A stretch of DNA of 64,000 nt from an uncultured Christensenella sp. (lineage in GTDB: Bacteria > Bacillota > Clostridia > Christensenellales > UBA3700): NCBI GenBank assembly GCA_910583995.1, contig CAJTYW010000001.1, positions 157,366-221,365 of the forward strand, given 5' to 3'. This document shows positions 1-64,000 of the stretch, piece by piece. The notes below the pieces were generated by a model, which was given only the letters and a program-made list of their open reading frames with translations, did not search any database and was not told the origin of the DNA. The translations under genes were made by a program, and so were the position numbers. How positions within the stretch are numbered: position 1 is the stretch's first letter; each line of letters starts with the position of its first letter.

Positions 1-30
1 ATTATTTTAAATTAATAAATTTAAGTAAGG

Positions 31-105
31 CTAAAGCGACCTTGATAAAATTTTATCAACGTTAAAGTAAAAATAATAAAAGTTTATAGTGATAAGATTT
101 CTCAT
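31..105 (-). CDS. candidate 24-aa aromatic-rich small ORF (MRNLITINFYYFYFNVDKILSRSL), below the ORF-track length cutoff
   Basis: ATG at 105 is preceded by GGAG (114-117, 8-nt spacing) and a consensus promoter at 135-163. TAG stop at 31-33. Contains the run FYYFYF. The downstream gene lies beyond the window edge. Confidence 0.25.
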   Translation of the reverse strand: MRNLITINFYYFYFNVDKILSRSL

Positions 106-134
106 AAGTCGAACTCCTGCTCTTTCTTGTTAGT

Positions 135-163
135 ATTATATACCTATTTTTTTTCAATGTCAA
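135..163 (-). promoter_or_regulatory. sigma-A type promoter (TTGACA-17-TATAAT) reading toward the window start
   Basis: Minus strand reads TTGACA (158-163), a 17-nt spacer, then TATAAT (135-140). Both hexamers are perfect. Confidence 0.55.
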
Positions 164-262
164 TACTTTTGAAAAAATTTTTTGATTTTTTTAATATGGT
201 ATATTTATACATTAAGTTGTAAACATATTAGCATATTTACATATACCAATTAATTGATATTC

Positions 263-1513
263 TTAGATAATATCGTTTTCATAAAGTGGGAATTTTTCAC
301 ACAAAGCACCAATAATGTCTGATACTTTAGCAATTGCAGTATCTTTTTGTTCGATAATATCTGCAATGCAATTACCAATAATTTCCATTTCTTTTTCTTT
401 CATACCACGAGTTGTTACAGCAGGTGTACCAATTCTTATACCTGAAGTAATAAATGGTGAGCGTGTATCAAAAGGAATAGCATTTTTATTAACAGTAATG
501 TGTGCTTCGTCAAGTAAAAATTCAAGCTCTTTACCTGTAATATCGTTATTAGTTAGGTCTAACAACATTAAGTGGTTATCTGTACCACCGCTTACAAGAT
601 TAATACCACGCGATGTCAAAACTTCAGCTAATTTTTTAGCATTTTTAACTACTTGTCTTTGATACTCAACAAATTCGTCACTCATTGCTTCTTTTAAAGC
701 TACAGCTTTTGCAGCAATAATATGCTCTAATGGACCGCCTTGAATACCTGGGAATACAGCTTTATTAATTGCTTTTTCAAATTCTGCTTTACACAAAATC
801 AAACCACCTCTAGGGCCTCTTAATGTTTTGTGAGTAGTTGTTGTAACAACATCGGCATATTTTACAGGGTTTTCGTGACAGCCAGCTGCAACAAGACCTG
901 CAATGTGAGCCATATCAACCATAAATATTGCACCTACTTTATCTGCAACTTCACGGAATTTAGCAAAATCAATTGCTCTTGGATAAGCACTTGCACCTGC
1001 AAGAATTAGCTTTGGTTTTGTCTCTAATGCGATTCTCTCTAATTCTTCATAATCAATCATACCTGTTTCTTTATCAACGCCATAAGGTATGATATTAAAG
1101 TATTTACCGCTGATATTAACAGGACTACCGTGAGATAGGTGTCCGCCGTGAGCTAAGTTCATACCCATAACTGTATCACCTGGCTCAAGCAAAGCAAAGA
1201 ATACAGCTAAATTTGCTGATGCACCACTGTGTGGTTGTACATTTGCACTATCTGCACCAAATAGCTTTTTAGCACGCTCGATTGCAAGATTTTCTGCTTC
1301 GTCGACATACATACAGCCACCGTAATATCTTTTTCCTGGTAAACCTTCTGCATACTTATTAGTAAGGTGTGTACCAGCTGCTGCAAGAACAGTAGGGCTC
1401 ACAATATTTTCGCTAGCAATAAGTTCGATATTACCGCGTTGTCTTTTAAGCTCTTTCATCATACTTTCGTATAATTCTGGGTCGTTTTTCTTAATAATTG
1501 ATAAATCCATCAT
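263..1513 (-). CDS. glyA: serine hydroxymethyltransferase
   Basis: 416 aa. SHMT signature with PLP-lysine motif [14 protein letters not shown], plus HLTNKYAEG. Confidence 0.97.
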
Positions 1514-1559
1514 AATTTATACCTCTGTTTATTATTTTTTATTTTATGCTAAAAAGCAA

Positions 1560-2240
1560 TTATTTTATTAATTGTTGTACAACATATCCACCAAGTTTAA
1601 TACCTGCTAGCGGTGGCATATACGCTATACTGCCTATTGTATTACCTTCAATTTGCAAAGGGATTGCGTTGTTTGTAACTGTATCAAGCTTTTTTATACC
1701 ATTGTCTTTTAGTAACTTACGCATTTTTTTTGCAAGCTTGTCATTTTGTGTTTTAAATATATCTACAATTTCAAAATCTGTCATTTCGATTTTGTTACCC
1801 GCACCCATTGCACTTATTATGTTAAGATTTTTATCCTTTGCTGTTGCTATAAGCAATAGTTTATCTTTAACGCTGTCAATTGCATCGATAACATAATCAT
1901 AATGTCTGTCAAAAATCATATTTACGCTATCTTGGTTAAATCGTATATTTAAAGCACGAACATTTATATTAGGGTTAATATCAAGCATTCTTTCCTTAAA
2001 AACGTCAACTTTTGCTCTTCCGATTGTGGAGTGAGTGGCAATAATTTGTCTGTTTATATTTGTAATATCCACATTATCGCCGTCAACAATTGTAAAATTA
2101 CCCACACCGCTTCTTGTTAAAACTTCCAAAGCATAACCGCCTACACCGCCTACACCAACAACAAGTATATTGCTGTTTTGTAGTTTTTGTAGGTTGCTAT
2201 CACCTATTAAAAGTTTTGTTCTATCAAAAATTTCTGCCAT
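1560..2240 (-). CDS. tcdA: tRNA threonylcarbamoyladenosine dehydratase (ThiF/HesA family, TcdA/CsdL-like)
   Basis: 226 aa. Rossmann motif VVGVGGVGG and DGDNVDITNINRQ, typical of E1-like ThiF-family TcdA. Confidence 0.85.
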   Translation of the reverse strand: MAEIFDRTKLLIGDSNLQKLQNSNILVVGVGGVGGYALEVLTRSGVGNFTIVDGDNVDITNINRQIIATHSTIGRAKVDVFKERMLDINPNINVRALNIRFNQDSVNMIFDRHYDYVIDAIDSVKDKLLLIATAKDKNLNIISAMGAGNKIEMTDFEIVDIFKTQNDKLAKKMRKLLKDNGIKKLDTVTNNAIPLQIEGNTIGSIAYMPPLAGIKLGGYVVQQLIK

Positions 2241-2319
2241 ATTAAACCTAATTTTATTTATAAGTTATTGCGCAATATTTAAAACAAATATTTTACAATT
2301 TTATAACTTAATGATTTTA

Positions 2320-4110
2320 TTAATCTTTTGGATTGTTGATTTCAAGGAATAATTCCTTAAGTTGTAGGTCGTCTACAGGACTTGGTGCTTCAGACATTAA
2401 GCAAGACGCATTTTGCACTTTAGGGAATGCAATAACGTCTTTAATATTATCTGTACCAGTAACTAACATTACAAGTCTGTCAAGACCAAAAGCAAGTCCG
2501 CCGTGTGGTGGTGCACCATATTTGAAGGCATCTACAAAGAAACCAAAACGATTTTTTATGTCTTCTTCACTCATACCAAGCATAGCAAACATTTTTTCTT
2601 GCATTTTTACATTGTGAATACGGATAGAACCACCGCCTGCTTCTTGACCATTGATTACAAAGTCATAAGCATTGGCACGAGCTTTGCCTGGGTCTGTATC
2701 TAGCAAAGGAATATCTTCTGCTTTTACAGATGTAAATGGGTGGTGAACTGCTACATATCTGCCTTCTTCTTCGTCATACTCTAGCAATGGGAAGTCTGTA
2801 ACCCACAAGAAATCATATTGTGATTTGTCATACAAATTGTAAGTATCCGCAATATGACATCTCAAACCGCCTAAAGTGTCCAAAACCAATTTTGTTTTGT
2901 CTGCAATAATAAGTATTAAGTCGCCTTGCTCTGCACTCATAACCTTATAAATTTCATTCATTTGCTCTTCAGTCATAAATTTTGCAAATGAAGATGTTGT
3001 GCCTTCTGCTTTAAGTGCTGCCCAAGCAAGACCTTTAACGCCATAACCTTTAACAAACTCACCTAAAGCGTCTATTTGCTTTCTTGTAAGCGTAGCAAGT
3101 CCTTTAGCATTAATACCACGAACGCTACCGCCTTCCTTTAATACATTTGCAAACACGCTAAATTCACTATCTTTAACAGCTTGAGACAAATCTTTGATTT
3201 TTAAATCAAATCTTGTATCTGGTTTATCGCTACCATAGTTTTCCATAGCAACAGCATAAGGAATTTTGCGGAATGAACCAACTTTTAAATCCATACCAAG
3301 GCATTGATTAAATATTTCGCAAATAAGACCTTCTGCAATTTCCATAACGTCTTCGTCTTTTTCAACATAGCTCATTTCCAAGTCTATTTGAGAAAACTCT
3401 GGTTGTCTGTTAGCTCTTAAGTCTTCGTCACGGAAGCATCTTGCAATTTGATAATATCTGTCAAAACCTGCAATCATCAATAACTGTTTGAATAATTGTG
3501 GAGATTGTGGAAGTGCATAAAATTCACCTGGGTGAATTCTTGAAGGCACTAAATAGTCTCTTGCACCTTCAGGAGTTGATTTGCCCAAAAATGGTGTTTC
3601 AATATCCAAAAATCCTTTAGAATCTAAATAGTCACGGGTGATTTTTGTAATTTTACTTCTCATCATCAAAATATTTTGAAGTGCAGGACGACGAAGGTCT
3701 AAGTATCTGTATTTTAATCTTGTTACATCACCTACTTTTGCATCGTCACTGATAACAAAAGGTGTAACTTCTGCTTCATTTAAAATTTTTAAATCGCTTG
3801 CGATAATTTCAATTTCACCTGTAGGAAGATTGCTGTTAATGTTGCTACCCCTTGAGCGAACTATACCTTTTACGCAAACAACATACTCATTACGCAATTT
3901 TGTAGCTTTTTCAAAAATTTCCTTTGCAGTACTGTCATCAAAAGAAACTTGTACAATACCACTTCTGTCGCGTACATCAATAAAAATCAAGTTGCCAAGA
4001 TTACGATATTTTGCAACAAATCCCATACAAACAACTTCTTTGTCAATGTCGGCTTTTCTAAATTCTCCGCATAATTTACTGCGTTTGTAACCACCTATTA
4101 ATTCAGCCAT
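2320..4110 (-). CDS. aspS: aspartate--tRNA ligase
   Basis: Class II aaRS motifs FRDEDLRANRQPEF, GGGSIRIH, GLDRLVM. Start trimmed from TTG (4116) to ATG at 4110, 2 nt after the hisS TGA stop. Confidence 0.97.
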   Translation of the reverse strand: MAELIGGYKRSKLCGEFRKADIDKEVVCMGFVAKYRNLGNLIFIDVRDRSGIVQVSFDDSTAKEIFEKATKLRNEYVVCVKGIVRSRGSNINSNLPTGEIEIIASDLKILNEAEVTPFVISDDAKVGDVTRLKYRYLDLRRPALQNILMMRSKITKITRDYLDSKGFLDIETPFLGKSTPEGARDYLVPSRIHPGEFYALPQSPQLFKQLLMIAGFDRYYQIARCFRDEDLRANRQPEFSQIDLEMSYVEKDEDVMEIAEGLICEIFNQCLGMDLKVGSFRKIPYAVAMENYGSDKPDTRFDLKIKDLSQAVKDSEFSVFANVLKEGGSVRGINAKGLATLTRKQIDALGEFVKGYGVKGLAWAALKAEGTTSSFAKFMTEEQMNEIYKVMSAEQGDLILIIADKTKLVLDTLGGLRCHIADTYNLYDKSQYDFLWVTDFPLLEYDEEEGRYVAVHHPFTSVKAEDIPLLDTDPGKARANAYDFVINGQEAGGGSIRIHNVKMQEKMFAMLGMSEEDIKNRFGFFVDAFKYGAPPHGGLAFGLDRLVMLVTGTDNIKDVIAFPKVQNASCLMSEAPSPVDDLQLKELFLEINNPKD

Positions 4111-4112
4111 AA

Positions 4113-5363
4113 TCAATTACCTTCCTTTAATACTTCTTTTACTAATTTTATCTTTTCGCTATTTCCTGTTTCCATATTTTTTAAAGTGAAACTTTCTTCT
4201 TTAAGTTCGTCTTCACCGATAATTGCTACATATTTTGCACCAATTTTATTTGCATATTTCATTTGAGCTTTGGTGCTACGATTCATTAAATCAAACTCAA
4301 TTGAAAGCCCTTGACCTCTTAAATAATTTGCAAATCTAAAGGCTACTTTTCTTGCATCGTCTGATAGTGGTGCAATATAAACATCAATTGGTTTTTCATA
4401 CCCCAAATTCAATTCTAAATTTGCAAGCATAATCATTAATCTTTCTATGCCCATACCAAATCCAACTGCAGGACAAGGACTGCCACCTACTTGCTCAACT
4501 AAGTTGTTGTATCTGCCGCCACCACAAACTGTACCTTGTGCGCCAATGTTGTTGCTGATAAACTCAAATACAGTTCTTGTATAGTAATCAAGACCGCGTA
4601 CTATTTGTGGGTTTACAACATATTTAATGCCTAAATCGTCAAGTCCTTCACATACTGCTTTATGATGATTTTTGCAGTCTTCACACAAATAATCTAAAAC
4701 CTTTGGTGCGTCTTTTAATAACATTTTGCAGTTATCGTCTTTACAATCAAGTATTCTTAGTGGATTTTTGTCAAATCTATCACGGCAAGTTGCACATAAT
4801 TTATCAAAATTATTTTGTAAAAATGCTTTTAAAGCATTATTATATTGCTTTCTACATTCAGGACAACCTATGCTGTTAATATTAAGCTCAATATTTTTAA
4901 CACCCAATTTGTCAAAAATGCTTTTAGCAATAAGCATAACTTCAATATCTGCAAGTGGACTATCGCTACCAAAATATTCAATACCAAATTGGTGATGCTC
5001 TCTTAGTCTGCCATTTTGTGGTCTTTCATAACGAAATACGGGGGTAATATAATACATTTTTGTAGGTTGTGGCAACGCATAGAGTGAGTTTTCAATATAT
5101 GCACGCGCAACACCTGCAGTACCTTCTGGCTTAAGAGTAATACTTCTGTCACCTTTATCATTAAATGTATACATTTCCTTGTTTACAATATCTGTTGTGT
5201 CCCCAACACCGCGTAAAAACAATTCTGTATGTTCAAATGTTGGAGTTCTTATTTCTTTTACACAAAAGCTTTCTGCAACAGATTTTACAGTCTTTTCAAT
5301 ATAATGCCACTTGTAACTGTCGCTTGGCAAAACATCTTTTGTACCTTTTGGGATATTAATCAT
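4113..5363 (-). CDS. hisS: histidine--tRNA ligase
   Basis: 416 aa. HisRS motifs GGGRYNNLV and GFGMGIERL. N-terminus is IPKGTKDVLP. Confidence 0.97.
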   Translation of the reverse strand: MINIPKGTKDVLPSDSYKWHYIEKTVKSVAESFCVKEIRTPTFEHTELFLRGVGDTTDIVNKEMYTFNDKGDRSITLKPEGTAGVARAYIENSLYALPQPTKMYYITPVFRYERPQNGRLREHHQFGIEYFGSDSPLADIEVMLIAKSIFDKLGVKNIELNINSIGCPECRKQYNNALKAFLQNNFDKLCATCRDRFDKNPLRILDCKDDNCKMLLKDAPKVLDYLCEDCKNHHKAVCEGLDDLGIKYVVNPQIVRGLDYYTRTVFEFISNNIGAQGTVCGGGRYNNLVEQVGGSPCPAVGFGMGIERLMIMLANLELNLGYEKPIDVYIAPLSDDARKVAFRFANYLRGQGLSIEFDLMNRSTKAQMKYANKIGAKYVAIIGEDELKEESFTLKNMETGNSEKIKLVKEVLKEGN

Positions 5364-5384
5364 ACTGACCTTCTTTATTTTAAA

Positions 5385-6692
5385 TTATAAAATATATTTT
5401 TTTAGATTTAATGTTTTAATAGTACTCTCTAAATTTTTAAGTACATATTCACGATTGATTTCAATTTTAACAACTTCGTTTAAGCCGCCTGCTTCAAATG
5501 AAATTTCTTGCAACAATTTTTCCATAATTGTATGCAATCTTCTTGCACCAATATTTTCGTTATTTTCATTTTCTGCAGCTGCAATTTTTGCAATTTCTTC
5601 AATCGCATCGTCGTTAAAGTTTAGCTCAACATTATCTGTTTTTAGTAGCTCTTTATACTGAGTTAAAATTGAATTATCTGTTGATTTTAAAATTTCAATA
5701 AAATCTTTTTCGCTCAAATTGTCAAGTGTAACTTTAATTGGGAATCTACCTTGCAATTCAGGTATTAAATCGTCTACGCTTGCAATGTGGAATGCACCAG
5801 CCGCAATAAATAAAATATAATCTGTTTTAATTTGTCCGTATTTAGTGCTTACAGTGCTACCTTCTACTATAGGTAAAATATCTCTTTGTACGCCTTCTCT
5901 TGATACATCTTGACCATTATTTGCTTTAGCGGCAATTTTGTCAATTTCATCAACAAATATAATACCTTCGTTTTCTGCTCTTCTTATAGCTTCGGCATTA
6001 ACGCTATCTTCATCAATTAACTTATCACTTTCAACTTCCATTAAAATTTTGTAAGCTTCTTCGATTGTTACAGATTTTTTCTTTGTTTTTTGTGGAATCA
6101 TTCCGCCAAAAATATCTCCGATACTCATCTCTATACCAGAACCGGGTGCAAGTTGAATATTTTTTGGAGCTTGCGGTAATTCCATTTCGACAACAATGTC
6201 TTTATGTTTACCTTCTTTTAAGTCGATATAAAGCTTTGCTACAAGTTCCTTTTCGTCCATATCAGGAAACAAAGTTTTCTTAATAGGATAAAGTGCTTTA
6301 GCAAGCTTTTTGTATACTTTTTCACTTGCTTTAGCTTCAACTTCTTTAATTTTCTCTTCTTTTACTAGTCTTACGGAAACTTCTGCCAAATCTCTAATCA
6401 TAGACTCAACATCTCGTCCAACATAACCTACTTCTGTAAATTTAGTAGCTTCAACTTTAACAAAAGGTGCTTTAACTATTTTTGCAAGTCTTCTTGCAAT
6501 TTCTGTTTTACCTACACCAGTAGGCCCTTTCATTATAATGTTTTTTGGAGTGATTTCTTCACGCAAATGCTCTGGCAAAAGATTTCTTCTGTAACGATTT
6601 CTAAGTGCTACGGCAACAGCCTTTTTAGCATCTACTTGACCTATAATATATCTGTCAAGTTCTTTTACTATCTCTCTTGGTGTCAATTGCAT
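5385..6692 (-). CDS. hslU: ATP-dependent protease ATPase subunit HslU
   Basis: 435 aa. Walker A GPTGVGKTEIARRLA, Walker B IIFVDEIDKI, and an I-domain insertion. Confidence 0.95.
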   Translation of the reverse strand: MQLTPREIVKELDRYIIGQVDAKKAVAVALRNRYRRNLLPEHLREEITPKNIIMKGPTGVGKTEIARRLAKIVKAPFVKVEATKFTEVGYVGRDVESMIRDLAEVSVRLVKEEKIKEVEAKASEKVYKKLAKALYPIKKTLFPDMDEKELVAKLYIDLKEGKHKDIVVEMELPQAPKNIQLAPGSGIEMSIGDIFGGMIPQKTKKKSVTIEEAYKILMEVESDKLIDEDSVNAEAIRRAENEGIIFVDEIDKIAAKANNGQDVSREGVQRDILPIVEGSTVSTKYGQIKTDYILFIAAGAFHIASVDDLIPELQGRFPIKVTLDNLSEKDFIEILKSTDNSILTQYKELLKTDNVELNFNDDAIEEIAKIAAAENENNENIGARRLHTIMEKLLQEISFEAGGLNEVVKIEINREYVLKNLESTIKTLNLKKYIL

Positions 6693-6693
6693 A

Positions 6694-7230
6694 TTATACT
6701 ACCTCCACAGTTATATTGTCGTTTGTGAATACGCACAATTCGCTTGCTATAAGCAAAGCTTTTTTTGCTATTTCTTCTGCAGAAAGTTTTGTTTCCTTTA
6801 TCATAGCACGAGCTGCTGCTAAAGCATAGTTACCACCGCTACCGATTGCACATACGCCACCATCAGGCTCTATAACATCGCCTTGACCGCTTACAATATA
6901 TAAGTTTTCTTTATCAGCGACAATCATCATTGCTTCCAACTTTCTTGGCATTTTATCGCTTCTCCAAAGCTCTGCAAGTTCAACAGCAGATCTCATAAGA
7001 TTACCACTATATTTGTTTAACATACTCTCAAATTTTTCAGATAATGAAAAAGCATCTGCAACTGACCCTGCAAAGCCAATTACAACTTTGCCGCCAAAAA
7101 TTCTTTTTACCTTTTTTGCTGTAGATTTAAATATTACGCTTTCACTTAAAGTAACTTGTCCATCACCAGCCACTGCAATTTTGCCATCTCTTTGTACAGC
7201 ACAAATTGTAGTACCCATTAAACTTCCCAT
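6694..7230 (-). CDS. hslV: ATP-dependent protease subunit HslV
   Basis: Start trimmed to ATG 7230, which has the RBS AAGGAGAG. Catalytic N-terminal Thr context MGTTICAV, plus GDGQVT and [13 protein letters not shown]. Confidence 0.93.
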
Positions 7231-7276
7231 TATTCTCTCCTTTATGTATTCTTGCTTTTTGCAAAATACAAATTTA

Positions 7277-8590
7277 TTATTTGATATCAAATTGTTTGTT
7301 GTAATTTACTATATCATTTATCGCTCTATTAAAATAAGCAATTTTCCTTTGTTTTTTATCCCTAATTTTAATATCAAGCGGTGGCAAAATACCAAAATTA
7401 GCGTTCATTGGCTGAAAATCGATATTATCGGTAGAAATATGTCTTTGCAAACTACCTGTAATAGTCGTGCTTGGTGCAATATATTTATCAGTTTTTGTAA
7501 TATCGGCGTGAAGATTTAAACTTGCGATAAGTCCGCTCATTATACTTTCAACATAGCCTTCTACACCTGTTATTTGTCCTGCAAAGTAAATATTTTCAAA
7601 ACCTTTTAATTTAAAATAACAATCAAGATGCTTAGGTGAATTAATAAAAGTATTTCTATGAATAACGCCGTATCTTAAAAATTCAGCATTTTCTAACCCT
7701 GGCAACAATGAAAATATACGCTTTTGTTCAGGAAATGTTAGATTTGTTTGAAATCCTACTAAATTGTAAGCACTTCCTTGTACATTTTCTTTCCTAAGCT
7801 GACAAACGGCATAATATCTTTCGCCTGTTTTGGGATTGGTAATTCCCACAGGTTTCATCATACCATATCTTATAGTTTCTGCACCGCGTTTTGCCATAAC
7901 TTCAATAGGCATACACGACTCAAAAATTTCACCTTTTTCAAAAGAATGTAAATTGGCAACTTGCCCATTAATTAAAGCCGAATAAAATCGCTCGTATTCT
8001 TCCCTTTTCATCCCGCAATTTAGGTAATCTGACTGTTCGCCTTTGTCGTACCTTGTTGCAAAAAACAATTTATCATAGTCCAAACTATCGCCGCTTATGA
8101 TTGGTGCAACTGCATCATAAAAATGAAGATTATCACTATTTCCAATAAGTTTTGCAATAGCATCTGCCATTAAATCAGATGTAAGTGGACCTGTAGCTAT
8201 TATTGTAGGAATATTCGTATCAATTTCTGTGTATTCTTGGTCAATTCTCTCAAAATTCGGAAAGCTATTAAGCTCTTCTTCCACAAAAGAGGAAAATTCT
8301 TTGCGATTTACAGCTAATGCACCACCAGATGGTACTCTGGCTTTTTCCGCACATCTTAAAAGCAGACAATCCAAGCTTTTAAGTTCCGCTTTTAGCGTAC
8401 CGCTTGCAGTTGAATTTTCCATACTTTTTAAGCTGTTACTGCAAACTAATTCGCTTAAGTTTGTAGTTGTGTGGCAAGGTGTTTGTTTAACCTTTCGCAT
8501 TTCATAAAGCTTAACATTATATCCCCTTTTTAAAAGTTGATAACAGGCTTCAGACCCCGCTAAACCACCGCCAATTACACGAATTTCCAT
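7277..8590 (-). CDS. trmFO: methylenetetrahydrofolate--tRNA-(uracil-5-)-methyltransferase TrmFO
   Basis: 437 aa. FAD-binding [11 protein letters not shown]. Sits in the conserved position after topA, as in Bacillus (gid). Confidence 0.93.
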
Positions 8591-8605
8591 AAAATTCCTT
8601 ATAAA

Positions 8606-10882
8606 TTAATCTTTCTTCTTTTTAATCGGTATAATATTTTTGCATTTTGGATAGTTAGGGCAAGCATAAAATTCGCCATATCTTCCGTTTTTAATTACCA
8701 TTTTTGCACCGCAGTTTTCACAAATAACATCTTCACTTGAGTTATGATTTTCATTATTAGAATTATTTGTCTCCATCAACTCTTTTTCAGCATCTTGAAT
8801 TTCGCTATCATAACTGCTTTGGTTATAAAAAATAGTGTTTTCAGGTGCATTTTCAATATTATCTTGAGTATCAGAATTTTTCATTCTTTTAACTTCGCTA
8901 ACTTTTAAAATTTTGTTACATTCTGGATAACCGCTACAACCATAAAATTTACCATATTTGCTATTTTTTAGCAGCATTGGTTTGCCACAATCAGGACATA
9001 GTACTTCTTCTGCATTAGATTCTGAATTGTCTTTGTCATTTTCATTAAATGGCATAATTTTTTTGCAGTTAGGATAGTCAGAACAGCCTAAGAATTTGCC
9101 GTATTTGCCGTCCCTTATTACCATAGGCTTTCCGCAGTCTGGACATTTTATATCTGTCATTATAGGCTCGATTTTAACCCTTTGTCCGTCATTGGCTTTT
9201 TCAAGATTTTTCAAAAAACCAGGGTAAAAATCACTTATAATTTTATGCCAGTCTACTTCACCGTCAGCAACAATATCAAGCTTACTTTCCATTTCTGCCG
9301 TAAATTTAGTGTCCATTATATTAGGGAAATATTTGACTAATTGGTCGCATACAATAAAACCAAGCTCTGTTGGTTTCATATACTTGCCTTCTTTTTCAAT
9401 ATACTGCCTTTTATAAATTACACTTATAATAGTAGCGTAAGTTGATGGTCTACCAATGCCATTCTCTTCCATTGCTTTAACAATAGTACTATCTGTATAT
9501 CTCAATGGCGGTTTTGTAAATTTTTGCTCTTTTGTAAGCTCTTTTAATATCAATTTATCGTCAACTTCAAAGTTTGGAAGATTGTTTGCGATATCTTCGT
9601 CATCTTCTTCTTTTGATGCTGTGTAAACTTTGGTGTAACCTGCAAAAATCAAAGTTTTACCTTTTAGCAAATATCCGTATTTAGTACCATTAAATTCACT
9701 TGTGATATTTACAGTTAAAGTATTATACTCTGCAGGAACCATTTGAGATGCTAAAAATCTGTCATAAATCAATTTATAAAGCTTCCATTGGTCGTTTTCA
9801 ATCTTACCTTTTAAAAACTCTGGTGTGTAATCAAGATTGACTGGACGAATAGCTTCGTGTGCATCTTGAGCGTTACCTTTTGTAGTATAAACATTTGGTT
9901 TTTTAGGATAATATTCCGCTCCAAAATGAGTATTAATAAAGTTTCTAGCCATATTTTGTGCATCGTCACTAATTCTAACGCTGTCTGTTCTTATATAAGT
10001 AACTAATGCGTGCTGACCTTCGTCTTTAATATTAACACCTTCATAAAGTTGTTGAGCGATTTTCATAACACCGCTTGCAGAAAAATTAAGTTTGTTTACA
10101 GCATCTTGTTGCATAGTAGATGTTGTAAAAGGCGGATTAGGTTTTGATAAGCTTTTTGCTCTTTTAACATTACTTACATACCAATTGCCTGCTTTTGATT
10201 CTTCTTCAACTTTTAGTGCATCTTCCCCATTGGTAATTTTGCGTTTTTTACCATTTATATCATTAAATTGAGCCTTATAAAAAGCTGTACCATTTCCTGA
10301 AACATTGGCAAAAATATTCCAATACTCTTCTGGTTTAAAAGCAAGAATTTCACGTTCTTTTTCGCAAATCATTCTTAGTGCAACAGATTGAACTCTACCT
10401 GCAGATAAACCCTTTTGAATCTTTTTAGACAAAACAGGAGAAATCAAATAACCAACCAATCTGTCAAGTACTCTTCTTGCTTGTTGTGAGTTTACTAAAT
10501 TTAAATCTATACTTCTTGGGTTTTCAATAGCTTTATTAACGGCTTTTTTAGTAATTTCGTTAAATACTATTCTAACATCTTCGCTTTCAATTCCTAAAAT
10601 GTTTTTTAAATGCCAAGAAATTGCCTCTCCTTCACGGTCGGGGTCGGTTGCTAAATAAACTTTATCACAATTTTTGATTTCTTTTTTAAGCTGTTTTATT
10701 GTATTTTCTTTTTGTGGATACACTTCATACTCTGGTTCAAAGTTTCTATGCACATTAACGCCCAACTTATCTGCCGGTAAATCACGCACGTGACCGCCTG
10801 ATGCCAATACTTTGTAACCTGAACCTAAATATTTACTTATGGTTTTTGATTTTGAAGGTGACTCAACAATAACTAAATCCAT
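8606..10882 (-). CDS. topA: DNA topoisomerase I
   Basis: 758 aa. Toprim motifs VIVESPSKSKTI and DPDREGEAI. Active-site Tyr context TYIRTDS. Three C-terminal C4 zinc ribbons (CPDCGKPM...C..YPNC type), with an N/S/E-rich insert before the third. Confidence 0.97.
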   Translation of the reverse strand: MDLVIVESPSKSKTISKYLGSGYKVLASGGHVRDLPADKLGVNVHRNFEPEYEVYPQKENTIKQLKKEIKNCDKVYLATDPDREGEAISWHLKNILGIESEDVRIVFNEITKKAVNKAIENPRSIDLNLVNSQQARRVLDRLVGYLISPVLSKKIQKGLSAGRVQSVALRMICEKEREILAFKPEEYWNIFANVSGNGTAFYKAQFNDINGKKRKITNGEDALKVEEESKAGNWYVSNVKRAKSLSKPNPPFTTSTMQQDAVNKLNFSASGVMKIAQQLYEGVNIKDEGQHALVTYIRTDSVRISDDAQNMARNFINTHFGAEYYPKKPNVYTTKGNAQDAHEAIRPVNLDYTPEFLKGKIENDQWKLYKLIYDRFLASQMVPAEYNTLTVNITSEFNGTKYGYLLKGKTLIFAGYTKVYTASKEEDDEDIANNLPNFEVDDKLILKELTKEQKFTKPPLRYTDSTIVKAMEENGIGRPSTYATIISVIYKRQYIEKEGKYMKPTELGFIVCDQLVKYFPNIMDTKFTAEMESKLDIVADGEVDWHKIISDFYPGFLKNLEKANDGQRVKIEPIMTDIKCPDCGKPMVIRDGKYGKFLGCSDYPNCKKIMPFNENDKDNSESNAEEVLCPDCGKPMLLKNSKYGKFYGCSGYPECNKILKVSEVKRMKNSDTQDNIENAPENTIFYNQSSYDSEIQDAEKELMETNNSNNENHNSSEDVICENCGAKMVIKNGRYGEFYACPNYPKCKNIIPIKKKKD

Positions 10883-10893
10883 TCAATTCTCCT

Positions 10894-11988
10894 TTAATTT
10901 GGTTGTAATTCGTAGAAATTACCCGGAACTTTTCGTATAATTTTAGCAGCCATTAAACTTTGAAGAATAGTAAATAATGTGCCAATTTCGATATTAGTTT
11001 TAGAGATAATTTCTTCTATATGTAACTTGCCACCCGCAAGTTCGTTGACAATTGATTGTTCAATAAAATCCAGCTGAATCGCACTTTTTGCAACATCTCT
11101 TTGCTTGATATTATAGTTTGTCAAAATATCATTTACGCAAGTAGTCATCATAACATTATTACTTGCTTTTATAAGGTCATTAGTACCTTGACTTTGTTCT
11201 GAAAATATACTGCCCGGTACAGCATACAATTCCTTACCCATATCCAAAGCAAGATTGGCAGTAATTATAGAACCTGACTTTTGACCTGCCTCAGTTACAA
11301 GTACACCATCAGATAATCCGCTTATAATTCTGTTCCTTTGCGGGAAATTGTAAGAAAAAGGCTCTGTCCCTAGCGGATATTCAGATAATATTAAACCTTT
11401 ACTTTCAATTTCTTTAAATAAATCCTTGTTTTCCTTTGGATAAATAACATCTAGTCCTGAACCTAATACTGCAATGGTATCACCTTCATTTAAAAGGCAC
11501 TCTGTATGAGCTACGGTATCAACTCCACGTGCAAGACCGCTTATAATACAAAATCCGTTTAAAGATAATTCTCTTGCAAATTTTTCGGTAACATCTTTAC
11601 CATATCTTGTAACTTTTCTTGCACCTACTATTGCAATAGCAAGTTTATCCAATAATTCGATATTACCTTTATAGTACAATACAATTGGTGGGTCGTCCAA
11701 ATAATCTTCCAATTTTTTTGGATAATTATCGCTTATTAATGTTAAAGCACCAACACCTTTTATCATTAAATCATTAATCAATTTGTCGGTAAAGCTATCA
11801 TCAAGCAATAATGCCATTTTGTTGTATGTAGCTATGTCAATAATTTCAAGAATTTCGTCTTTACAATTTTTAAATTCCTTGACAATTTCAGAAGGCTCTT
11901 GAAATAAATTGTATATTAAATATTTCTTTTTTGCACTGATATTAAAATTGTTAAGCCAAATCAATGCACGCTCGTCGTTGTTGTACAT
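10894..11988 (-). CDS. dprA: DNA-processing protein DprA (Smf)
   Basis: 364 aa. Rossmann-like DprA core GLARGVDTVAH. C-terminal winged-helix-like tail. Confidence 0.9.
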   Translation of the reverse strand: MYNNDERALIWLNNFNISAKKKYLIYNLFQEPSEIVKEFKNCKDEILEIIDIATYNKMALLLDDSFTDKLINDLMIKGVGALTLISDNYPKKLEDYLDDPPIVLYYKGNIELLDKLAIAIVGARKVTRYGKDVTEKFARELSLNGFCIISGLARGVDTVAHTECLLNEGDTIAVLGSGLDVIYPKENKDLFKEIESKGLILSEYPLGTEPFSYNFPQRNRIISGLSDGVLVTEAGQKSGSIITANLALDMGKELYAVPGSIFSEQSQGTNDLIKASNNVMMTTCVNDILTNYNIKQRDVAKSAIQLDFIEQSIVNELAGGKLHIEEIISKTNIEIGTLFTILQSLMAAKIIRKVPGNFYELQPN

Positions 11989-12008
11989 AAAACTCCTAAT
12001 TTAATCTG

Positions 12009-13538
12009 TTATTCCCAATATTTTCTATCAAGTGACCTGTACTGTATTGCTTCTGCAATATGTCTTGTTTCAATATTTTGTGTGCCGTCCAAATCCGCAA
12101 TAGTTCTTGCAACTTTCAAAATTCTGGCATTAGCTCTGCCTGACAATTTTAATTTATCAAAAGCTATTTCCATTAATTGTTCAGATTGCTTTGAAATTGA
12201 ACAATACTCTTCAAGCATAGCATTTGTCATTTCTGAATTTGTAAAAATACCACTGCCTTTAAAACGCTCGCGTTGGATTTCCCTAGCTTTTTCAACTCTC
12301 TCTTTAATAGCTGCACTTGACTCTGCTTTTACTTTTGAGCGTAAATCGTCATAGCTTACACTATCTACTTCAACTTGCAAATCTATTCTGTCAAGTAGTG
12401 GTCCTGATAGTCTATTTACATATTTATGTATTTCGTGTGGTGAGCATTTGCAAGGAGTTGAAGAACCAAAATTGCCACAAGGACACGGATTCATACTTGC
12501 AACAAGCATAAAGTGACAAGGATATTCAAGTGTCATTTTTGCTCTTGATATAACCACAACACCATCTTCAAGTGGTTGTCTTAAAGTCTCTAAAGTTTTT
12601 CTTGAATACTCAGGCATTTCGTCTAAAAACAATACGCCGTTGTGAGCAAGACTTATTTCACCCGGTTTACAATTTGCACCGCCACCTGTTAGTGATGGTA
12701 CTGTTGCTGTATGGTGTGGGGAACGGAATGGTCTTGTTTTAACAATACCTTGATTTTGGTCCAAAACACCCGCTATACTATGAATTTTAGTAACTTCAAT
12801 TGCTTCTTCAAAAGTCATATTAGGCATAATAGTTGGTACGCATTTTGCAAGCATTGTTTTACCTGCACCTGGCGGTCCAATCATAAGTATATTATGTCCG
12901 CCTGATACACTTATCTCCAAAGCACGCTTTGCCATAAATTGACCTTTTACGTCCGCAAAATCTGTGTGAAATTTATTTATTGTTTCGTCAATACGGTATT
13001 CACTACACTCAACTTTAGGAATATTGTTTATACCTGATAAAAATTCCACTACTTCACTTAAAGATGACACAGCATAACACTCTGCTTTGCTAAGATAACT
13101 TGCTTCATTTTCATTTGCTTTTGGAATGATATATTTTGTATACCCACTCTCTAACCCGGCAATAAGAGTTGGAAGTAATCCGTTTATATGCCTTACACTG
13201 CCATCTAGTGATAATTCACCAAGTAAAATATAGTCTTTATATTTTAATGTTTTAATTTGCTCTGACGCTGCTAGAATACCTGTCGCAATTGCTAAATCAA
13301 AAACAGGTCCTTCCTTTTTTAAATCAGCGGGTGCTAAATTTATTGTAATTTTTTTGACGGGATAATTCAAACCGCTGTTTTTGATTGCAGAACGAATTCT
13401 TTCCCTACTTTCTTTAATTGCCGTATCTGGAAGTCCAACCATATCGTAAGAAGGTAGACCAGCATTAATATCGATTTCTATATCAATCTTAAAACCTTTA
13501 ACACCATTTAAGGCAAAACTATTTGTTTTTGCTAACAT
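12009..13538 (-). CDS. comM: YifB/ComM family Mg-chelatase-like AAA+ ATPase
   Basis: 509 aa. Lon-like N-domain, Walker A GPPGAGKTMLA, Walker B LFLDEMPE, and a C-terminal Mg-chelatase-subunit-like domain. Confidence 0.9.
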   Translation of the reverse strand: MLAKTNSFALNGVKGFKIDIEIDINAGLPSYDMVGLPDTAIKESRERIRSAIKNSGLNYPVKKITINLAPADLKKEGPVFDLAIATGILAASEQIKTLKYKDYILLGELSLDGSVRHINGLLPTLIAGLESGYTKYIIPKANENEASYLSKAECYAVSSLSEVVEFLSGINNIPKVECSEYRIDETINKFHTDFADVKGQFMAKRALEISVSGGHNILMIGPPGAGKTMLAKCVPTIMPNMTFEEAIEVTKIHSIAGVLDQNQGIVKTRPFRSPHHTATVPSLTGGGANCKPGEISLAHNGVLFLDEMPEYSRKTLETLRQPLEDGVVVISRAKMTLEYPCHFMLVASMNPCPCGNFGSSTPCKCSPHEIHKYVNRLSGPLLDRIDLQVEVDSVSYDDLRSKVKAESSAAIKERVEKAREIQRERFKGSGIFTNSEMTNAMLEEYCSISKQSEQLMEIAFDKLKLSGRANARILKVARTIADLDGTQNIETRHIAEAIQYRSLDRKYWE

Positions 13539-15775
13539 TATTTTTTCCTTTCAAATATTCTTATAACTCTATTTTTGCTACGATTGAAATCTTCTTTAAA
13601 TTCAACAAGTAAATTGTCTGGCATAGGTTTAATTTCCTTTTCTACTCCGTTTGCCATAATGTCAAACATAACCCATAACATATAAATTACTGTAAACAAC
13701 ATTATGATTGAACCGACAATATATAGCGGGTCAAGTTTATAGAAGAAATGAAGACCAGTTCCATCAAGGAAAGCAAAATTAATTGCACCGCTCTTTGTTA
13801 GTATTACAGATGTGTTAACAAAATTTAATACAGACAATATTCCAAATACTTTGAATACTCTTTTTTCCATTTTTAAGCCTGCATACAAAAGTAACAAAAC
13901 TGTACCGATTAAAGTATATTCAACTCTTGAGCCAATACCAAATACAGACCATAAAATGAATGACATTGCAAGTAACAAGATATAATCAAGTCTGTTTCTT
14001 GTTTTAGTGAACAAATATACACCAAATCCAATAAATATAAGCATTATAATTGCAATCAATACAATCATTGCTACACTTGATGCGTTATTTCCTAAACCAA
14101 ATATTGCAAAGAAATTGAATGAACTATTTGAAATCAAGTTGTTTTCTTTGATATTTTCTAACATTTTGCTAAATACTAATATTCCGCCGTTTGGTTTGCT
14201 GCCTGCTGTAAAATATTCAGTTGCAAATGGAATTGCCAAACAATAGAATACTATAAAGCTTGCAATTGAAGCTACAACAATCGGCATAATTGCTTTTTTA
14301 TCTTTTATGCAGAAGAATATTTCATATCCTAAAATAACAGGTAATGCAATAAGCATAAAGTTGCTAAACATTAAACCAAACATATACATAATTGGTACAT
14401 AAATATGCTTTTTCTCTATCATAAAGTTGATTGCAGCAACTAAGAATGCCATAGCAATGCTCATATTCATTCCCCAAACTACAGAGCTTGTAAACATAGC
14501 TGGAAGAAGTGCATAAGTTCCTGCTATTACAGCACTGTATTTGTCATTGTAGTTACTTGCTATCATTTTGTAAATCATATAGCAAACTGCCAAATCTGCG
14601 ATTATATTAGGTATTCTAATAAGCATTGACATACCTAAACTTTTCTCAGTAAAATCTAGTGCATTTCCTATCACTCCAAAGAATGACAATATATATAACC
14701 AACCTGTTGGTAGGCTGTTAGGGTGAACGCTATATATTTTAGAAGGTCCGTCCTTTGCTATATCAAGTGCTATTCCCGCATATTCAGTTATTGTATCGCC
14801 CATACCAAAGACTGTTAATACCAAAATAAATCTTATTAAAAAGGCACTAAGCAATGTATATATGAATATCGCAATAGGAGATGTAAATGTTTGTTTTAAG
14901 TTTGTAGGTTCAAAAAACTCTTTAAATGATTTTTTAACCTTAACAGGTTTTGCATCTTTAGGGATATTATTGTTACTATTATTATCGTCGTCAAATAAAG
15001 GTGCATTGTCAAGATAATTGCGTTTTTGCAAAATACGAATCAAATAATAAGCCCCTACAACAAGGCAAGCTGCAAATAAGCATAAAAGTACTGTATAAAC
15101 TACACCACCAGCTTCCTTATCTGTTACAGCACTACCTGGTGTTAATTTAACAACATTGTTACCAACAGGAACTTCTTTAACTGCAGAGATTGAAAGATTG
15201 TCAAATAGGATAGTACCTCTAGCACCACCTAAATCTTCCCTACCAATACCTGCAATAAAAGTATATTTTGCTGTTGAAGTAGGTTTAAAGTATATAGTTG
15301 TAGATTGCCAACCTTCTGTTTTTGTTTTATTGATTGGGTCAAAATTTTTGTCTTCCAAAAAACCAAAATAACCACTGATTGCGCCATCTTTTTCAGTGCT
15401 TATTGTACTATCAATTTTAAAGTAAACAGATAACTTGTAATTTTGACCTGAATATAGCTTAACTGAAGTTTTCATATATGCAGTATCATAATCACTTGTA
15501 GTGATAGAAATATATCTTTGACCTAATTGTTGTTGTTCATTACTACCACTGCCTGTAGTTACTTCTTTATAATTTTTGGAAGTATCTTTTGTACCATCTT
15601 TATTTATATATACAAACTCCCAATTTTCAAGTCTTTTTGTATCTTGATTTAATGTCTCAAAATTACCGTTAGCTAGCAGTTCCTTATTGACAGTATGACT
15701 ACAGCCAGTAAGTGTAACTGCAAGTACTGCGATAACAGCCAAGCAAATCAAAAATGTTTTGCTAAACCTTTTCAT
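13538..15775 (-). CDS. lipoprotein-anchored carbohydrate-binding-module-like domain fused to a polytopic GT-C-like (ArnT/PMT-like) membrane domain
   Basis: 745 aa.
- Lipobox LTGC after a signal peptide.
- About 200-aa beta-rich domain starting LLANGNFE (CBM4/9-like opening), then one TM and a D/N/K-rich linker.
- At least 10 predicted TM segments. The first loop, GDTITEYAGIALDIAKDG, resembles the DExxYxxIA motif of GT-C enzymes.
- Stop overlaps the comM start (TAATG).
The ORF itself is solid; the function is inferred. Confidence 0.6.
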   Translation of the reverse strand: MKRFSKTFLICLAVIAVLAVTLTGCSHTVNKELLANGNFETLNQDTKRLENWEFVYINKDGTKDTSKNYKEVTTGSGSNEQQQLGQRYISITTSDYDTAYMKTSVKLYSGQNYKLSVYFKIDSTISTEKDGAISGYFGFLEDKNFDPINKTKTEGWQSTTIYFKPTSTAKYTFIAGIGREDLGGARGTILFDNLSISAVKEVPVGNNVVKLTPGSAVTDKEAGGVVYTVLLCLFAACLVVGAYYLIRILQKRNYLDNAPLFDDDNNSNNNIPKDAKPVKVKKSFKEFFEPTNLKQTFTSPIAIFIYTLLSAFLIRFILVLTVFGMGDTITEYAGIALDIAKDGPSKIYSVHPNSLPTGWLYILSFFGVIGNALDFTEKSLGMSMLIRIPNIIADLAVCYMIYKMIASNYNDKYSAVIAGTYALLPAMFTSSVVWGMNMSIAMAFLVAAINFMIEKKHIYVPIMYMFGLMFSNFMLIALPVILGYEIFFCIKDKKAIMPIVVASIASFIVFYCLAIPFATEYFTAGSKPNGGILVFSKMLENIKENNLISNSSFNFFAIFGLGNNASSVAMIVLIAIIMLIFIGFGVYLFTKTRNRLDYILLLAMSFILWSVFGIGSRVEYTLIGTVLLLLYAGLKMEKRVFKVFGILSVLNFVNTSVILTKSGAINFAFLDGTGLHFFYKLDPLYIVGSIIMLFTVIYMLWVMFDIMANGVEKEIKPMPDNLLVEFKEDFNRSKNRVIRIFERKK

Positions 15776-15918
15776 TTTGCACCTCTTATTTTTATAATAA
15801 TATTATAATAAAACATTTTAAACTAAATAGCAACCCTTTTTTATTTATTTTTACAAATTTATCCAAATAAAATTCATAAATTTTGAGATTTTACATATAT
15901 TATACCCAACAAATAAAA

Positions 15919-15945
15919 AATAATAGCCGAATTTCGGCTATTATT
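15919..15945 (-). terminator. rho-independent terminator after degV
   Basis: 12-bp stem AATAATAGCCGA/TCGGCTATTATT with a 3-nt loop. Followed on the minus strand by TTTTATTT. Confidence 0.75.
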
Positions 15946-16024
15946 ATTTGATTTATTTTGTTTAATTACAAAATCATTACTTAATTAAATTGATTTTGCT
16001 TATTTAAATACTAAGTTATTTGAA

Positions 16025-16933
16025 TTAATTGTTGCTTACTGGAAATGGAAGAATCAAACTTTGCTGACCTTGTCTTTCGTGACCTTTAAAGAATACTGCT
16101 ACAGTATTAGGACCTACGTGTGAGCCGATAATGCAAGTTAAATCGCAATACTTTACTTCCAAACCTGTACGCTCAACAAGTACATTACCAATTTCCTTTG
16201 CATCATCTAAACAATCGCTATGTGCCATAATTATAAAATCATTTTCAGGAATAATGATATTTTTCATAACCATATCAATCATTGTTTTAAATGCTTTTTT
16301 CTGTCCACGAACTTTACCTACAACATTGATTTTTCCTGCATAATCAAGAGACAAAACAGGTTTGATACCCAAAATTGTACCAATTGTTGCTTCAATAGCA
16401 TTAATTCTGCCACCTTTTTTCAAGTGTGTTAAATCTTGCACAATATAATAATGAGAATAACACAATTTATTCTCTTCACAATAACTGTACACTTCTTCAA
16501 TTGTTTTGCCATCTTTTTGCAACTTGATGCAATCGCTTAATAACAATCCCAATGCACCTGAACCGCATAATGTATCAACTACCATTATTTTTTTGTCAGG
16601 GAATTTTTTTGATAATTCGTTTACAGTCGGAGTAAAGTTTTCAAAAGTAGAACTTACACCGGAAGAAAAACATAAATGTAAAATGTCATAACCTTCGTTT
16701 AACAAATCATTGAATTTAGTAATGGCATCAAATTGATTTGCTTGAGAAGTTTTGCAAGAAGAGCCTGCACGCATCTTATCATACAAATCTTTTGAAGTTA
16801 TTTTTGTATTTTCCAAATCATATTCTTCACCATCAATAGTAATAGGCATAACTACTCTGACAATATTGTTTTCTTCAAAAAACTCAGGATAAATGTCACA
16901 AGTATAATCAGTTGTAATTACAAATTTTTTCAT
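16025..16933 (-). CDS. DegV family fatty-acid-binding protein (FakB-like)
   Basis: 302 aa. Typical DegV N-terminus KFVITTDYTCDI and overall DegV pattern. Confidence 0.9.
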   Translation of the reverse strand: MKKFVITTDYTCDIYPEFFEENNIVRVVMPITIDGEEYDLENTKITSKDLYDKMRAGSSCKTSQANQFDAITKFNDLLNEGYDILHLCFSSGVSSTFENFTPTVNELSKKFPDKKIMVVDTLCGSGALGLLLSDCIKLQKDGKTIEEVYSYCEENKLCYSHYYIVQDLTHLKKGGRINAIEATIGTILGIKPVLSLDYAGKINVVGKVRGQKKAFKTMIDMVMKNIIIPENDFIIMAHSDCLDDAKEIGNVLVERTGLEVKYCDLTCIIGSHVGPNTVAVFFKGHERQGQQSLILPFPVSNN

Positions 16934-16942
16934 TTTTACTCC

Positions 16943-16962
16943 TTTGATAATTTCTTATCAAA
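16943..16962. promoter_or_regulatory. palindrome TTTGATAA-TTTC-TTATCAAA between the degV -10 and its RBS (operator or 5'-terminal stem-loop)
   Basis: Perfect 8-bp inverted arms with a 4-nt spacer. It overlaps the predicted +1 of the degV promoter and abuts the GGAG RBS. Confidence 0.3.
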
Positions 16963-16965
16963 TAA

Positions 16966-16994
16966 ATATTAACACATAAATTAAAATTAGTCAA
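16966..16994 (-). promoter_or_regulatory. sigma-A type promoter of degV (TTGACT-17-TAATAT)
   Basis: Hexamers read on the minus strand with a 17-nt spacer. Confidence 0.5.
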
Positions 16995-17156
16995 TGTAAA
17001 AAACAAATAAATTTTATTTTATCAAAAAATTCACTTTATTTTTGCCTTTTTAGCACTTAATACACATAATCTAAAATTTTTGTGTAATAATCCTGTTATT
17101 TAATCTGTTTATTGTGTAAAGTTTTTTATATGTTTTTACACTATTTTGCAACAAAA

Positions 17157-17184
17157 TAATCTCCGCAAAAAATCACGGAGATTA
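17157..17184 (-). terminator. rho-independent terminator after pfp
   Basis: 9-bp stem TAATCTCCG/CGGAGATTA with a 10-nt loop. Followed on the minus strand by TTTTGTTG. Confidence 0.7.
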
Positions 17185-17244
17185 AATTTGTTTCAGAATA
17201 TTTGTTTTTTTAGTCTAAAATATCGTAAATTTAGCTAATTTAAA

Positions 17245-18495
17245 TTATTTCTTTTCTACAAAAACTTTCTTTAATTTTGCAAATCTTGGAAGACCATCTT
17301 CAAGTGGAGCTTTGCAGTCACCTTGAATTAGTGGTAATGCGTATTTAACAAATTCATCAGATACATCAGTACCATTATTGATAATCCACTCTGCAGGAAC
17401 AGTTTTTTCTGTATTTGCAGCAAGTTCCAATGGCATAGCTTTGTAATTGCATACATAGTTACCATCTTTATCATAGCTACGCTCAAAAATAACCATTTTG
17501 TCTGTCTCGCCGCTAACTGCAACTTTAACAGATTCACGACCAGCATTGAAAGCTTCTTCAACGTCAACTTTACTTGCAAGGTGTGCACCACATCTTTGCA
17601 TCAAGCTAAATTCGATTGCTCTTGTTTTGCAACCAAACTTTTCTTTGCAGATATTAGCTAAAGCACTACCTACACCACCAAGTTGAGCGTGACCGAAAGA
17701 GTCTTTTGCAAGATTTTCAGCAAATAATTCTGCAACCAAAGTGCCTTCTGCATTTTTAATACCTTCACTTACGCAAACAAGGCATTTGTTAGCATTTTTC
17801 TTCATTACATTATCTACATCGCTAATGAATTTATCAATATCGAAAGCAACTTCAGGAAGATAAATTAAATCAGGACCTAAGCCTTTAAAGCTAGCAAGCT
17901 TAGATGCTGCAGTAAGCCAACCTGCATTTCTACCCATTACTTCGATAACTGTAATCATTGGAGTATCATAAACACTTGCATCAAGTTTAACTTCCATAGT
18001 AGTTGTAGCAACATATTTAGCAGCAGATGCGTAACCTGGGCAGTGGTCTGTACCAAACAAATCGTTATCAATAGTCTTTGGAACGCCAATAACTCTGCAC
18101 TCCCAACCGCTGTTTGCCATAAACTTAGAAATTTTATTACAAGTATCCATACTGTCGTTACCGCCATTATAGAAGAAATATCTTACATTGTATTTTTTGA
18201 ATACTTCAAGCAATCTCTTATAATCAGTATCGTCAATGCTAGCGTCTTTTAATTTATATCTTACAGAACCCATTGCTGAACTTGGAGTGTTCTTTAATAG
18301 CAATAATTCCTCTTTAGACTCTTTTGAAATATCATAGAATTCTTCGTGAAGAATACCTCTGATACCGTGTGCAGCACCATAAACTTCTGTGATGCAATCT
18401 TGCTCCAAAGCTTCAATAAATACACCTGCAGCACTGCTGTTGATTACTGATGATGGACCACCTGATTGTCCAAACATGCAAGCACCTTTTAACAT
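17245..18495 (-). CDS. pfp: pyrophosphate-dependent phosphofructokinase (diphosphate--fructose-6-phosphate 1-phosphotransferase)
   Basis: 416 aa PFK-family protein. Carries GGNDS (Asp at the position of E. coli Gly104) and PKTIDND (Lys at the position of Gly124), the two residues associated with PPi specificity. RBS GGAGGT. Confidence 0.85.
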   Translation of the reverse strand: MLKGACMFGQSGGPSSVINSSAAGVFIEALEQDCITEVYGAAHGIRGILHEEFYDISKESKEELLLLKNTPSSAMGSVRYKLKDASIDDTDYKRLLEVFKKYNVRYFFYNGGNDSMDTCNKISKFMANSGWECRVIGVPKTIDNDLFGTDHCPGYASAAKYVATTTMEVKLDASVYDTPMITVIEVMGRNAGWLTAASKLASFKGLGPDLIYLPEVAFDIDKFISDVDNVMKKNANKCLVCVSEGIKNAEGTLVAELFAENLAKDSFGHAQLGGVGSALANICKEKFGCKTRAIEFSLMQRCGAHLASKVDVEEAFNAGRESVKVAVSGETDKMVIFERSYDKDGNYVCNYKAMPLELAANTEKTVPAEWIINNGTDVSDEFVKYALPLIQGDCKAPLEDGLPRFAKLKKVFVEKK

Positions 18496-18521
18496 AACCT
18501 TTTACCTCCGTAATTTTAAAA

Positions 18522-19487
18522 TTATAAACTTAATATATTAATTTGCTCATATAAAGCATTATTAAATTCCCTTTTCATCTTAACTGCTTCTACAATATCA
18601 AAATCGACGATTTCGTTATTTTTAATACCTACAGCTCTTTGAGTTTTGCCTTCAATCAATAAATCTACTGCACGAATTGCAAATTTTGCAGCAAGTTGTC
18701 TATCCATCATTGTTGGTGAGCCACCGCGTTGAATATGTCCTAATGTTGTGCATCTAATAGAAAGATTAGGATTAATACCTTTTAGCATAATCTTAAGTTC
18801 TTCTGCGTGACAAACACCTTCAGCAAGTATGATAATGTCTGAAGTCTTACCTTTTTTAGCATTTTCGGTAAGTTTGTTTGAAATATTAATTATATCCAAT
18901 TTAACTTCAGGAACAATTACATTTTCCGCACCACCGCACAAAGCTGTGTACATTGCGATATCACCGCATTTCCTGCCCATAACTTCCACAATGCTAATTC
19001 TATCGTGAGAAGTCATTGTATCTCGCAAATTGTTTATTGCACTCAAACAAGTATTAACTGCAGTATCAAATCCTAATGTATAATCGGTATATTGCAAATC
19101 ATTATCAATAGTACCTGGAATACCTACAGTGTTTATACCAAAGTTTGTTGTAAGGTCTTTTGCGCCCATAAGGCTACCATTACCACCAATAACAACTAAG
19201 GCATCAATATTATGTTTTTTTAATGTTTCAACGGCCTTTTTTTGACCTTCTAAAGTCTCAAATTCAGGGCATCTAGCTGTTCTTAAAATAGTACCACCAC
19301 GTTGAATAATATCTGAAACAGACCTTGAATTTAACTCTTGTACTTTGTTTTCAATAAGTCCAGTATAACCTTTTTCTACACCAAAAACTTTAAGACCTTT
19401 TGCCAAAGCGTATCTTGTTGTTGCTCTTATGCAAGCATTCATACCTGGTGCATCGCCACCACTTGTTAAAATTGCAATATTTTTCAT
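18522..19487 (-). CDS. pfkA: ATP-dependent 6-phosphofructokinase
   Basis: 321 aa. GGNGS and PGTIDND (Gly/Gly, the ATP-type signature). Classic N-terminus IAILTSGGDAPGMNA. Confidence 0.95.
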   Translation of the reverse strand: MKNIAILTSGGDAPGMNACIRATTRYALAKGLKVFGVEKGYTGLIENKVQELNSRSVSDIIQRGGTILRTARCPEFETLEGQKKAVETLKKHNIDALVVIGGNGSLMGAKDLTTNFGINTVGIPGTIDNDLQYTDYTLGFDTAVNTCLSAINNLRDTMTSHDRISIVEVMGRKCGDIAMYTALCGGAENVIVPEVKLDIINISNKLTENAKKGKTSDIIILAEGVCHAEELKIMLKGINPNLSIRCTTLGHIQRGGSPTMMDRQLAAKFAIRAVDLLIEGKTQRAVGIKNNEIVDFDIVEAVKMKREFNNALYEQINILSL

Positions 19488-19544
19488 TTTTAGCCTCTTA
19501 AGTTAAAAAATTTTTATTAATTTTTGTTTAAATTAGCATTTAAA

Positions 19545-19790
19545 TTATTTTGTGCTAACTTTTTCGCTTTCAACTATACCAAATTTAGTATATATTTTAG
19601 CATTGCCTTTTATTTTGATTAAAGAAGTTTTATCTGTAAACTGCATAACCAATACTTCGCCTTTATCTAAAGCTTCAGTATGATGCGGGCGTGTATCCTG
19701 ACCACGAGTCATTCCTATAACCTGCACTCCACTATTTTCTGCCTTTACAACGATATATTCACTTTGCGTATTTTCACAAGATAAATCCAT
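19545..19790 (-). CDS. mtrB: trp RNA-binding attenuation protein (TRAP) homologue
   Basis: 81 aa.
- Aligns over about 67 residues, at roughly half identity, with my remembered B. subtilis MtrB sequence.
- Shared blocks: VIGMTRGQDTRPHHTE, LDKGEVL, QFTDKTS.IK.KG, G.VESE.
- RNA-contact Lys/Lys/Arg positions are retained as K, K, K.
- RBS AAGGAG. Confidence 0.85.
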   Translation of the reverse strand: MDLSCENTQSEYIVVKAENSGVQVIGMTRGQDTRPHHTEALDKGEVLVMQFTDKTSLIKIKGNAKIYTKFGIVESEKVSTK

Positions 19791-19820
19791 AAAAACTCCT
19801 TTAATTACAAATACATTTAA

Positions 19821-19849
19821 ATACTAATATATTTTTTGTATTTTGTCAA
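19821..19849 (-). promoter_or_regulatory. sigma-A type promoter upstream of mtrB (TTGACA-17-TAGTAT)
   Basis: Minus-strand TTGACA at 19844-19849, a 17-nt spacer, then TAGTAT at 19821-19826. Confidence 0.55.
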
Positions 19850-19983
19850 GATATTTTTGATTTTTTTGCAATTAGCTATACTAAAATTGCATATAAATGT
19901 TATTTATGCTAAAATGTTTATCTCTAACCTATTTTTATAAAAACTACATTTTTAAGTTAAGCTCAATTGCAAACAAATTTTTA

Positions 19984-22900
19984 TTAAACTAATTTATAAT
20001 TCTCTTCGCCTACAATTGCTACCAATTCACTAAATAAAGCATTTGTATTTTGAACGCAAACGCCACTATTCAATGCTTTGCCACGGAACTTTAATATTGC
20101 AGGAATCATTCCGGGATATGCAGACAAAACTTCAATTACACTTTTTACTGTTGATTCTTCGTTATCGGCAATATTTATGTATAATTTGCTTGATTTTGTT
20201 TGTTTTTTTTCTGCTTTAATTGGTGTTTCGTCTGTAAGTAACCATTCTTTTACATCTTTAACAACAATTTGTGACCTACCTGCAACTTGTAATTCACCTT
20301 CAACTTTTATTATTTTATCTTTTACAAGCAAAGGTTTAAATTTATCATAAGATGATGGGAATAATACCAAATCAATTGTACCATACAAATCTTCAAGCCT
20401 TACCATAGCCATGGATTTGTTTGATTTTGTAATTCTTATTCTAACATCGGTTATCATACCGCCAAGAGAAACATACTTTTTGTCATATTCTTGTATCAAG
20501 CTAGTTAAATCGCTATCTTCAACATCATCTTCCATATCATCTGTTGCTTTTTCCGCATCAAGTATAGGTTTTATGTCGTTTAATGTAAAGCTTTCAACTG
20601 AATATTTTTCTCTGTATTCGTCAAGTGGGTGTCCAGATAAATATAAGTTTAACATATCTTTTTCACTTGATAAAATATCGTTTTTAGGATATTCAGGTAT
20701 TTTAACCATATTAAAAGTGCTTTCTTCTTCGCCAAACAAATCGTCAAACATAGTAATTTGTCCGTTACTGCTCAAAGATTTATCGTGGTTACTTACATTG
20801 ATAATTGCTTCATAATTTACAATATGAGTTGCCCTTGTTTCGTTAAAACAATCTAATGCGCCCGCTTTTATCAATGACTCTAACATTCTTTTATTTAATG
20901 CAGACTTGTCCGCACGCTTTATCAAATCTTCCATACTGGTAAATTTGCCATTTCTGTTTCTCTCTTCAACAATAGAAGAAATAGCAATTTCACCAACATT
21001 TTTAATACCCATCAAGCCATAACGCAAACCGCCATTTTCGCATTTAAAGTAAACATTAGAAATATTTATATCTGGTGGATAAATCGTTACACCACTGCTT
21101 CTAAGATATTCCACATATTTTGCAATTTCGTCTTGGTTTGTAATACGATTATTAATAACTGCCGCAATAAATTGTACTGGATAATATCTTTTTAAATATG
21201 CTGTTTCATACGCACAAACGGCATAAGCTGCTGCGTGTGACTTATTAAAAGCATAAGATGCAAAACTCATCATATTATCAAATATTTTGTTTGCAGTTTC
21301 TAAATCAACGCCTCTTTTTAAACAACCATCAACTGCTTTTTGAGCTGGTGCTACTAAATCACCTTTATCATTGTAAACAGCTTCTTTTGCAGGAGCTCCT
21401 TCAATAAAATACTGACGCTCTTTTGCAAGCACATCTGCTTTTTTCTTTGCCATTGCACGGCGTACTAAATCCGCTCTGCCATAAGTATAACCTGCCAAAA
21501 CTTGTACAACCTGCATAACTTGCTCTTGATATACAAGGCAACCATATGTCATATTAAGTATTGGCTCTAAAAGTGGGTGCATATATGTAATTTTTTCAGG
21601 GTTATTTTTACTATTGATATATGTCGGTATACTATCCATAGGTCCTGGACGATATAATGAAATACCCGCTATGATATCCTCGAGAGATTTTGGCAAAAGT
21701 TGTTTCATAAACTTTTTCATACCAGGAGATTCTAGCTGGAACACTGCATCTGTCTCACCAGAACCTAATAATTCATATACATTAGGGTCATCATAACCTA
21801 ATTTTTCAAAATCTACTTCGTCGCCTGTTGTTTCTTTGATATACTGTTTTGCTTTTTTAATATCTGTTAATGTTCTAAGTCCCAAAAAGTCCATTTTAAG
21901 CATACCAACTTCTTCAACTTCTTCTTTTTGGAATTGTGTTGTTACATCGTCACCGCTCTTTTGAAGTGGTACAAAGTCTGAAATTACTTCTTTACATATA
22001 ACTACGCCTGCAGCGTGTTTAGAACACTGTCTTGGCATACCTTCAAGCTGCATAGCAATATCAAGTACTTTGTGCATTTGCTCATTATTGTTATAGGCAT
22101 CAAGCACTTCAGGGATTATGTCGTCTGTACTTTTTCCAAGTCCTAGCAAATTTTCAAGCTTAACTTTACCACCTGGAATCATTTTGGTTATTGCGTTTAC
22201 TTCTGCAAGTGGCACATTATAAACTCTTGCAACGTCCTTTATTGCATTTTTTGTTGCCATTGTACCAAGTGCTAAAATTTGACAAACCTTTTCTGCTCCA
22301 TATTTTTCAATAACATAATCAATAACTTCGCCACGACCATCAACGCAAAAGTCAATATCAAAATCGGGGTTTGATACACGCTCTGGGTTCAAAAATCTTT
22401 CAAACAGCAAGTTATATTTTAGCGGATTTACATTTGTAATACCAATTGCATAAGCAATAATACTACCAACACCGCTACCACGTCCTGCACCTACAGGAAT
22501 ATCGTGCCTTCTTGCGTAATCTATGAAATCCCAAACTATCAAATAATACTCTGCAAAGCCCATTTTGATAATTATATCAAGTTCGTATTCTGCTCTTTGT
22601 TTTATTTCTTCATCGATTTCGCCATATCTTTTAACTAAGCCTTCATACGCAAGCGTACGCAAAAATTCTGAAGGAGTTTGTCCGTTTTCAGGCGTATAAG
22701 GTGGCATTAAATCTTTCTTTTCTATTCTAACGTGACATTTTTTTGCAATTTCAAACGGAGTTTCCAAAGCTTCAGGACACCAACTGAATAATTCAAACAT
22801 TTCTTCATAAGTTTTCAAGTAAAACTCGTCAGAATAAAATTTCATTCTTTTTGGGTCATCTATAGTCTTTCTAGTTTGCACGCAAAGTAGCACATCGTGA

Positions 22901-23556
22901 GCTTCAGCATCTTTCTTTTCCAAATAGTGTGCATCGTTTGTCGCAACTACTTTTACGCCAATTTCTCTTGCAATTCTAACAAGCAACGGATTACATTGTT
23001 TTTCTTCTTGTATTCCGTGGTCTTGAATTTCGATATAAAAGTCATCTTTGCCAAATATATCACGCATAGTTATGGCATATTCTTTTGCTTTTTCGTATTC
23101 ACCTGCAATCAAATATTGCGGAATCCTACCACCAATGCAGGCACTGGTAGCAATCAAACCTTTACTATGCTCTTTTAAAAATTTCAAATCTATTCTAGGT
23201 TTATAATAAAATCCTTCAGTATACGCAATAGAATCAAGCTTTACCAAATTTTTATAACCTTCATTATCTTTTGCAAGCAATAAAATATGGTACATTTCCT
23301 TACTTGTTTTATCGTGCATATCGTCACATATATATAATTCACAACCTATAATAGGCTCAATTCCTGCAGCTACACAAGCTTTTTGAAAAGTAAATACGCC
23401 AAACATTGAGCCGTGGTCAGTAATTGCACAGGCTGGCATATTTTTTTCTACACAAGCATCTATTAAAGGGTGTTTTTTTCCGTTTGTAATTCTGCAAGCA
23501 CCATCAAGCAAACTCATTTCTGTATGTACGTGCAAATGTATAAATGGTTTTGGCAT
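19984..23556 (-). CDS. dnaE: DNA polymerase III alpha subunit (DnaE type)
   Basis: 1190 aa. N-terminal PHP domain HLHVHTEMSLLDG, polymerase core, HhH and a C-terminal OB fold. Confidence 0.97.
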   Translation of the reverse strand: MPKPFIHLHVHTEMSLLDGACRITNGKKHPLIDACVEKNMPACAITDHGSMFGVFTFQKACVAAGIEPIIGCELYICDDMHDKTSKEMYHILLLAKDNEGYKNLVKLDSIAYTEGFYYKPRIDLKFLKEHSKGLIATSACIGGRIPQYLIAGEYEKAKEYAITMRDIFGKDDFYIEIQDHGIQEEKQCNPLLVRIAREIGVKVVATNDAHYLEKKDAEAHDVLLCVQTRKTIDDPKRMKFYSDEFYLKTYEEMFELFSWCPEALETPFEIAKKCHVRIEKKDLMPPYTPENGQTPSEFLRTLAYEGLVKRYGEIDEEIKQRAEYELDIIIKMGFAEYYLIVWDFIDYARRHDIPVGAGRGSGVGSIIAYAIGITNVNPLKYNLLFERFLNPERVSNPDFDIDFCVDGRGEVIDYVIEKYGAEKVCQILALGTMATKNAIKDVARVYNVPLAEVNAITKMIPGGKVKLENLLGLGKSTDDIIPEVLDAYNNNEQMHKVLDIAMQLEGMPRQCSKHAAGVVICKEVISDFVPLQKSGDDVTTQFQKEEVEEVGMLKMDFLGLRTLTDIKKAKQYIKETTGDEVDFEKLGYDDPNVYELLGSGETDAVFQLESPGMKKFMKQLLPKSLEDIIAGISLYRPGPMDSIPTYINSKNNPEKITYMHPLLEPILNMTYGCLVYQEQVMQVVQVLAGYTYGRADLVRRAMAKKKADVLAKERQYFIEGAPAKEAVYNDKGDLVAPAQKAVDGCLKRGVDLETANKIFDNMMSFASYAFNKSHAAAYAVCAYETAYLKRYYPVQFIAAVINNRITNQDEIAKYVEYLRSSGVTIYPPDINISNVYFKCENGGLRYGLMGIKNVGEIAISSIVEERNRNGKFTSMEDLIKRADKSALNKRMLESLIKAGALDCFNETRATHIVNYEAIINVSNHDKSLSSNGQITMFDDLFGEEESTFNMVKIPEYPKNDILSSEKDMLNLYLSGHPLDEYREKYSVESFTLNDIKPILDAEKATDDMEDDVEDSDLTSLIQEYDKKYVSLGGMITDVRIRITKSNKSMAMVRLEDLYGTIDLVLFPSSYDKFKPLLVKDKIIKVEGELQVAGRSQIVVKDVKEWLLTDETPIKAEKKQTKSSKLYINIADNEESTVKSVIEVLSAYPGMIPAILKFRGKALNSGVCVQNTNALFSELVAIVGEENYKLV

Positions 23557-23657
23557 TTGTTTCTCCTTAAATGTAATCGTTTTAGATAAATTATAATTAT
23601 AATTAAATTATTAAATACTTATTTAAATTTTTATAATTTATTTTACTTTAATCAATA

Positions 23658-24635
23658 TTATTGGTTTTTGTTTTCCAAAGTTTTTGCAATTTCAATAATT
23701 TTTCTAAATCTATGGTTAATACCGCTTTTGGATATATCACCGCCTACTTCTTCGGCAATTTGCTCAAGTGTATAATCGGGATTTTCTAATCTTATTAAAG
23801 CAATTTGACGCAATTTATCAGATAGACTATTTAATCCTATTTTTTCATCAATTAATTTAATAGCTAAATATTGCTTTTGTCCTGCTTCAACAGATTTGTC
23901 TATATTTGCAAGCTCAAAATTTTTAATTCTGTTTGTAGTATTTCTTACAAGTCTTTCAACCATAATGTCATTGATTTTTAACACTGCTTCGCTTCCACCA
24001 AAAAACGCCATAAAATCGCTAATCATTTCACTATCTCTAATATACAAAGCAAAACTATCTGTTTTTTCCACCTTTTTAAGCAATATATCATACTCAGCAA
24101 AGTAGTTCATAACTGAATATGCAGTATATTCATTATAAAAACGCATTTCTAACGAATATCCGCCTTCATATATTTTAGAGATTTCGTCTTTTAAGTTAGG
24201 TACAGTGATATTTGCACTGCTTACAGCAATGCCAAGTAAATATGCTTTTATCAATTTTTCGTCTGTATATTCGTTCAAATTGCCTTCAGAAAAACCTACT
24301 GCCATATCCCCGCAATAAACTATCATACCCGTATCTTGAGCGATAACTTTTGTGGCAGACGGCGGCAACTCTAAAATATTAATGCGTTTTTTGAAATAAG
24401 GGTCAATTTTTGATTTTATTGTAATTTCAAAATCATATAAATCTTTTAATTCACGAGTTAGTCTGAAAATTAATTCTTCAAATTCGCTCTCTACTTCTAT
24501 ATTGACAACTTTTTTTATAATATGAATACTACCATTTTGGCGAAAAACAGCAGAAATGAAAGCAAGTTTTTCTTCCCTGCTTTCAAGTATATTCTTTTTT
24601 AATATTTCCGATTTAAAATCTGTACTGAAACTCAT
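23658..24635 (-). CDS. whiA: DNA-binding protein WhiA
   Basis: 325 aa. Degenerate LAGLIDADG-like fold plus a C-terminal HTH (GINHRFRKI). Typical WhiA N-terminus SFS...K.E. Confidence 0.9.
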   Translation of the reverse strand: MSFSTDFKSEILKKNILESREEKLAFISAVFRQNGSIHIIKKVVNIEVESEFEELIFRLTRELKDLYDFEITIKSKIDPYFKKRINILELPPSATKVIAQDTGMIVYCGDMAVGFSEGNLNEYTDEKLIKAYLLGIAVSSANITVPNLKDEISKIYEGGYSLEMRFYNEYTAYSVMNYFAEYDILLKKVEKTDSFALYIRDSEMISDFMAFFGGSEAVLKINDIMVERLVRNTTNRIKNFELANIDKSVEAGQKQYLAIKLIDEKIGLNSLSDKLRQIALIRLENPDYTLEQIAEEVGGDISKSGINHRFRKIIEIAKTLENKNQ

Positions 24636-25411
24636 TTTATCCTGCTTTTAAACTTAAATTCGCAATATTCGCTATTAATTATGCGTTTTGGGTCTACATC
24701 ATATTTGTTTACTATTTCAAGTGCTTTATCAATATTACCCACACTTTCAGGCTTATGTGCATCACTATTTAATGTAAGCATAGCTTTTGATGCAAAAAGT
24801 GCTTCATAATCTACTTCTGTGCAATCACTATGTCTAGAAGATACTTCAATTGCAACGCCATAATCGCTTGCTGCTTTTGCAATTTCTTTTATATCAACTT
24901 TTAAATGATAATTTATATGAGAGATAATATCAATTGGTTTTGTTTTAATCAAGTTGATATAAGCTTTAGTATTTTTTGCAATTTGTTCATTTGTAGGTGC
25001 ATACAAATATTTTGAATAACTATTGTAAAAAATATCTGTATAATCGGATAACTTGTCCGCCCAAACGGGTTTATGAAAACCACACAAAATTATATCAAAA
25101 TTTTGCTCAAATCCGCTTGTTATGTCATATCCCCCGCCTATACCTGTTATATTGGATTCAACACCAAAAAGTAGCTGAAAATCGGGGTATTTTTCTGAAA
25201 TTAGTTTAATTTCTTCTTTCTGCTTAAGCAATTTTTTTTCGCTTACACCAAATATAAAATGCTTACTTCCGTGGTCAGTAATCGCAAGTGTTTTTAAACC
25301 TTTTTCAATAGCTATTTTTACATTATCTTCTATACTGCCTTTGCCGTGGCTATAGGTAGTATGTGTATGATAATCTGCTATAATTTTGTATTTAGAATAT
25401 AAATTCTCCAA
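24632..25411 (-). CDS. PHP-domain metal-dependent phosphoesterase
   Basis: 259 aa. Motifs DYHTHTTYSHG, ITDHG and DAH are characteristic of the PHP/HisJ family. Confidence 0.8.
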   Translation of the reverse strand: MENLYSKYKIIADYHTHTTYSHGKGSIEDNVKIAIEKGLKTLAITDHGSKHFIFGVSEKKLLKQKEEIKLISEKYPDFQLLFGVESNITGIGGGYDITSGFEQNFDIILCGFHKPVWADKLSDYTDIFYNSYSKYLYAPTNEQIAKNTKAYINLIKTKPIDIISHINYHLKVDIKEIAKAASDYGVAIEVSSRHSDCTEVDYEALFASKAMLTLNSDAHKPESVGNIDKALEIVNKYDVDPKRIINSEYCEFKFKSRIK

Positions 25412-26276
25412 AGTATTTTACCTCTCTTTCCAATTGTATATTATACTTGTCGTAAACATTATTTTGACAAATTTTAACTAAATCTGCGTAATCATTAGAA
25501 GTTGCATCTCCAATATTGATTATAAAATTTGCGTGTTTTTCGGAAACTTTACAACCACCGCAAGTTTTGCCTTTAAGTCCGCAGTTTTCAATATAATAAC
25601 CTGCACCTATATTTTGATGCTTTTTAAATACTGAGCCAAGTGATAAATCATTAGGTTGACTTTCTCTTCGCTTATTTTTGTAATATTTCATATCATTTGA
25701 TATTAATATTTGATTTTTTTCTTTTAGCTTAAATGTTGCTGATAACACTACAATTTTATTTTGTGCTATACCGCTTGTACGATAACCAAAGCCACATTCA
25801 TTATTAGATAATGTAACTATTTTACCATCAACAAAAGCAGTTATGCTATACAAAACATCACTAATAAACTGCCCGTAAGCTCCTGCATTCATATTTACTG
25901 CACCGCCAACTGTACCAGGAATACCGCTCAATTGTTCCATACCAGTTAATCCGTTATCTTTTGCAATATTACATACTTTTGATAGCATTTCTCCTGCATT
26001 AGCAGTTATAGTATTTCCACAAACAGTTATTCCCTTAACATTTGTAGTCAAAATAACTTCACCTTCAATACCATTATCCGAAATCAAGCTATTTGTTGTA
26101 CCACCAAAAATAATAGGGTCGGTAGTATTATTTAATGCAACAACAAAGTTATCAATATTTGTTGGCAATATTAGTGTATCAACTTTGCCGCCCGTTTTTA
26201 TGTACGTAAACTCTTTTGCTAATTTATTATAGCATATTGTTGCTCCACTTGCAATAATTAAATCATACATTTTCAT
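25392..26276 (-). CDS. murB: UDP-N-acetylenolpyruvoylglucosamine reductase
   Basis: Start trimmed to ATG 26276 behind GAGGTG. FAD-binding domain and the MurB C-terminal motif SEKHANFIIN. Confidence 0.92.
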   Translation of the reverse strand: MKMYDLIIASGATICYNKLAKEFTYIKTGGKVDTLILPTNIDNFVVALNNTTDPIIFGGTTNSLISDNGIEGEVILTTNVKGITVCGNTITANAGEMLSKVCNIAKDNGLTGMEQLSGIPGTVGGAVNMNAGAYGQFISDVLYSITAFVDGKIVTLSNNECGFGYRTSGIAQNKIVVLSATFKLKEKNQILISNDMKYYKNKRRESQPNDLSLGSVFKKHQNIGAGYYIENCGLKGKTCGGCKVSEKHANFIINIGDATSNDYADLVKICQNNVYDKYNIQLEREVKYFGEFIF

Positions 26277-26450
26277 AATCCACCTCAATTTAATATATTT
26301 ATAAATTTATATATATATGCTAAAATGTAAATTTAATTATTAAAATGTTTACACTGCTAAACTAATTTATGACAATATTCAAAATTAATTTTCTTACAAA
26401 TTTTATTATATTATTTTTTTGTATAATTAAGCATTTATGAAAACAAAAAA

Positions 26451-26471
26451 ATCTCACAATAAATGTGAGAT
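26451..26471. terminator. rho-independent terminator after lysC (A-run/T-run flanked, potentially bidirectional)
   Basis: 8-bp stem ATCTCACA/TGTGAGAT with a 5-nt loop, flanked by AAAAAAA and TTTTTT. Confidence 0.7.
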
Positions 26472-26510
26472 TTTTTATTTATTTGCTATTAAACCATTCA
26501 AAAATCGGTA

Positions 26511-27824
26511 TTATTTTATAAATTCGTTATAAATACTCTCAATTGCTTTTTCATAATCTTGAGTATTAACACCAACTATAATATTCATTTCAGAACTACC
26601 TTGGTCAATCATTCTTATATTGATATTTTGTTTTGCAAGTGCATTAAATATTCTGCAAGCAGTACCTGGTTTGAATGACATATCGTGACCAACTGTAGCA
26701 ATCAATGAAAAACCTTTTAAAAGTTCAATATGGTCAGGATTGATAGTTTTTCTTAGTCTATCAATAATAACATCTTCTTTACCTGCAATTTCATTATCAC
26801 TAACTACAATGCTCAAAGTATCAATACCACTAGGCATATGCTCAAAAGAAACGCCATAATATTCAAATACGCTAAGTACTCTTCTTGCAAAGCCTAATTC
26901 GCTATTCATCATTGATTTTTCAATAAATACTATACTGTAGCCTTTTTTACCTGCAATACCAGTAATGATATTGTTATTAGTGCTTTTACGATTTGCAACT
27001 ATCATTGTACCAGGGTGTTCTGGCTCAAAAGTATTACGGATATTGATAGGAATATTGTTGTATCTTACAGGGAAAATAGATTCAGGGTGCAATACATTAG
27101 CTCCCATATATGCAAGCTCACGAAGCTCACGATAAGACAATTCTGCAATGTGTGCAGGATTTTTAACAATTCTTGGGTCACAAATCATAAAACCGTTTAC
27201 ATCTGTCCAGTTTTCATATACGCTAGCTTCTGCTGCTCTTGCAATGATAGCACCTGTAATATCAGAACCACCACGAGAGAAAGTTTTGATATTTCCGCTT
27301 GTATCTGCACCATAAAAACCAGGTATAACTGCTATTTTAACATCTTTTAGTCTTTGACGAGTTAGTTCATTTGTTGTTTCTGCATCAAAATCGCCGTTAG
27401 TATTAAACTTAATCAAGTCCTTAGGGTCAATAAATTCCGCATCTAATCTCTTTGCCATAATAATACCACCAAGATATTCACCACGAGATGCAGCAAAATC
27501 GCTTGAGCGATATTTAATAATTCCGTCATAAACTTCGTCAAGATATTTATCAATATCAATGTCAAGCTTTAAATCTTTAACAATTTCAACATATCTTTCA
27601 CGAATTTGGTCAAAAGTTTCTTTACATTCGCCATTAAGTTCAACTTGATGATAGCAAGCATAAAGCATATCTGTTATTTTTCTGTCATTGCTATTTCTTT
27701 TGCCGGGTGCAGAAACTATAACAAATCGTCTTTCTTTATCACTCTCTATAATTTTTGCAATAGCATTAATGTTATCGCTATTAGCCATTGAAGTGCCACC
27801 AAATTTACAAACTTTAGTATTCAT
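26511..27824 (-). CDS. lysC: aspartate kinase
   Basis: Start trimmed to ATG 27824 (RBS GGAG). N-terminus VCKFGGTSMA. Amino-acid kinase domain plus C-terminal ACT domains. Confidence 0.93.
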   Translation of the reverse strand: MNTKVCKFGGTSMANSDNINAIAKIIESDKERRFVIVSAPGKRNSNDRKITDMLYACYHQVELNGECKETFDQIRERYVEIVKDLKLDIDIDKYLDEVYDGIIKYRSSDFAASRGEYLGGIIMAKRLDAEFIDPKDLIKFNTNGDFDAETTNELTRQRLKDVKIAVIPGFYGADTSGNIKTFSRGGSDITGAIIARAAEASVYENWTDVNGFMICDPRIVKNPAHIAELSYRELRELAYMGANVLHPESIFPVRYNNIPINIRNTFEPEHPGTMIVANRKSTNNNIITGIAGKKGYSIVFIEKSMMNSELGFARRVLSVFEYYGVSFEHMPSGIDTLSIVVSDNEIAGKEDVIIDRLRKTINPDHIELLKGFSLIATVGHDMSFKPGTACRIFNALAKQNINIRMIDQGSSEMNIIVGVNTQDYEKAIESIYNEFIK

Positions 27825-27999
27825 ATATCTATCTCCAAAATTATAATCCAATAAATTTTTATTAATTTAAAGCTTTTTACTCATTAACATTATTTTTTAA
27901 AATTAAAAAAGTAAAATCAGATTTAATTGCTTTATTATGTGATTAATTTTAGCAATTAAATAGTTAGTTGTCAAGAAAATAAAAAGCATTTTGACAAAA

Positions 28000-29226
28000 T
28001 CATTTAATTTTTTTTGCTTCAAAATAATATCTTTTGTCTTCAGCATTTCCCATTGAAAAAGATTTTCTTGGCAATGCCCCACGCCTTAAGCAATAATCAA
28101 ACAAGCCGTCTTTACTAATTGTAGGCATAAAAATTCCTACTGCATTGTGCTTTTTTGCAAGCTCTAATAAAGCATCGTCTCCGTGAATATAGTCTTCTTC
28201 AATTGCTAAATTAGACTTTTTGTAGTTATCAATAAAATCTTGAATATCTTTAATAGCATCGCTAGGATTTGAAGACACAGAAATTAAATATTCCTTATTA
28301 TCATAAATCACTTTTACTTTAGAGTCGCCTTTTGTAAGTGTTTTAGACATACTTTTTACAAAATTTATGTCTGCACCTACTAATAGTCTATGTATCGATT
28401 CAAATTCAAGTGATTTATCATAAATGTTTACAAGTTCAACAAGTGCATATCTTGCTCTATGTGTAAGCTGTTCTTCTTTACTTAAATTTTGTTTGATTAA
28501 ATTCCAACATTCTTTTGCTGTAGCAAGAGAATGATTGCCGTCCCCTACTATAAAAGCTATATTTCCGTCAAAATTATATTTACTTTTAATAAGATTTTTA
28601 TCTGTAAGTCCGTTTAATTTTTCAAGCAATTTCTCATTATTAGTAACTTTATAACCTGTTATATGACCGCCATTCATATTAAGCTCAAAATCATATAATA
28701 TGTCCATTTTGTCTATGTCTTTATATAGATTTTCAATAATGTCTCCACTTTTATCGTCTAAAAGCATCATTATATGCGGTAATTCCAAACAAGCATTTTT
28801 TCTTATATTTATTCTTGCTGGAAGTCTTTCTGTAACAGTTTTTTCAGTTGCTTTAATATAAGCATTATTGCAATCTGTATATTCGTATTGCTCCAAATCA
28901 ACTTCAATCATTAAACCTAATCTTACTTTTCCGTTATTTAGCGTCCTTTTTACAAAAACAAATGAATTTACATTTTCAAAAATATTATCATTTACATATT
29001 GACTCATTGTTTTATTAATATTTTCGATTTTTTCATCTTGATTTAAATTTAAATATGCTTCAGGTAAAATCAAATTTAACACAGATGGGCTGTCACCTAC
29101 TATTTCAGTAAGTGCAGCCCAATATTTTGGTTGACTTGAGAATTGGTCACACGCAATGCAAGACCATTTACTATAATCAATTTTTTTATTCGGTATTAAA
29201 ATATCAGGAATTTTAACGAGATTCAT
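28000..29226 (-). CDS. conserved hypothetical protein, DUF1015-like
   Basis: 408 aa. Motifs W.CIACDQFSSQPKYW and VGDGNHSLATAK resemble those I associate with the DUF1015 family (from memory, not searched). Starts 3 nt after the cdaA stop. Confidence 0.6.
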   Translation of the reverse strand: MNLVKIPDILIPNKKIDYSKWSCIACDQFSSQPKYWAALTEIVGDSPSVLNLILPEAYLNLNQDEKIENINKTMSQYVNDNIFENVNSFVFVKRTLNNGKVRLGLMIEVDLEQYEYTDCNNAYIKATEKTVTERLPARINIRKNACLELPHIMMLLDDKSGDIIENLYKDIDKMDILYDFELNMNGGHITGYKVTNNEKLLEKLNGLTDKNLIKSKYNFDGNIAFIVGDGNHSLATAKECWNLIKQNLSKEEQLTHRARYALVELVNIYDKSLEFESIHRLLVGADINFVKSMSKTLTKGDSKVKVIYDNKEYLISVSSNPSDAIKDIQDFIDNYKKSNLAIEEDYIHGDDALLELAKKHNAVGIFMPTISKDGLFDYCLRRGALPRKSFSMGNAEDKRYYFEAKKIK

Positions 29227-29228
29227 TT

Positions 29229-30056
29229 TTACCTCTTTTTAGCTTTTTGTTTAGAGTATTTAATACCAAATGCCTTTTCAATTTCGTCAGACAATTTTTC
29301 AGGAGTCATATAACGCTTAATTTCACCGTGTCTAACAGTACTGATAATACCTGTTTCTTCACTTACTACAATTGCAAGAACGTCACTTTCTTCAGTAATA
29401 CCGATTGCTGCTCTGTGTCTTGTACCTAGTTCCTTAGAAATGTCTTCTCTTTGAGATAATGGCAAGAAACAACCTGCTGCCAAAATCACATTTTCTTTTA
29501 CTATGATAGCACCATCGTGCAATGGAGCTTTTGTGTTAAAAATACATTGTAACAATCCGTCAGAAATTTTTGCATTAAGCATTGTACCAGTCTCAAGCAA
29601 ATGTGATGGAACAACACTTGGAGTGATAACAATCAATGCACCTGTATCGTTTTTGCTCAAAGCTTGACAGCCTTTTACGATTTCGTCAATTGCTTGACGC
29701 AAATCATCTTCACTATTACCATAATCGTAATTGTCTTTGCTGTCGTGCCATCTTGCAAATCTGGTAATGCCTGATTTAATATCTTGTTGGTAAGTGATAA
29801 CAATACACAAAATTAGTATTAGACCACCCCATTTTAATATTTGAGATGAAATAAATAGTAGATTTTTAGAAGTTAAAGCACAAGCTACGCTAACACCTAT
29901 ATATGCACAAATATATAGTGCTACAAATAACGCCATTTTCAAATTATTACGGCGTTTAAAAAACCAAAGAATTGCTGCTGCTGCAAGTAAAATAACAACT
30001 AAATCTATTATTGCAAAATAATCTAAGTTGTTAAGATAATTCTTTAATACCTCCAT
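29229..30056 (-). CDS. cdaA: diadenylate cyclase CdaA (DacA)
   Basis: 275 aa. Three N-terminal TM helices. DAC-domain motifs GALIVI, HDGAIIV and GTRHRAAIGI. Confidence 0.92.
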   Translation of the reverse strand: MEVLKNYLNNLDYFAIIDLVVILLAAAAILWFFKRRNNLKMALFVALYICAYIGVSVACALTSKNLLFISSQILKWGGLILILCIVITYQQDIKSGITRFARWHDSKDNYDYGNSEDDLRQAIDEIVKGCQALSKNDTGALIVITPSVVPSHLLETGTMLNAKISDGLLQCIFNTKAPLHDGAIIVKENVILAAGCFLPLSQREDISKELGTRHRAAIGITEESDVLAIVVSEETGIISTVRHGEIKRYMTPEKLSDEIEKAFGIKYSKQKAKKR

Positions 30057-30233
30057 AAATCTATCTCCTAAACATTACCTAATAAATTCTATATTTATTA
30101 TAAAATATTTTAATAAAAAAATAAAGCAAATAACACTACTTTTTAAAAAAATTTTTAAAATCATATAATTTAGCCAAAATTATGCTGAAATTTGTCATAA
30201 TTTAGCAAATTAAATTGAAAATACAATAAAAAA

Positions 30234-30251
30234 GTGAACAGACTTGTTCAC
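30234..30251 (-). terminator. rho-independent terminator after nrdR
   Basis: 7-bp stem GTGAACA/TGTTCAC with a 4-nt loop. T-run follows on the minus strand. Confidence 0.65.
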
Positions 30252-30260
30252 TTTTTACGC

Positions 30261-30719
30261 TTATTTCCTTTCATTCAAATAACTTTCCATTTCTGAAAAC
30301 CAAGATTCCAAATCTTTAAATTCCTTATAAACTACAGAAAATCTAACATAAGCTACATCGTCGATTTTCTTAAGTCCTGCCATAACCATATTTCCTATTT
30401 CGTGGCTTGTTACTTCTTGTTGAAGAGAGTTTGTCACTTTTTTTTCTATCTCGGCAACAAGCTTGTCAATCTCTGTAATAGGGACAGGTCTTTTTTCGCA
30501 AGCTTTTAAAATGCCTGTTTTAATTTTATTAATGTCAAATGGTTCTCTCACGCCTGTTTTTTTTACAATATAAATTGGCAAAGTTTCAATTGTCTCGTAA
30601 GTTGTAAATCTTTTGCCGCAAGAAACACATTCCCTTCTGCGTCTAATGCTTACACCATCATCATTCAATCTACTATCAATTACTTTATCTTCAAGGCAAC
30701 CGCAATTTGGACATTTCAT
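30261..30719 (-). CDS. nrdR: transcriptional repressor NrdR
   Basis: 152 aa. N-terminal zinc ribbon CPNCG...CVSCGKRFTTYE plus an ATP-cone. Confidence 0.95.
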   Translation of the reverse strand: MKCPNCGCLEDKVIDSRLNDDGVSIRRRRECVSCGKRFTTYETIETLPIYIVKKTGVREPFDINKIKTGILKACEKRPVPITEIDKLVAEIEKKVTNSLQQEVTSHEIGNMVMAGLKKIDDVAYVRFSVVYKEFKDLESWFSEMESYLNERK

Positions 30720-30943
30720 AATCTTTCTCCATTTAAATTATTAAAAATATTATAGCAAAATAATTTGCTAATGTAAATATTTTTAGCAAATTTTAAATGA
30801 ATTTTTCAAATTTATTGCGTTTATAAGCAAAATACATTCGATTTTTACAGCAAAATTTTGATTTTTAGTAGCTTTTTATCAATAAAATCCAATCTATAAA
30901 AAGTATATTACCTTATAGAAAACTTAATATTTGTTTTGCTTTT

Positions 30944-31207
30944 TCAGTCACTTTCTGTTGCTTTTGGACTTGTAAGCTGAGCAAGAATAGTATCTTCACC
31001 TATTTTAGTTATACATTTCCAAGGAATAAAAAGACTTTCGCCCGATGCAATCGCACGAATAGCCTTTCTTTCTCCGGGTACTACTAAGCCAACTACTTCG
31101 CCGGTACAAGTGATTACCATATCAATAATTCTGCCTAATTTTCTGCCGTCAATTGTATTGACTACTTCTTTTTCTCTTAATTCACAAAAAGTTATATCAT
31201 TCATCAT
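30944..31207 (-). CDS. ylmC: YlmC/YmxH family PRC-barrel sporulation protein
   Basis: 87 aa. Motif L..KEVVN..DG.KLG.I.D typical of YlmC/YmxH. Conserved position after sigG. Confidence 0.8.
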   Translation of the reverse strand: MMNDITFCELREKEVVNTIDGRKLGRIIDMVITCTGEVVGLVVPGERKAIRAIASGESLFIPWKCITKIGEDTILAQLTSPKATESD

Positions 31208-31319
31208 ACTATATTAAATGATTCAAATTTGCAAAATATGATATTAAATTTAATTTTTCAAAAATTTCAAATTAATTTCTTTTTAATTATCAATAATAAC
31301 GATTTTTGATTGATATTTA

Positions 31320-32087
31320 TTACATCAATGCCTTCATTTTTTTAAGTGCAAGTTTTTCAAGTCTTGACACTTGTGCTTGTGATACACCTAATTTTTCCGC
31401 AATTTGCATTTGTGTTTTTTCCAAATAATATCTTGCTTTTAAAATTGCCCTTTCTTTTTCTGTAAGTGTCATAAAACTTTGCTTTAATAGCATTTTTTCA
31501 TTCCACATATCTTCTGTTTCGCCTTTATCATATAGCTGCTCAATTAGTGATAATGAATCTTCTTCATCAGAAAACACATTTTCATAAATACTTACTGGCT
31601 CACTCACAGCATTTAATGCACACGCTACTTCCTGCTCGTAATATCCTGTAGCTTCAGCAATTTCAGATAATGTTGCATTTCTACCACATTTAGTTTCTAT
31701 ACTCTCTCTTGCTTGCAAAGCTTTGTAAGCAATATCTCTTGCACTTCTAGGAACTTTAATACTTGAGCTATCTTTTAAAAATCTTTTTATTTCGCCTATT
31801 ATCATAGGAACAGCATAAGTTGAAAATTTGACATTGTATTTTAAATCAAAATTATTAATAGCTTTTAATAACCCTATTACACCTACTTGAAACAAATCGT
31901 CACTATTATGTTTACTGTCAAAGCGTTGTAACAATGATAGTACAAGCCTTAAATTTGCCATAATAAATTTGTTTTTTGCATCTTCGTCGTTATCGCGTTT
32001 TATTCTTATTAGTAACTCATCTGCTTCTTTGTTTGTGATTTTTGGCAACTTTGCAGTGTCCAATCCACATACTAAAACTTTATGCAT
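31320..32087 (-). CDS. sigG: RNA polymerase sporulation sigma factor SigG
   Basis: Start trimmed to ATG 32087 behind GGAGG. N-terminus KV..CG.DT.KLP as in SigG. Sigma-70 regions 2-4. Directly downstream of sigE. Confidence 0.9.
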   Translation of the reverse strand: MHKVLVCGLDTAKLPKITNKEADELLIRIKRDNDEDAKNKFIMANLRLVLSLLQRFDSKHNSDDLFQVGVIGLLKAINNFDLKYNVKFSTYAVPMIIGEIKRFLKDSSSIKVPRSARDIAYKALQARESIETKCGRNATLSEIAEATGYYEQEVACALNAVSEPVSIYENVFSDEEDSLSLIEQLYDKGETEDMWNEKMLLKQSFMTLTEKERAILKARYYLEKTQMQIAEKLGVSQAQVSRLEKLALKKMKALM

Positions 32088-32125
32088 AAAACCTCCTTTG
32101 TAAAGCAAACATTTTTGCCTTATTC

Positions 32126-32154
32126 TATTATGTCAAATTTTGGAATATTTATTC
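32126..32154 (-). promoter_or_regulatory. forespore-type (SigF/SigG) promoter upstream of sigG: GAATA-17-CATAATA
   Basis: Matches the remembered consensus GHATR-N17/18-CATXHTA. Located about 40 nt upstream of the sigG start. Confidence 0.5.
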
Positions 32155-32182
32155 ATAAAATGTAGAATATAATAAAATAAAA

Positions 32183-32206
32183 GTGAGTATTAATAAAAAT
32201 ACCCAC
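32183..32206 (-). terminator. weak terminator/attenuator hairpin between sigE and sigG
   Basis: 7-bp stem (one G-U pair on the minus-strand RNA) followed by TTTTATTTTATT. Confidence 0.45.
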
Positions 32207-32272
32207 CATTTTTGAAGCAATATTTTAAATTCAATACAATATATACTTAGAAATCTATTCTTTAAAATAAAC

Positions 32273-32977
32273 TTAAACCATTTTTGCAATTTCTTTTTTT
32301 AGCTTAGATAATACTTTTTTCTCTAGTCTTGAGATATAAGATTGTGATATTCCCATAATATCGGCTATCTCTTTTTGAGTTTTCTTTTCTATACCCAAAA
32401 TACCAAATCGCATTTTTATAATTTGTCTTTCTCGCTCGGGCAATTTATTTGCACATTTTGCAAGAGCTTCAGTTTCCACAGATTTTTCCGCATCATAAAA
32501 TACTTCGTCTGGGTCTGTACCTAAAATATCTGATAGTAACAACATATTACCTTCCCAATCTACATTTAAAGGCTCGTCCAAAGAAATATTATTTTTTATT
32601 TTATTGTTTTTACGCAAGTACATTAAAATTTCATTTTCAATACATCTTGCGGAATATGTAGCAAGTTTTATTTTTTTGGTATTGTCGTAAGAATTAATCG
32701 CTTTTATCAAACCAATAGTTCCTACAGAAATCAAATCTTCAATGTCAAGATTTGTGTTTTCAAACCTTTTTGCTATGTATACTACCAATCTTAAGTTATG
32801 CTCGATAAGTTTATTACGGGCATCAATATCCCCTTCAAGCATTTTATCGATTATAATAGCTTCTTCGTCTGCTTCAAGTGGTGCAGGCAAAGCTTCGCCG
32901 CTACCAATGTAGTGAACTTGTCCGCTAGACTCAAAGCCAAATAGTTTTTTTATCAATAAAATAAATTTTTTAAACAT
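32273..32977 (-). CDS. sigE: RNA polymerase sporulation sigma factor SigE (pro-sigma-E)
   Basis: Pro-sequence followed by YIGSGEALPAPL, as in pro-SigE. Motif NLRLVVYIAKRF. Immediately downstream of spoIIGA. Confidence 0.9.
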   Translation of the reverse strand: MFKKFILLIKKLFGFESSGQVHYIGSGEALPAPLEADEEAIIIDKMLEGDIDARNKLIEHNLRLVVYIAKRFENTNLDIEDLISVGTIGLIKAINSYDNTKKIKLATYSARCIENEILMYLRKNNKIKNNISLDEPLNVDWEGNMLLLSDILGTDPDEVFYDAEKSVETEALAKCANKLPERERQIIKMRFGILGIEKKTQKEIADIMGISQSYISRLEKKVLSKLKKEIAKMV

Positions 32978-32984
32978 ACTCACC

Positions 32985-33740
32985 TCAATAAATATCGTTA
33001 TGTAATAATATTTTATAGCTGTTACCTAACTTGTTAAATACGCAATAAACACTTTCGTAAATGCGGTTGTCAACCATAACTTTTTCAAGTTTAAACACTT
33101 CTGTATCTGTGCTACCGCATATAGTATCAATATTGATATGGCCTACTGCTTTATCTTCGCTTTTAAGCGATTCGTCCATTACTATCACCGGATAAATACC
33201 TTTATAATATAAAGTATTTCCGCTATCATAGTAAGCTTGTTCCCTAATTATCTTTTTGTCCTTGTTTATTACTACTTTTTTCACATTACCCTCCGAAATA
33301 TGTTTTTTTTGAATTAACTGAATAATTTTGCGACTAAATGCAAGCGTTAATATAAATATACTGCACATTAAGCCAATATTAATATTTGATGGATTAGACA
33401 TTGTTTCCCTAAAAGGTTGCCATAAATTCATAATTCCAATAATTATGCCACCTGCTGCAAATGAATAAGCTAAAAACACAACAAATACTAACATTAATTT
33501 TTTAAATGACAATATTTTTGCTGTAATAAGACACATAATAAACGCTACTAAAATTTTTATCATAATATCACCAGTAAACTCTATAAGCGGTGAAAAAAGT
33601 GCATAAACTGCACCGATAATCGAAGATAATATTAATTTCCATAAAGTTATCCGTCTTTTCAGCGTTAGCAAAGTTAAATAAAGCATCAACAAATCAATTG
33701 CAAAATTATTAAATAACACACATTCAATATAAATTATCAT
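32985..33740 (-). CDS. spoIIGA: sigma-E processing peptidase SpoIIGA
   Basis: 251 aa. Five N-terminal TM helices, then a C-terminal aspartic-protease-like domain with YDSGN. N-terminus IIYIECVLFNNF resembles the SpoIIGA family. Confidence 0.85.
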   Translation of the reverse strand: MIIYIECVLFNNFAIDLLMLYLTLLTLKRRITLWKLILSSIIGAVYALFSPLIEFTGDIMIKILVAFIMCLITAKILSFKKLMLVFVVFLAYSFAAGGIIIGIMNLWQPFRETMSNPSNINIGLMCSIFILTLAFSRKIIQLIQKKHISEGNVKKVVINKDKKIIREQAYYDSGNTLYYKGIYPVIVMDESLKSEDKAVGHINIDTICGSTDTEVFKLEKVMVDNRIYESVYCVFNKLGNSYKILLHNDIY

Positions 33741-33774
33741 AAAGTAATTATAATTATTTTTAAAGAGATATTAA

Positions 33775-33811
33775 TTGCGAATATGTCGAATATTTTGCCG
33801 TAAATGTCGCT
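33775..33811 (-). promoter_or_regulatory. cluster of Spo0A-box-like heptamers upstream of spoIIGA
   Basis: Plus strand carries TGTCGAA (33784-33790, a perfect 0A box), TGTCGCT (33805-33811) and TTGCGAA (33775-33781). These lie 35-71 nt upstream of the spoIIGA ATG. Confidence 0.35.
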
Positions 33812-33926
33812 ACTAAAATCTATAGGAAGCAAATTTTAATTGACATTAAAATTATATGCACAAGCTGTATCTATTATTATAAAATAATAAAAATATATAA
33901 AATATTATTAAAAAAACGCAAAAAAA

Positions 33927-33949
33927 TAATAGCAAGTTTTCTTGCTATT
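33927..33949 (-). terminator. second (tandem) terminator hairpin downstream of rplS
   Basis: 9-bp stem AATAGCAAG/CTTGCTATT with a 4-nt loop. Long T-run on the minus strand. Confidence 0.6.
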
Positions 33950-33986
33950 AAAAAAATTAAATTGAAATAAAATTGCATAAAAGAAT

Positions 33987-34013
33987 AAATGGACAAGTAA
34001 AACTTGTCCATTT
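33987..34013 (-). terminator. rho-independent terminator directly after rplS
   Basis: 12-bp stem AAATGGACAAGT/ACTTGTCCATTT with a 3-nt loop. Followed by a T-rich tract. Confidence 0.65.
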
Positions 34014-34016
34014 AAA

Positions 34017-34367
34017 TTACTTATTGATAATTTCTTTAAGTTTAGCAGCCTTACCAGTTCTACCACGCAAGTAATAAAGTTTAGCTCTTCTAACTTTACC
34101 ATTACGAACGATATCAATGTGGTCAATCTTTGGTGAATGGAATGGGAAAGTTCTTTCAACACCAACACCGAATGAAAGACGACGAACAGTGAAAGTTTCA
34201 CGAATGCTGCCGTTTTTACGAGCGATAACTACACCTTCAAAAGCTTGAAGTCTTTCTTTGTTACCCTCTTTGATTTTGAACCATACTTTAACAGTTTGAC
34301 CAATTTTAATATCAGGCAAATCTGTACGAAGATTCTCTTGTTCAATAACATCAATAATATTACTCAT
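34017..34367 (-). CDS. rplS: 50S ribosomal protein L19
   Basis: 116 aa. Canonical L19 sequence ([26 protein letters not shown]). Confidence 0.97.
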
Positions 34368-34423
34368 TTGACCTACCTCCTATTACGCAGTGTTCATATT
34401 GCTATAGCGGAACACCCGAAGTC
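34368..34423 (-). ncRNA. candidate rplS 5' leader (L19-leader-like stem-loop)
   Basis: Relatively GC-rich 5'UTR in an AT-rich genome. Hairpin GGUGUUC-(14-nt loop)-GAACACU lies just upstream of AGGAGG. Firmicute rplS genes are known to carry an autoregulatory leader, but the match to that family was not verified. Confidence 0.3.
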
Positions 34424-34429
34424 TTAATC

Positions 34430-34458
34430 ATTTTATCATATATAAGTTTACTTTGCAA
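34430..34458 (-). promoter_or_regulatory. sigma-A type promoter of rplS (TTGCAA-17-TGaTAAAAT, extended -10)
   Basis: Hexamers and the TG motif read on the minus strand. Confidence 0.55.
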
Positions 34459-34500
34459 GCATTTTACACATAAATTTTAATAAATTTTTATTTTTTTATT

Positions 34501-34857
34501 TCAATTTAGCCAAAAGGCGTCTTTAATATGCTCTATTTCGTCACCTGTAGTACCTATCACATCAAATCTGACTTGCATATTGTACAAATGATTTGAAGAT
34601 ATGTACATTTTTGCCGAGCGAATGATATGTTTAATTTTGTCTTTAGTAATTGCTTCAAGTGGATTTCCGTAAGAATAACTATATCTTGTTTTTACTTCCA
34701 CAAACACTAAATTATCGCCATCTTGTGCAATAATATCAATTTCGCCGTCACCAATATGAACATTTCTTGCAATAATTTTGTAACCCTTACCTTTTAAATA
34801 TTCGGCTGCAATTTGCTCACCTTTGTCACCTATCTTTTTAGTATTTAAGCCACGCAT
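34501..34857 (-). CDS. yraN: YraN family (UPF0102) endonuclease-like protein
   Basis: 118 aa. Motif GE..A..YL...GY.I...N......GEIDIIA......VFVEVKTR. Confidence 0.85.
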   Translation of the reverse strand: MRGLNTKKIGDKGEQIAAEYLKGKGYKIIARNVHIGDGEIDIIAQDGDNLVFVEVKTRYSYSYGNPLEAITKDKIKHIIRSAKMYISSNHLYNMQVRFDVIGTTGDEIEHIKDAFWLN

Positions 34858-34859
34858 AA

Positions 34860-35477
34860 TTATTCCTTAACAAAGTTTTTTATAAAACTGCGTCTATGTA
34901 TTTCACAAGGACCAAATTGCTTAATCGCATCTATATGCACTTTAGTGCCATATCCCTTGTGTTTTTCAAAAGCATATTCAGGATATTTATTTGCAAGCTC
35001 CACCATTAAATTATCTCTGTAAACTTTTGCAATAATACTTGCAGCACCAATGTTATAACTCAAATAATCGCCTTTTATGATATTTACAATAGGTATATCG
35101 GTATTTAAAGTTAGTGCATCAACCAAAGCAACATCTGGCTTGATTGTTAAGCCTTCTAAAGCATTTTTCATACAAAGTTTTGTTGCTTCCAAAATATTAA
35201 TTTCGTCAATAACAGCGGGTGAAATTTCCGCAATGTTATAGCAAATTGCATTTTCTTTAATCAAATCGCTTAATTTATTTCTCTTTTTCTCACTTACTTT
35301 TTTACTGTCGTCAATACCTTCAATCAATTTATCAAGTGGCATAATTACGGCTGCACAAACTACAGGTCCTGCAAGTGGACCTCTTCCTACTTCGTCTACA
35401 CCTGCAATATATTTATAGCCTTTGTTTAAACACTCTAATTCATATTTCAATTTGTCTTGAACGCTCAATTTTTCCAT
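34860..35477 (-). CDS. rnhB: ribonuclease HII
   Basis: 205 aa. Motifs GVDEVGRGPLAGPVV and DSKK are typical of RNase HII. Confidence 0.95.
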   Translation of the reverse strand: MEKLSVQDKLKYELECLNKGYKYIAGVDEVGRGPLAGPVVCAAVIMPLDKLIEGIDDSKKVSEKKRNKLSDLIKENAICYNIAEISPAVIDEINILEATKLCMKNALEGLTIKPDVALVDALTLNTDIPIVNIIKGDYLSYNIGAASIIAKVYRDNLMVELANKYPEYAFEKHKGYGTKVHIDAIKQFGPCEIHRRSFIKNFVKE

Positions 35478-35527
35478 ATTTTATCCTTTGAATATTGATT
35501 TATATACTTATTTTAAAATTAGAAATC

Positions 35528-36373
35528 TTATAGATTTTCTACCTTTTCAAGCATAATTAAACCTAGTTTGCCTTTTCTGAAATCGTCTATAATGGTTTTT
35601 GCAAGTCTTTCAGTATCAAGCACGCCACCTTTTAATAAAAAACCGCGTTTTTTTGCTATATACTCAATTGCAGCATTATTTTCATTAGGCAATTCCGTAA
35701 TTTTATATCTTTGCATAAAAGAATCATAATAATTATTTCTGCAAAAATCAATCATTTCTTCAGCTAGTTCTACTATATTTAATATATCTTCATTAATACT
35801 ACCAACAAAAGCTAAGTGCTTTGCGTGCTCTTGATTTTCAAAAGACGGCCATAAAGTTCCTGGAGTGTCAAGCAACTCAACCCCTTTTGTAAGCACAACC
35901 CACTGCTTACCGCGTGTAACACCCGGTTTATCGCCTGTTATCGTGCGTTTTGAGCCACATAAGCTATTTATTAAGGTAGATTTACCACTATTTGGAATAC
36001 CTACCACCATAGCTCTAATACTTCTATTAACCCCTTTATTTTGGTATTTTTCTATAAGGTTTTTATTTATAATTTTAAGTCCGTCTATAACTTTTGATGT
36101 GTTTCCGTTTGCACTATTACAAACTACTACTTGCATATTATTTTGTTTGAAATATTTTAGCCATTCTGTCAAATCTTCACGAGATACCAAATCCGCCTTA
36201 TTTAGCACATATAAAATTGGTTTACCTTGAGCAAGCTCATTCAATTTAGGATTAAAAGATGCAGCAATACATCTACTATCTAATACATAAATCAAACAAT
36301 CTACCAATTTTACATTTTCTTCCATCATTCTCAAGGCTTTTGTCATATGCCCTGGAAACCATTGAATAAACAT
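35528..36373 (-). CDS. rbgA: ribosome biogenesis GTPase A (YlqF/RbgA)
   Basis: 281 aa. Circularly permuted GTPase: NKADL (G4) precedes GIPNSGKST (G1) and DTPG (G3). N-terminus IQWFPGHM. Confidence 0.9.
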   Translation of the reverse strand: MFIQWFPGHMTKALRMMEENVKLVDCLIYVLDSRCIAASFNPKLNELAQGKPILYVLNKADLVSREDLTEWLKYFKQNNMQVVVCNSANGNTSKVIDGLKIINKNLIEKYQNKGVNRSIRAMVVGIPNSGKSTLINSLCGSKRTITGDKPGVTRGKQWVVLTKGVELLDTPGTLWPSFENQEHAKHLAFVGSINEDILNIVELAEEMIDFCRNNYYDSFMQRYKITELPNENNAAIEYIAKKRGFLLKGGVLDTERLAKTIIDDFRKGKLGLIMLEKVENL

Positions 36374-37047
36374 TATTTATCCTCCAACAAATCGGGTCTT
36401 CTCTCTTTAGTGATTTTTAATTGCTCATTATAACGCCATTTATCAATTTCTTGATGATTTCCGCTAAGCAATATTTCAGGCACAGCCATTCCATTGTAAA
36501 CTTGCGGTCTTGTGTATTGCGGATATTCCAAAAGTCCGTTTGAAAAGCTTTCTTCGTTTGTAGACTCTGAACTACCAAGAACTCCATCAATATACCTTGC
36601 CAAAGCATCAATAGTCACCATACAAGCAAGCTCACCACCAGTAAGCACATAATCACCGATTGATAGCTCCATATCAATTTCACTATCAATAACTCTTTGG
36701 TCAACGCCTTCATAATGCCCACACAAGAAAAGCAAATTTTCTTCTTTGCTCAATTCTTCAACAAGCGGTTGTGACAAAGTTTTACCTTTTGGCGATAAAA
36801 ATATTCTTTTACAAACTCTATTTGGGTCAACAGCTTTTATTGCATCACAAATCGGCTGTGGAGTCATAACCATACCACTGCCACCACCAAACGGATAGTC
36901 GTCACATTTTTTATGTTTATCCAAACTATACTCTCTTATATCGGTAATGTTTAAAATAAATTTTTCTTTTTCAAGAGCTTTGCCAATAACACTCTCTTTC
37001 AAGCTATCAAACATATTTGGAAATAATGTCAATACTTCAATCTTCAT
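36373..37047 (-). CDS. trmD: tRNA (guanine37-N1)-methyltransferase
   Basis: 224 aa. SPOUT-fold motifs [35 protein letters not shown]. Confidence 0.97.
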
Positions 37048-37555
37048 AAACCGCTATTTGCTCCAAAATTTCGTTATTTAAATAAATTTTCTTGTTATCA
37101 ATATCCACTTTTAACAACACTGTCTTTAAACAAGGAAACATAAAATCTCTATTATCATTTATTCCTTTTACAACATAAACATCGGCTGCACCATATTGTA
37201 AAATATTATCCAATATACCAATAGTTTTTTCACAAACTATAATTTCCGAACCGATAATATCTGCAATCAAATATCGTCCTTCTTCAAGTTTTGGCATTTT
37301 ATCTCTTTTAAATGATACTTGCATACCGCGTAAAAGTTCCGCTTGATTTCTGTCATCAACCCCTTCAAGCTTAAAAAATACTCCATTAACAAGATTTTTA
37401 ACACTTATAACTTTGTAGCTAACATTATCAATATAAATTTCTTTTAACTTACTTACAAGCTGTTTGTCACTTGCGGTTATGTCTACTTTTATCTCGCCTT
37501 TTATGCCTTGCGGTTTAATAACTTTACCTATTACAATTTTATCCATAACACTCAA
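37037..37555 (-). CDS. rimM: 16S rRNA processing protein RimM
   Basis: 172 aa. [15 protein letters not shown]-terminal beta-barrel plus a PRC barrel. Overlaps the trmD start. Confidence 0.92.
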
Positions 37556-37607
37556 AATCCTTTGAAAATCGATATTAAATTTACAAATTTAGTTGTAATT
37601 ACCAATA

Positions 37608-37630
37608 GACCCCACTTTTTGGGTGGGGTC
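37608..37630 (-). other. GC-rich hairpin between ylqC and rimM (RNA processing, stability or attenuator element)
   Basis: 8-bp all-strong stem GACCCCAC/GTGGGGTC with a 7-nt loop. The only GC-rich element in this AT-rich intergenic region. No clear U-tract follows on the coding (minus) strand. Confidence 0.5.
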
Positions 37631-37639
37631 AAAGGTTTA

Positions 37640-37867
37640 TTACTTTTCGTTAATTTCTACGCTATAGCGTTTGTTTTGCTTCATACCAGAAGACTTGATA
37701 ATTGCTCTAATTGCCTTTGCAACTCTGCCTTGTTTACCGATAATTCTACCGATTTCACTTTTGTCAGAGTTAATATTGATAACTTGATTTTCTTCATCAA
37801 TTTCAATATCTACTAAGCTAGGGTCATCAACAAGTCCATTAATTATTGTTCTTACTAATTCTTGCAT
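37640..37867 (-). CDS. ylqC: KH-domain RNA-binding protein (YlqC family)
   Basis: 75 aa. KH GxxG motif IIGKQGR. Conserved position after rpsP. Confidence 0.85.
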   Translation of the reverse strand: MQELVRTIINGLVDDPSLVDIEIDEENQVININSDKSEIGRIIGKQGRVAKAIRAIIKSSGMKQNKRYSVEINEK

Positions 37868-37869
37868 AA

Positions 37870-38115
37870 TTATTTAATAAGTCCTTCTTTTTTAAGCAAA
37901 TCTTTAACAGTATCAGTACATTGAGCACCATTGCTTAACCATTTGCTAGCAATTTCAGTATCAATTTTTACAACTGCTGGCTCTTTAGTTGGGTCATAAT
38001 AACCGATTGATTCGATATATTGACCATCTCTTGCTTTTCTGCTGTCCATTGCTACAATACGATAAAATGGCTTACCTTTTTTACCCATTCTTGTTAATCT
38101 TAATTTAACTGCCAT
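37870..38115 (-). CDS. rpsP: 30S ribosomal protein S16
   Basis: 81 aa. Canonical [21 protein letters not shown]. Confidence 0.97.
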
Positions 38116-38203
38116 AAGAATAATTCCTCCAAAATTTGTTCATTTTTTATTTTATTTATATAATTAAAATTAATTATCTATTATTTTGTTTAGCAATATG
38201 TTA

Positions 38204-39535
38204 TTAAAACGGCATTCTCATTCTGCCTTTCATACCACCGCTTGTCATTCTACGCATCATTTCTTTTGTCTGCTCAAATTGTTTTAAAAGAGAGTTTACT
38301 TCCTGAATTGATGTTCCGCTACCATTTGCTATTCTTTTTCTTCTTGAGCCTTTAATAATCTGTGGATTCTCTCTCTCATTTGGTGTCATTGAACGAATAA
38401 TTGCCTTTAATCTGTCGATTTGCTTGTCGTCAATATCCAAATCTTGACCTTTAAGCTTACCACTTAAACCAGGAATCATATTAAGCATATCTTTCATACT
38501 GCCCATTTGATTCATTCTCTCAAACTGCTCAAGATAGTCATTTAAATCAAAGGATTTATCTTTAATTTTCTTTTGTAATTTTTTTGCGTCTTCTTCGGTA
38601 ATTGCGTTTTGTGCTTTTTCAATAAGTGTAAGCACATCGCCCATACCTAAAATTCTTGAAGCCATTCTGTCTGGGTGGAAAGCTTCAATATCTGTCATTT
38701 TTTCGCCGATACCACAGAATTTAACTGGTTTGCCAGTTACTGCTTTTATTGATAAAGCCGCACCGCCCCTAGTATCACCATCTAGCTTTGTAAGTACAAC
38801 GCCTGTAATATCTAATTGTTTGTTAAAGGTATCTGCAACATTTACAGCATCTTGACCTGTCATACTATCGACAGTTAGCAATATTTCGTGCGGTTTATAA
38901 GTATTCTTTATAGACTGCAATTCTTCCATCAACTCTTCGTCAATATGAAGTCGTCCTGCAGTATCTATAATCACTACATCGTGACCATTTTTTGTAGCTA
39001 AGTCAAAAGCACCTTTTAAAATTTTTAAAGGAGCGATTTGTCCTTGTTCATAAACAGGCACTCCTACACTGCCACCAACCACTTGTAATTGCTTAATTGC
39101 TGCAGGTCGGTAAATATCACAAGCAACTAACAATGGTTTTTTGCCTTGCTTTTTAAGCATAAGTGCAAGTTTACCGCACATAGTAGTTTTACCTGCACCT
39201 TGCAAACCACACATCATAATTATTGTAGGTGGTTTATCACTTACGGCAAGCTTTGAGTGAGTTGCACCCATAAGCTCGATAAGTTCTTCATTAACGATTT
39301 TTATAACTTGTTGAGCGGGTGATAAACTGCGTAAAATATCTTCACCAATAGCTTTTTCACTTACTTTGTTAACAAACTGCTTAACAACGGTAAAGTTAAC
39401 ATCCGCTTCCAAAAGTGCAACTCTGACTTCTCTCATAGCACCTTTTACTTCAAGCTCTGTAAGTTTCCCCTTATTTTTCAGTTTTGAAAAAATATGTCCA
39501 AGTCTATCGCTCAAACTATTAAATGTCCCCATCAT
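38204..39535 (-). CDS. ffh: signal recognition particle protein Ffh
   Basis: 443 aa. NG domain with [14 protein letters not shown] and TKLDGD. Met-rich M domain. Confidence 0.97.
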
Positions 39536-39869
39536 TATCCTCCAAGATTTCTTTAAGCAAATTAAGCGACTTTTTGCTATTATCTATATCATTATTGTCA
39601 ATAGCATTTTCAAGTTGCAACATTACTTCTTGCATTTTAAGAAACTTTTTACTCAAACCAAGTTTTGTTTCATAATCTTCAAGTAAATTTTCTGCTCGCT
39701 TAATTGTATCCCTAACCGCTTGACGGCTAACACCAAATTGCTCTGCTATTTCAAAAAGTGAAATATCGCAATCATAATATAGCCTAATCATTTCGCATTG
39801 GTGTTTTGTAAGCAGACAACCATAAAAATCATTATATCTACTTATAAATAGTTTATTTGATTTTGACAT
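39519..39869 (-). CDS. ylxM: YlxM (UPF0122) putative DNA-binding protein
   Basis: Start trimmed to ATG 39869 behind AAGGAG. Motif LT..Q......YY..D.SL.EIAE..G.SRQAV.D. Immediately upstream of ffh. Confidence 0.85.
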
Positions 39870-39916
39870 TGTACTGCTCCTTCGCATAATGTGTAAAGGA
39901 CTTTACCTTTACACCA

Positions 39917-39945
39917 ATTATATAGCACAAAAAAATATTTGTCAA
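39917..39945 (-). promoter_or_regulatory. sigma-A promoter of ylxM-ffh (perfect TTGACA-17-TATAAT)
   Basis: Both hexamers perfect on the minus strand with a 17-nt spacer. Confidence 0.6.
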
Positions 39946-40108
39946 GCATTTAGCATTAAAATTTAATTTAATATTGCATATTTATATATTAATTGTGAAA
40001 TTATATATATTTATTAAAATCGAAAAAATATAAATTTTGCAATCGCAATTTTTTAATTTATAGTTAAAATTACATTAAATCAATCGAAAATCGATATTAA
40101 ATTATATT

Positions 40109-41152
40109 TTATTCCTTATAATTAATTTGATATTTTTTTGTTTTATATTTCTGTTTACTTCGGCTAGTGTTTACTGACATTTCCCTATCTGCATCAATAA
40201 TTGTATCACTTATAAGATTTTGAACATCTGAATTTAACTTTTCTTTATTTATAGTAAGTGATAATTCATTTGCACCAAAATGCTTTTGAATTAGTTTAAC
40301 AAGCCAATTTTCAAGTTTGTCGCTATATTTCCACAAACCTACAAACATTGCAATTACTGCAATACCAATCAATATCCAAAGCAAAATGCCCCACCAAGTA
40401 TTAAGTGGTATTTTACCCATAATATCAAATGTCAAGGTTTGTCCAATTATTGTAAGTGGTCTTGTAACTATTTGCATTATAAAAAATGTAGTATAGGACA
40501 TTGTAGTTACACCAGCAAATATACAAAGCAAATCGTCAGGGAATACAGGTAGCAAAAACATCATAAACAACATCATTTTATCTCTGCCCTTCAACATTTT
40601 TTGATATTTGTTGTATGATTTTGCACCTACCATCCAAATTAGCAATTTAACACCGAATACTCTCCCCAAAAAGAATGCAAACATAGAACCCAGCATCATT
40701 CCAACCAAGCTACAAACAAATACAAGCGGAAGATTTTGGAATGCAGCCATACCTGCTGCTGTAGTTATTGCAGAAGGTATAGGTATAAATGTAACTTGTA
40801 AGAACTGAATCAAAATGTAAATCAATGGTCCCCATATACCTGTCTTTTGCATTAAATCGGAAATATTTTCCGCATCTTTAAGTAGTTCCAATGTTCCTGA
40901 CTTTAGTAGTCCTATATAAATAGCAAAGCCAATTGCCGCAAAAAACAAAACTATCAAAGTAAGTTTAAACATTGCTTCTTTTCTTTTGTAAATACAAGCA
41001 ACGCAAATCATCGAAACTAAAAAAGCACCGATAATCAATAATATAGGAAGATAAACTTTCATTTCACCAAATAAAAATATTGACTCAATCATAGTAGCTA
41101 AGCCTAAAAAAACTGCTACTAACGAAAAAGTTAATTTTGATTTATCACTCAT
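40109..41152 (-). CDS. TVP38/TMEM64 (DedA-related, VTT-domain) membrane protein
   Basis: 347 aa, polytopic. Motif FIPIPSAITTAAGMAAF resembles the VTT/SNARE-associated core. Extra N-terminal TMs and a basic C-terminal tail. Confidence 0.7.
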   Translation of the reverse strand: MSDKSKLTFSLVAVFLGLATMIESIFLFGEMKVYLPILLIIGAFLVSMICVACIYKRKEAMFKLTLIVLFFAAIGFAIYIGLLKSGTLELLKDAENISDLMQKTGIWGPLIYILIQFLQVTFIPIPSAITTAAGMAAFQNLPLVFVCSLVGMMLGSMFAFFLGRVFGVKLLIWMVGAKSYNKYQKMLKGRDKMMLFMMFLLPVFPDDLLCIFAGVTTMSYTTFFIMQIVTRPLTIIGQTLTFDIMGKIPLNTWWGILLWILIGIAVIAMFVGLWKYSDKLENWLVKLIQKHFGANELSLTINKEKLNSDVQNLISDTIIDADREMSVNTSRSKQKYKTKKYQINYKE

Positions 41153-41594
41153 TTTGTCCTCCTAAAATTTTATCTACTTCTGCTCTTGCCATTTTGTCAC
41201 ATTCATTGTTATAAGCATTGTCACTATGTCCTTTAACTTTAATAAACTCCACTTGATGACTTTGCACAAGATTATCAAGTTGTTGCCATAGTTCGACGTT
41301 TTTAACTTGTTTGTTTTGTTTTTTCCAACCATTTGCTTTCCAATTATCTACCCATTTTTGCAAGTAAGCATTTACAACATAAGCGGAGTCGGAATATATT
41401 TTAACACTGCATTTTTCCTTAAGACAAAGCAAAGCATTAATTACAGCAAGCAATTCCATTCTATTATTAGTGGTATTTTGCTCACCACCGGATATCTTTT
41501 TTTCCACTCCATTATAAATAAGTATTGCCCCCCAGCCACCGGGACCTGGATTAAAGCTACAAGCTCCGTCTGTATAAATTTCTATTTCTTTCAC
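41145..41594 (-). CDS. rnhA: ribonuclease HI
   Basis: 149 aa. DGAC..NPGPGGWG, TNNRMEL and a SDS.Y motif. Catalytic D/E/D/D pattern. Confidence 0.92.
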   Translation of the reverse strand: MKEIEIYTDGACSFNPGPGGWGAILIYNGVEKKISGGEQNTTNNRMELLAVINALLCLKEKCSVKIYSDSAYVVNAYLQKWVDNWKANGWKKQNKQVKNVELWQQLDNLVQSHQVEFIKVKGHSDNAYNNECDKMARAEVDKILGGQNE

Positions 41595-42382
41595 TTACCT
41601 AGCTCCTGTGACCTATTTCTGCATTTAATCATTGCATTATCTATTATTTCATACAAATTATCTTGCTTAAAGCTATCTACTGCTTGAATAGTTGTGCCAC
41701 CTTTTGAGCAAACTGCTTTTATCAAATCGCTAATAGGTTCGCTTGCCGTGTCAACCATACCAATACTACCTGCAAAAGTTTGTAATACGCAAGTTTTTGC
41801 ATCTTCATAGCTAAGTCCCATTTTAACGCCGCTTTCTATCATACCTTCAATGAACATATATACATACGCAGGTCCGCTACCGCTTACTGCAGTAATAGCG
41901 TGAAATAAATCTTCTTCTAAATATATTGTTTTACCAATACTGTCAAATATACTCTTGACAAATTCTTTTTCATTGTTTGGTATATCGTCATTTTTACGAA
42001 TAGCAGTCATACCTTTTTTTAATTTGCAAGGAGTGTTTGGCATAACTCTTGTAACATTTGCATCTTCAAAGTATTTTTTAATACCTGCATAAGTTATTCC
42101 TGCCATTATAGAAATAATATGTCGTGCTTTGCATTTAGCACCTAATTCTTCAGCAATTTCATTAAATATTTGCGGCTTTACTGCAAGCAAAATATACTCA
42201 CATTCCGCAAGTACCTTTTCATTATTTTTATATGTTATAATTCCATTAATCCCCAACTCACAAAATGGGTCTGTTGCAATGATTTTACTAGGCTCAATTA
42301 ATTTACTCTCAACAATTCCGTTTGCAATAGCTTTTGCCATATTGCCCGCACCGATAATGCCTAATTTGTAATTATATTCCAT
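41591..42382 (-). CDS. proC: pyrroline-5-carboxylate reductase
   Basis: Start trimmed to ATG 42382 behind AAGGAG. Rossmann motif GIIGAGNMA. C-terminal motif SKGGTT. Confidence 0.93.
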   Translation of the reverse strand: MEYNYKLGIIGAGNMAKAIANGIVESKLIEPSKIIATDPFCELGINGIITYKNNEKVLAECEYILLAVKPQIFNEIAEELGAKCKARHIISIMAGITYAGIKKYFEDANVTRVMPNTPCKLKKGMTAIRKNDDIPNNEKEFVKSIFDSIGKTIYLEEDLFHAITAVSGSGPAYVYMFIEGMIESGVKMGLSYEDAKTCVLQTFAGSIGMVDTASEPISDLIKAVCSKGGTTIQAVDSFKQDNLYEIIDNAMIKCRNRSQELGK

Positions 42383-42504
42383 ATTTTCTCCTTCATTTTC
42401 AATCAAATAAACACCATATAAGTGAAAATTTGATATTTAACTGCTCTATTTTTCAATTTAAAAAGCCAAAATATACAAAATTTAATAATTTAATCATAAA
42501 ACTA

Positions 42505-42533
42505 TTGACAACTTCAAAATTTTATCATATAAT
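42505..42533 (+). promoter_or_regulatory. sigma-A promoter of tRNA-Trp (perfect TTGACA-17-TATAAT)
   Basis: TTGACA at 42505-42510, a 17-nt spacer, TATAAT at 42528-42533. The tRNA 5' end follows 12 nt later. Confidence 0.7.
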
Positions 42534-42544
42534 AGACTAGTCTT

Positions 42545-42619
42545 AGGGGAGTGGCTCAACGGTAGAGTAGTGGTCTCCAAAACCATTGGTTGCGTGTTCG
42601 AATCGCGTCTCCCCTGCCA
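42545..42619 (+). tRNA. trnW: tRNA-Trp (anticodon CCA), CCA end encoded
   Basis: Manual cloverleaf. 7-bp acceptor stem AGGGGAG/CTCCCCT. D arm GCTC..GAGT. Anticodon loop CU-CCA-AA. T-loop TTCGAAT. Discriminator G followed by CCA. Confidence 0.93.
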
Positions 42620-42621
42620 AT

Positions 42622-42658
42622 GTCGGTCAATGCGTTTTCGCTTGACCGGCACTTTTTT
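42622..42658 (+). terminator. rho-independent terminator of tRNA-Trp
   Basis: 9-bp stem GTCGGTCAA/TTGACCGGC (one G-U pair) with an 11-nt loop, then ACTTTTTT. Confidence 0.75.
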
Positions 42659-42817
42659 ATCAAAAGTGTCATTGTCAAACTTTAAAACTACACTTTTTCC
42701 CTATTTTGTATATTACATAATAAATTAAGATATAAGCAATATTAATATAATTTCTATTTTATAATAACATATAAAATATTAAAAAACAATTATATTGATT
42801 AACATTCCCTTTAGTCA

Positions 42818-42958
42818 CTAATCGTCATCATCGTCTTCTTCATCATCGTCTAAACTATTTAATATATCGTCAGTATCGTCATTAAGAATATTATCATTAA
42901 TAAAGTTATATGTCATAAACTGACTAATACTATCTTTCATTTTATACCAATCATCCAT
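42818..42958 (-). CDS. candidate 46-aa poly-acidic small protein (MDDWYKMKDSISQFMTYNFINDNILNDDTDDILNSLDDDEEDDDDD)
   Basis: Not in the ORF track (under 60 aa). ATG at 42958 is preceded by GGAGAAATAATA. 18 of 46 residues are D/E, ending in DDDEEDDDDD. TAG stop at 42818-42820. Confidence 0.45.
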   Translation of the reverse strand: MDDWYKMKDSISQFMTYNFINDNILNDDTDDILNSLDDDEEDDDDD

Positions 42959-43091
42959 TATTATTTCTCCTTATAGAATATTTATTTTCACTTTTCAATA
43001 CTAATTTGAGAAAGTTTAAGCTATTGAAATTTAATACAATTCTGTAGAATTTAGATAGAAAAAATTTTATATTGTAGAAATATAATATATT

Positions 43092-43120
43092 TTGCAAAAA
43101 ATAGCAAAAAGTTGTATAAT
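43092..43120 (+). promoter_or_regulatory. sigma-A promoter (TTGCAA-17-TGtTATAAT, extended -10) for the 101-aa ORF
   Basis: TTGCAA at 43092-43097 and TATAAT at 43115-43120, with a TG two nt upstream of the -10. Confidence 0.5.
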
Positions 43121-43204
43121 AAATCCATAGATAACTTACATATTTTATGCTTAAATGCAAATGCAAGTCAAGCAACTTTAAAACGAATTGGAGAAAAATA
43201 CATT

Positions 43205-43510
43205 ATGGATATCAATAATCTAACTAAAATCATTCAACTTGCTAACACAAGAAAAATTAACCAACAACTCAAAAAACTTGGCTATATCGATTGTGAAAAG
43301 CATAAAAAATATAAGTATATTTCAATTTTAGACTTATTTAAAGGCGATTCACAAGAAACTGAAGAATTCTTTGACCACAAAGGAAAACAGACTTATGAAG
43401 GTGGAATTATTACCAATGTAAAAGGTTATGAACAGCTTGAATTTATCATAATTAATATCAATGATGATAAACATCAGTTCCCTATTAAAATGCTTGTTTG
43501 GGCAAAGTAG
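43205..43510 (+). CDS. hypothetical protein, 101 aa, no recognised family
   Basis: Trimmed from the 43112 ORF to ATG 43205, behind TGGAGAAAAATACATT. One of only three plus-strand transcription units in the window. I recognise no motif. Confidence 0.6.
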   Translation: MDINNLTKIIQLANTRKINQQLKKLGYIDCEKHKKYKYISILDLFKGDSQETEEFFDHKGKQTYEGGIITNVKGYEQLEFIIININDDKHQFPIKMLVWAK

Positions 43511-43639
43511 ATAAAAAATCACAATGCTTAAATAAAGTAATAATATAAAACTGCATACATTTCATCGCTTAAAACAATAGAATAGAAACAGAACCATACG
43601 ACAAATCTGCTTTATTTATTTTAAATCGATATTATTTTA

Positions 43640-44188
43640 TTATTTTTCCAAAATCACTGTTAAAAATGTGCTTTCGCCTTGCATTGAAACTTGTGCGTGT
43701 GGTATGTTAGGGTCAAAATAAATGCAATCGCCTGCACGCAAATAGTATTCTTTATTTCCAATTAATACTCTTAACTTTCCGCTTATTACATAGTTAAACT
43801 CTTGGCCTGTGTGTTTAACAAGTTCAGGTGCTACACCTTCGCTAATTGTAACTAGCATTGGCTCCATTTCACGATTAAAAAATTTGTGTGCAAGGCTACT
43901 AAAGCTATAGCCGTCATATCTTTCAATTTCCAAACCTTGTCCTGCATAGCATACAGCAACTTCTTTCCTATCACTATTTTGTCCAGTAAGCAATACTGTT
44001 GGGTCAATTTCCAAAGCAGCCGCAATGTTATACATTGTACCAATAGGTATATCAACGCTACCTTCTTCGATATTTTTATAATCTTCGACAGTCATTTTAA
44101 CTTTTGCAGAAAATTCTTCCAAAGTATAATCTGAAAATTCTCTTAAATCTTTTATTCTAGCTGCAATGTCCTTAATTTTCTTATCCAT
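43640..44188 (-). CDS. XRE-family HTH transcriptional regulator with C-terminal cupin domain
   Basis: 182 aa. N-terminal HTH_3-type region (LEEFSAKVKMTVEDYKNIEEG). C-terminal cupin_2 pattern (G.E..YV.SG.L......K.Y.L..GD..YF....PH). Confidence 0.85.
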   Translation of the reverse strand: MDKKIKDIAARIKDLREFSDYTLEEFSAKVKMTVEDYKNIEEGSVDIPIGTMYNIAAALEIDPTVLLTGQNSDRKEVAVCYAGQGLEIERYDGYSFSSLAHKFFNREMEPMLVTISEGVAPELVKHTGQEFNYVISGKLRVLIGNKEYYLRAGDCIYFDPNIPHAQVSMQGESTFLTVILEK

Positions 44189-44313
44189 AACGACTCCTTA
44201 ACACAAATTTTAATAAAAAAGTTTGAATTTTAACTATTTACATTATTATAATATAAAAATAATATTTTTTCAAGTCTTTTAATTTAAAATAATAGCTTTT
44301 ATTTAATAAAAAA

Positions 44314-44339
44314 ATAACCTGCCATAAAAAACAGGTTAT
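44314..44339 (-). terminator. rho-independent terminator after the S41 peptidase gene
   Basis: 8-bp stem ATAACCTG/CAGGTTAT with a 10-nt loop. Run of T on the minus strand. Confidence 0.7.
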
Positions 44340-44405
44340 CAAAATTTATTACAAGAATAATTTTACCACTAATTTTTTCAAATTTGATTAAAAACAAATC
44401 AATAT

Positions 44406-45833
44406 CTACTTATTTAATACTGACATTGCTAAAATCATAGCTTTTTCTTTGGTTATATCGTTATTGTAATAGTTTGGATAAATTACTTTACCATCGCTGT
44501 CATTTGCGGTAAAATCCAAAACGTTTGAGAATTTTTCGATAGTATATTGCTCTTCAGAAGGCATCATTGATTGACCGTGATAGCTTACCCACTTTCCGCC
44601 TTCAACAGGAACATAAAAATAACCAATTGTCATACTAAGCACAAAATCTTTAGTACTATTCAATTCAAAAGTTTGTTGAGCTATGCCCTTACCATAAGTT
44701 GGTGAACCGATAATTGTAGCTTCACCACAATAATATTTTATTGCACCCAATAAAGCTTCACTAGCACTTGCAGAGTTTTCATTTACCAAAACCGCAAGTT
44801 TGTAATCAGAATTTATGCTTCCATCACTATTTAATCCTAACCAGTTATTACCTTTTGCTGTATAAGTTGAAATTTCTTGAGTCTTTTTTGATTCAAGTTT
44901 TATTATTCCAAGTCCATTTGATTTTCCGTTGTTATCGTGAATAATATAACTTGCAATAACAGATAGAATTTCAGTTGAACCACCGCCGTTATCTCTTAAA
45001 TCAAAAATAAGCTTTTTATTTCCGTTTTCTTTAAATAACTTAACACATTCTTTAAAATCATTTGCAGCTGTACCTGTAAATGATTTTAATTTGATATATC
45101 CTATTCCATTACCAATATTCAAATAACTTGCTTCTTTTGTGTTAAATACTGACTTTTTTAACCTAAATTTAGCAAGCTTGCCATTGGATTTTTTAACAAC
45201 CAATTCAATACTATCTAAAACGCCAGCTTTTCCTAAAAACTGCTCGCTATTCAAAATATCTGTATTAAGACCTACAACAGATTTGCCATCAACAGAAATT
45301 AAAATATCCCCTCTTTCCAAATGAACTTGTTCTGTTGAACCTTCAATTGTTCCCAAAACTTCTTCTGCTGGTGTAGGATAACTACTGTTACTAGAATGAC
45401 TTATTTCTGTAATAATATGATTATCGTAAGCATCACTTTTGATTGATATACCAAATTGCATTGATGGTGCTGCATTTGATAAATATAAGTTACTATATTT
45501 ATCCATTGTATTAGCAAGTCCGATTGATGCCCATTTATTAAACTCGTCTTTTGAAATATCAATATAATAGTAATCTTTGATTAAAGAATATACTTCATTA
45601 GCAACCGCTAAATCTTCCTTCATATTATCATTCAAAGCACTATTTTTACCACCAATATAACAACCGATGCAAGCACCAAGTACAATTATAAGCGACAATA
45701 CTGCAATTATAACTGCAACAATTACCTTTGTACTATTGCTTCTATTACCTGATGTAAAATTAGAGTTTTTATTACCATTTTGATTATATTTATCTTCATT
45801 GTGTGGATTTTGATTGTATTGAAAATTATACAT
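44406..45833 (-). CDS. S41 family C-terminal processing peptidase, membrane-anchored
   Basis: 475 aa. N/Q-rich cytoplasmic tail, one TM, a PDZ-like region, and an S41 core with FDLRDNGGGS, SASASE and GSPTYGKG. Confidence 0.88.
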   Translation of the reverse strand: MYNFQYNQNPHNEDKYNQNGNKNSNFTSGNRSNSTKVIVAVIIAVLSLIIVLGACIGCYIGGKNSALNDNMKEDLAVANEVYSLIKDYYYIDISKDEFNKWASIGLANTMDKYSNLYLSNAAPSMQFGISIKSDAYDNHIITEISHSSNSSYPTPAEEVLGTIEGSTEQVHLERGDILISVDGKSVVGLNTDILNSEQFLGKAGVLDSIELVVKKSNGKLAKFRLKKSVFNTKEASYLNIGNGIGYIKLKSFTGTAANDFKECVKLFKENGNKKLIFDLRDNGGGSTEILSVIASYIIHDNNGKSNGLGIIKLESKKTQEISTYTAKGNNWLGLNSDGSINSDYKLAVLVNENSASASEALLGAIKYYCGEATIIGSPTYGKGIAQQTFELNSTKDFVLSMTIGYFYVPVEGGKWVSYHGQSMMPSEEQYTIEKFSNVLDFTANDSDGKVIYPNYYNNDITKEKAMILAMSVLNK

Positions 45834-45842
45834 CTTGCCCCC

Positions 45843-46949
45843 TTAAGTGGATATTATTCTTTCAGAGTTATAATCATATATATCACAATCTTCAATATTA
45901 AAACTAAATGTGATTTTATCAAAGGTTGAATATTTTTTATCGCCTATATATATTGTTGCAACTTTATTATCAATATCAAAATATGCAATTTTATCTTTAT
46001 TAATATATCCAATTTCAGCAGTAATAACGCAGTTTTTACTATTATCAAAAGCAATTTTATCACTTTCTAAACAAAGTATACCTTCGTTAAAAACACTGCT
46101 TTTTAAAGTTATGTTATGTTTATATTCTACCCCATTTATACAGATACTATCATTATCTATATAGCAAGGTATAGCACAAACTTTCCTTTCGTAATAAAGC
46201 TTAACACCTGCTAGTGTATCAAAATATATCTCTCTATCGTAGATATTGCCATAACCAATTACAGTTCCATATCCTAACAACAAAATATTGTAATCACTAG
46301 GTTTTGGCACAAATTTCAAACTATTTACTGCAAGAATTAATGTTTTATTTTTAAACAATTTAGTAATAATTTCAAATAATTGTTTTTGTATATCCGCTGT
46401 CAATCCGTTAAATATATCATCAAGTAAATACAATTTTCTATCTAAAACTGCAAGTCTTGCCAAAGCAACAATTATTTTTTGAAAATTAGTAAGCTGTTTT
46501 ACGCTGCAATTTAAAATATCATTAATATTTAGTAAATTTGCAATTCCCAATACTTTTTCAACTATTGTATTATTATCAAATTTTCTAATTTTTAACGGAT
46601 ATGCGATTATTTCATTTACTTTTTTGTGTTTTTGCAAATGCAAATCACTATCAAGATACCCAATATCTCTATCTTTTATCTTTAAATCATTTATCAAATT
46701 GTTATTTAAATAAATTTCGCCACTGCTAACACTCTCCAATCCTGCAATACAGCTTAAAAGTGTGGTTTTACCACCTTTTACTTCTGAAAAAACTAGTAAT
46801 TTTCCACCATCAGCCAAGCTAAAATTAATATTATTTAAGGCGTTATAACCGCCGATATAACTTTTTGATAATTGTTTTATCATTAAATAATTATTAGAAT
46901 TATTATCATTAACACAATTATTTTTTATATCTTTGTTTAAATTGTTCAT
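45843..46949 (-). CDS. MalK/UgpC-like ABC ATPase homologue with degenerate catalytic motifs (probable pseudo-ATPase) plus a C-terminal beta-rich domain
   Basis: Start trimmed to ATG 46949. Against remembered MalK:
- Walker A: SEVKGGKTT
- Q-loop: Q replaced (GYLDSD)
- Signature: LSGGQ replaced by LTNFQ
- Walker B: LLDD-I (catalytic Glu absent)
- H-loop: His replaced by Asn (LAVNSL)
No permease gene is adjacent. Confidence 0.7.
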   Translation of the reverse strand: MNNLNKDIKNNCVNDNNSNNYLMIKQLSKSYIGGYNALNNINFSLADGGKLLVFSEVKGGKTTLLSCIAGLESVSSGEIYLNNNLINDLKIKDRDIGYLDSDLHLQKHKKVNEIIAYPLKIRKFDNNTIVEKVLGIANLLNINDILNCSVKQLTNFQKIIVALARLAVLDRKLYLLDDIFNGLTADIQKQLFEIITKLFKNKTLILAVNSLKFVPKPSDYNILLLGYGTVIGYGNIYDREIYFDTLAGVKLYYERKVCAIPCYIDNDSICINGVEYKHNITLKSSVFNEGILCLESDKIAFDNSKNCVITAEIGYINKDKIAYFDIDNKVATIYIGDKKYSTFDKITFSFNIEDCDIYDYNSERIIST

Positions 46950-46950
46950 T

Positions 46951-47925
46951 TTACAACAAGTGCTTTCTAAGTTCTTCGTTAGATGCAGGTGATAAATAAG
47001 AAAGTGGAATATCAAATACGCTTACTGCACCTTTCTTACCTTCCTTTGCAAGTTTTGCGATTGCTCTTGCATAGGCTGCTAAAACACTAGATGTAAATTC
47101 AGGATTGCTATCAAGTTTGATAGAAAGCTCAAGTATATGTTTATGCTCATCTGTTGTCTTACCAGACCTGATAACAAAACCGCCGTGTGGCATTTTGCTG
47201 TGATTTTTCTTCAATTCTTCTTCAGAAATAAAATGTACAATTGTATCGTAATCTGCAAAATAATTTGGCATATTTTTAATTTCATTTGCAATAGCTGCTT
47301 TATCTGCATTTTCTTCTGCAACAACAAAACACTCTCTCAAATGTTTATCACGAGCTGTTAAATCAGCAACTTCACCGCTTCTTACTATTTCCAAAGCTTG
47401 TTCTTTTGGTATTGTATATTGTTTGCCGTCTTTTACACCTTTAATTCTTCTTATTGCATCACTATGTCCTTGAGAAACACCTTTTCCCCAAAATGTATAA
47501 TCATTACCTTCAGGAAGAATAGCACCAAACAACATTCTTGCAATAGAAAATAGTCCTGGGTCCCAACCAACAGAAATAATTCCTAATTTGCCACTTTCTT
47601 TTGCAGCTTTATCCATATTAGCAAAATATTCCGGAATTTTAGCGTGAGTGTCAAAAGAGTCAACAGTGTTAAATAATTTAACCATTTCTACGCCTTGAAA
47701 TGGCAAATCTGTTGCAGAACCACCACATAAAATCAAAACATCAATTTTGTCTTTGTAATTTTCTATTTTATTAACATTAATGCAAGCTTTACCCATATCG
47801 GTAACAACATTGTCACGTCTTGTAAAAACTGCCACCAATTCCATATCTTGTGCTTTGCTGATTGCAAGCTCAACGCCCCTGCCAAGATTGCCGTATCCCA
47901 AAATACCTACTTTAATTTTTTCCAT
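46951..47925 (-). CDS. ddh: meso-diaminopimelate D-dehydrogenase
   Basis: 324 aa. Closely parallels remembered Corynebacterium Ddh (VGILGYGNLGR, GWDPGLFS, FWGKGVSQGHSDA, MPHGG). Confidence 0.9.
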   Translation of the reverse strand: MEKIKVGILGYGNLGRGVELAISKAQDMELVAVFTRRDNVVTDMGKACINVNKIENYKDKIDVLILCGGSATDLPFQGVEMVKLFNTVDSFDTHAKIPEYFANMDKAAKESGKLGIISVGWDPGLFSIARMLFGAILPEGNDYTFWGKGVSQGHSDAIRRIKGVKDGKQYTIPKEQALEIVRSGEVADLTARDKHLRECFVVAEENADKAAIANEIKNMPNYFADYDTIVHFISEEELKKNHSKMPHGGFVIRSGKTTDEHKHILELSIKLDSNPEFTSSVLAAYARAIAKLAKEGKKGAVSVFDIPLSYLSPASNEELRKHLL

Positions 47926-47941
47926 TTTTATACTCCTTATA

Positions 47942-49153
47942 TCAATTACTCTCCGATTGCAAAGACTTAATCATTGCCCTGTGAGTATTTAAAATCATTG
48001 TATTTATATATCTTATATCGCTAAGTAATCTATCGTTTTTACTACCTTCTGCAGTTAAATTTTCCAAGGCACCAATCATTGAAGAAATTTGAACACGCAC
48101 TTTTTGAACATATTTATCGTCAATTTTATTATTTACGCTTGATTCATAATCTATAAGCATATTTGAAATCTGACTGCTAAGCATAGCTATATCTTCTCGT
48201 GCAGATGTGTAGTCTATTTCTTGTTTTTCCAAACTAACTGCTGTTGCATAAAGTGACTTATACATTATATCTTGATATTTCAAAACATTTTTTGTTGCAT
48301 TTCTAACTGAAGTTGGCAATAAATGATAATCTATATCTTCTATTTTAAAAACATATATATTAGTTACATATCCTGCCAAATTAAGATTGGTAGATACACT
48401 TTCCGCATCTTTTTCAGTGCTGTAAACTTCGGCAATTACTCTGTACAAATCATCGTGTACAACATAACCGCTACCACCGCTTGCTCTTATCTCTTCCGAT
48501 GTTATTCTTGCAGAATCCACATCGCTAAAAGTTGCAATTTCCACTGCATAATAATATGCTGTTATATCATTTTTGAATATTTTGTTAACCACACTGTCAA
48601 TTAAATATCCGCTTGATAAAACATCTGCAATTAAAAAGCAGGATACAAATGCAAATACAATAACAAACAATACTATTGCAAATTTTCTACTTTTTGAGCG
48701 TTTTGGTTTGTTTTTACCACGTTTTTTTGTAGAAGTGCATTTATCACACTCACTATTTTCCAAGCGTTCTTTTTCCGCTTGTAAAACAGCTTTTTTAATA
48801 TGCTTATTTTCTTCAATGCCCGCAATTGCCACTTGTAAAGTAAGCGGTTCACACCTATCGCAGGAAGGACTTTTATGTCTTATTACTTCCGACCTTACAA
48901 CTTGCAAGCTGCTATTTTCTGCTTGAGTATGATTTGAAATAGAATAATCACTCTCAATCCTTTTATTATTTCTCTCATCAATTACTATGTGATTACTCTC
49001 TTCAATTTCAGTATCGCTGTAATCAGCTGAAATACTATTCTCTTCAATTGCAATAACTTCAACTTCTACACTTTTTTTAGTTTTCTTTTTGCCTAAAAAA
49101 TTACTTAAATAAAAATCTTCATAATTTGTTTCGGTTAAATCAAAATCTGCCAT
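47942..49153 (-). CDS. SPOR-domain membrane protein
   Basis: Start trimmed to ATG 49153 behind AGGAG. Cytoplasmic N-region with two CxxC pairs (CDRC, CDKC). One TM (FAIVLFVIVFAFVSCFLIADVL). SPOR-like beta-alpha-beta fold (YYAVEIATFSDVDSA...YRVIAEVYSTEKDAE). Helical C-terminal domain. Confidence 0.75.
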   Translation of the reverse strand: MADFDLTETNYEDFYLSNFLGKKKTKKSVEVEVIAIEENSISADYSDTEIEESNHIVIDERNNKRIESDYSISNHTQAENSSLQVVRSEVIRHKSPSCDRCEPLTLQVAIAGIEENKHIKKAVLQAEKERLENSECDKCTSTKKRGKNKPKRSKSRKFAIVLFVIVFAFVSCFLIADVLSSGYLIDSVVNKIFKNDITAYYYAVEIATFSDVDSARITSEEIRASGGSGYVVHDDLYRVIAEVYSTEKDAESVSTNLNLAGYVTNIYVFKIEDIDYHLLPTSVRNATKNVLKYQDIMYKSLYATAVSLEKQEIDYTSAREDIAMLSSQISNMLIDYESSVNNKIDDKYVQKVRVQISSMIGALENLTAEGSKNDRLLSDIRYINTMILNTHRAMIKSLQSESN

Positions 49154-49232
49154 AATTCTCCTAAAAAACAAGTATAATTTGCTTTTATTAAAGATTATGA
49201 AAGTTATTTTTCCATTATACGCATTAACCGAT

Positions 49233-49264
49233 TTTTAGGACAACCACTCTAAATTTTAGGACAA
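49233..49264. repeat. 11-bp direct repeat TTTTAGGACAA x2, 21 bp apart, upstream of the SPOR gene
   Basis: Copies at 49233-49243 and 49254-49264. The proximal copy contains the -35-like TTGTCC (minus strand), 18 nt from TATAAT at 49214-49219. Confidence 0.5.
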
Positions 49265-49287
49265 GCAATAGTGATTTGCAATAAAGA

Positions 49288-49743
49288 TTAATTTAAATCA
49301 GAATATTTTTCTATCAACACGCCGGCTTCATTAAACATTTTAATGCTAAATTCGTCAGGGTAACCTTCGTCAAACACTACTCTTGTTATACCTGAATTGA
49401 TAATCATTTTTGCACAAATAGAACAAGGTTGATGTGTGCAAAATAAAGTAGCACCTTGAACGCTTATACCAAGTTTTGCAGCTTGAATAATTGCATTTTG
49501 CTCTGCGTGAACAGCATAGCAAATTTCGTGTCTTGTGCCACTTGGAATATTCATTTGTTCTCTTAAACAATATCCCCTGTCAACACAACTTGAAATACCA
49601 CTACCAGCTCCGTTATAGCCTGTTGTTAAAATTCTTTTGTCTTTTACAATGACAGCACCGACTTTTCTGTTAACTTTGTAGCAGCTTGACCAAGTAGCAA
49701 CAAGTTTAGCCATATCCATCATTCTTTTATCCCATTTGTTCAT
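49288..49743 (-). CDS. comEB: dCMP deaminase (ComEB family)
   Basis: Start trimmed to ATG 49743. Zinc-binding motifs HAEQNAI and PCSICAKMI. Confidence 0.92.
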
Positions 49744-50032
49744 ATTAACCCCCAAAAGTTATTTATAATTATTTTACTTTTTCATTTTACACCAAAACGT
49801 CAAAAATATCAACAGTTTTATATTTTTTTATTATTAATTTTATTTACAACAAATATTTAAATTTATGATATCAAAATTTGTTACAGCATAATAAATCGCT
49901 AAATATTTTAACTATAAATAAATTAACAATTGTCAATACTATTTTAAATGTAAAAAAGTTACATAATTTTACACATATCGACCTTACATTTAATAACTTT
50001 TGTAATTTCTTTGAAAAATTGTCATTTTCTAC

Positions 50033-50061
50033 TTAACAAATTACTATTGTTATGCTATAAT
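50033..50061 (+). promoter_or_regulatory. sigma-A promoter of groES-groEL (TTAACA-17-TGcTATAAT)
   Basis: TTAACA at 50033-50038. Extended -10 TGCTATAAT ending at 50061. Confidence 0.6.
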
Positions 50062-50069
50062 AAACAATG

Positions 50070-50096
50070 TTAGCAGTCTATTGCTTTGATTGCTAA
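50070..50096 (+). promoter_or_regulatory. CIRCE operator (HrcA binding site)
   Basis: TTAGCAGTC-N9-GATTGCTAA, against the consensus TTAGCACTC-N9-GAGTGCTAA. Lies between the promoter and the groES RBS. Confidence 0.8.
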
Positions 50097-50125
50097 TTTA
50101 CATAGATATTTTTGGAGGTATATAT

Positions 50126-50413
50126 ATGACAATTAAACCATTATTTGACAAAATCGTTATTGAAAGTGTGGAATGTATGGATAAAACTCAAAGCGGTATA
50201 GTTTTACCGGGAACAGCACAAGAAAAGCCACAAATGGCAAAGGTAATCGCAGTTGGTCCTGGCGGAATTATTGACGGCAAAGAAATCGTTATGCAAATCA
50301 AAGTAGGCGATATTATTTTATACAATAAATACGCAGGTTCAGACTTTAAACTTGAAAATAAAGAAGTTACAATTTTAAGACAAGCAGATGTGCTTGCAAT
50401 TGTTGAAAAATAA
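50126..50413 (+). CDS. groES: co-chaperonin GroES
   Basis: Start trimmed to ATG 50126 behind GGAGGT. Canonical IKPL.D...I, GIVLP, AVG.G. Confidence 0.97.
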   Translation: MTIKPLFDKIVIESVECMDKTQSGIVLPGTAQEKPQMAKVIAVGPGGIIDGKEIVMQIKVGDIILYNKYAGSDFKLENKEVTILRQADVLAIVEK

Positions 50414-50432
50414 ATTTTGGAGGAATAGGTAA

Positions 50433-52058
<1,626 letters not shown>

Positions 52059-52123
52059 TAAATAAATTAATACTATAATATCGCATATTATTAAAATAAT
52101 TTAATTTGTCATAAAATAAAATC

Positions 52124-52148
52124 TCGGGACTATTAAAAATAGTCCCGA
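52124..52148. terminator. bidirectional rho-independent terminator shared by groEL (+) and the trpS-operon tail gene (-)
   Basis: 9-bp stem TCGGGACTA/TAGTCCCGA with a 7-nt loop. T-run downstream on the plus strand, A-run upstream. Confidence 0.8.
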
Positions 52149-52179
52149 TTTTTGTTGTATTTTATTAATTTTTTTTAGT

Positions 52180-52887
52180 TTAGGCATCTTTATTGTCACT
52201 ATCGTCTTGCTCGTTATTCACTATACTGCCATTATCATTACTAGAGTCCAAATCTGTGTTATTTTTAAAAATATCATTACTTGAATTATTCTCTTTTTCT
52301 TCTTCACTATTATACATAATGTCATCTGGTGTAGTTGTTTTTGAAGTCTTTTTAATGATTTTGTTAATTATATAAGTAAAGTTTTTAAATATCAAGTGCA
52401 TTAACAAATCATATATCAAAAATAATGGTATACCTGCAAGACTAATTATCAAATAAGTCAATTTAATAGTTTTACCAAAAAGTACAAATGTTGGTATAAT
52501 TGCATTAAATAAAAACCAAAATATTGCGATAATAATTTCAAAATATGCAATTTTAATTGCATAACCGATTGTGTATTTTAAGATTTTACTTTTTATTAAT
52601 TTATAAAGTTTTTGTTCAACTGTCCACTGAATTATTGTATAAGCACCAAAAAATAATATGAATGGCAAAGCATTTATATTACCTATTAAAAAAGCTATAA
52701 TACTTGTAGCAACATAGGATAATATCCCGCCTAACCAATATTTTTGAGTAAGTGGCATTTGAATGCACACTGCTGCCAATACAGCAAAAGATAAAGTCAT
52801 AAATTCCACATAAATAGAACCGACTACACAAATAAGTGCCATTGCACAAGAAATACCTGACAAGGCAATTATATGACTTCTTTTCAT
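52180..52887 (-). CDS. polytopic membrane protein of unknown function with an acidic, N/S/D-rich C-terminal tail
   Basis: 235 aa. About 5-6 hydrophobic helices, then a low-complexity tail. RBS AGGTGA overlaps the end of the upstream J-like gene. Confidence 0.6.
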   Translation of the reverse strand: MKRSHIIALSGISCAMALICVVGSIYVEFMTLSFAVLAAVCIQMPLTQKYWLGGILSYVATSIIAFLIGNINALPFILFFGAYTIIQWTVEQKLYKLIKSKILKYTIGYAIKIAYFEIIIAIFWFLFNAIIPTFVLFGKTIKLTYLIISLAGIPLFLIYDLLMHLIFKNFTYIINKIIKKTSKTTTPDDIMYNSEEEKENNSSNDIFKNNTDLDSSNDNGSIVNNEQDDSDNKDA

Positions 52888-52899
52888 TACTTCACCTTT

Positions 52900-53553
52900 T
52901 TAGCAACAGCTAATCAAATCTCCACCACAGCACTCACAACAAGTGTCACAGCAATACAAAGTGCAGCAAGTATTACAACAAGCATCTGCATTACGTTGAG
53001 AATTGCTCATTTGCGGTTCAGTATAACCGCCTCTGTTTTGCCCATTATATTGTGTACCTGTATTTTGATTAGGATTTTGATTTACAAATGGGTCGCTTTG
53101 TGCCATATCTTCGTTAAGTTTACGAAGAGCTTCGGCATATTTGTAATTTTTAGGCTCCATACTTACACAAATCTCAAGTTGAGTTTTGCTATCACTAAGC
53201 CATTTTTTCTTATAATAAACTATAGATTGATAATAGTGCCATTCAGCATCTCGTGTATCAATACTATCAAGTTTAGATTGAGCTTCAATCAATTTATCTT
53301 GCTTAATAAGGCTACCTACTTCTTCATATACTCTGCTTGAGTCTGCAACAGTAGCTTTATCGTGCAAACTATTTTGACATTCTGTATATGCCCACTCTAA
53401 TTCTTCTAGCTTTCTGATTGCTTCCGCTCCAGCTTCACCTTCAAGAAATCTGTCAGCTTTATATTTATTTTGCAATGTTGTATAAGCATCTTGTAATTCT
53501 GCAAAAGTTGCATCTTCACTGACACCTAAAATCAAATACGGATTTTTTTGCAA
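52900..53553 (-). CDS. J-like domain protein with TPR-like middle region and C-terminal cysteine string
   Basis: Best start is TTG 53553 behind GGGAGGAAAGG. The ATG at 53604 has no RBS and lies inside the upstream gene.
- J-domain helices NPYLILGV....A...EL..AY..L..KY, but HPD is replaced by KAD.
- TPR-like AEWHYYQSIVYYKKKW...MEPKNYKYAEAL.
- Q/N-rich linker.
- Final 26 residues CCNTCCTLYCCDTCCECCGGDLISCC (12 Cys as six CC pairs). Confidence 0.75.
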   Translation of the reverse strand: MQKNPYLILGVSEDATFAELQDAYTTLQNKYKADRFLEGEAGAEAIRKLEELEWAYTECQNSLHDKATVADSSRVYEEVGSLIKQDKLIEAQSKLDSIDTRDAEWHYYQSIVYYKKKWLSDSKTQLEICVSMEPKNYKYAEALRKLNEDMAQSDPFVNQNPNQNTGTQYNGQNRGGYTEPQMSNSQRNADACCNTCCTLYCCDTCCECCGGDLISCC

Positions 53554-54407
53554 TTTCCTTTCCTCCCTAAAACATCTTGTGTTCTCATCAATATGCCATA
53601 CCATAAAATATTGGTTATAGCACCTTCATTAAATTTGAGCTCAATATTTTTATACGCATTTTTAATTGCGTTATAACTTGACATTAACAAAAATTCAAGT
53701 TCTTTACCTTTATCTTCAAAAAACTTATCTTGATTTTGATAATTATACCCTACAAAAAATGGATTAAACTCTTTGTTTTTAAAGTCTTTTTCTACATCGT
53801 CGACTGCATCAATAATATATACCCACTTGCCTAAGTAGTAAAACATATTTTCTATATCACTACTGCATTTATCGCCAAGTACACTTTTTACCGACTGACT
53901 TAGCATATTTGCAAACGGGTCTGCAAGCATATCAATACTAAAAGTCCCCTGTTTTTCCATATCACGCAATCTTTCATATTCACTAGCAAAAAGATTGTCA
54001 AGTTCAGGAAAATTCTTTTTAGCTTTTTTGTATTTGCCACTAACAACTAAACTTCTTGCAAGGCTTTTTGCAATATCTGCCTTTTTGCTATCTAGTTTAT
54101 CGTCAAGCAATTTATAATACATAAGCAACGTATTAATATCAACAACTTTATCTGTAAGCTCATCGCCTTTTACAACTGTCTTTTTTTTAGGCGATAAAAT
54201 ACAAGGTTCGTCGTGATATTTAGGAGAAACTTCCATAACAGCGTGACAAAACATATCAAAAAATACCATATCATAGTTGGTGCTAATTCTCATTAATTGT
54301 CCGCAATCTATACCAATTCGCTTACAAAGTCCACAATAATACGCTTTGTAATTATAGTAGTCTTTCATAAACATATTCATTTTGTCAGGTATTACATATC
54401 CGAACAT
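53532..54407 (-). CDS. conserved hypothetical protein (DUF5685-like by memory)
   Basis: 291 aa. N-terminus MFGYVIPDK....K.YY.YKAYYCGLCK.IG..CG...R...NYD. Asp-rich IIDAVDDVEKD later. ATG overlaps the trpS stop (TAATG). Confidence 0.6.
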   Translation of the reverse strand: MFGYVIPDKMNMFMKDYYNYKAYYCGLCKRIGIDCGQLMRISTNYDMVFFDMFCHAVMEVSPKYHDEPCILSPKKKTVVKGDELTDKVVDINTLLMYYKLLDDKLDSKKADIAKSLARSLVVSGKYKKAKKNFPELDNLFASEYERLRDMEKQGTFSIDMLADPFANMLSQSVKSVLGDKCSSDIENMFYYLGKWVYIIDAVDDVEKDFKNKEFNPFFVGYNYQNQDKFFEDKGKELEFLLMSSYNAIKNAYKNIELKFNEGAITNILWYGILMRTQDVLGRKGNCKKIRI

Positions 54408-55405
54408 TATAGTTGTACCAATCCAACTTTTTTATAAACTTTTCTTAGAGTTTTGCGAGCAATGCTAGATGCTTGTTCTTGTCCGCGTTTAGCAATAGCC
54501 ATAAGTCCTTCTTTGTCCTTAATTAGTTCTTCATATCTTGACTTAATAGGAGCTAAAAGTGTAGCAACACTTGTACCAACCGCTTCTTTTAATGCAGCAT
54601 AAGATAATCCTTGCAATTCTTTAACAGCATTATCAATTGAAATACCTTTGCTACAAGCATAAATAGTTATAAGGTTTGATATACCTGGTTTGTCTTCACC
54701 AAATCTAATCTCATTATCGCTATCTGTTACTGCTCTTTTAAATTTACGCATAATATCGTCTTCGCTATCAAGAATAGAAATTGTCGCATTAGGGTTTTCA
54801 TCACTCTTGCTCATTTTTGCAAGTGGATTTTGCAAGCTCATAATTTTTGCACCGACATTTGAAATAAGTGGTTCAGGAACTGTAAAAGTAGGACTATAAG
54901 CATTGTTAAACCTAATTGCCAAATCTCTTGCAATTTCCAAATGTTGCTTTTGGTCAACGCCTACTGGCACAAGAGATGTGTTATATAGCAAAATATCAGA
55001 TGCCATTAAAACTGGATAATCCATAAGTCCCATATTTACATTGTCAGGGTGTTTTAATGATTTTTCCTTAAATTGTGTCATACGACTTGCTTCACCTACA
55101 TAAGTATAGCAATTTAAAATCCAAGTTAGTTCTGCGTGTTCGTGTACGTGTGACTGAAAATACATAATATTCTTTTCAGGGTCTAAGCCACAAGCTAAAT
55201 ATTGCGCAAAAAAAGATAAAGCACGATTCCTAAACTCTGCAGGAACTTGTCTTACTGTTAAAGAATGTAAATCTGCAATACTGAATATACATTGATACTC
55301 TTCATTATTTTGTAATTTTAGCCAATTGGAAAGTGCACCTATATAATTGCCTAAAGTAACTAAGCCTGTAGGTTGAATACCGCTGTAAATAATTTTTTTG
55401 TCCAT
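54407..55405 (-). CDS. trpS: tryptophan--tRNA ligase
   Basis: 332 aa. Class I motifs: HIGH-like (GIQPTG..TLGNYIG) and KMSKS (AKMSKS). Confidence 0.96.
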   Translation of the reverse strand: MDKKIIYSGIQPTGLVTLGNYIGALSNWLKLQNNEEYQCIFSIADLHSLTVRQVPAEFRNRALSFFAQYLACGLDPEKNIMYFQSHVHEHAELTWILNCYTYVGEASRMTQFKEKSLKHPDNVNMGLMDYPVLMASDILLYNTSLVPVGVDQKQHLEIARDLAIRFNNAYSPTFTVPEPLISNVGAKIMSLQNPLAKMSKSDENPNATISILDSEDDIMRKFKRAVTDSDNEIRFGEDKPGISNLITIYACSKGISIDNAVKELQGLSYAALKEAVGTSVATLLAPIKSRYEELIKDKEGLMAIAKRGQEQASSIARKTLRKVYKKVGLVQL

Positions 55406-55436
55406 AAAGCACCTCCAAATTAATATAATTTAGTAA

Positions 55437-55465
55437 ATTATACCATATATTTTAATAAAAGTAAA
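55437..55465 (-). promoter_or_regulatory. sigma-A promoter of trpS (TTTACT-17-TGgTATAAT)
   Basis: Extended -10 lies about 20 nt upstream of the GGAGGT RBS, implying a leader of only about 30 nt. Confidence 0.5.
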
Positions 55466-55612
55466 TAGATTTAAGACTTATTTTATTTATATAGACACAA
55501 ATAGCTTTAATATTGTGTAATTAATTTAAGTTTTTTGCATAATTCGACATTGTAGTTTATATTAAATTAATTAAGCTTAAAAACTATCAAAAATCGGCAC
55601 TAAAACAAAAAA

Positions 55613-55632
55613 TTGTGTGAAATATCACACAA
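55613..55632. terminator. rho-independent terminator after the 45-aa ORF (A-run/T-run flanked)
   Basis: 8-bp stem TTGTGTGA/TCACACAA with a 4-nt loop, flanked by AAAAA and TTTTTTT. Confidence 0.75.
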
Positions 55633-55642
55633 TTTTTTTAGT

Positions 55643-55780
55643 TTAGTCCATCATTTCTTTATATTTGCTTTTCATTTTTTTTGCAAACTTTTTCATTGTT
55701 TTTTCTAATTTACTATCTGACATACACGCATAAGTTGCAATTGCCCCTGCTGCACAGCCAAGCAGAATTCCAACTTTCAT
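55643..55780 (-). CDS. 45-aa small membrane-associated protein (MKVGILLGCAAGAIATYACMSDSKLEKTMKKFAKKMKSKYKEMMD)
   Basis: Not in the ORF track. ATG 55780 is preceded by GGAGGTG at ideal spacing. Hydrophobic Gly/Ala-rich N-half and Lys-rich amphipathic C-half. Has its own terminator 3 nt after the stop. Confidence 0.55.
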   Translation of the reverse strand: MKVGILLGCAAGAIATYACMSDSKLEKTMKKFAKKMKSKYKEMMD

Positions 55781-55850
55781 AATTCACCTCCTAAAGATAG
55801 TTTGGTTAAAAAAGTTTAAATTATTAAAGCTGTAGCAAAATACTTTGCAT

Positions 55851-55870
55851 TTACTAACTTTTACTAACTA
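55851..55870. repeat. tandem 10-bp repeat TTACTAACT(T/A) x2 upstream of the 45-aa ORF
   Basis: Two adjacent copies, 9/10 identical, 71-90 nt upstream of the ATG. Confidence 0.6.
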
Positions 55871-55993
55871 CTTGCACAGCTAACATTAACGTTCTTTAAA
55901 ATTTTTTTTAAAAATAAATTGTATTAACAAAGGCGATAAATAATAAATTAATACCGATTTTCATTAGAGTTTAGTGTATAATGTGATAAAAAA

Positions 55994-56015
55994 ACACCAA
56001 ATAAATATTCGGTGT
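55994..56015 (-). terminator. rho-independent terminator after nifU
   Basis: Stem ACACCAAAT/ATTCGGTGT (one mismatch). Followed on the minus strand by TTTTTTT. Confidence 0.55.
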
Positions 56016-56026
56016 TTTTTAATTTC

Positions 56027-56398
56027 TTATTTACTTTTTTTCTCTCTGTAATCCTCTACAGCTTTTTTAATAGCTTCTTCTGCCAAAACAGAACAATGTA
56101 TTTTTTGTGGTGGCAAACCTTGTAAAGTTTCAACAACATCTCTATTTTTAATATCCAAAGCTTCGTCAAGAGTTTTACCAATTACCATTTGTGTTGCAAC
56201 TGAACTGCTCGCAATTGCCGCAGCACAGCCAAAAGTCCTAAACTTTGCATCAGTTATAACATCATTTTCTATTTTAAGACTTATTTCCATTATATCACCG
56301 CAAGAAGCATTTCCAACTTTGCCAACACCATCTGCATCTTCGATAAAACCAACATTTTTAGGTTCTGCAAATTCTTTCATTACTCTTTCGTTATACAT
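56027..56398 (-). CDS. nifU: Fe-S cluster assembly scaffold protein (IscU/NifU N-terminal type)
   Basis: 123 aa. Three conserved Cys contexts: NASCGD, FGCAAAIASS, KIHCS. Confidence 0.93.
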   Translation of the reverse strand: MYNERVMKEFAEPKNVGFIEDADGVGKVGNASCGDIMEISLKIENDVITDAKFRTFGCAAAIASSSVATQMVIGKTLDEALDIKNRDVVETLQGLPPQKIHCSVLAEEAIKKAVEDYREKKSK

Positions 56399-57581
56399 AT
56401 TTGTTTTCTCCTTTTTTCTTTAAAAATAGTGGTGATAATTCTCTTAAATCATTTACTATTTTTACTAAATTCTCTACGCAATAATCAATCTCTTCTTTTG
56501 TATTGTTTTTACCAAAACTGAATCTTAATGAGCCGTGAGCAAGCTCTATAGCTCTTCCAGTTGCAAGTAATACATAAGAAGGCTCTAAGCTACCTGAAGA
56601 ACAAGCTGAACCGCTTGACACAGAAATTCCTGCCAAATCAAGTCTTAATAGCAATGACTCCCCTTCAATAAATTCAAAGCTAAAGTTTGCATTTGATGCA
56701 AGTCTTTTATCCGATTTAGTGCCATTGTAATACACATTGTCAATTTTGCTTTCAACTTGGCTAACAAAATAATCTCTAAGTTCAGATACATATTTGTTGT
56801 TTTTATCCATATCTCTAACTGCAATTTCAATAGCTTTTCCTAAACCTACAATACCAGGTGTATTCAAAGTACCGGCACGCATATTTCTTTCCTGCTCGCC
56901 ACCTGTCATAAAACTGCCTAATCTTATACCATTACGCCTATATAAAACGCCAATGCCTTTGGGTCCGTAAAACTTATGAGCAGACATTGATAATAAATCA
57001 ATATTCATTTCTTTAACATCAATTTCAACATTACCTATTGCTTGTACGCTATCTGTATGGAAAATGATTTTATTTTCTTTAGCAATGCTACCGATAGTTT
57101 TTATGTCCTGAATTGTACCAATTTCGTTATTTGCAGTCATTACAGATATAAGTACTGTATCTGGTCTTATAGCATTTTTCAATTCTTCAATTGAAATAAA
57201 GCCTTCGCTATCTACTCCTAAAAAAGTTACTTCAGCAAGTCCGTTTTTTTGAAGGGTGTCAAGCGTTTTTATCATAGCTGGATGTTCAATGCAAGTTGTA
57301 ATAATATGCTTACCTTTGTCCTTGTATCCTTCCAAAACTCCACGAATTGCCCAATTGTCAGACTCTGTACCACCACTTGTAAAATAAATTTCACTTGCTT
57401 TAGCACCAATAGCATCTGCAACCTGTCTTCTTGCGATATCTATATATTTTCCCGCTTCCCTACCGTGAAAATGTTGAGAACTACCATTACCATAAACTTC
57501 TGTAAAGAAAGGTAACATTTCATCTAAAACTTCTCTACTTGTAGGTGTTGTAGCGGAATGGTCAAAGTATATTTTATTCAT
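56391..57581 (-). CDS. nifS: cysteine desulfurase (NifS/IscS type)
   Basis: Start trimmed to ATG 57581 behind GGAGGAG. PLP-Lys context SAHKFYGPKG. Active-site loop SSGSACSS. Confidence 0.95.
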   Translation of the reverse strand: MNKIYFDHSATTPTSREVLDEMLPFFTEVYGNGSSQHFHGREAGKYIDIARRQVADAIGAKASEIYFTSGGTESDNWAIRGVLEGYKDKGKHIITTCIEHPAMIKTLDTLQKNGLAEVTFLGVDSEGFISIEELKNAIRPDTVLISVMTANNEIGTIQDIKTIGSIAKENKIIFHTDSVQAIGNVEIDVKEMNIDLLSMSAHKFYGPKGIGVLYRRNGIRLGSFMTGGEQERNMRAGTLNTPGIVGLGKAIEIAVRDMDKNNKYVSELRDYFVSQVESKIDNVYYNGTKSDKRLASNANFSFEFIEGESLLLRLDLAGISVSSGSACSSGSLEPSYVLLATGRAIELAHGSLRFSFGKNNTKEEIDYCVENLVKIVNDLRELSPLFLKKKGENKYV

Positions 57582-57972
57582 TTTCTCCTCCGTCGCAAAT
57601 TTCAATTAATTTCATATTATTAAGAGAATTATTTATTGTATCATAAAGCTTTTGCCAAACAGTATAACATTTACACTTATTTTCACACTCACCAGTTATA
57701 CAATCGACAAATTTCAAATCATCTTCAAGCACTCTTAAAATTTCGCCAACGCTAATATCTTGCGGACTTTTTGCAAGTTTGTATCCACCACCTGCACCAC
57801 GTACCGAAAGTATTAATCCTGACCTTTTTAGTATTGCCATTAGTTGCTCAAGATAAGCTTCAGACGTTTTTGTATTTTCTGCAATTTGAGCTATGCTAAC
57901 TACTTCATCATATTTAACGGCAAGTTCGCACATTGCTTTTAATCCATATCTTGATTTTGACGATAATTTCAT
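57574..57972 (-). CDS. iscR: Rrf2 family transcriptional regulator (IscR-like)
   Basis: Start trimmed to ATG 57972 (MKLSSKSRYGLKAM). wHTH. Cys cluster C..GEC....C consistent with Fe-S ligation. Overlaps the nifS start. Confidence 0.88.
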   Translation of the reverse strand: MKLSSKSRYGLKAMCELAVKYDEVVSIAQIAENTKTSEAYLEQLMAILKRSGLILSVRGAGGGYKLAKSPQDISVGEILRVLEDDLKFVDCITGECENKCKCYTVWQKLYDTINNSLNNMKLIEICDGGENE

Positions 57973-57981
57973 ATAAATAAT

Positions 57982-58000
57982 TCCTACTATTTTACTAGGA
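57982..58000. promoter_or_regulatory. inverted repeat TCCTAGTA-AAA-TAGTAGGA at the iscR transcription start (candidate Rrf2 operator)
   Basis: 7/8-matching 8-bp arms. Begins 3 nt downstream of the -10 hexamer and ends 9 nt before the iscR ATG. Confidence 0.4.
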
Positions 58001-58003
58001 TTA

Positions 58004-58032
58004 ATTTTAACATATATTTTTTTTATTGTCAA
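58004..58032 (-). promoter_or_regulatory. sigma-A promoter of iscR-nifS-nifU (TTGACA-17-TAAAAT)
   Basis: Hexamers read on the minus strand with a 17-nt spacer. Confidence 0.55.
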
Positions 58033-58149
58033 CACTTTTAAGTATTTATTTGTTTAAATAATATACATAAATCTGCCAATATTATTAAAATTACCAAATA
58101 TGTATAAAAATAACGATACATATAGCAAACAGTAAAATTCTCTTAAATA

Positions 58150-58851
58150 TTATCTGTTTATTAATGAATGTTCAAGTAAATAATCTTTCATTTTTTGCAA
58201 AGCTTTTTTTTCTATTCTACTTACATAAGAACGCGAAATTTTCATCATATTAGCAATTTCAATTTGAGTGTATATTGCAGAGTTCTGCAAACCATACCTA
58301 AGCCTTATTATTTCATATTCTCTGTCGGATAATATTTTTTGCATAATATCCATTAGTTTTTCCGCCATAATTTCATTTTCTACTTGTTGGAACACACCTT
58401 CTTCGTCTGTTGCAATAATATCAATAAATGAAATTTCATTTCCATCTTTATCGAAACTTAGCGGCTCATACAAGGAGCGGTCTTGTATTCTTTTTTTAGA
58501 TGCTCTGAGCGTCATTAATATTTCATTTTCAATACATCTTGCAGCATAAGTTGCAAGCCCAGTGCCTTTACCTTTAGAATATGTTTTTACAGCTTTAATA
58601 AGTCCCAATGAACCAACAGAAATCAATTCGTCTGTATCATAATAATTATTGTATTTTTTTACTACGTGTATAACAAGTCGCATATTGTGTTTTATTAATT
58701 TATCTCTTGCTTCGATGTCTCCTTCTGCTATCCTATCCAGCAGCTCGGATTCTGTTTGTTTGTCAAGCGGTTTAGGAAAATTTCCGTCCGACCCAACATA
58801 ACAAGTTTGAAAAATAACATTAGATAAAAAATCAAATACTCCCGAAATCAT
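58150..58851 (-). CDS. sigK: RNA polymerase sporulation sigma factor SigK (pro-sigma-K), uninterrupted
   Basis: 233 aa. Pro-sequence MISGVFDFL...YVGSDGNFPKPL parallels B. subtilis pro-SigK (YVKNNAFPQPL). Motif HNMRLVIHVVKKY. A single intact ORF. Confidence 0.88.
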   Translation of the reverse strand: MISGVFDFLSNVIFQTCYVGSDGNFPKPLDKQTESELLDRIAEGDIEARDKLIKHNMRLVIHVVKKYNNYYDTDELISVGSLGLIKAVKTYSKGKGTGLATYAARCIENEILMTLRASKKRIQDRSLYEPLSFDKDGNEISFIDIIATDEEGVFQQVENEIMAEKLMDIMQKILSDREYEIIRLRYGLQNSAIYTQIEIANMMKISRSYVSRIEKKALQKMKDYLLEHSLINR

Positions 58852-59095
58852 AATTTCACCTCATATTTACTTTATTTCACAAAAAAAATATAATTCCATA
58901 AACCAAGCTTACTGCTTGTATGTTTTTTTATTTTGAAAAATTAATAAAAGTAAAATTATGTTTAAAAATAAAAATAGACAACCTATGGTTGCCTACGCAT
59001 TGTTACAATTTTATATATTATAATTTATATATTAAGATAATAATTATTGCTTATTAAGTTTTTAATAAAATAATTACAAAAATATTTATAAAAAA

Positions 59096-59120
59096 ATAAC
59101 ACTACAATTTGCAGTGTTAT
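59096..59120 (-). terminator. rho-independent terminator after hup
   Basis: 8-bp stem ATAACACT/AGTGTTAT with a 9-nt loop. T-run on the minus strand. Confidence 0.7.
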
Positions 59121-59137
59121 TTTTTTTGTTAATTTAA

Positions 59138-59413
59138 TTAAGCATTCAAGAAGTCTTTCAAAGATTTAGTAGCTTTAAAACCAACAGCTTTGCTAGCAGC
59201 AATTGTGATAGCTTCACCAGTGTGAGGATTGCGACCAGTTCTTGCAGGCTTTTCTTTTAGCTCGAAACTACCTAAACCTTGAACAACAACTTTGTCATTT
59301 TTTGCTACATTTTCAGCAATTGCTTTTGTAAAAGCATCCATAACTTTTGCTACATCAACTTGAGTCATACCAGACTCGCTTGCAATACTTGCGATAAGTT
59401 CTTTATTAGTCAT
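59138..59413 (-). CDS. hup: DNA-binding protein HU
   Basis: 91 aa. Canonical HU (MTNKELI..., GFGSF-type arm, RTGRNPHTGE). RBS AGGAGGAA. Confidence 0.96.
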   Translation of the reverse strand: MTNKELIASIASESGMTQVDVAKVMDAFTKAIAENVAKNDKVVVQGLGSFELKEKPARTGRNPHTGEAITIAASKAVGFKATKSLKDFLNA

Positions 59414-59622
59414 TTTATTCCTCCTAATTGTACATTCATAATTAAATATTTTTATGAACTTTTTATTATATACAAATTATACCATATTATGGACAAGTAA
59501 TCAATAGATTATGAAATATTATACATAATTTTGACAATCATTTTTCATAAATTATATAAATTTTGCAAAAATTAAAAATAAATCACAATTTTAATATTAA
59601 TTTAATACCGATTTTTAGGGGA

Positions 59623-61359
59623 TTATTTATTTTTTGCTTTTCTAGGTTTAGCATTTTTATTGCCAAAATCTTTTGATTTATCAGACTTTCTGCCTGAACT
59701 TTTGCTATTATTACTAAAATTAGTGTTAGAATTTACTTTGCCTTTACTTTTAAAATTGCCTTTTTTATCATTACTTCTGCTTTTAGATTTTTCTCCAGCA
59801 ACTTCGATATTAATCTTTCTTCCATTAAATTTCATATCTTTTAATGTTAGCAAATTTTGCTCACATTCTTTTTTAACTTCTACAAAGCTAAATTTTTCTA
59901 AAATTTTAATATCAACAATATCTTCTTTTGAAATATTTGCTTTTGATACCACAAAATTAATAATTTCTTTCTCTTGAGCATTGTCAAGTTCACCAATTGT
60001 TATAAAAAATCTTGTAGAATCAACTTTATTTGCTACACTCTCTTTTTTCTTTTGACCTTTGCTTTCTGTCATTTGCATATAATTATTACCATCAATAACT
60101 ACAGCAAGTAAATCAAGCGGAGTATAATTTGTTTCATTTTCTTTGTTGTATTTGTCCAATTCTTTTATTAAGAATTCTTTTGTATTTTCTCTATTTTTAT
60201 CAAGCGTTTTAAAGATATTTGCTAGTTTTTTACTGCCGAAATCTCTGCTCGCTTGCATATTATCCATTTTTGTCATATTTGTTTTTGTTATCCTTTCAAA
60301 ATTTTCTATTAAATGTTTTTGTCCTTTTGTATAAAATGTGTATGCAATACCTGTTTTCTTAGCTCTTGCCGTTCTGCCTATTCTGTGAACATAAAATTCT
60401 TCGTCAATTGGTGGGTCAAAATTGAAGATTGCGTCAATGTCACTTACATCAATACCGCGTGCAACAACATCTGTTGCAACCAATATATTAATCTCACCTG
60501 CTCTATATCGTTTCATTATTTTATCACGCTGGCTTTGCTTTAAATCTCCGTGTAAGCCGTCCGCTACATATCCAAAGCTATTGAGAATTTTTGTAAGTTC
60601 GTCCACTCTTTTTTTAGTATTGCAAAAGCATATTGATAATTTGTAGTCATTTATATCCAAAATATCTGTTATAAATGGTATTTTATCAGCTTCTTTACAT
60701 TTTATTGCTATTTGCTCAATCTGTGGTTGCTCGGCGTTTTTACCTGTAATTTTTACAGGGTCAACTTGATAAGTTGCAGCCATTTCTAAAATTTGCTTTG
60801 GCATTGTTGCACTAAACAATGCAAGTTGTTTATATTTTGGGCAAGCCTTTAATATTTTATCAATATCAGGTTTAAATCCCATATTAAGCATTTCGTCAGC
60901 TTCGTCCAAAGTTACACACTCTATATTATGTAGCTTAATTGTTCGTCTTTCTAAGTGGTCTAACGCCCTACCTGGAGTCGCAATAATTATTTGCGGTTTT
61001 TTCCTTAAACTTGCAAGTTGTCTTTCTATATTTTGTCCGCCGTAAACAGCACAGACTCTAACATTTTCTGTATATTTAAGAAATTTTTTAAATTCATTTG
61101 CTATCTGAATAACAAGCTCTCTAGTTGGGCAAAGTATCAAAGCTTTTACATCTTTGCTATCTTTGGGCGTATTATTAATTATCGGCAATGCAAAAGCACA
61201 GGTCTTACCCGTACCTGTAGGTGCTTGTGCCAATATGTCGTGTTTTTCTAACATTGCAGGTATAACTTCTGCCTGAATTTGTGTAGGATTTTCAAATCCC
61301 ATATCATTTACAGCGCGTTTTAGTTCTTCCGCAATTTTAAAGTCATTAAAATCTGTCAT
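59623..61359 (-). CDS. DEAD-box ATP-dependent RNA helicase with DbpA-type RNA-binding domain and basic K/S/N-rich tail
   Basis: 578 aa. Q motif, AQAPTGTGKT, DEAD, SAT, HRIGRTARA. C-terminal RRM-like region (FFITIG...) and a Lys-rich tail. Confidence 0.9.
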   Translation of the reverse strand: MTDFNDFKIAEELKRAVNDMGFENPTQIQAEVIPAMLEKHDILAQAPTGTGKTCAFALPIINNTPKDSKDVKALILCPTRELVIQIANEFKKFLKYTENVRVCAVYGGQNIERQLASLRKKPQIIIATPGRALDHLERRTIKLHNIECVTLDEADEMLNMGFKPDIDKILKACPKYKQLALFSATMPKQILEMAATYQVDPVKITGKNAEQPQIEQIAIKCKEADKIPFITDILDINDYKLSICFCNTKKRVDELTKILNSFGYVADGLHGDLKQSQRDKIMKRYRAGEINILVATDVVARGIDVSDIDAIFNFDPPIDEEFYVHRIGRTARAKKTGIAYTFYTKGQKHLIENFERITKTNMTKMDNMQASRDFGSKKLANIFKTLDKNRENTKEFLIKELDKYNKENETNYTPLDLLAVVIDGNNYMQMTESKGQKKKESVANKVDSTRFFITIGELDNAQEKEIINFVVSKANISKEDIVDIKILEKFSFVEVKKECEQNLLTLKDMKFNGRKINIEVAGEKSKSRSNDKKGNFKSKGKVNSNTNFSNNSKSSGRKSDKSKDFGNKNAKPRKAKNK

Positions 61360-61479
61360 TTCTTCCTTTTAAAAATAGCTATTTGCTATTTTGGTAACAA
61401 TATTTCAAAATTGATATTTTATAATTATGTTACGATTACATTGATTTATATCAACATAAAATTACTATATAATTTAAAA

Positions 61480-61516
61480 CAATACGGCCGTCATACAAAA
61501 TACGACAACCGTATTG
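61480..61516 (-). terminator. terminator hairpin after ppdK
   Basis: Outer stem CAATACGG/CCGTATTG with additional inner pairing. TTTTAAATT follows on the minus strand. Confidence 0.55.
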
Positions 61517-61567
61517 AATAAACTAATTTATATTTGTTAATTAAGCAATATATTAATTATCTAAAAA

Positions 61568-64000
61568 TTACTTTCTAGGGTTTTTAATATTTGCTTGCGC
61601 TGCTGCAAGTCTTGCAATTGGAACTCTAAATGGAGAGCAAGAAACATAATTTAAACCAACATTGTGACAGAACTCGATTGTAGAAGGGTCACCACCGTGT
61701 TCACCACAAATACCAAGTTTGATATTAGGTCTTGTCTTTTTACCATTTTGAATAGCGATTTCAACAAGTTTACCAACACCTGTTTGGTCAAGTTTAGCAA
61801 ATGGGTCTGACTCAAAAATTTTTCTGCTGTAATATTCGTCTAAGAATTTACCTGCATCGTCACGAGAGAAACCAAAAGTCATTTGTGTTAAGTCATTAGT
61901 ACCAAATGAGAAGAATTCAGCTTCTTGAGCAATTTCGTCAGCAGTGATAGCTGCTCTTGGAATTTCAATCATTGTACCAACCATAAAGTCAATTTTAACA
62001 CCGTGAGATGCCATAACTTTTTCTGCAGTTTTTGTTACAACATTTTTAACATACTTAAGCTCTTTAACATCGCCAACAAGCGGAATCATAATTTCAGGAA
62101 CGATGTTGCCACCTTTCTTTGTATTAATTTCGATTGCAGCTTCAATTACAGCTTGAGTTTGCATTTCTGCAATTTCAGGATAAGTAATACTCAAACGGCA
62201 ACCACGATGTCCAAGCATTGGATTCATTTCGTGCAAATCGTCAATTGTTTTCTTAAGTTCGTCAAAAGACAATCCCATCTCTGCTGCTAAAGCTTCAATT
62301 TCACTATCTTTGTGTGGTACGAACTCGTGTAGTGGTGGGTCTAAGAATCTAATAGTAACAGGTCTATCACCCATAGCTTCGTATAGTCCGATAAAGTCAG
62401 CTCTTTGCATTGGCAATAATTTGCTTAATGCTCTGCGTCTTTCGTCCTCATTTTTAGAAACTATCATTTCACGCATTGCAGGAATTCTGTCTTCAGCAAA
62501 GAACATATGCTCTGTACGGCAAAGACCAATACCTTCAGCACCAAACTCTACAGCTTGTTTTGCATCATTTGGAGTATCTGCGTTTGTTCTGATTTTTAAA
62601 GCTCTGCGATGGTCAGCCCATTTCATAATAGTTGCAAATTCACCGCTTACAGTTGCGTTAACTGTAGCAATTTTTTCGCCATAAATGTTACCTGTACTAC
62701 CATCAATAGAAATATAATCGTTTTGAGTATACTTTTTACCGCCGATTGTTAAAACTTTTTCTTCTTCGTTAACAATAAGTTCTTGACAACCTGCAACACA
62801 GCAAGCACCCATACCACGAGCAACAACTGCAGCGTGAGATGTCATACCACCACGAGCTGTCAAAATACCTTCAGCGGCATACATACCTTCTATATCTTCT
62901 GGAGAAGTTTCAAGTCTGACTAAGACAACTTTTTCACCTTTATTAGCTCTTTCAACAGCTTCTTCTGCAGAGAAAGCAATTTTACCACAAGCAGCACCTG
63001 GAGATGCAGGCAAACCTTTTGCGATTGCTTTTGCTTTTTTGATTACTTTTTCGTCAAAAGTTGGGTGAAGCAAAGCATCTAATTGTTTTGGCTCAATTTT
63101 TAAAAGTGCTTCATCGGTTGTAATCATTCCTTCTTCAACCAAATCACAAGCAATCTTCAAAGCTGCACGAGCTGTTCTCTTACCATTACGAGTTTGCAAC
63201 ATATAAAGTCTGCCTCTTTCAATAGTGAACTCCATATCTTGCATATCTTTATAGTGGTCTTCAAGTCTTCTTGCAATTTCAACAAATTGTTCATAAACTG
63301 CTTTGTTTGTCTCTGCAAGTTGGTCAATAGACATTGGAGTACGAATACCAGCAACAACGTCTTCGCCTTGAGCATTCATCAAATATTCACCATAAAGTTT
63401 CTTTTCACCTGTTGATGGGTTACGAGTGAAAGCAACACCAGTACCAGATGTATCACCCATATTACCAAACACCATTGATTGTACGTTTACTGCAGTACCC
63501 CAGTCACTAGGGATATCATTCATTCTTCTATAAACAATAGCACGTGGGTTATTCCAAGACTTAAATACAGCTTTTACTGCACCAATCAATTGCTCTTTTG
63601 GGTCTTGTGGGAAATCAATACCTTGGTCAGCTTTAAAGTAAGCTTTAAATTTAGCAATTAACTCTTTCAAATCGTCAGCTGTAAGCTCTGTATCAAGTTT
63701 AACACCTTTTTGCTCTTTTAATTCGTCAAGCATTTTACCAAATGCCTCTTTACCAACGCCGATTACAACGTCACTATACATTTGAATAAATCTTCTATAG
63801 CAGTCATAAGCAAATCTTGGGTCGCCTGTAAGTTCTGACAAACCTTCAACGCTTACATCATTTAAACCTAAGTTCAAAATTGTATCCATCATACCTGGCA
63901 TACTTGCTCTTGAACCTGAACGAACTGATACCAAAAATGGATTTTTCTTATCGCCGAATTTTTTACCGGCCATTTTTTCAACTTCTGCTAGTTTTTCAAA
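61568..64000 (-). CDS. ppdK: pyruvate, phosphate dikinase (5' end, roughly the first 80 codons, lies beyond the window)
   Basis: Reading frame stays open to the window edge. Motifs SVRSGSRASMPGMMDT, phospho-His context GGMTSHAAVVARG, and PEP-utilising TIM barrel GLCRTEHMF / GICGEHGGDP. Confidence 0.95.
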   Translation of the reverse strand, partial: FEKLAEVEKMAGKKFGDKKNPFLVSVRSGSRASMPGMMDTILNLGLNDVSVEGLSELTGDPRFAYDCYRRFIQMYSDVVIGVGKEAFGKMLDELKEQKGVKLDTELTADDLKELIAKFKAYFKADQGIDFPQDPKEQLIGAVKAVFKSWNNPRAIVYRRMNDIPSDWGTAVNVQSMVFGNMGDTSGTGVAFTRNPSTGEKKLYGEYLMNAQGEDVVAGIRTPMSIDQLAETNKAVYEQFVEIARRLEDHYKDMQDMEFTIERGRLYMLQTRNGKRTARAALKIACDLVEEGMITTDEALLKIEPKQLDALLHPTFDEKVIKKAKAIAKGLPASPGAACGKIAFSAEEAVERANKGEKVVLVRLETSPEDIEGMYAAEGILTARGGMTSHAAVVARGMGACCVAGCQELIVNEEEKVLTIGGKKYTQNDYISIDGSTGNIYGEKIATVNATVSGEFATIMKWADHRRALKIRTNADTPNDAKQAVEFGAEGIGLCRTEHMFFAEDRIPAMREMIVSKNEDERRRALSKLLPMQRADFIGLYEAMGDRPVTIRFLDPPLHEFVPHKDSEIEALAAEMGLSFDELKKTIDDLHEMNPMLGHRGCRLSITYPEIAEMQTQAVIEAAIEINTKKGGNIVPEIMIPLVGDVKELKYVKNVVTKTAEKVMASHGVKIDFMVGTMIEIPRAAITADEIAQEAEFFSFGTNDLTQMTFGFSRDDAGKFLDEYYSRKIFESDPFAKLDQTGVGKLVEIAIQNGKKTRPNIKLGICGEHGGDPSTIEFCHNVGLNYVSCSPFRVPIARLAAAQANIKNPRK

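What the first reader, a model, noticed from the sequence alone, without database searches (positions are those of the whole stretch)
19545..19849. TRAP (MtrB) homologue in a Clostridia-like sporeformer, apparently heading an mtrB-pfkA-pfp transcription unit
**Homology.** The 81-aa ORF aligns along nearly its whole length with B. subtilis TRAP as I remember it. The tryptophan-pocket block G.TRG.DTR.HH and QFT..TS is conserved. The three RNA-contact basic positions are conserved as LDKGE, IK and K.

**Unusual context.** In Bacillus, mtrB follows mtrA/folE and controls trp genes through 9-11 (G/U)AG repeats. Here it has its own near-consensus promoter. It is followed after 57 nt, with no hairpin, by pfkA and then pfp. 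The first terminator is at 17157-17184.

**No visible target.** I found no trp biosynthesis gene and no (G/U)AG-repeat array anywhere in the window, including the trpS and tRNA-Trp leaders. The regulator's targets in this organism are therefore open.
Basis: partly seen in the sequence, partly recalled or inferred. Interest (0 to 1): 0.6.

Follow-up and report, generated by a model that had tools for sequence, protein, structure and literature searches.

The report
Divergent TRAP regulator; target is trpB leader
The small gene is a real tryptophan-sensing TRAP (MtrB) protein in its usual clostridial position. Its missing RNA target very probably lies on another contig, in front of a lone tryptophan-synthase gene that lets this tryptophan-dependent gut bacterium recycle indole.

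Summary
The 81-codon ORF (window 19545-19790, minus strand) is a full-length TRAP/MtrB homologue (Pfam 114 bits; PDB TRAP E about 1e-23).

**Context.** The position is not unusual. dnaE lay upstream of mtrB in 29 of 30 loci sampled across other Clostridia, and pfkA downstream in 22. It is the rule in this Christensenellales-like family of mouse-gut MAGs.

**Divergent subfamily.** RNA contacts Phe32 and Lys37 are replaced (Pro and Ala here). Glu36, Lys56, Arg58 (Lys here) and the tryptophan pocket are kept. Median dN/dS is 0.09.

**Auxotrophy.** The genome lacks trpA, trpC and trpE but has a lone trpB on contig C6.

**Target.** The only five-triplet (G/U)AG chain in the genome lies about 240 nt upstream of that trpB. 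It sits behind a promoter and a 5' hairpin. It overlaps the ribosome-binding site of a 13-codon, one-Trp-codon leader ORF whose stop codon abuts an intrinsic terminator.

**Relatives.**
- The same design (5-9 NAG triplets) precedes trpB or TrpB2 in TRAP-positive relatives.
- TRAP-negative sister genera have a UGG-specifier T-box there instead.

**Mechanism.** Trp-loaded TRAP most likely blocks leader translation and so favours termination. This step is inferred.

The scan has reported both the divergent TRAP and the trpB array before on other DNA. I found no paper describing either.

The parts
19545..19790 (-). mtrB: an 81-aa TRAP homologue of a divergent subfamily. In B. subtilis numbering it has Pro32, Ala37 and Lys58. 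Glu36, Glu42, Lys56 and the Trp pocket are kept.
   Evidence: Residue roles come from PMC1474065 and PMC4854314.
19796..19802 (-). Shine-Dalgarno sequence AAAGGAG, 5 nt before the mtrB ATG.
   Evidence: Read directly from the sequence.
19821..19849 (-). Promoter-like site TTGACA-17-TAGTAT (10 of 12 matches), which would leave a leader of about 25 nt.
   Evidence: Contigs from one mouse-gut metatranscriptome sample cover mtrB up to 19791 and nothing beyond, while probable DNA runs continue. This is a very weak hint only.
19488..19544 (-). The 57-nt mtrB-pfkA spacer, with no terminator-like hairpin. A promoter-like site (TTGAAA-18-AATAAT) at 19573-19544 overlaps the 3' end of mtrB.
18522..19487 (-). 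pfkA, ATP-dependent 6-phosphofructokinase (321 aa).
   Evidence: TIGR02482, 402 bits against a cut-off of 371.
17245..18495 (-). pfp, diphosphate-fructose-6-phosphate 1-phosphotransferase (416 aa).
   Evidence: NF010675, 539 bits.
17157..17184 (-). Intrinsic terminator-like hairpin plus T-run after pfp. It is the only such site in 16900-20100.
19984..23556 (-). dnaE (1190 aa), the conserved upstream neighbour of mtrB in Clostridia.

Best explanation
**What the gene is.** The ORF is a functional mtrB (TRAP) gene. It sits at the ancestral clostridial position between dnaE and pfkA. In this small-genome gut family it has been drawn into the pfkA-pfp unit.

**The subfamily.** The protein keeps the tryptophan pocket and the contacts for the A and G of each RNA triplet (Glu36, Lys56, Arg/Lys58). 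It has lost the side chains that hold the first base (Lys37; Asp39 varies) and the Phe32 that stacks on G3.

**The organism.** It cannot make tryptophan de novo. It keeps one salvage enzyme that joins indole and serine: a lone TrpB in this genus and TrpB2 in sister genera.

**The proposed target (G000 contig C6, outside the window).**
- Promoter at about 76240-76268.
- 5' hairpin at 76284-76304.
- Five UAG/GAG triplets at 76307-76331. The last ones overlap the AGGAG ribosome-binding site of the leader ORF.
- A 13-codon leader ORF at 76340-76381 with one Trp codon.
- An intrinsic terminator that begins right after the stop codon (76382-76417).
- trpB at 76569-77795.

**Proposed mechanism (inferred).**
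- With ample tryptophan, the TRAP ring binds the triplets and blocks translation of the leader ORF. The terminator forms and trpB stays off.
- With scarce tryptophan, TRAP is off the RNA. A ribosome runs to the end of the leader ORF and masks the 5' arm of the terminator, so RNA polymerase reads through into trpB.
- The conserved Trp codon probably adds a tRNA-Trp charging input. How it does so is unresolved.
For: **Family membership and selection**
- Profile and structure-database matches.
- Median dN/dS is 0.086 over 109 ortholog pairs.
- The subfamily sits on one side of a 99/95-supported branch, away from other Clostridia and Paenibacillus TRAPs.

**Residue pattern**
- In 30 family orthologs Phe32 is always Pro, and position 37 varies (A/N/M/Q/S/G/V).
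- Glu36, Lys56 and the Trp-pocket residues T25, G27, T30, Q47, T49 and S53 are kept.
- Residue roles are taken from PMC1474065 and PMC4854314.

**Auxotrophy**
- trpA, trpC and trpE are absent from the 98%-complete genome.
- TrpA is absent from all TRAP-positive genera of the family.
- A lone trpB scores 533 bits.

**The array**
- It is the only five-triplet (G/U)AG chain with 2-3-nt spacers in 1.79 Mb on both strands.
- It starts 262 nt upstream of that trpB. The chance of such a placement is about 1e-4.
- No triplet of any kind forms a chain of 7 or more anywhere in the genome.

**Relatives**
- 29 of 31 leaders examined in TRAP-positive genomes (7 genera) show the same design: 5' hairpin, 5-9 NAG triplets ending on the ribosome-binding site and ATG, a leader ORF with one Trp codon, and a terminator. 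G016 (g4) has the array directly before the TrpB2 start and no leader ORF. G017 (g5) has a T-box and no array.
- In 30 leaders with a leader ORF (these 29 plus G040, which gave no TRAP hit), the leader stop codon ends between 17 nt inside the terminator stem and 14 nt before it.
- Strict chains of 5 or more occur in 20 of 31 leaders, against 0.9% of shuffles.

**Complementary distribution**
- Upstream of TrpB2, the longest strict chain is 3-8 triplets in 21 TRAP-positive genomes and 3 or fewer in 27 of 28 TRAP-negative ones.
- About 19 TRAP-negative loci instead carry a T-box (E 1e-10 to 1e-16). The one T-box alignment I read (L147) has a UGG specifier.
- None of 24 TRAP-positive leaders has a T-box.

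**Positive control**
- Other Clostridia whose TRAP keeps Phe32 and Lys37 have arrays of roughly 9-13 triplets before trpE.

**First-base relaxation fits the lost pocket**
- Genus g1 uses U 73% and G 18%.
- Genus g9 uses A 52%, C 22%, G 17% and U 9%.
Against: - No binding or expression experiment exists.
- Five triplets is well below the 9-11 of Bacillus targets. K37A weakens RNA binding in B. subtilis TRAP (PMC1474065).
- TRAP presence or absence follows genus boundaries, so the TRAP/array versus T-box contrast may reflect only two or three independent events.
- Exceptions exist. G040 has the array leader but no TRAP hit. G017 is TRAP-positive but has a T-box and no array before trpB.
- No antiterminator structure was found.
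- In most genera the Trp codon lies 19-26 nt upstream of the terminator stem. That is too far for a ribosome stalled there to mask the stem. Its role does not fit the simple model.
- Other gut Clostridia regulate a lone trpB by leader peptides alone (scan notes). TRAP might therefore be dispensable for this leader.
Confidence: 0.72

Rival explanations
1. TRAP in this family has taken on a role tied to glycolysis. It would regulate or partner with pfkA-pfp, which it heads. This is the reading the first reader hinted at.
For: - mtrB overlaps or nearly abuts pfkA in most family genomes: the gap is -4 to 29 nt in 23 of 30 loci.
- The gene order is invariant in all 30 loci.
- mtrB, pfkA and pfp all appear in contigs from one gut metatranscriptome sample.
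Against: - dnaE lies upstream of mtrB in 29 of 30 loci of other Clostridia and pfkA downstream in 22, there with a gap of 250-470 nt in 18 of the 22. All five complete genomes checked among them have trpE, and three show triplet arrays upstream of it.
- No NAG chain longer than 3 lies upstream of mtrB or around the pfkA start in any of the 30 family loci.
- Short gaps are expected in reduced genomes.
Confidence: 0.06
2. The trpB and TrpB2 leaders are purely ribosome-mediated leader-peptide attenuators. The AG-rich stretch is only an extended ribosome-binding region. TRAP acts on some other, unrecognised target, or binds RNA too weakly to matter.
For: - Every leader has a Trp-codon ORF with a terminator next to it.
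- Leader-peptide attenuators before a lone trpB were noted by the scan in other gut Clostridia.
- Lys37 and Phe32 are lost.
- There are only five triplets here.
Against: - The 5-nt periodicity of NAG is far beyond shuffles.
- It persists while the sequence between the triplets diverges across 7 genera.
- It is present where TRAP is present and is replaced by a T-box where TRAP is absent.
- A single Trp codon without a 2:3 antiterminator is a poor stand-alone attenuator.
Confidence: 0.15
3. The gene is a decaying relic, left behind after the trp operon was lost.
For: - There is no de novo trp pathway.
- Two RNA-contact residues are lost.
Against: - Median dN/dS is 0.086.
- All 33 family hits have intact frames without stop codons.
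- The Trp pocket is kept and Pro32 is invariant across 8 genera.
- A ribosome-binding site is present.
- The gene is represented in gut metatranscriptome contigs.
Confidence: 0.03

Closest known systems
TRAP (MtrB) of Bacillus subtilis and Geobacillus stearothermophilus (PDB 1WAP, 1C9S, 1QAW)
   Same: - Same fold family over the full length (E about 1e-23).
- Same tryptophan-pocket residues.
- Same Glu36, Lys56 and Arg/Lys58 contacts for the A and G of each triplet.
- The target is an array of NAG triplets with 2-3-nt spacers preceded by a 5' stem-loop.
   Different: - Phe32 is Pro and Lys37 is Ala or variable. A 2006 paper called Glu36, Lys37, Lys56 and Arg58 invariant in all known TRAPs (PMC1474065).
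- Asp39 varies.
- The gene lies between dnaE and pfkA, not after folE/mtrA.
- No anti-TRAP gene is present.
- The host is a tryptophan auxotroph.
- Arrays have 5-9 triplets rather than 9-11. In some genera they are mostly AAG and CAG.
TRAP translational repression of trpG, trpP and ycbK in B. subtilis (array overlapping the ribosome-binding site)
   Same: The last triplets overlap a Shine-Dalgarno sequence and lie within about 10 nt of a start codon. Bound TRAP should therefore block ribosome loading.
   Different: The occluded ORF is a tiny leader peptide and not the regulated enzyme. The output would be transcription termination at the adjoining terminator.
Leader-peptide attenuators: E. coli trpL, and pyrBI-type ribosome-RNA polymerase coupling
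   Same: - A short ORF with a Trp codon just upstream of an intrinsic terminator.
- As in pyrBI, a ribosome reaching the end of the ORF would sit on the 5' arm of the terminator.
   Different: - There is only one Trp codon.
- No 2:3 antiterminator was found.
- Entry to the ORF appears to be gated by a protein-binding array.
- No Rfam family matches.
Trp-specific T-box leaders
   Same: They control the same TrpB2 gene in TRAP-negative sister genera of the same family. The one T-box alignment read has a UGG specifier.
   Different: A T-box is an RNA-only sensor of uncharged tRNA-Trp. It is absent from all 24 TRAP-positive leaders tested.

Membership tests
TRAP / MtrB (Pfam PF02081, NCBIfam NF009724) | A full-length profile match above the curated cut-off. 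| tested here: met
   - Pfam: 114.2 bits against a cut-off of 21.3, covering profile positions 2-69 of 69.
- NCBIfam equivalog: 117 bits against a cut-off of 117, so exactly at the threshold.
- PDB TRAP chains: E about 1e-23.
TRAP / MtrB | Tryptophan-pocket residues Thr25, Gly27, Asp29, Thr30, Gln47, Thr49, Thr52 and Ser53 (PMC1474065). | tested here: met
   All are present in the window protein as T28, G30, D32, T33, Q50, T52, T55 and S56 (an offset of +3). In some sister genera Thr52 is Ile.
TRAP / MtrB | RNA-contact residues Glu36, Lys37, Lys56 and Arg58, plus Phe32 stacking on G3 and Asp39 bonding to G1. | tested here: not met
   - Glu36 and Lys56 are kept, and Arg58 is Lys.
- Lys37 is Ala and Phe32 is Pro.
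- Across 30 family orthologs position 32 is always Pro, and positions 37 and 39 vary.
- The protein is a member by homology, but not a canonical one at the RNA surface.
TRAP / MtrB | An array of (G/U)AG triplets with 2-3-nt spacers in the RNA of a tryptophan-related gene in the same genome. | tested here: met
   - Five triplets lie at G000:C6:76307-76331 in the lone trpB leader. This is the only chain of 5 or more in the genome.
- That is fewer than the 9-11 of Bacillus targets.
- Relatives carry 5-9 triplets.
TRAP / MtrB | An 11- or 12-subunit ring, and tryptophan-dependent RNA binding. | not testable with these tools
   This needs purified protein, with native mass spectrometry or crystallography and filter binding with and without tryptophan.
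B. subtilis-type TRAP transcription attenuator (trpEDCFBA leader) | An antiterminator that overlaps the triplet array and competes with a downstream terminator. | tested here: inconclusive
   The terminator and the 5' stem-loop are present and conserved. No antiterminator was found in consensus folds of four leader groups.
Ribosome-mediated Trp attenuator (trpL type) | A leader ORF with tandem Trp codons and mutually exclusive 1:2, 2:3 and 3:4 hairpins. | tested here: not met
   There is one Trp codon only and no 2:3 alternative. The Rfam search gave no match.

The most novel reading that the evidence does not exclude
This TRAP subfamily has been re-tuned. Having lost the first-base pocket (Lys37, Asp39) and Phe32, it would read 5-9 'NAG' triplets, mostly AAG and CAG in some genera.

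It would act as the gatekeeper of a Trp-codon leader peptide whose ribosome controls the adjoining terminator. That would make a compact two-input attenuator: free tryptophan sensed through TRAP, and tRNA-Trp charging or a nascent-peptide effect sensed through the ribosome.

The regulated genes are the indole-salvage enzymes (TrpB or TrpB2) of tryptophan-auxotrophic gut bacteria. In sister genera the device is interchangeable with a T-box.
Probability: 0.4. Interest if true: 0.7.

Novelty: new variant of a known kind. Interest (0 to 1): 0.55.

Why it matters
- **Protein-RNA recognition.** TRAP is a textbook model that has been studied almost only in Bacillus relatives. A natural subfamily under strong selection that lacks two 'invariant' RNA contacts, paired with shorter arrays whose first base is relaxed, is a ready-made experiment on how the protein and its RNA site co-evolve.
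- **Gut physiology.** Small-genome Christensenellales-like gut bacteria appear to sense tryptophan in order to control indole salvage. Indole and tryptophan are major currencies between host and microbiota.
- **Annotation.** mtrB next to pfkA is inherited synteny and not a functional link. 'No trp operon' does not mean 'no TRAP target'.

Tried and rejected
- **Genome-wide array scans.** Strict (G/U)AG chains, NAG chains, spacers of 1-4 nt, density in 60-nt windows, and all 64 triplets were tried. Nothing beyond the trpB leader turned up, and no triplet forms a chain of 7 or more.
- **A four-triplet chain before tRNA-Trp (window 42533-42551).** It looked tempting, but it lies mostly in the -10 box and before the transcript start. 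I rejected it as chance.
- **Autoregulation or pfkA control.** No NAG chain longer than 3 lies near mtrB or the pfkA start in 30 loci. No (G/U)AG array lies in the mtrB-pfkA gaps of other Clostridia.
- **Tryptophan transporter families as targets.** Families TrpP (PF17099) and Trp_Tyr_perm (PF03222) gave no match in this genome.
- **Anti-TRAP.** The only match is 20.6 bits, below the cut-off, inside a 400-aa ORF.
- **RNA evidence for co-transcription.**
  - Contigs from one metatranscriptome sample cover pfp, pfkA and mtrB.
  - No contig listed bridges the mtrB-pfkA gap.
  - Contigs cannot show transcript ends.
- **E. coli-type antiterminator in the leaders.** None was found.
- **Literature.** Searches for TRAP with TrpB2, or for mtrB in Clostridia, found nothing relevant.

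Full report
**1. Observation.**
- The ORF at window 19545-19790 (minus strand) encodes 81 aa and is preceded by AAAGGAG.
- It matches Pfam TrpBP (PF02081) over profile positions 2-69 of 69 at E 2.4e-33.
- It matches the NCBIfam MtrB equivalog at exactly its cut-off.
- It matches every solved TRAP at E about 1e-21 to 1e-23.
- NCBI already names near relatives 'MAG: trp RNA-binding attenuation protein MtrB [Clostridia bacterium]'.
Promoter-like matches are hardly enriched in this AT-rich DNA.

**2.
- The B. subtilis chain 1WAP aligns with an offset of three residues.
- Read against solved TRAPs and Paenibacillus MtrB (65-69% identical), the motif F-H-H-S/T-E-K-L-D-K-G-E reads P-H-H-T-E-A-L-D-K-G-E here.
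- The true contact Lys37 is Ala, and Phe32 is Pro.
[quoted passage not shown] K37A is deleterious to RNA binding (PMC1474065).
- Phe32 stacks on G3. Lys37 stacks on G1, and Asp39 bonds to G1 (PMC4854314).
- All tryptophan-pocket residues named in PMC1474065 are present.

**3. Organism.**
- The window is G000:C1:157366-221365 in a 1.79-Mb, 36-contig genome that is 98% complete with 32% G+C.
- Close relatives are uncultured Christensenellaceae or Christensenella MAGs of the mouse gut.
- The stretch is found in mouse-gut metagenomes.

**4. The context is ordinary.**
- TRAP occurs in 33 of 74 genomes of the same GTDB family and in 96 of 400 sampled genomes of the class.
- All 30 family loci examined have dnaE-mtrB-pfkA-pfp.
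- In 30 loci from other Clostridia families, dnaE is upstream in 29 and pfkA downstream in 22.
- Those other TRAPs keep Phe32 and Lys37. All five complete genomes I checked have trpE, and three of them show arrays of roughly 9-13 (G/U)AG triplets upstream of it. This also serves as a positive control for my scans.
- What differs in this family is the spacing. The mtrB-pfkA gap is -4 to 29 nt in 23 of 30 family loci and 57 nt here. It is 250-470 nt in 18 of the 22 loci from other Clostridia where both genes were found.
- Co-transcription is therefore likely but not shown. RNA contigs from one mouse-gut sample cover pfp, pfkA and mtrB up to 19791, and no contig listed bridges the junction.

**5. 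A divergent, selected subfamily.**
- In all 30 family orthologs residue 32 is Pro. Residue 37 is A/N/M/Q/S/G/V, and residues 39-41 vary.
- Glu36, Glu42, Lys56, Arg/Lys58 and the Trp pocket are kept.
- Median pairwise dN/dS is 0.086.
- In a maximum-likelihood tree the family sequences lie on one side of a 99/95-supported branch, away from other Clostridia and Paenibacillus TRAPs.
- Other low-scoring clostridial TRAPs show single changes (Leu or Ile at 32, Met at 37) but not this combination.

**6. Tryptophan auxotrophy.**
- trpA, trpC and trpE are not found in the own genome, while the same models hit all 14 control genomes.
- In the family, TrpA is absent from every TRAP-positive genus.
- TrpA is present in 7 of 8 genomes of genus g2, which lacks TRAP and carries a T-box before its trp genes.

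**7. The target.**
- A scan of both strands of the whole genome for (G/U)AG chains with 2-3-nt spacers gave a single chain of five, at C6:76307-76331.
- A lead from an earlier scan note on lone trpB genes prompted a search for trpB. That search found one gene, at C6:76569-77795 (533 bits).
- The array starts 262 nt upstream of this gene on the same strand. The chance of that placement is about 1e-4.
- The leader reads, in order:
  - TTGACT-17-TATAAT promoter
  - a 7-bp hairpin
  - UAG-au-UAG-uau-UAG-acu-UAG-ag-GAG, with the last triplets inside AGGAG
  - 8 nt, then an ATG
  - a 13-codon ORF (MNILSKRWRCHLI)
  - a terminator hairpin starting at the base after the stop codon, then a U-run
  - about 150 nt
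  - trpB

**8. Relatives.**
- All nine genomes of the genus have the lone trpB behind the same design, with 5-6 triplets.
- The other TRAP-positive genera have no true trpB (apart from G017, genus g5). They have a 'TrpB-like PLP enzyme' of the TrpB2 type (TIGR01415, 594 bits).
- In genera g3, g6, g7, g8 and g9, TrpB2 is preceded by the same parts: a 5' hairpin that covaries, 5-9 NAG triplets ending on the ribosome-binding site and ATG, a leader ORF of 9-16 codons with exactly one Trp codon (often R-W-R or F-R-W-stop), and a terminator.
- In G016 (genus g4) the array lies directly before the TrpB2 start codon and there is no leader ORF.
- In 30 leaders with a leader ORF (29 TRAP-positive plus G040), the leader stop codon ends between 17 nt inside the terminator stem and 14 nt before it.
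- Synonymous differences in the Ser, Ile and Asn codons of the leader ORFs suggest that the peptide is translated and constrained.
- First-base usage differs by genus: g1 is U 73% and G 18%; g3 is U 51% and G 29%; g9 is A 52%, C 22%, G 17% and U 9%; g7 is C 80%, from a single leader with five triplets.
- This relaxation is what loss of the G1 pocket would permit.

**9. Complementary distribution.**
- Upstream of TrpB2, the longest strict NAG chain is 3-8 in 21 TRAP-positive genomes. It is 3 or fewer in 27 of 28 TRAP-negative ones.
- The exception, G040, belongs to a TRAP-positive genus and is 94% complete.
- About 19 TRAP-negative loci (genera g10 and g11) have a T-box directly before TrpB2 (E 1e-10 to 1e-16). 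The one alignment I read (L147) has specifier UGG and a UGGC bulge.
- None of 24 TRAP-positive leaders has a T-box or any other Rfam match.
- The same salvage gene is therefore tryptophan-regulated in both groups, by two different devices.
- These groups follow genus lines, so they are few independent events.

**10. Mechanism.**
- Shown:
  - the anatomy of the leader
  - its conservation across relatives
  - its co-occurrence with TRAP
- Inferred:
  - Trp-TRAP binds the array and occludes the leader ribosome-binding site, as at B. subtilis trpG, trpP and ycbK (known from established work on B. subtilis; I did not check a paper for this here).
  - Without a ribosome on the leader ORF the terminator forms.
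  - With translation, the ribosome at the stop codon covers or abuts the 5' arm of the terminator and allows read-through. This resembles pyrBI-type coupling.
- Unresolved: the single UGG.
  - In g8 and part of g9 it lies 1-7 nt before the stem, so a starved ribosome would mask the stem.
  - In g1, g3, g6, g7 and most of g9 it lies 19-26 nt upstream, where a stalled ribosome would not mask it.
  - I found no antiterminator.

**11. Rivals.**
- A glycolytic role has no support beyond linkage.
- A pure leader-peptide attenuator with TRAP uninvolved is not excluded. It fits poorly with the periodic array and its distribution.
- A relic gene is contradicted by the selection data.

**12. Novelty.**
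- The library searches found no paper on TRAP with TrpB2 or on mtrB in Clostridia.
- The scan itself has reported the dnaE-mtrB-pfkA position, the altered RNA pocket and a TRAP array over a Trp-codon leader gene before, on other genomes.
- Those notes are leads and not evidence. I re-derived each point here.
- I added four things: the tally of auxotrophy, the alternation between TRAP arrays and T-boxes within one family, the first-base shift by genus, and the stop-to-terminator geometry.

Noticed in passing
window 42533-42551 (tRNA-Trp at 42545-42619, plus strand): Four (G/U)AG triplets with TRAP-like spacing run from the -10 box (TATAAT at 42529-42534) into the first bases of tRNA-Trp. Most of them lie before the likely transcript start, so this is probably chance. 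It is one of only 11 chains of 4 or more in the genome.
   Followed up: partly
L125-L148 (TrpB2 loci of TRAP-negative genera g10 and g11), for example L147 838-639 (minus strand): T-box leaders scoring 57-81 bits, below Rfam's gathering score of 93 but at E 1e-10 to 1e-16, lie directly upstream of the TrpB-like (TrpB2) gene. In L147 the specifier is UGG and the bulge is UGGC. TrpB2 is therefore tryptophan-starvation-regulated in these gut bacteria.
   Followed up: partly
L099 (G017, genus g5) 899-1131 and the ORF starting at about 1174: This TRAP-positive genome has a full-score T-box (112 bits) before its lone trpB. It is followed by a 27-codon ORF containing F-V-F-R-W, and there is no triplet array. 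The layout recalls the T-box plus leader peptide of the B. subtilis anti-TRAP operon.
   Followed up: no
Leaders L079, L089-L096 and L102-L123: The single UGG of each leader ORF is often displayed in or next to a small hairpin, for example CGCGA-UGGCGU-UCGCG. It keeps a spacing of 19-26 nt or 1-7 nt to the terminator stem. The peptide context R-W-R or F-R-W-stop is conserved across genera. An arrest-peptide or pause-synchronising role is possible.
   Followed up: partly
G040 (genus g9, L103); G012 and G015 (genus g3, L097 and L098): G040 has the NAG-array leader but gave no TRAP hit at 94% completeness. G012 and G015 lack TRAP and carry a true trpB behind a plain promoter with no leader. Other g3 genomes have TRAP plus TrpB2 with the array.
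   Followed up: no
window 17245-19487: An ATP-type PfkA and a PPi-type Pfp lie in tandem with no pyk after them. This pair follows mtrB in all 30 family loci.
   Followed up: partly
G000:C6:75609-76115 (L079 484-990): An acetolactate synthase small-subunit (IlvN/IlvH) gene lies directly upstream of the trpB leader (195 bits).
   Followed up: no
G000:C7:49427-49549 (L159): The only Anti-TRAP (PF15777) match is 20.6 bits, below the cut-off of 32. It lies inside a 400-aa ORF. It is probably the Cys-rich zinc-finger region of a DnaJ-type protein, but I did not check this.
   Followed up: no

Follow-up and report, generated by a model that had tools for sequence, protein, structure and literature searches.

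The window, by which is meant the whole 64,000-nucleotide stretch of DNA from an uncultured Christensenella sp. that was analyzed, carries on its minus strand four tightly packed genes which encode, in order, tryptophanyl-tRNA synthetase (trpS), a DUF5685 protein, a J-like protein with a C-terminal cysteine string (the Cys-string protein) and a small membrane protein. All four open reading frames lie where an earlier interpretation made from the letters alone (the sequence-only reading) had placed them, and the two gene overlaps described there are also present. The stop codon of trpS (54407-55405; Pfam tRNA-synt_1b, E=4.2e-69), with which the apparent operon begins, has one base in common with the ATG of the DUF5685 gene (53532-54407, 291 aa) in the TAATG at 54407-54411, and the TTG start codon of the Cys-string gene (52900-53553, 217 aa) at 53553-53551 falls 22 nt within the DUF5685 gene, with GGGAGG 8 nt before it. 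An ATG at 53604 was rejected as the start of the Cys-string gene because MQKNPY is the N-terminus of the homologues and the TTG at 53553 has a strong ribosome-binding site in front of it; an identical database entry (P0001, 217 aa) is called from the same TTG and, like most homologues, begins MQKNPY. A small correction applies to the last junction: the ribosome-binding site of the membrane-protein gene, AAAGGTGA, does not overlap the stop codon of the Cys-string gene (52902-52900), as had been suggested, but sits directly 3' of it, in a 12 nt gap that is followed by the ATG at 52887. An antisense open reading frame on the plus strand (52873-53340) is attributed to the coding strand opposite it and is not regarded as a gene. 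Directly upstream of trpS in the window lie iscU/iscS-like genes.

A candidate sigma-70-like promoter is located upstream of trpS on the minus strand at 55465-55437, where TTTACT is separated by a 17 nt spacer from a TG-extended TATAAT, a consensus match only, to 10 of the 12 positions. The site itself is thus present as previously described, but the accompanying claim that it is the only promoter is not derivable from sequence, because promoter-like matches within genes occur at the rate expected by chance (37 observed, 34.5 expected). The single terminator described for the four genes was recovered after them at 52148-52124, and between the promoter candidate and this terminator there is no further minus-strand terminator. 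It is an intrinsic, bidirectional structure with an 11-bp stem containing 5 GC pairs and with T-runs on each strand, and it is common to the four-gene set and to the convergent groEL gene (50433-52058, plus strand). A search upstream of trpS for a T-box or other RNA leader found none; the sole match, to an sRNA, scored below threshold and covers the upstream terminator.

The last three of the four genes are a real conserved module of Clostridia. The DUF5685 and Cys-string genes are adjacent in 80 of 80 related genomes, with reading frames that often overlap. Among 80 distant Clostridium-type metagenome loci the trio is found again in about 60, and it also occurs, unaccompanied by trpS, in Clostridium polynesiense. 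Synteny in related genomes, which the sequence-only reading had named as a test of its proposal, is therefore retained in both related and distant genomes, independently of trpS. Only these three gene families (157, 140 and 118 loci) are common to the two sets of 80 loci, and it follows that the link to trpS is lineage-specific: of 80 loci of the Christensenellales-type lineage to which the window belongs, 58 have trpS upstream of DUF5685, so that the description “trpS-coupled” is apt there, but it is directly upstream in 0 of 80 Clostridium-type loci. No characterised family accounts for the trio, in agreement with the earlier statement that no assigned function was known for any of the three genes. 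The possibility that the module is an anti-phage defence system was rejected, since the PADLOC defence-system HMMs gave no match for any of the three proteins.

The Cys-string protein consists of a J-like region, a TPR-like domain, a Q/N-rich linker and the cysteine tail, and in sequence databases its homologues are named only “hypothetical protein”, “J domain-containing protein” or “molecular chaperone DnaJ”. The HPD tripeptide, which lies between helices II and III of J-domains, is needed for stimulation of the Hsp70 ATPase; in the window protein, alignment to E. coli DnaJ places KAD (53452-53460) at this position, as had been read from the sequence. The J-like region scores 19.4 bits against Pfam DnaJ (PF00226), under the gathering cut-off of 27.8, whereas a distant family member (the L115 protein) passes the threshold with 69.4 bits. 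Across 118 family members the tripeptide is HPD in 24 and KAD in 13, with the remainder variable, and it is followed by a conserved RFLEGEAG. The description “HPD-less” is accordingly correct for the clade of the window but not for the family as a whole, in which the 24 members that retain KYHPD are the distant ones and pass Pfam DnaJ. These comparisons indicate that the J-like region is a degenerate J-domain by descent, and that the loss of HPD is a derived state of the window's clade. The TPR-like helical domain (approximately residues 85-165, 53059-53301) is recognizable in the family alignment by the pattern RDAEWHY…W…S+…QL…P.N.KY; matches to TPR HMMs are weak in the window protein (Fis1_TPR_C, 19.7 bits, cut-off 25.3) and in homologues fall just under the cut-offs for TPR_2 (25.7 bits, cut-off 27) and TPR_8. 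In some lineages the TPR-like domain, the cysteine string and DUF5685 occur with the J-domain absent altogether, and the core of the system is therefore the combination of these three elements and not the J-domain.

The cysteine string, CCNTCCTLYCCDTCCECCGGDLISCC (52903-52980), contains 12 Cys in 26 residues and ends in -CC, as do the tails of 91 of 118 members. No other segment of the Cys-string family is as strongly conserved as the tail (…CCECCGGDLISCC). Its conservation, on which the sequence-only reading had made its proposal depend, is seen in over 100 homologues, whose final 30 residues contain a median of 11 Cys, and the density of cysteines is therefore not due to chance. In other clades the tail differs markedly and is more hydrophobic, as in CCQWCCDMLICNALLNCCCNCH. 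The hydrophobic position that precedes C-x-D in the tail is occupied by W, Y, L, I or M, so that there is no invariant Trp. No Pfam family, including CYSTM, covers the tail, and the window-type tail has a mean Kyte-Doolittle hydropathy of about 0.9 over 19 residues (hand calculation), under the usual threshold for transmembrane segments.

The DUF5685 protein belongs securely to its family (PF18937, E=4.6e-69; 233.3 bits compared with a cut-off of 26.7, over residues 1-277 of 291). Its AlphaFold2 model (pLDDT 87, pTM 0.87) is all-alpha, with in addition a beta-hairpin, and when it was compared with the PDB using Foldseek about 40 of the top 50 matches were isoprenoid synthases or prenyltransferases. 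The best match is MoeN5 (E=2.2e-3, TM 0.51-0.57, probability 1.0), and other top matches include hexaprenyl- and octaprenyl-PP synthases, GGPPS, FPPS and 2-methylisoborneol synthase. With E-values of 2e-3 or higher and TM scores of about 0.5, this evidence is modest and concerns likeness at the level of the fold only; on this basis DUF5685 is predicted to have a class I terpenoid synthase / prenyltransferase-like fold, a modelled resemblance that is new in the present analysis. A link to isoprenoid synthases at the level of sequence is unsupported: a profile search of PDB sequences with DUF5685 returned no synthase, only designed helical repeats that were judged spurious; hhalign against an E. 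coli IspA sequence identical in length and match to 1RQJ gave nothing (probability 0.15); and a Pfam search of 32 DUF5685 members at E<=10 matched only DUF5685, with neither PF00348 nor any terpene-synthase family.

The residues that are conserved across 148 diverse representatives of the DUF5685 family (median identity 31%) include cysteines and the residues of two Asp-rich motifs. The cysteines of a CxxC (C25 and C28; 54324-54335) are both present in 146 of the 148 and C69 (54201-54203) in all of them, forming an invariant three-Cys set. The first Asp-rich motif, YKLLDDKLD at residues 98-106 (residues 99-106 spanning 54090-54113), contains D102 (148/148) and D106 (147/148), which in the model lie at the C-terminal end of helix 83-106; the second, YIIDAVDDVEKD…N at residues 197-215 (53763-53819), contains D200, D204 and D208 in an i, i+4, i+8 arrangement, with Y197, D200, D204 and N215 in 148/148 and D208 in 143/148. 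E151 is likewise invariant or nearly so. Class I terpenoid cyclases bind metal through DDxxD and NSE/DTE motifs with i/i+4 and i/i+4/i+8 geometry, and by analogy the spacing of the aspartates in D102xxxD106 and D200xxxD204xxxD208, which are invariant or nearly so and are predicted to lie at helix ends, would match this geometry. These acidic motifs and the three cysteines lend support to the fold-level match.

The membrane protein (52180-52887, 235 aa) has about six helices and an acidic, low-complexity C-terminal extension which is specific to close relatives. In about 118 of 160 loci its gene follows that of the Cys-string protein on the downstream side. It has no match in Pfam, NCBIfam or PADLOC, 15 homologues likewise have no Pfam match, and 35 of 35 homologues are unnamed. 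Foldseek with its poor AlphaFold2 model (pLDDT 60) gave only noise. Assignments of the protein as ICMT-like, CaaX-processing or ECF-type are unsupported, there being no Pfam or NCBIfam match and no fold match from this model.

The sequence-only reading had listed lipidation, metal binding and disulfide formation as possible roles for the cysteine string and had chosen none of them. The predicted terpenoid-synthase fold of DUF5685 now favours lipidation, and specifically prenylation, without proving it, and the interpretation that we tentatively prefer, at rather less than an even chance, is that DUF5685 attaches prenyl groups to the cysteine string at the membrane. DUF5685 would then have the class I terpenoid synthase / trans-prenyltransferase fold in a strongly diverged form, in which D102xxxD106 and D200xxxD204xxxD208 would bind, together with N215, Mg2+ and the diphosphate group of FPP or another prenyl donor, while the three invariant cysteines would probably bind metal or help to place the acceptor. 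The Cys-string protein would dock through its TPR-like domain and offer its C-terminal cysteine string as the acceptor, one or more thiols of which would be S-prenylated, and the lipidated protein would reside at the membrane beside the six-helix membrane protein, which might supply the lipid donor or serve as a receptor. Where the J-domain is intact, in the HPD clade, it may bring DnaK to the site; in the window's clade this recruiting function would have been lost, with the conserved RFLEGEAG loop present instead.

Prenylation is supported by the adjacency of the two genes in all 80 related genomes and the recurrence of the trio without trpS, by the fold and the invariant Asp and Cys residues of DUF5685, by the strong conservation of the tail and its frequent -CC terminus, and by the retention of the TPR-like domain, the cysteine string and DUF5685 together in the J-less variants. 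There is also a precedent, in that the trans-IDS-like enzymes ComQ, PalQ and ChrPC prenylate peptides encoded beside them (PMC13290415). Against it, every characterised trans-IDS-like peptide prenyltransferase acts on Trp and not on Cys (PMC13290415), DUF5685 lacks a sequence-level link to isoprenoid synthases and its Foldseek E-values are weak, and the membrane protein has no fold match with its pLDDT 60 model. In addition, the near-identical tail, with its conserved D, E, GG and D, appears to fit a folded metal-binding unit at least equally well. The broader proposition, that Clostridia have a native protein S-prenylation system in which DUF5685 attaches isoprenoids to the cysteine string of a TPR/J protein, is possible but doubtful.

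A rival interpretation is that of the cysteine string as a metal-thiolate or Fe-S unit, resembling a metallothionein or a cluster carrier, which the TPR-like and J-like parts would deliver or protect and for which DUF5685, through a three-Cys site of its own, would be a handling partner and not a prenyltransferase. The 7-12 Cys per 30 residues of the tail, arranged as CC and CxC pairs among conserved acidic residues and GG, are consistent with such a unit, as is the near identity of the tail between clades whose identity elsewhere is only about 30%, which would be expected of a defined metal-binding fold; the invariance of C25, C28 and C69 in DUF5685 points in the same direction. J-proteins are known to act in Fe-S assembly, HscB being the precedent. 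The iscU/iscS-like genes directly upstream of trpS in the window also seemed to suggest a connection with Fe-S chemistry, but this neighbourhood is not conserved beside the module in relatives, and the link was dropped. The metal interpretation leaves the predicted terpenoid-synthase fold and the invariant Asp motifs of DUF5685 unexplained, and the differing, more hydrophobic tails of other clades (CCQWCCDMLICNALLNCCCNCH) speak against a single fixed metal site; this interpretation is credible but on balance unlikely. The fold and Asp motifs are instead accommodated if DUF5685 is a terpenoid synthase or prenyltransferase that synthesizes a small lipid or acts on a membrane lipid, the product being handled by the membrane protein, with the Cys-string protein acting as a regulator or chaperone and not as a substrate; the conservation of the membrane partner fits this arrangement, and the best structural match, MoeN5, has a lipid and not a protein as its substrate (title, PDB 5b02). 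We nevertheless consider it distinctly unlikely, as it assigns no role to the conserved cysteine string, and the strict adjacency of the genes, the overlap of their frames and their retention despite J-domain loss suit a direct partnership better.

Two further explanations place the Cys-string protein in other contexts. Its tail may be a membrane anchor, of the CYSTM type or S-acylated, which would make the protein a tethered, DjlA-like recruiter of DnaK with the membrane protein or DUF5685 as clients. HPD-clade members do have a bona fide J-domain (69 bits), a membrane-protein gene is nearby in about 118 of 160 loci, and some tail variants are fairly hydrophobic; the window-type tail, however, has conserved D, E and D and a hydropathy under the transmembrane threshold, and Pfam CYSTM is not matched. 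Because HPD is lost in 94 of 118 members and the J-domain is absent in some, recruitment of DnaK cannot be the core function, and the anchor interpretation is very unlikely. That the genes are unrelated neighbours which merely share an operon with trpS would be compatible with the window alone, since the housekeeping operons of small genomes are often of mixed function, but it is contradicted by the synteny census of 160 loci with very different neighbourhoods, some of them without trpS, and its probability is negligible.

The known systems to which the module can be compared each share only part of its organization. ComQ/ComX, PalQ and ChrPC resemble it in combining an enzyme of the isoprenoid-synthase fold (predicted for DUF5685), two Asp-rich motifs and a gene beside that of the (here candidate) substrate, and the chemistry, electrophilic alkylation by an allylic carbocation (PMC13290415), would be shared. 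No similarity in sequence between DUF5685 and these enzymes could be detected, DUF5685 has in addition a beta-hairpin and an invariant three-Cys site, and a membrane protein belongs to the set here; the ComQ-type acceptor is a Trp in a short secreted peptide, whereas the candidate acceptor here is a cysteine string on a cytoplasmic protein of about 200 aa, in a tail without an invariant Trp. Class I terpenoid cyclases and MoeN5 are likewise all-alpha, and the DxxxD and DxxxDxxxD predicted at helix ends in DUF5685 resemble their DDxxD and NSE/DTE, but the similarity is at fold level only (TM about 0.5) and DUF5685 has an N-terminal CxxC…C that those enzymes lack. In eukaryotes the -CC and -CXC termini of Rab proteins, substrates of FTase/GGTase, also place cysteines at the C-terminus, often as a terminal -CC, and a thioether-linked isoprenoid would be a shared product; FTase and GGTase are, however, alpha-alpha barrel heterodimers with a catalytic Zn and a fold unlike that of DUF5685, there are no CaaX-processing genes here, and the membrane protein, in Pfam searches and with its poor model in Foldseek, matches neither ICMT nor a CaaX protease.

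The architectural likeness of the Cys-string protein to the eukaryotic cysteine-string protein (CSP, DnaJC5), to which the sequence-only reading drew attention, is real: a J-domain is combined with a dense string, in which 12 Cys in the last 26 residues exceed the density (more than 10 in about 25 residues) characteristic of DnaJC5. In CSP the string carries lipid and serves as a membrane anchor; it is palmitoylated by DHHC enzymes, which bacteria are not known to have. The likeness is one of analogy and not of homology. The string is at the extreme C-terminus here and internal in CSP, the window's clade lacks HPD, and the Cys-string protein has a TPR-like middle domain. A PDB sequence search (E<=1) with the J-like protein found bacterial DnaJ, DNAJA1/A3 and SEC63 over residues ~18-83 but no CSP, the remaining matches being weak and at chance level, and no homology to CSP extends beyond the J-domain. 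Pam16/Tim16 provides another parallel, in that it has a J-fold which lacks HPD and yet is conserved, implying a structural or regulatory role, but pairing with an HPD-bearing partner is without support here and the RFLEGEAG loop is specific to the Cys-string family.

To our knowledge, prenylation of protein cysteines is regarded as a eukaryotic trait. If the proposed activity is correct, the module would form a lipid-anchored membrane platform, and for the first time eukaryotic Cys prenylation and cysteine-string proteins would have a counterpart in bacteria; DUF5685, with more than 5000 sequence clusters, would be a branch of the terpenoid-synthase fold that had not been recognised before. 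The module would provide a new route of bacterial protein lipidation and a new enzyme family for biocatalysis, and a large DUF would be given its function. Should the tail prove to bind metals instead, the anaerobes concerned would still have a cysteine-cluster protein of a new kind. Because the genes of the enzyme and of its candidate substrate are neighbours, the prenylation proposal is directly testable. In the literature searched, nothing relevant was found on a bacterial cysteine-string J protein or on this module, and DUF5685 appears only as an entry in a domain list of C. difficile R20291 (PMC9403866). The module is nonetheless very common and is present in many gut Clostridia: DUF5685 comprises 5273 clusters at 50% identity, the Cys-string protein is present in at least 597 species genomes, and the carriers include abundant gut Christensenellales with small genomes.

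The module occupies the last three of four tightly spaced minus-strand genes, which begin with trpS (54407-55405) and continue with a DUF5685 gene (53532-54407), a gene for a J-like protein ending in a Cys string (52900-53553) and a gene for a membrane protein (52180-52887). The trpS stop codon overlaps the DUF5685 start codon as TAATG, and the membrane-protein gene starts 12 nt past the stop of the Cys-string gene. Judged from its surroundings, the Cys-string start is most likely the TTG at 53553, which has GGGAGG 8 nt before it and lies 22 nt within the DUF5685 gene; database gene calls use the same start, and MQKNPY is the N-terminus in most homologues. The sequence-only reading described these genes and proteins accurately, as the layout, Pfam, the DnaJ alignment and the Cys count all indicate. 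It also proposed a single promoter and a single terminator. A TG-extended promoter-like site (55465-55437, minus strand) and a strong bidirectional terminator (52124-52148) common to the module and the convergent groEL gene were found, with no other minus-strand terminator detected between them, but the promoter cannot be called the sole one, because promoter-like matches occur inside the four genes at the chance rate and internal promoters are therefore possible. A 155-aa ORF antisense to the Cys-string gene (52873-53340, plus strand) has nothing to support it and most likely arises as an artefact from the coding sequence on the other strand.

T-box leaders are common ahead of aminoacyl-tRNA synthetase genes in Firmicutes; an Rfam search (E<=1) of 55406-55640, upstream of trpS, found neither a T-box nor any other Rfam element. 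Also upstream of trpS, a 45-aa ORF whose N-terminus is hydrophobic (55643-55780, minus strand) precedes a long AT-rich hairpin terminator (55638-55607). A sub-threshold Rfam match to Spd-sr37 that overlaps the hairpin (26.6 bits against a cut-off of 45) probably represents this terminator alone. ORFs that from their translations resemble IscU/NifU (123 aa) and cysteine desulfurase (404 aa) come shortly before the trpS promoter region (56027-57605, minus strand); this neighbourhood is not kept beside the module in relatives, where the usual upstream genes are instead threonine synthase and a small P-loop protein.

When GTDB species were scanned with one genome each, at least 597 had a relative of the Cys-string protein, and neighbourhoods were compared in the 80 closest of these, which are Christensenellales-type MAGs. 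DUF5685 directly precedes the Cys-string gene in all 80, and trpS is upstream in 58; searches with a single sequence placed the membrane gene downstream in about 70, and an HMM recovered it in nearly every complete locus. Distant members of the family that retain HPD, among them those of Clostridium polynesiense and another lineage, are encoded with DUF5685 and a membrane protein of 165-180 aa, in surroundings that are unrelated and lack trpS. With the C. polynesiense DUF5685 as the query, metagenomes yielded 80 additional loci, about 60 of which contain the trio and none of which has trpS directly upstream. When neighbouring ORFs were clustered across the 160 loci, only three gene families, present in 157, 140 and 118 loci, were common to both sets; the trio is therefore a conserved unit and the link to trpS is lineage-specific, so that the trpS-coupled module suggested earlier holds as a trio, and with trpS only among close relatives. 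Chance co-location of the three genes is excluded by the retention of the trio across this comparison.

Residues 21-79 of the Cys-string protein align to the E. coli DnaJ J-domain and carry KAD at the HPD position, which bears out the HPD-less J-domain first read from the sequence, and the Pfam DnaJ score is 19.4 bits, under the threshold of 27.8. This part is followed by a weak TPR-type match, a Q/N-rich linker and the C-terminus CCNTCCTLYCCDTCCECCGGDLISCC, in which 12 of 26 residues are Cys. Among 5.8 billion proteins searched, 154 relatives were found, nearly all of 195-225 aa and from Clostridia MAGs, whose database names go no further than "hypothetical" or "J domain-containing protein". 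Conservation across the family peaks in the tail (consensus CCxxCxxLxCxDCCCECCGGDLISCC). The final 30 residues contain a median of 11 Cys, and 91 of 118 sequences terminate in -CC; other clades have different yet equally Cys-rich tails, e.g. CCQWCCDMLICNALLNCCCNCH. The middle domain follows the pattern RDAEWHY…W…QL…P.N.KY, with TPR matches near threshold. A genuine KYHPD J-domain that scores above the Pfam cut-off (e.g. at 69 bits) is present in 24/118 sequences, all distant members, whereas the window's clade has a variable tripeptide at the HPD position and then a newly conserved RFLEGEAG. The family is therefore one of true J-proteins, in which the window protein represents a derived form without HPD. 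The proposed likeness to eukaryotic cysteine-string protein survives as one of architecture only. In the window's clade the protein, though of J-protein descent, fails the HPD and HMM tests that define a functional J-domain.

In about a dozen loci the partner protein is split in two. One product, of 133-145 aa, is limited to the TPR-like domain plus a Cys string with as many as 17 Cys; the other combines a J-domain that lacks HPD and a TPR-like domain with a tail rich in Gly, Asn and Met that ends GGGGMC. The arrangement with this separate J and TPR protein yielded no detectable membrane gene. In further loci a J-less TPR and Cys-string gene is followed by DUF5685 and then by the membrane gene. 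These split or J-less variants (L143, 20-457 and 549-1352; L147; L145, 80-481; L154, 1617-2021; all metagenome loci) show that the J-domain is dispensable, leaving a core made up of TPR-like domain, Cys string and DUF5685.

The second gene encodes a full-length DUF5685 protein (Pfam, E=4.6e-69), of a family of 5273 clusters at 50% identity (E<=1e-3) whose members nearly always consist of this one domain and measure about 290 aa. A confident AlphaFold2 model (pLDDT 87, pTM 0.87), for which 32 homologues were used, is all-alpha save one beta-hairpin, and its top 40 Foldseek matches in the PDB are almost only isoprenoid enzymes: the prenyltransferase MoeN5 (E=2.2e-3, TM 0.51-0.57, probability 1.0), hexaprenyl-, octaprenyl-, geranylgeranyl- and farnesyl-diphosphate synthases, 2-methylisoborneol synthase and UbiA homologues. 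Among 148 representatives with a median identity of 31% to the window protein, C25, C28, C69, D102, D106, E151, Y197, D200, D204, D208, N215 and N266 are invariant or nearly so, and two long helices in the model carry the conserved acidic residues at their ends. Spaced i/i+4 and i/i+4/i+8, these residues presumably correspond to the DDxxD and NSE/DTE motifs with which class I terpenoid cyclases bind Mg2+. DUF5685 is thus predicted to have a terpenoid-synthase fold, an assignment based on fold and motif, as no sequence-level link to isoprenoid enzymes was found. The modelled fold resembles that of ComQ-type and MoeN5-type enzymes, although by sequence DUF5685 is a member of no characterised family. 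Its disordered C-terminus (pLDDT below 50; 53532-53560, minus strand) carries a conserved basic motif with Cys, KCKKIRI in the window and KCxxTRL or KKCKNTTKF in other clades, and in the 80 genome loci the kind of motif varies together with the kind of tail on the adjacent Cys-string protein.

The membrane protein matched nothing in Pfam, NCBIfam or PADLOC, and a fold search with its poor model (pLDDT 60) also matched nothing. The chain forms about six helices, and a few of its positions are invariant (P45, Y58, G81, K112, D160). In the window it ends in an acidic, Asn/Ser/Asp-rich, low-complexity extension (approximately residues 185-235; 52180-52340, minus strand), which is missing from most homologues (about 175 aa), though close relatives have it at varying length, as do a few further lineages such as that of locus L013.

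These results point to a predicted isoprenoid-diphosphate-binding enzyme and a strictly paired protein marked out by its terminal Cys string, with a small membrane protein encoded alongside. S-prenylation of the Cys string by DUF5685 would be the simplest mechanism and would produce a lipid-anchored protein; we regard this as a tentative proposal, somewhat short of an even chance. Its main rival, in which the tail binds a metal or a cluster, is favoured by the very high conservation of the tail sequence, acidic residues included, and is held to be somewhat less likely still. Lesser alternatives are that DUF5685 makes a lipid and the Cys protein is its regulator, or that the Cys-string protein is a membrane-tethered recruiter of DnaK. 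Bacterial precedent exists in ComQ, PalQ and ChrPC, isoprenoid-synthase-like enzymes that modify the product of an adjacent gene (PMC13290415). According to the same 2026 review, Trp is the target of all characterised enzymes of this type, and Cys prenylation is treated as eukaryotic (PMC13290415), so that S-prenylation by DUF5685, if true, would be a new bacterial chemistry. A literature search found no paper on the three-gene module, and "DUF5685" occurred once, in a domain list for C. difficile R20291. The module is real, widespread and uncharacterised, and the hypothesis is directly testable.

In 16 of the Clostridium-type metagenome loci, the gene directly upstream of DUF5685 codes for a CYTH-domain protein (PF01928, E=7e-24) and often ends at or overlaps the DUF5685 start (e.g. 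L114, 633-1241; L118, 4411-5001). CYTH enzymes act on triphosphate or polyphosphate substrates, and a link between this neighbour and diphosphate chemistry is conceivable.
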